From a virus (Duplodnaviria; Heunggongvirae; Uroviricota; Caudoviricetes): a stretch of DNA of 5,101 nt. Of this stretch, positions 1 through 5,101 are shown one piece after another (positions within the stretch are counted from its first letter, which is position 1; every line of letters begins with the position of its first letter). A model generated the notes under the pieces. That model was not told the origin of the DNA. It saw only the letters and a list, made by a program, of their open reading frames with translations, and ran no database searches. Both the position numbers and the translations under genes were made by a program. The stretch lies in the IMG/VR virus record IMGVR_UViG_3300029043_000076; one strand, 5' to 3'.

Positions 1-1
1 T

Positions 2-103
2 CTAAAAACTAGTATTAAGACTATCACTTATTTAAGTGATATTGGTTGTCTGGAGATTCAGGGGGCCAGTCTAGGCGGAACGGTCAGAGAGATTGAGGTA
101 TGA
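2..103 (+). CDS. 3' end of upstream gene (partial; by position the endolysin of the lysis cassette); stop TGA at 101-103 overlaps the Rz start (ATGA)
   Basis: The frame starting at position 2 is open from the window edge to TGA 101-103, while the other two + frames hit stops at 3-5 and 10-12. The last 9 codons (GGTVREIEV) resemble the lambda R C-terminus (GGTVREIDV, from memory); the upstream 24 codons do not, and are AT-rich. The gene upstream of Rz in lambdoid phages is normally the endolysin. Confidence 0.4.
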
Positions 104-567
104 GCAGAGTAACCGCGATTATCTCCGCTCTGGTTATCTGCATCGTCGTCTGCCTGTCATGGGGTGTTAATCATTACCGTGATAACGCCATCGCCTACAA
201 AGAACAGCGTGATAAAAAAATCAGTGAGCTGAAGCAGGCGACCGCCACCATTACTGACATGCAGCAACGCCAGCGTGCTGCTGATGTACTCGATGCTAAA
301 TACACGAAGGAGTTGGCTGATGCGAAAGCTGAAAATGATGCTCTTCGGCGCAAGCTTGATAATGGTGGTCGGGTGCTCGTCAAAGGAAAATGCTCTGTGC
401 CATCCTCAGCCGAAACCTCCAGCGCCTCCGGCATGGGCAATGATGCCACCGTCGAACTCTCTCCAGTTGCTGGACGAAACGTTCTCGGTATCCGGGACGG
501 AATCATCAGAGACCAGACAGCACTGAGAACGCTTCAGGAATATATCAGGACGCAATGCCTTCGATGA
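100..567 (+). CDS. Rz: Rz i-spanin (inner-membrane spanin subunit)
   Basis: 155 aa ORF. N-terminus [21 protein letters not shown] is nearly identical to remembered lambda Rz ([21 protein letters not shown]), followed by a shared [19 protein letters not shown] segment. N-terminal transmembrane helix plus charged helical periplasmic domain. GAGG lies just upstream of the ATG. Confidence 0.9.
320..526 (+). CDS. Rz1: Rz1 o-spanin (outer-membrane lipoprotein), embedded in the +1 frame inside Rz
   Basis: 68 aa [24 protein letters not shown]... lying entirely within Rz in another frame. Signal peptide with lipobox VVGC, then proline-rich [16 protein letters not shown], matching the remembered lambda Rz1 pattern (MLKLKMML...VVGC...PPPPPAWIMQPPP). 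AAGGAG at 305-310 sits 9 nt upstream of the ATG at 320. The ORF track starts this frame at 275; 320 is the homology- and RBS-supported start. Confidence 0.8.
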
Positions 568-707
568 TAGCGATAATTTTACTCATCATCCTTCACATCT
601 GGCTCTGTAGACAGGGTGGTGATCACTTCTGGAGTGAATCCAGATTAAACATCTCATTGCTGATGCTTGAAGTTGAGCATCTGGCGCGCGGTAAGGGGCT
701 GCGTTGA
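564..707 (+). CDS. Hypothetical small hydrophobic peptide (47 aa), start overlapping the Rz stop (ATGA)
   Basis: Translation [47 protein letters not shown]: hydrophobic N-terminal stretch, then a charged tail. ATG 564-566 overlaps the Rz TGA 565-567. A terminator-like hairpin follows 35 nt after its stop. Against it: several rare codons (ATA x2, AGA x2, TTA), an AT-rich segment, and no homolog that I recognise. Confidence 0.2.
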
Positions 708-741
708 AATAAGAGCCAGTCATTACAAATACCAGGATTTA

Positions 742-768
742 GCCTCGTATTCGCGGGGCTTTTTATTG
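742..768 (+). terminator. Candidate intrinsic terminator: GCCUCGU / AUUC loop / GCGGGGC followed by UUUUUAUU
   Basis: Seven-pair stem (5 Watson-Crick plus 2 G-U) between 742-748 and 753-759, tetraloop 749-752, then a T-run at 760-767. Confidence 0.4.
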
Positions 769-778
769 CCATTACAAA

Positions 779-800
779 AGCCACTCCCTACAGAGTGGCT
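779..800. terminator. Perfect 8-bp hairpin AGCCACTC-(cctaca)-GAGTGGCT, possibly a terminator for either strand
   Basis: Perfect inverted repeat 779-786 / 793-800 with a 6-nt loop. Followed by TTGATAAT on the + strand and by TTTGTAAT on the - strand; both T-tracts are weak. Confidence 0.25.
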
Positions 801-824
801 TTGATAATGGCTTATACCCTACAC

Positions 825-850
825 GGGATAACTTAACTGATATCCCTTTT
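825..850 (+). terminator. Hairpin GGGATA-(acttaactga)-TATCCC followed by TTTT
   Basis: 6-bp inverted repeat 825-830 / 841-846 with a 10-nt loop, then TTTT at 847-850. Low-GC stem, so weak. Confidence 0.25.
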
Positions 851-894
851 AACGGATAAAGGTATTCAAGCCTGACACATCATGCGCTGTATCG

Positions 895-985
895 TCGCCG
901 TATTCCCGTATTAACAGAGACCGTAGCCCGACGGGGAACTCCTTCTGCGAGAGTGTGCGGGAATAATCAAAAACGATGCACACCG
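895..985. other. Non-coding element with dyad symmetry (arms TATTCCCG 901-908 and CGGGAATA 958-965); candidate structured RNA or protein-binding site
   Basis: 8-bp inverted-repeat arms separated by 49 nt. The stretch GACGGGGAACT..CTGCG.GAGTGT.CGGGAATAAT.AAAACGATGCACAC.GGGTTT closely matches, as far as I can recall, the lambda sequence lying between bor and the ORFs upstream of cos. No ORF frame is conserved across it. Confidence 0.3.
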
Positions 986-1190
986 GGTTTTTACCGCGTT
1001 TATGGTTCGCGGGTTTGTCCCTCATGCTCGCCAGTCCTGTGCGGGGGTGGAAGAAACAGGATACTCACACAGATTCTTGTGGGCACGATGCTATTCCTTT
1101 CTGGATTATCCCGATGCCATTCATGCAAGGCGCTGTATCAGACGTTCGTCATGGCTGTCAGGCTGACGGGTCCTCCCGGTGGGGTGGCCT

Positions 1191-1382
1191 GCCACGGGGC
1201 GGGAGCGTCGCGGAAAAAGGCTAGTTTTTGCATTTTTATTGGCCACCATCATCTTTGCATCTTATTGATTATTAATGGTTATTTGTTTTTTGCATGTCGA
1301 ATTGAGTGTTTTTTGTTCGACATCGAACGCGTTTTCTTAAAGTTGTTCGCACGATGCATGTTTAAAGCTCTCCGGAGGAAAT
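1191..1382. other. cos site: candidate cosN nicking region (12-nt cohesive end about 1197-1208) plus cosB-like region with repeated motifs upstream of the small terminase gene
   Basis: ACG|GGGCGGGAGCGT|CGCGG at 1194-1213 aligns with lambda cosN ACG|GGGCGGCGACCT|CGCGG: identical flanks, 8 of 12 identical in the overhang. It lies 186 bp upstream of the Nu1-like ATG (about 190 bp in lambda). The interval contains TTTGCAT direct repeats at 1227-1233, 1254-1260 and 1289-1295, an AT-rich block at 1261-1290, and the inverted repeat GTTCGA-CA-TCGAAC at 1315-1328. Confidence 0.5.
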
Positions 1383-1874
1383 ATGGATCATGAGTTGAAA
1401 AACCTGGTGCTGAATATTAATCAACTGGCGGCTTTATCTGGTCTGCACCGCCAGACTGTCGTGGCAAGACTGAAAAACATTCGTCCCGCTGGTGGACATG
1501 ACAAACTCAAGCTATACCGGTTGACCGATATTCTGACTGAATTTATGGGGTTACCACCGCCGGTTGCTGAGGGCAAAATGGATCCACATGAACGCAAAGC
1601 CTGGTATCAGTCTGAACGTGAGCGTCTTAAGTTCGAACAGGAAACGGCACAACTCATTCCGGCCAGTGATGTCAGACGGGAGTTTGCCATCTGGGCAAAA
1701 GCGGTCGTGCAGGTGCTGGAGACATTACCGGATATTCTGGAACGTGACTGCGGCCTGCAGCCTGCCGCTGTGAGCCGTGTTCAGTCCATTATTGATGATC
1801 TGCGCGATCAGATAGCCCTGCGGGTGACCGAAGCAGGTGCGGATGATGAGGAGGAATTACAGCAGGAGGAGTAA
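1383..1874 (+). CDS. Terminase small subunit (Nu1-like)
   Basis: 163 aa, immediately upstream of and overlapping the large terminase (TAATG). N-terminal helix-turn-helix-like segment LNINQLAALSGLHRQTVVARL, then a PAGG...LY motif comparable to lambda Nu1 (KKQLADIFGASIRTIQNW ... RGGGKGNEVLY); acidic C-terminus. GGAGG at 1374-1378 sits 4 nt before the ATG. Confidence 0.85.
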   Translation: MDHELKNLVLNINQLAALSGLHRQTVVARLKNIRPAGGHDKLKLYRLTDILTEFMGLPPPVAEGKMDPHERKAWYQSERERLKFEQETAQLIPASDVRREFAIWAKAVVQVLETLPDILERDCGLQPAAVSRVQSIIDDLRDQIALRVTEAGADDEEELQQEE

Positions 1875-3976
1875 TGCTGAATCAGGAAACCGCAAAGGCA
1901 GCACGAACCGATTCAGGTTATATCCTTCGCGCACCGAGACGAATGCGGGTTGCTGATGCCGTTGCTCAGTATATGCGGGTGCCCATGGGGGCAGGGAACT
2001 CAGTCCCGTGGGATCCGCTGGTGGCACCGTATGTTATTGAGCCGATGAACTGCCTGGCCTCGCGTGAATACGACGCAGTGATATTTGTTGGCCCGGCACG
2101 AACCGGCAAGACTATCGGCCTGATTGACGGCTGGGTGATTTACAACGTGATTTGCGACCCTGCGGATATGCTGATCATTCAGATGACGGAGGAAAAAGCC
2201 CGCGAACACTCCAAAAAACGACTCGCCAGAACGTTTCGCGTCAGCCCGGAAGTGGTCAGTCGCCTGAGTCCGAACAAAAATGACAACAACGTTTATGACA
2301 GAACATTCCTTGCTGGCAACTACCTGAAAATCGGCTGGCCGTCAGTCAATATCATGTCCTCATCAGATTATAAATGCGTCGCGCTGACGGATTATGACCG
2401 TTTTCCGGAAGATATTGATGGCGAGGGGGATGCTTTCTCTCTTGCCTCAAAACGTACCACAACATTTATGTCCAGTGGTATGACGCTGGTGGAGAGTTCC
2501 CCCGGCAGGGATGTGAAGGATGTGAAATGGCGACGGACTTCACCGCATGAGGCTCCACCAACCACTGGGATACTGTCGCTCTATAACCGTGGCGATCGCC
2601 GTCGCTGGTACTGGCCCTGTCCACACTGTGGTGAGTATTTTCAGCCCTGCGGCGATGTGGTTGCTGGTTTCCGTGATATTGCCGATCCCGTGCTGGCAAG
2701 TGAGGCGGCTTATATTCAGTGTCCTTCCTGTTCAGGACGGATTATGCCTGAACAAAAACGTGAGCTGAACGGACGTGGGGTCTGGCTGCGGGATGGTGAA
2801 TCCATCAATGCGGATGGCAGTCGTTATGGTGATCCCCGACGCTCACGTATTGCGTCATTCTGGATGGAGGGTCCGGCAGCTGCTTACCAGACACTCTCGC
2901 AACTCGTTTACAAACTGCTTACTGCAGAACAGGAATACGAGACAACCGGAAGTGAAGAAACACTCAAGACGGTTATCAATACCGACTGGGGATTACCTTA
3001 TCTTCCCCGCGCCAGCATGGAGCAACGAAAAAGTGAACTGCTTGAGCAGCGGGCAGAGCCAGTTCCTTCCCGCAGTGTGCCGGATGGCGTTAATTTCCTT
3101 GTGGCGACAGTGGATGTGCAGGCGGGACGTCATCGCCGTTTTGTGGTTCAGGTAACGGGCTATGGCAGCCGTGGCGAACGCTGGATTATTGATCGTTACA
3201 ACATCACGCAGTCATTGCGCGGTGACAGCGACGGGGAGAGCCAGCGAATTGATCCGGCCAGTTATCCGGAAGACTGGGATGTCCTGCTGACGGATGTTTT
3301 TCATAAAAGCTGGCCGCTGGCCTCCGATCCTTCTCAACAAATGCGACTGATGGCAATGGCGGTGGACTCCGGCGGTGAAGACGGGGTCACTGATAATGCC
3401 TATAAATTCTGGCGTCGTTGCCGTCGTGATGGCCTTGGTAAACGTATTTACCTGTTTAAGGGCGACAGCATCCGGCGCGCAAAACTGATCACCCGTACAT
3501 TCCCTGATAACACCGGACGAACGGGCCGACGGGCGCAGGCCGCAGGTGATGTACCGCTCTGGCTTCTTCAGACGGATGCCCTGAAAGACCGGGTGAATAA
3601 CGCGTTATGGCGTGACTCGCCAGGTCCCGGCTATGTGCATTTCCCTGACTGGCTGGGGAGCTGGTTTTACGACGAACTGACGTATGAAGAGCGGAGCAGT
3701 GACGGGAAATGGAGTAAGCCGGGTCGCGGTGCCAACGAAGCTTTTGACCTGATGGTGTATGCCGAGGCTCTGGTCATTCTGCATGGATACGAAAAGATCC
3801 GCTGGCCGGATGCACCGGAGTGGGCGAGCCGGGAAACCTGGCTGGAGTGTGTCCCGGACAGTACCGAACCGTCACCCTCACCGGAACCGGTATCCACGCC
3901 TGTTAAAAAACAAAAACGGAAGAAAACAGTAACTGACGATGTTAACCCCTGGCTGACTTCCGGAGGATGGTTATGA
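1874..3976 (+). CDS. Terminase large subunit (lambda gpA family)
   Basis: 700 aa. Walker A GPARTGKT (nt 2090-2113). CPHCGEYF motif with a second CPSCSG (nt 2618-2731) paralleling lambda gpA ACPHCGEE. Nuclease-region motif FLVATVDVQ comparable to lambda YLTAGIDSQ. AGGAGGAG ribosome-binding site directly upstream. Gene order Nu1-A-W-B as in lambda. Confidence 0.95.
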   Translation: MLNQETAKAARTDSGYILRAPRRMRVADAVAQYMRVPMGAGNSVPWDPLVAPYVIEPMNCLASREYDAVIFVGPARTGKTIGLIDGWVIYNVICDPADMLIIQMTEEKAREHSKKRLARTFRVSPEVVSRLSPNKNDNNVYDRTFLAGNYLKIGWPSVNIMSSSDYKCVALTDYDRFPEDIDGEGDAFSLASKRTTTFMSSGMTLVESSPGRDVKDVKWRRTSPHEAPPTTGILSLYNRGDRRRWYWPCPHCGEYFQPCGDVVAGFRDIADPVLASEAAYIQCPSCSGRIMPEQKRELNGRGVWLRDGESINADGSRYGDPRRSRIASFWMEGPAAAYQTLSQLVYKLLTAEQEYETTGSEETLKTVINTDWGLPYLPRASMEQRKSELLEQRAEPVPSRSVPDGVNFLVATVDVQAGRHRRFVVQVTGYGSRGERWIIDRYNITQSLRGDSDGESQRIDPASYPEDWDVLLTDVFHKSWPLASDPSQQMRLMAMAVDSGGEDGVTDNAYKFWRRCRRDGLGKRIYLFKGDSIRRAKLITRTFPDNTGRTGRRAQAAGDVPLWLLQTDALKDRVNNALWRDSPGPGYVHFPDWLGSWFYDELTYEERSSDGKWSKPGRGANEAFDLMVYAEALVILHGYEKIRWPDAPEWASRETWLECVPDSTEPSPSPEPVSTPVKKQKRKKTVTDDVNPWLTSGGWL

Positions 3977-4185
3977 ACCAGAATGATATCGAAGCCATGA
4001 TTCAGCGTTATACGGAAGCTGAAATGGCGGTGCTGGACGGAAAATCCGTCACCTTTAATGGTCAGCAGATGACCATGGAAAACTTATCTGAGATCCGGCA
4101 GGGACGGCAGGAGTGGGAGCGCCGCCTTGCGGCTCTGATTACACGACGACGGGGGCATCCCGGGTACCGGCTGGCGAGGTTCTGA
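3973..4185 (+). CDS. Head-tail joining protein (lambda gpW-like)
   Basis: About 70 aa between the large terminase and the portal. C-terminal RRRGHPGY resembles lambda gpW QRRRGPAGFYV. The ORF track starts at 3967, but GGAGG at 3962-3966 is directly adjacent to that ATG; the ATG at 3973 has 6-nt spacing and overlaps the terminase stop (ATGA), so 3973 is the preferred start. Its stop overlaps the portal start (TGATG). Confidence 0.75.
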   Translation: MNQNDIEAMIQRYTEAEMAVLDGKSVTFNGQQMTMENLSEIRQGRQEWERRLAALITRRRGHPGYRLARF

Positions 4186-5101
4186 TGGCAATTCTTGATG
4201 ATGTGATTGGCGTTTTTTCACCAGGATGGAAAGCGGCAAGGCTGCGTTCCCGTGCGGTGATCCAGGCTTATGAGGCCGTAAAAACGACGCGGACACACAA
4301 AGCCCGGCGGGAGAACCGAACTGCCGACCAGTTAAGCCAGTACGGGGCCGTGTCGTTACGTGAGCAGGCCCGTTACCTTGATAACAACCACGATCTGGTC
4401 ATTGGTGTATTTGACAAGCTGGAAGAACGGGTGGTGGGGAAAAACGGGATTATTGTCGAGCCACATCCGGTATTACGCAATGGGGCCATTGCCCGTGATC
4501 TGGCAGCGGAGATACGCACCCGATGGAGTGAATGGTCTGTCAGTCCGGAAGTCACCGGGCAGTTTACCCGTCCGATGCTGGAACGTCTGATGCTGCGTAC
4601 CTGGCTGCGCGATGGTGAGGTGTTTGCCCAGATGGTTTCCGGGCGCATAAACAGCCTGACGCCTTCTGCCGGTGTTCATTTCTGGCTGGAGGCGCTCGAG
4701 CCGGACTTTATTCCCATGACCAGTGATGAGAGCAACAGGCTGAATCAGGGCGTGTTTGTTGATGACTGGGGGCGTCCCGAAAAATATCTGGTGTATAAAA
4801 GCCGTCCCGTATCCGGGCGGCAGATGGAAACCAAAGAAGTGGATGCAGAGCGAATGCTGCATCTTAAATTTGTTCGCCGTCTGCACCAGATGCGCGGGAC
4901 GTCTTTGTTGTCCGGTGTGCTGATCCGCCTCAGTGCCCTGAAAGAGTATGAAGATTCTGAGCTGACTGCAGCAAGGATCGCCGCTGCTCTGGGGATGTAC
5001 ATCCGGAAAGGCGACGGGCAGAGCTATGAACCGGATGGTAATGGCAGCAAGGAGAATGAACGCGAGCTTACCATTCAGCCAGGCATTATTTACGACGATC
5101 T
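4185..5101 (+). CDS. Portal protein (lambda gpB-type), 5' partial, continues past the window end
   Basis: Open frame from ATG 4185 (GAGG 5 nt upstream) to the window edge, at least 305 codons with no stop. It sits where lambda gene B sits, directly after the gpW-like gene. It is absent from the ORF track only because it has no stop in the window. The assignment rests on gene order; I could not confirm sequence similarity to lambda gpB. Confidence 0.8.
   Translation, partial: MAILDDVIGVFSPGWKAARLRSRAVIQAYEAVKTTRTHKARRENRTADQLSQYGAVSLREQARYLDNNHDLVIGVFDKLEERVVGKNGIIVEPHPVLRNGAIARDLAAEIRTRWSEWSVSPEVTGQFTRPMLERLMLRTWLRDGEVFAQMVSGRINSLTPSAGVHFWLEALEPDFIPMTSDESNRLNQGVFVDDWGRPEKYLVYKSRPVSGRQMETKEVDAERMLHLKFVRRLHQMRGTSLLSGVLIRLSALKEYEDSELTAARIAAALGMYIRKGDGQSYEPDGNGSKENERELTIQPGIIYDD

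Follow-up and report, generated by a model that had tools for sequence, protein, structure and literature searches.

A non-coding block of about 180 nt in the window (the whole stretch of phage DNA that was analysed, 5,101 nt) is most likely an uncatalogued structured RNA inside the phage late transcript. It is found in lambda, in Shiga-toxin phages and in the majority of E. coli genomes, where the lysis cassette, together with accessory 'moron' genes, meets the genes for DNA packaging. Comparison of its variants shows that pairing in two of its hairpins, A and C, is kept by compensatory substitutions in at least three clades.

Extent and layout of the conserved block

A sequence-only reading of the window had pointed to a dyad with 8-nt arms, TATTCCCG (901-908) and CGGGAATA (958-965), and both the perfect complementarity of the arms and their 49-nt spacing are confirmed. 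The dyad element is real, but its extent was drawn too small: the element is about 180 nt long with three domains (hairpin A, 888-980; domain B, 985-1021; hairpin C, 1034-1062), not one 65-nt dyad. The 831-nt spacer that holds the dyad has three perfect 8-nt inverted repeats, so an 8-nt inverted repeat by itself is not beyond chance; the significance of the dyad comes from comparison with other sequences, that is, from its distribution and compensatory variation.

The edges of the block are sharp. Across 213 related loci, coverage rises from 0.48 to 0.92-1.00 at 881-900 and drops from 0.62 to 0.19 past 1060, and several unrelated classes of flanking sequence lie to the left and right. In the window, a terminator-like inverted repeat (768-811) is found to the left of the block and nothing except cos to the right, where a cosN-like site lies at 1197-1208, about 135 nt past the block. 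The features of the block are as follows:

about 884-1062, plus strand: whole non-coding block with three structured domains and mosaic junctions at both edges
888-895, plus strand: 5' arm of helix H1 (hairpin A), TGTATCGT, predicted independently by RNAalifold to pair with 973-980
896-900, plus strand: 5' side of the asymmetric internal loop between H1 and H2, CGCCG, unpaired in all consensus folds
901-911, plus strand: 5' arm of H2, comprising the left dyad arm (901-908) and 909-911; pairs with 955-965
922-926, plus strand: 5' arm of H3, CGTAG, predicted by RNAalifold to pair with 945-949 (CTGCG)
927-944, plus strand: variable apical region of hairpin A, with a mini-stem C928-C929 / G934-G935
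945-949, plus strand: 3' arm of H3, on the same basis as 922-926
955-965, plus strand: 3' arm of H2, comprising 955-957 and the right dyad arm (958-965), on the same basis as 901-911
966-972, plus strand: 3' side of the internal loop between H1 and H2, ATCAAAA
973-980, plus strand: 3' arm of H1, ACGATGCA, containing the ATG at 976
985-1021, plus strand: domain B, with a closing helix predicted by RNAalifold (GGG 985-987 with CCC 1019-1021)
994-998 and 1008-1012, plus strand: inner hairpin of domain B, CCGCG / CGCGG, with a 9-nt loop
1034-1040, plus strand: 5' arm of hairpin C, GTCCTGT, pairing with 1056-1062
1041-1055, plus strand: 15-nt loop of hairpin C, GCGGGGGTGGAAGAA, ending in GAAGAA
1056-1062, plus strand: 3' arm of hairpin C, ACAGGAT, with the mosaic junction directly after it

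Hairpin A thus consists of the 8-bp H1, a 5/7-nt internal loop, H2 of 11-13 bp (A914/C915 pair in addition with T954/G953), the 5-bp H3 and a variable tip. The length of the apical region differs between copies, those of the Stx2_PV12 and Hafnia types having a 10-nt deletion. The most conserved stretch, ATAATCAAAAACGATGCA, is unpaired and includes 966-972, which is invariant or nearly so in 53 variants; ATCAA.AACGA is retained even in the Hafnia clade.

The likeness to lambda that the sequence-only reading had put forward is borne out by alignment: window positions 883-990 match NC_001416 46868-46974 with 81.7% identity (E 2e-18). In lambda, the homologue is flanked by two minus-strand genes, bor (46459-46752) and lambdap78 (47042-47575), in agreement with the stretch between bor and cos that this reading had named. 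The frame that starts with the ATG at 976 runs for 82 codons in the window and its lambda counterpart closes after 18, just as the sequence-only reading had it, and indels of 1 nt and 10 nt between close variants agree with its view that no frame is conserved. The lambda match, the mosaic edges and the lack of a conserved frame together uphold the description of the block as conserved non-coding DNA within a mosaic region.

Compensatory variation and the favoured strand

The variants compared fall into E. coli/Shigella variants, a Salmonella ES18/SPN3UB group and a Hafnia-type clade that is about 55% identical and was detected by the covariance model only. In H1, the T890.G978 pair of the window is C-G or U-A in other variants, and in the Hafnia-type clade two pairs become G-C with both sides changed. 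H2 has a compensatory G-C in lambda; the Salmonella group shows U-A to C-G, C-G to A-U and C-G to U-A, the L189 group shows C-G to U-A, and four pairs are compensated in the Hafnia clade. In H3, the T924.G947 pair is C-G in other variants, and the Hafnia clade has CAGUC/GACUG, in which four of five pairs are changed on both sides and pairing is kept. The sequence-only reading had noted a single pair-keeping change, and its observation holds: the ninth H2 pair, T.G in the window (909/957), is G-C in lambda (TATTCCCGG...CCGGGAATA) and C-G in most other variants. This position, from which it had tentatively suggested selection on structure, is one among many compensatory events.

When the Hafnia clade is included, 14 of the 26 pairs of hairpin A are changed on both sides yet remain paired, in 141 cells (cells are sequences counted, not independent events, and the large Hafnia share represents one deep split). 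The covariation score in this alignment, which was fitted to the model, is 0.403 against 0.182 for shuffled alignments, a value reached in 0 of 500 shuffles, and slid controls give at most four pairs. Excluding the Hafnia clade leaves four pairs and 16 cells changed on both sides, a cell count likewise reached in none of 500 shuffles. In hairpin C, whose alignment is ungapped, anchored on GAAGAA and structure-independent, all seven pairs are changed on both sides and still paired; its score is 0.496 against 0.194 shuffled (reached in 0/500), with slid controls at or below 0.113. The GAAGAA of the loop is invariant in 34 of 34 variants, Hafnia type included.

Domain B is more variable. Its inner hairpin reads, directly, CTGTG/CGCAG, CAGCT/GGCTG or GAGCG/CGCTC in other types, and it was left out of the formal pair counts because MAFFT misaligns its stem between types. 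Lambda-type copies, lambda itself included, are without domain B, which can therefore be dispensed with there.

For the whole block, RNAalifold on 21 representatives of less than 95.5% identity gives 36 pairs with 98.3% of cells paired and nine pairs changed on both sides, and the same helices are obtained from two independent alignments. Folding of single sequences is less telling: 880-1000 gives z = -1.1 on the plus and -0.45 on the minus strand, the fold trimmed to the hairpin gives -2.7 and -0.5, and the whole block is unremarkable and uninformative (z = -0.14). Some natural variants have C.A or other mismatches in H2 and hairpin C, and certain of these resemble crossovers between CCTG/CAGG and CCGG/CCGG stem types.

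The plus strand, which is the sense of the late transcript, is favoured. There are 78 G.U cells (16 pairs) against five C.A cells (four pairs), and 98.3% of cells are paired on the plus strand against 88.5% on the minus strand. The consensus energy is -30.35 kcal/mol (covariation term -2.0) on the plus and -19.9 kcal/mol (covariation term -0.1) on the minus strand, and the mean single-sequence minimum free energy is -30.1 against -26.6, the plus strand being more stable in 43 of the 53 variants. A selected RNA structure on the plus strand is very probable, and the compensatory changes across clades strengthen the earlier suggestion of a functional RNA.

Distribution and genomic context

The element is carried by 432 phage records and by 4577 of 5426 complete E. 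coli genomes (about 84%), where it occupies 11,720 places. The number of copies per E. coli genome (median 2, up to 11) follows prophage content, and O157:H7 has several. In every related locus examined the copy lies downstream of Rz, and its orientation is that of Rz in 187 of 188 cases and also in all Hafnia-type loci; in Sakai Sp9, Sp10 and Sp12 the block starts 10 nt past the Rz stop codon. On the packaging side, at least six different small-terminase types follow the element. Some phages, such as L189, have two copies, each behind a plus-strand gene, and duplicated copies flank an inserted gene. Taken together, these contexts leave the late transcript as the sole transcript that all of them share.

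Identity between the window and lambda is 81% in core A and 72% in Rz; the corresponding values are 90.5% and 64% for Sakai Sp10 and 79% and 81% for SPN3UB. Judged by these identities, conservation of core A equals or exceeds that of the neighbouring Rz. The iss-linked copy on the ColV plasmid, a relaxed context, has an inserted base and broken pairs.

No copy was found in the P22-like phages examined (Sf6, L and UPF_BP1), and the Yersinia and Klebsiella loci examined are also without the element, so a lambdoid late operon can do without it. A pattern scan of genome contigs returned mostly lambda DNA contamination in unrelated taxa, together with Escherichia, and left the diversity unchanged. 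In the reference records of lambda, phage 21 and E. coli K-12 (DLP12) the block is unannotated.

Signals, families and genes in the block

The Rfam search that the sequence-only reading had proposed matched no family. With Rfam 15, the whole window at E<=1 gave just two chance-level eukaryotic matches, both outside the element, and 860-1080 at E<=10 gave one match, mir-982, with 16 bits against a gathering score of 70. Scans for tRNA and tmRNA gave nothing relevant. The leftward promoter that had been suggested fares poorly, since no sigma-70-like site with 16-18 nt spacing was found on either strand between 500 and 1450 (0 against 1.3 expected in shuffles) in a scan that covers consensus -35 and -10 hexamers only and leaves activator-dependent promoters beyond its reach. 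The scan for Rho-independent terminators found sites at 741-760 and 1314-1329 only and none in the block, and no variant has a conserved U-run 3' of hairpins A and C.

The minus-strand open reading frame 849-1025 matches no Pfam or PHROG family, and the part of the plus-strand frame past the block (1024-1224) matches phrog_17397. Reading frames on both strands were rejected as an explanation because of indels, stop codons and the lack of a family for the minus-strand frame.

The abundant Hfq-CRAC peaks EcOnc10, EcOnc11 and EcOnc12 seemed to fall on the minus strand of the element's right half and were moved off it by coordinate calibration: against the numbering of the paper, that of NC_002695.2 is offset by about +134 to +139 nt (calibrated with AsxR, EcOnc03 and AgvB; PMC4104026), and a correction of about +137 nt was used. 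The corrected peaks coincide with the minus-strand terminator of a neighbouring ylcI-like gene. In EHEC Sakai, no Hfq-CRAC peak (PMC4104026) lies in the block; the cultures were uninduced, so plus-strand late RNA would not be sampled. Features of an Hfq-dependent small RNA were thus looked for without success, there being no promoter, no terminator signal and no orphan CRAC peak. Nor does the element behave as a dispersed REP, ERIC or MITE repeat, with many copies at unrelated sites in either orientation, since it keeps its position after Rz and the orientation of Rz. The architecture of an RNase III site, about two helical turns of mostly paired RNA, often with an internal loop where cleavage occurs, is present, in that H1, the internal loop and H2 can stack and are conserved with covariation, which is necessary but not sufficient for such a site.

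Several smaller readings were discarded. Compared by eye with the IHF consensus, 966-971 offers just a WATCAA half. The GGAAGAA of loop C was considered as boxB/nut, for which there is no pentaloop and no boxA, and as a Shine-Dalgarno sequence, for which the downstream start codon is not conserved. Pairing of the hairpin A tip with loop C was set aside since, by eye, CUUCU is not conserved in the PV12, Sp10, L189 and Hafnia variants. Full-text literature searches (with the sequence, for borD/ybcV small RNAs and for RNase III processing of the late transcript) gave no relevant paper.

Comparison with known RNA and DNA elements

RNase III signals such as T7 R1.1 and lambda sib consist of a lower stem, an asymmetric internal loop and an upper stem. 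Like these signals (T7 R1.1, and sib/tI past int in lambda), hairpin A is a long interrupted hairpin, non-coding and intercistronic, on the sense strand of a phage operon, with the same predicted layout and about 24-26 bp in all. As with sib, it lies downstream of genes that might be retro-regulated. It differs in having no sequence similarity to these signals and a branched, variable tip, and the element adds domains B and C and long invariant unpaired segments for which such signals have no need.

The element also resembles REP/BIME sequences (for example, at malE-malF), which are imperfect palindromes in operons, transcribed but not translated, and potentially protective of 3' ends. REP sequences, however, are about 35 nt long and occur at hundreds of chromosomal intergenic sites in variable orientation, whereas the element is about 180 nt long and has one position in lambdoid phages and prophages and one orientation (187/188). 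Small RNAs of the moron sites (the anti-sRNAs AgvB and AsxR, and EcOnc; PMC4104026) are likewise non-coding, fixed in late-region positions and multicopy in EHEC. They are 51-60 nt long, antisense to the late transcript and encoded between Q and S, with their own promoter, a Rho-independent terminator and Hfq binding (PMC4104026). The element has none of those signals, fits the sense strand and has no Hfq-CRAC peak.

The 'boundary sequence' (bsq) features of Sf6 are also short conserved stretches at lambdoid mosaic junctions; bsq7, the nearest to this region, is inside Rz, and Sf6 is without a copy of the element. These features are reportedly linked to the work of Clark and Casjens on HK620 and Sf6, and we know of no report of secondary structure or covariation for them. 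Finally, the HK022 put RNA and lambda nut boxB are phage hairpins as well, and the GAAGAA of loop C recalls the GAAGA of boxB. Both act in cis on the nascent transcript and modify elongation, whereas cis action of the element is proposed only; they belong to early operons, and the element to a late operon that is already Q-modified. Unlike nut boxB, loop C has 15 nt, is not a GNRA-like pentaloop and is accompanied by no boxA.

Alternative explanations

A trans-acting non-coding RNA of about 100-180 nt, excised from the late transcript or made from an unrecognised promoter, might reach host or phage targets or titrate a protein through the single-stranded AUAAUCAAAAACG and the GAAGAA loop. Such an RNA would account for the conservation of unpaired regions beyond the needs of pairing and would suit a self-contained, multi-hairpin module with sharp boundaries, and small RNAs are abundant in prophage moron regions (PMC4104026). 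We nevertheless consider it unlikely, given that there is no promoter-like site, no U-tract terminator in the block or at its 3' edge, and no Hfq-CRAC peak in the block (in uninduced cultures only). A DNA-level element appears less probable again, whether as a linker spread by recombination or as a plus-strand single-stranded hairpin serving as a priming or assembly site of the G4/phiX type. G.T is the best-tolerated mismatch in DNA hairpins, which speaks for this explanation, as do mosaic junctions exactly at both edges, duplicate copies bracketing an inserted gene and recombinant-looking stems. Lambdoid phages, moreover, recombine readily in this region (PMC3945230). However, spread by recombination predicts neither the compensatory pairs (14/26 and 7/7) nor loops that are more variable than stems, and a cruciform in duplex DNA would lack the strand asymmetry of G.U against C.A. 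The structure is also intact in the clade of about 55% identity, whose divergence from the E. coli forms is too great for homologous exchange. To our knowledge, no single-stranded stage or priming signal lies at this position in lambda, which further counts against a DNA-level element.

A function for the minus strand, as a promoter, upstream element, untranslated region or small RNA of bor/iss or ybcV/p78, draws on the position of the block between two leftward genes in lambda and DLP12, on the copy upstream of iss in the ColV locus, on the terminator-like repeat at 768-811 and on the minus-strand frame 849-1025 that some annotators call. It is improbable in view of the poorer pairing of that strand (88.5% against 98.3% of cells; -19.9 against -30.4 kcal/mol), the lack of a promoter-like site between 500 and 1450 and the many contexts without a leftward gene on either side. 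In addition, the PhoP-box-like repeat upstream of lambda bor falls outside the element, the terminator of the leftward gene comes before the block in Sakai Sp9, Sp10 and Sp12, only cos lies to the right in the window, and the minus-strand frame is broken in lambda. The packaging-associated site of the sequence-only reading loses its footing when more phages are compared: in the window and several cos phages, cos follows 135-330 nt after the element, but the distance is anywhere between about 135 nt and 1.5 kb (the lambda value), ES18, a headful-packaging phage, and SPN3UB carry the element too, and it is sometimes duplicated, as in L189. Grouped with it is a mimic of the type I-E CRISPR repeat, an RNA decoy of anti-CRISPR kind, to which the repeat-like H2 arms and the GCGGGGATAA that the Sp10 variant has in common with GAGTTCCCCGCGCCAGCGGGGATAAACCG lend some appearance. 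The Salmonella and Hafnia variants keep the pairing and lose the repeat-like sequence, and 43 nt inserted where the repeat has its tetraloop do not suit a Cas6e substrate. The resemblance, limited to some E. coli variants, is probably coincidental, and both the packaging site and the mimic are very improbable. A small protein gene has the least in its favour and is scarcely credible: frames do exist in the window (the 58-residue minus-strand frame 849-1025 and the plus-strand frame from ATG 976), annotators of phage 21 begin a short one within loop C, some are annotated as hypothetical proteins and 1024-1224 matches phrog_17397. Against it stand the 1-nt and 10-nt indels, the stop codons in the lambda and Salmonella copies, start codons that are not conserved and a minus-strand frame without a family. 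PGAP, moreover, has no gene call here in most E. coli genomes, and codon degeneracy, worked by hand, leaves the covarying stem positions unexplained in any frame.

A possible role in the late transcript

The proposal that we put forward, with about an even chance of being right, is that the block is a structured RNA module on the Q-dependent late transcript, at the lysis/packaging junction, and that it acts in cis in processing or stability. As a determinant of late mRNA processing or stability, the module might provide a cleavage site or 3'-end protection at hairpin A, which would let the lysis mRNAs decay and be expressed independently of the packaging and head genes. Hairpin C, whose purine loop is invariant, may then be what a protein or a second RNA recognises. 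The specific mechanism, which is drawn from architecture and position only, is tentative, and we give it clearly less weight than the module itself. The invariant unpaired stretches (ATAATCAAAAACGATGCA, GAAGAA) exceed the needs of a simple nuclease hairpin, an observation that counts against this mechanism.

More doubtful still is the possibility that lambda and the Shiga-toxin phages carry an undescribed, autonomous RNA domain of three hairpins and about 180 nt, with an invariant GAAGAA loop and a factor-dependent or titration role. A specific factor would release or recognise such a domain, which would govern the balance or timing of lysis against packaging and head expression; alternatively, it may titrate a host RNA-binding protein or nuclease in lytic growth. 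If this were true, it would add a new regulatory layer to a paradigm system and to toxin-releasing prophages.

The conserved block is also of practical use, as a marker of the lysis/packaging boundary in lambdoid prophages and as a caution against spurious overlapping gene calls, and its covariance model reaches homologues that are out of the reach of BLAST. Lambda is among the most thoroughly annotated genomes, yet the block is unannotated there and absent from Rfam. Control of late mRNA processing or stability by the module, if real, would influence the balance between lysis and virion assembly and, in Stx phages, may thereby influence the release of toxin.

A conserved module between the lysis and packaging genes

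The window is late-region DNA of a lambda-like phage, with no difference from Escherichia phage vB_EcoS-569R4 across the compared stretch. Its main features are as follows:

100-567, + strand: Rz, followed by a spacer of 815 nt
741-760, + strand: intrinsic terminator, AGCCTCGTATTCGCGGGGCT + TTTTATT
768-786 with 793-811: 19-nt inverted repeat, directly after the terminator
about 1169-1208: lambda-like cos site
about 1169-1180: cosQ-like GGGTCCTCCCGG
1197-1208: 12-nt cohesive-end analogue GGGCGGGAGCGT (counterpart of lambda GGGCGGCGACCT), then CGCGGAAAAAGG
1383-1874: small terminase, DUF1441-type
1874-3976: large terminase, gpA-type
3' of the large terminase: more head genes

The sequence-only reading likened a dyad within 880-1000 to the lambda region between bor and cos. 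Each of its checkable statements proved correct. The homology holds, since window 883-990 aligns with lambda 46868-46974, between bor and lambdap78, at 81.7% identity (E 2e-18). The proposed stretch is conserved, but the true unit is wider, at about 884-1062, because window coverage among 213 related loci climbs from 0.48 to about 1.0 within 881-900, stays at about 0.65 up to 1060 and is 0.19 past 1060, and because both edges are abutted by several unrelated flank classes. The adjoining 761-882 acts as a separate mosaic unit found in 29-48% of related loci.

Our analysis shows that this block is a non-coding module, fixed at the lysis/packaging junction, in which selection acts, across at least three clades, on base pairing of the late-transcript strand. 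The suspicion of structure was right, and the element exceeds the proposal in both size and support.

Distribution and genomic context

The element is present in 432 phage records, including lambda, 21, mEp460, many Stx1/Stx2 phages and Salmonella ES18/SPN3UB, compared with 734 phage records that have an Rz homologue. Among complete E. coli genomes, 4577 of 5426 contain it, at 11,720 places (median 2, maximum 11 per genome), 694 of them plasmid-borne. In the DLP12 prophage of K-12 its place is between borD and ybcV, an interval without any feature in the reference annotation. It is absent from the P22-like phages examined (Sf6, L, UPF_BP1) and from the Yersinia and Klebsiella loci examined. 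A pattern scan of genome contigs also returned sequences identical to the lambda version from assemblies under the labels Pseudomonas, Kitasatospora, Cohnella, Flavobacterium and Vibrio, among others; the contigs concerned measure about 48.4 kb or about 3.5 kb, and these hits look like lambda control-DNA contamination of public assemblies. The one plasmid copy examined, a hairpin A on APEC plasmid pEND_Eco 123-1 (L126 1495-1603), stands beside iss, the bor homologue, and has an extra C in the left arm and broken H2 and H3 pairs, a state that fits decay away from a functional phage.

The block points the same way as Rz in 187 of 188 cases, as it does in all Hafnia-type loci that include Rz or an endolysin. 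In prophages Sp9, Sp10 and Sp12 of E. coli O157:H7 Sakai it starts 10 nt after the Rz stop codon; at other loci accessory genes intervene, either bor (minus strand) or Rha-like, KilA-N or DUF4406 genes (+ strand). On its downstream side the block is followed either by leftward accessory genes (ybcV/p78, ylcI) or by small-terminase genes, the latter at a distance of 100-400 nt and belonging to at least six unrelated types. On four contigs (L189, L199, L211, L212) the block occurs twice, at a distance of about 950 nt and each time after a + strand gene, an arrangement that suggests that gene cassettes move along with a block copy. On L189 the copies (5056-5236 and 6006-6186) are non-identical and bracket a + strand gene, in the order Rz, DUF4406-like gene, block, gene, block, Nu1. 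In lambda, a direct repeat TGTTTAgggttTGTTTA on the minus strand (46805-46821; L001 1538-1554), which we take to match the PhoP-box consensus, lies between bor and the element, outside the latter and 53-69 nt upstream of the bor start codon.

Conserved secondary structure

Arms 901-908 and 958-965 are perfectly complementary and 49 nt apart, as had been noted, and the ninth pair is T.G in the window and G-C in lambda. An 8-nt dyad alone is unremarkable, as three such pairs occur within the same spacer and 880-1000 folds with weak z-scores (+ strand -1.1, minus strand -0.45); the evidence thus has to come from comparing sequences. For 53 distinct core variants, RNAalifold and a hand-drawn model concur on one long hairpin of three helices (hairpin A), with 97.3% of cells (one pair in one sequence) paired. 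The predicted structure is:

888-895 with 973-980: H1
901-911 with 955-965, plus 914-915 with 953-954: H2
922-926 with 945-949: H3
right-hand extension of the block: middle domain (domain B), variable
1034-1040 with 1056-1062: hairpin C, 7 bp, with a 15-nt loop ending in GAAGAA

Compensatory changes in H2 arose independently in lambda, the Salmonella group and the L189 group, which bears out the base-pair-preserving change first suspected at a single position. Across the whole block, 21 representatives below 95.5% identity have 98.3% of cells paired over 36 predicted pairs; both sides have changed at 9 pairs, a number reached by 0 of 500 shuffles, while slid controls give at most 4. Conservation of the hairpin A core equals or exceeds that of the adjacent Rz coding sequence.

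A covariance model of hairpin A extends the family to Hafnia phage Pocitis76 (45.9 bits, E about 1e-11), a match that BLAST does not find. A pattern derived from it retrieved 29 IMG/VR loci, 27 of which the model matches. Members of this clade share about 55% identity with the E. coli forms, yet keep all three domains, with the 9-nt domain B loop and the 15-nt hairpin C loop with GAAGAA unchanged. With the clade included, both sides have changed at 14 of 26 pairs in hairpin A (score 0.403 against a shuffle mean of 0.182; alignment fitted to the model) and at 7 of 7 pairs in hairpin C (0.496 against 0.194; alignment ungapped and structure-independent), in each case reached by 0 of 500 shuffles, where cells are sequence counts rather than independent events and one deep split supplies much of the signal. 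The Hafnia-type homologues (L226 4709-4890; 27 IMG/VR loci) also have a further conserved stretch, GAGCAATACAGTGTGTTTTCACTGAGAGCACAC, past hairpin C, which holds another small hairpin, and at many of these loci small-terminase genes of three types begin about 350 nt after core A.

The strand on which the structure would act is indicated by three lines of evidence, all favouring the + strand. A U.G pair on the + strand is A.C on the minus strand, and block-wide there are 78 G.U cells (16 pairs) against 5 C.A cells (4 pairs). Since the derivation of the structure biases this count, reverse complements were folded separately. Consensus energy is -30.35 kcal/mol (covariation term -2.0) on the + strand and -19.9 kcal/mol (-0.1) on the minus strand, and single-sequence energies are more stable on the + strand in 43 of 53 variants. 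The asymmetry is strong but not absolute, since H2 of the Salmonella group has two C.A cells, which the minus strand would read as G.U.

Alternative functions

The block is not coding, not a promoter and not a terminator, and it matches no Rfam family. One rival is a small protein: some records annotate a minus-strand ORF at 849-1025, which matches no Pfam or PHROG family, and the ATG at 976 opens 82 codons in the window, its lambda counterpart ending after 18, as the sequence-only reading stated. Indels of 1 nt distinguish close variants, a 10-nt piece of the tip is missing from some copies, and the lambda and Salmonella copies have stop codons in each candidate frame, in agreement with the non-coding status originally proposed. 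In the curated phage 21 record (L222 1528-1682), a hypothetical 45-aa gene has both its ribosome-binding site and its start in the hairpin C loop (ATGGTGGAAGAA...); this start codon exists only in variants with the loop GCGATGG, and most types are without it. Small + strand ORFs at 555-707 and 1024-1224 match the function-unassigned families phrog_11822 and phrog_17397; the latter begins inside the block and crosses cos, and is therefore doubtful as a gene.

A leftward function, including the leftward promoter once suggested, would sit with the leftward accessory genes downstream, although no sigma-70-like site was found on either strand. A trans-acting RNA released from the transcript is a further rival; no conserved U-tract follows any hairpin. 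Abundant orphan Hfq-CRAC peaks, EcOnc10/11/12, have been described near the element (Tree et al. 2014, PMC4104026). Their placement on the element was rejected because the genome versions are offset by about +137 nt: calibration on three small RNAs whose sequence is known puts NC_002695.2 coordinates about 134-139 nt above those of Table S2 (PMC4104026). Once corrected, the peaks are the minus-strand Rho-independent terminator and 3' end of a ylcI-like gene (ECs_1967, ECs_1788, ECs_2255), about 25 nt past the right edge of the block (L214 2950-3005 in Sp10, with equivalents in Sp9 and Sp12), so leftward transcription ends before the block in these prophages. No Hfq peak falls in the block in Sp9, Sp10 or Sp12, in data from uninduced cultures that leave the late strand unsampled.

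A packaging site draws on the nearness of cos; given the cohesive-end analogue at 1197-1208, the end of the virion chromosome would lie about 135 nt beyond the block's right edge. A DNA or single-stranded-DNA signal, or a recombination linker, may be set beside the unrelated flanks at both edges on the one side and the strand asymmetry on the other. Mimicry of a CRISPR repeat comes from the H2 arms (901-911/955-965), which resemble the E. coli type I-E repeat GAGTTCCCCGCGCCAGCGGGGATAAACCG, with GCGGGGATAA common to this repeat and the Sp10 variant (L214 2826-2846); Salmonella and Hafnia variants are without it, so the likeness is probably coincidental.

A possible role in late mRNA

Our literature search found no paper describing this region, and in lambdoid phages the block appears to form a structured RNA family that has not been catalogued. 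We favour a cis-acting RNA role on the Q-dependent late mRNA, because this is the sole transcript common to all contexts. Phage RNase III signals such as T7 R1.1 and lambda sib consist of a lower stem, an asymmetric loop and an upper stem, an arrangement that hairpin A has in common with them. By this analogy we tentatively propose, as a possibility rather than an expectation, that hairpin A may be an RNase III-type signal in late mRNA. From its position, hairpin A would be able to separate what becomes of the lysis-gene mRNA from what becomes of the mRNA for packaging and head genes. Hairpin C, with its invariant purine loop, resembles a recognition site and may act as one.

Follow-up and report, generated by a model that had tools for sequence, protein, structure and literature searches.

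Phages lambda and 21 have cosN and cosQ in common, while their cosB sequences and the specificity of their Nu1 proteins differ. Among lambda-like phages cosQ and the CG flanks are conserved, and bp 7–12 of cosN commonly differ (Feiss et al., PMC4669245): compared with the cosN of lambda, that of N15 differs at positions 9 and 12 and that of Gifsy-1 at positions 8, 9 and 11. Mutations in cosN's right half show little phenotype, since cosB anchors the large terminase (PMC4669245). R3 occupies bp 50–65 in lambda and bp 48–60 in N15 (PMC9026076), and a tripartite cosB has been reported for Gifsy-1 (Feiss laboratory comparisons).

Phages LLS and mEp213 have the cohesive end GGGCGGCGCGCT (PMC12315714). 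In Cr-LKS3, whose small terminase is of the DUF1441 type and is 37% identical to the one described below, 5' cohesive ends have been reported, and the bases that flank and start the overhang are as in lambda-like phages (PMC9303873).

The window, i.e., the whole stretch of DNA that was analysed, is 5,101 nucleotides long and comes from a virus of the Caudoviricetes (IMG/VR record IMGVR_UViG_3300029043_000076). An earlier note had placed in it a lambda-type cos site with a cohesive-end sequence that is not that of lambda. This reading is borne out by a cosQ–cosN signature and by terminases of the lambda type.

Genes around the site

In the window, the lysis genes of a lambdoid phage or prophage meet its packaging genes. 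The lysis genes are Rz (100–567, Pfam Phage_lysis) and Rz1, which is embedded in Rz (320–526, Pfam Rz1, E 3.7e-21); a spanin gene fragment at 555–707 is annotated in RefSeq as a pseudogene. Between the lysis genes and the gene of a DUF1441 protein lies a non-coding stretch, and cos is found at its end, just before the DUF1441 gene.

The latter (1383..1874, plus strand) encodes a small terminase subunit of 163 amino acids which belongs to the DUF1441 family (E 2.4e-44), an unnamed family in Pfam. The protein matches PHROG 141, "terminase small subunit", with an E value of 2.6e-77, and also PHROG 57, the family of lambda Nu1, with an E value of 3.7e-9 over residues 7–159; reciprocally, lambda Nu1 matches PHROG 141 (E 5.6e-8, residues 2–150). 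When the DUF1441 alignment is compared with the single Nu1 sequence by hhalign, the two are colinear from the helix-turn-helix on, but the match is weak (E 0.005, probability 6.7%). Judged by these profile comparisons, the DUF1441 small terminase is a distant homologue of Nu1. Its N-terminal helix-turn-helix reads LNINQLAALSGLHRQTVVARLKN. Sequence and profile searches of the PDB gave no meaningful match, and a single-sequence AlphaFold2 model has a mean pLDDT of 50, with values below 50 over the N-terminal 66 residues, which makes the model unusable.

The large terminase subunit (1874..3976, plus strand) is a protein of 700 amino acids of the lambda gpA family (Pfam GpA_ATPase, E 8.5e-72, and GpA_nuclease, E 1.1e-85; PHROG 15). 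It is followed by a head–tail adaptor (3967–4185) and by a portal gene of the lambda family which starts at 4185 and whose reading frame is open to the window end. The small terminase, the large terminase and the adaptor are all intact. As at a lambda-type cos site, a gpA-family large terminase with ATPase and nuclease domains is thus encoded just downstream, and the small terminase is a homologue of Nu1 with a DNA-binding helix-turn-helix at its N-terminus.

Two open reading frames, 953..1393 and 976..1224, run across the site. The earlier note had dismissed them as genes on the grounds that cleavage at cos would cut them. The conclusion stands, but the reason is weak, since these frames are intact in prophage, circular and concatemeric DNA. 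Of 15 distinct relatives, 5 have a frameshift or a truncation in 953..1393, and 976..1224 meets a stop by codon 31 in 9 of 27; neither has a match in Pfam or PHROG, and RefSeq places no gene between the spanin fragment and the DUF1441 gene. On these comparisons the two frames are very unlikely to be genes, even if a hypothetical protein has been annotated on part of 953..1393 in some phage records.

The interval could also carry a transcription signal, either a terminase promoter or a terminator at 1314–1329, where the sequence can form a weak hairpin which, with its T-run, resembles a terminator. However, sister types have not kept this hairpin, no sigma-70 promoter was found when 540–1420 was scanned, and a scan of 500–1450 against Rfam returned only sub-threshold chance matches. 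It is therefore extremely improbable that the interval encodes a protein or holds a transcription signal.

The cosQ–cosN signature and the predicted cohesive end

The sequence GGGTCCT at 1168–1174 (plus strand) is an exact match to the 7-bp cosQ of lambda. Its end is 22 bp from the top-strand nick, compared to 23 bp in lambda. By analogy with lambda (PMC4669245), it would be the packaging-termination signal. The earlier note, which considered 1191–1382, overlooked this element, which lies outside that interval. The Fur-box-like palindrome that lambda has to the left of cosQ is absent from the window.

Homology to lambda identifies the nicking region, cosN, at 1194–1213 (no strand assigned), which reads ACG, then GGGCGGGAGCGT, then CGCGG. 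Based on this homology, the nicks are predicted at 1196/1197 on the top strand and at 1208/1209 on the bottom strand, which predicts a 12-nt 5' cohesive end, GGGCGGGAGCGT (1197–1208, plus strand). As the earlier note had seen, this 12-mer differs from that of lambda, GGGCGGCGACCT, at 4 of 12 positions; the mismatches are at positions 7, 8, 9 and 11, and 8 of the 12 bases are identical. The left half of cosN, GGGCGG, and the flanks that adjoin the nicks (ACG to the left, CGCGG to the right) have exactly the sequence of lambda. The claim that the flanks of lambda are kept exactly is an overstatement, since the sequences further out differ (CCTGCCACG versus CAGGTTACG on one side, CGCGGAAAAAGG versus CGCGGGTTTTCG on the other).

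The locus has the features of a lambda-type site: the left half GGGCGG, CG at both nicks, 12 bp between the nicks, and GGGTCCT at about the 23 bp upstream of the nick that is typical (22 bp here). The composite GGGTCCT-N19-ACGGGGCGG-N6-CGCGG occurs once in the window, at 1168–1213, and in none of 200 shuffles. The variation in cosN is confined to bp 7–12, as in the natural cosN variants described in PMC4669245.

The block that separates cosN from R3, CGCGGAAAAAGGCTAGTTTTTGCATTTTTA (1209–1238, plus strand), is equivalent in position to lambda bp 13–42. The conservation is partial: in an ungapped comparison with lambda bp 13–45, 18 of 33 positions are identical. The block is nearly identical across cosB types which diverge further downstream, and it may contain an I2-like site.

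If the cohesive end's first base is taken as bp 1, the ATG of the small terminase (1383) falls at bp 187, with 186 nt before the gene, and the start of lambda Nu1 is at bp 191. The spacing is therefore almost that of lambda, as had been claimed. Nevertheless, the distance from the cohesive end to the small-terminase start ranges from 130 to 202 in relatives, and it is thus not a constrained feature.

The same cohesive end is present in deposited phage genomes. The GenBank records of cdtI (AB285204) and Tritos (OV696610) begin exactly with GGGCGGGAGCGT and end with ...CCTGCCACG. The likeness of their left ends to the window includes the 12-mer, both flanks and cosQ, which are identical, and the first ~33 bp after the end, which are near-identical. 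The cosN of Gifsy-1 from Salmonella, when read directly, is GGGCGGCAGCGT, from which the window differs only at position 7. Gifsy-1 also has a conserved cosQ, but its small terminase is of the Nu1/phage 21 type and its R sequences are different.

A survey of IMG/VR retrieved 79 loci with a closely related small terminase, and cosN could be located in 77 of them. Of the 77, 68 have GGGCGGGAGCGT as their 12-mer, and the others have minor variants, namely GGGCGGGAGCGG (7 loci), GGGCGGGAGCAT (1) and GGGCGGCAGCGG (1); one further locus has GGGCGAGAGCGT. cosQ is GGGTCCT in 70 of the 77 and GGCTCCT in 7, and in 71 loci the start codon is 186 nt away. The comparison with the cos sites of related phages, which had been suggested as a check, finds the same end in cdtI, in Tritos and in most of these loci.

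The exact 20-mer ACGGGGCGGGAGCGTCGCGG (1194–1213) is present in at least 120 IMG/VR contigs. Among the matches listed, the 75 loci with enough flanking sequence fall into four cosB/small-terminase types: 39 are of the mEp460 type, 27 of the cdtI type, 8 of the window type and 1 is of another type. Positions 1150–1400 of the window have matches in 2168 of 5426 complete E. coli genomes, in 1414 of them over at least 80% of the length. When the 12-mer was searched in full texts, the only papers that came up were on human and rat and had no relation to it; cosN has been the subject of a dedicated survey (Vahanian et al. 2017, Virology 509:140).

By these sequence counts there is nothing unusual about the variant end: no other cosN is as frequent among the hundreds of related prophages, and it is the deposited left end of cdtI and Tritos. 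The site is a real lambda-type cos, though of an ordinary kind, and the lambda-like E. coli prophages to which it belongs form a very common family.

Two other records bear indirectly on the position of the virion ends. That of Ayreon, a virion-derived assembly, reads ...CCTGCCACGGGG, continues with ~150 nt of chimeric sequence which includes a fragment of the small-terminase gene, and then resumes with CGTGGAAAAAGG.... Contiguity therefore breaks exactly inside cosN. The record of mEp460_4F5 is cut 5 nt to the left of the predicted nick, and 3 nt are missing at the right nick. In several public records, the sequence is wrongly joined or cut close to cosN.

Phages PhiR40_1, PhiR47_1 and PhiR55_1 are 99.7% identical to the window over 1100–1450, and they serve as infecting phages in a preprint (bioRxiv 10.1101/2025.11.03.685801). 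Since these phages infect and share this cos, the cos type belongs to viable phages. This matters for the idea that the site is the decayed, non-functional cos of a cryptic prophage, in which the four changes in the overhang would be damage rather than a working variant. Many lambdoid prophages of E. coli are indeed defective, and the spanin fragment at 555–707 of the window is a pseudogene according to RefSeq. However, the genes from the small terminase to the adaptor are intact and the portal frame is open to the window end, GGGCGGGAGCGT is the majority allele, linked to four cosB types, the cos of plaque-forming phages is almost the same as that of the window, and all four changes are in the tolerant right half of cosN (PMC4669245). 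Decay is therefore highly improbable, and a working variant of the lambda-type end is the preferred reading.

The GGGCGGGAGCGT ends of such a variant would be complementary to each other, and mismatched with lambda ends at 4 of 12 positions. Mismatches at 2 of 12 positions of the cohesive ends already lower the yield to about 10% of that expected (PMC4669245). By analogy, these ends probably fail to pair productively with those of lambda.

cosB and the proposed recognition of the site by the small terminase

Downstream of the conserved block, the window and lambda have little sequence in common. Over bp 46–190 they agree, without gaps, at 37 of 145 positions, about as many as expected by chance. 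The R boxes of lambda, CGTTTCC-TTCT, are not found here: R sequences of the CGTTTCC(N)TTCT type are absent, and the end is not GGGCGGCGACCT, so that the packaging specificity of lambda itself is not found at this site. The earlier note was therefore right that the interval lacks the R sequences of lambda, and their absence fits a small terminase with a different DNA specificity, as it proposed. It overlooked that the layout of the R elements is present, as a lambda-like R3–I1–R2–R1 architecture built from a different 8-bp box.

This architecture emerges from a comparison of the intervals between cosN and the start codon in nine cos types whose small terminases are homologous to that of the window: the window itself, mEp043/Eeyore/Kp4865-4, CP-1639, VT1-Sakai, Fels-1, Gifsy-2, Chris1, the mEp460 type and one IMG/VR type. 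Positions were counted from the first base of the overhang. In all but one of the nine, the elements are laid out as in lambda, each at its own set distance from cosN: at least one 8-bp box on the plus strand at bp 42–57, a match to the IHF consensus YAANNNNTTGATW which starts at bp 61–66 on the plus strand (at bp 76 on the minus strand in Gifsy-2), one box on the minus strand at bp 95–101, and one on the plus strand at bp 119–125. The consensus of the boxes across cos types is TC(R)(W)CA(Y)(Y).

In the window, the candidate R3-like box is CCATCATC (1246–1253, plus strand, bp 50–57), in the same place as R3 of lambda and N15. The candidate R2-like box is TCGACATG (1293–1300, minus strand, bp 97–104) and the candidate R1-like box is TCGACATC (1317–1324, plus strand, bp 121–128). 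Between R3 and R2, an IHF-like site, CATCTTATTGATT (1258–1270, plus strand, bp 62–74), matches 12 of the 13 positions of YAANNNNTTGATW, comparable to I1 of lambda. Taken alone, a match with one mismatch is not enriched above chance within the window; the consensus is matched at 13 of 13 positions in the same place (bp 61–66) in CP-1639, Chris1, the mEp460 type and the cos of cdtI. The order and orientation, R3(+), IHF site, R2(–), R1(+), with R3 at about bp 50, are those of lambda, although R2 and R1 are only 24 bp apart in the window, unlike in lambda. The sequence thus has what defines a complex cosB, i.e., three related R sequences with R2 inverted and an IHF-like site between R3 and R2.

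A weight matrix made from the boxes of the other phages only ranks R1, R3 and R2, in this order, as the top three sites in 1209–1382, and a sum of scores as high as theirs is attained by 8 of 2000 shuffles. Boxes homologous to R3 are found at bp 42–54 in the eight other cos types, the R2 slot holds a minus-strand box at bp 95–101 in eight of the nine types and the R1 slot a plus-strand box at bp 119–125 in all nine. All three slots are filled in eight of the nine types (at most 3 of 1000 shuffles per type), but the box pattern and the slots were defined and tested on the same small set of related sequences, in which shared ancestry inflates positional conservation.

The boxes are more alike within one phage than between phages. 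Those of Fels-1 are three times TCATCATC, those of Gifsy-2 are TCAGCACT, TCGACACT and TCGACACT, and those of the mEp460 type are TCATCACC, TCGACACC and TCATCACT. Such concerted change is to be expected if one protein recognises all the copies. R3 of the window (CCATCATC) agrees with R1 and R2 (TCGACAT-) at only 5 of 8 positions. R2 and R1 together form an 8-bp inverted repeat, ATGTCGAA (1294–1301) and TTCGACAT (1316–1323), which is longer than the one pointed out in the earlier note and was overlooked there.

The earlier note had proposed other recognition elements for the small terminase, namely three TTTGCAT repeats and/or a palindrome at 1315–1328. The three copies exist, are exact and lie on the plus strand at 1227–1233, 1254–1260 and 1289–1295 (span 1227–1295). 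A 7-mer present three times is nominally unusual, since some 7-mer does so in only 0.5–3% of dinucleotide shuffles of the interval (non-overlapping copies, low-complexity words excluded). In addition, copy 2 (bp 58–64) falls inside the R3 interval of lambda (bp 50–65, PMC9026076), where it abuts R3 of the window and fills the gap between R3 and the IHF-like site, and copy 3 overlaps R2 by 3 nt.

However, the repeats are not conserved among phages with the same small terminase. In 21 distinct window-type sequences, whose small terminases are about 99% identical, copy 3 is changed to TTTGTAT (T at position 1293) in 15 and copy 2 to TTTACAT (A at position 1257) in 3, while none of the 21 has a change in R3, R2 or R1. 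In the eight other cos types with homologous small terminases, nothing corresponds to copies 2 and 3. Copy 1, which aligns with lambda bp 31–37, is part of the block 1209–1238 common to cosB types whose small terminases have different N-termini, and is therefore unable to encode specificity.

The palindrome, GTTCGA..TCGAAC with perfect 6-bp arms, is present at 1315–1328 as described, but it is not kept in sister types: the mEp460 type reads GTTCATCACTAAC. From this comparison, the palindrome is a by-product of R1 and chance symmetry. Because copies 2 and 3 vary or are absent while the R boxes are invariant, the TTTGCAT repeats are probably there by accident, as T-rich sequence, and the remaining chance of a contribution is small. 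A role of the repeats or of the palindrome as the recognition elements of cosB is thus very unlikely, and their conservation pattern makes the R boxes the likely terminase-binding sites.

The relatives of the window support the assignment of the R boxes from another side. In the mEp460 group (mEp460, Ayreon, phi458 and vB_EcoS-569R4), cosQ, cosN, the 186-nt spacing and the positions of R3, I1, R2 and R1 are as in the window, and the C-terminal ~100 amino acids of the small terminase are nearly identical. In contrast, the N-terminal ~60 amino acids, which include the helix-turn-helix, diverge (HRQTAAARLQN against HRQTVVARLKN), and the boxes end with CACC or CACT instead of CATC. The divergence of the N-terminal region parallels that of the cosB sequences. 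The window and the mEp460 group therefore stand in the same relationship as lambda and phage 21. Covariation between the recognition helix and the box ending (CATC versus CACY) was also considered, but ten sequences give only hints (GLHRQT with CATC, GAHRQT with CACT) and no claim is made.

The cos sites of mEp213, mEp043 and LLS go with a DUF1441-type small terminase that is 62% identical to that of the window, and they have boxes of the same family (TCATCATC, TCGACATC and TCACCATC) at equal distances from cosN. They differ by the right half of the overhang (GGGCGGCGCGCT) and by a shorter cosB, in which the small-terminase start is at bp 130 and R1 overlaps the start codon. The cos of cdtI and Tritos, on the contrary, has the same overhang, an IHF-like site in the same place, a gpA-type large terminase and a DUF1441 small terminase (42% identity), but from bp 38 or so onward its cosB is no longer like that of the window, its boxes being repeats of TTTTCACCTG rather than TC(R)(W)CA(Y)(Y), and the recognition helix of its small terminase is different. 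In lambda, whose small terminase belongs to Pfam Phage_Nu1 rather than DUF1441, the large terminase is of the same gpA family.

Proposed packaging model and possible meaning for the DUF1441 family

It is very likely that 1168–1382 serves a lambda-like temperate phage or prophage as its cos, and that it acts by the following mechanism. The DUF1441 small terminase would bind R3, R2 and R1 via its N-terminal helix-turn-helix, and an IHF-type bend at 1258–1270 would bring R3 and R2 together. The gpA-type large terminase would thereby be positioned on cosN, where it would cut the top strand after 1196 and the bottom strand after 1208, with an offset of 12 bp between the two nicks, to give the 5' cohesive end GGGCGGGAGCGT. 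cosQ (1168–1174) would serve termination at the downstream cos of the concatemer. We infer the binding of the small terminase and of IHF at cosB from the arrangement and conservation of their putative sites.

The finding of cos is mostly routine, considering that the variant end is already deposited for sequenced phages and is present in a large fraction of E. coli genomes. It has practical consequences for annotation: phage and prophage records of this family could open at the position equivalent to 1197 instead of at arbitrary points, and the "hypothetical protein" calls that span cos, being spurious, need not be kept. What is new, to a modest degree, is the candidate map of R boxes for the DUF1441 small-terminase family; neither a description of such a map nor an analysis of the family itself was found in the literature searched. 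This layout is a testable map for packaging specificity in the family.

On a wider scale, the comparison leads us to favor, with some reserve, the view that the DUF1441 family uses a compact lambda-like cosB made of TC(R)(W)CA(Y)(Y) boxes, at about bp 45–57 (plus strand), 95–104 (minus strand) and 119–128 (plus strand), with an IHF site at about bp 61–74, and that at least four cosB/small-terminase specificity modules share one cosQ–cosN with the end GGGCGGGAGCGT. If this is true, four modules on one cosQ–cosN in the E. coli prophage pool would be a larger natural version of the lambda/21 situation, and the shared cosQ–cosN would allow cross-termination and the recombinational swapping of packaging specificity among co-resident prophages.

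Lysis genes and other features upstream of cos

The o-spanin gene Rz1 is embedded in the +1 frame of the spanin gene Rz (100-567), on the plus strand at 320-526 (Pfam Rz1, E 3.7e-21; lipobox LIMVVGC). The end of Rz is overlapped by a 50-aa ORF on the same strand (555-707), which matches PHROG 11822, a family of unknown function, with an E value of 8.6e-38. The equivalent region of NZ_CP043181 is marked in RefSeq as a pseudogene, a fragment of the i-spanin Rz, and the counterpart in PhiR40_1, a phage almost identical to the window around cos, is listed as a hypothetical protein. Downstream of the lysis genes and before cos, the plus strand carries a hairpin that resembles an intrinsic terminator, AGCCTCGTATTCGCGGGGCT, followed by TTTTATT (741-770). 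PhiR40_1 also lists a hypothetical protein for a 58-aa ORF on the minus strand (849-1025), for which Pfam gives no match.

Sequences around cosQ and cosN in related phages

In lambda (right end), mEp043, CP-1639, VT1-Sakai, Kp4865-4 and Eeyore, a few bases separate cosQ from a Fur-box-like palindrome on its left, GATAATCATTATC; cdtI has a degenerate copy of the palindrome. The cos type of the window differs from that of lambda in this respect: positions 1137-1167 hold unrelated sequence where lambda has the palindrome.

The distance between the two conserved flanks of the predicted nicking region cosN, ACG| and |CGCGG, is 10 nt in CP-1639, 11 nt in VT1-Sakai and 14 nt in Gifsy-2, rather than 12. 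Either these three phages have overhangs of another length, or the nick in them does not fall at the right flank. An overhang of 9 nt has been reported for Cr-LKS3 (PMC9303873).

Public records disrupted at cosN

The record of Ayreon, a phage of the mEp460 group, is interrupted exactly within cosN by a chimeric stretch of about 150 nt (MF807953.1, 44250-44708, equivalent to 1197-1211 of the window), and the junction reads ...CCACGGGG / insert / CGTGGAAAAAGG... The insert, which includes a piece of Ayreon's own small-terminase gene, appears to be an artefact of assembly at the physical ends of the DNA; a "putative late gene regulator" is annotated across it. The record of mEp460_4F5, from the same group (LR595868.1), is opened 5 nt to the left of the predicted top-strand nick. 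Exactly where the bottom-strand nick is predicted, 3 nt (TCG) are missing and the record reads GGGCGGGAGCG-CGG, probably another assembly error related to the ends.

Mosaic small terminase

The C-terminal ~100 aa of the small terminase of the window (1383-1874) are almost identical to their counterparts in the mEp460-type protein (L088, 189-683), whereas the N-terminal ~60 aa, which hold the helix-turn-helix, and the adjacent cosB, the predicted terminase-binding interval, have diverged. The small terminase is thus mosaic, and the pattern suggests that recombination has exchanged cosB and the DNA-binding domain as a module.
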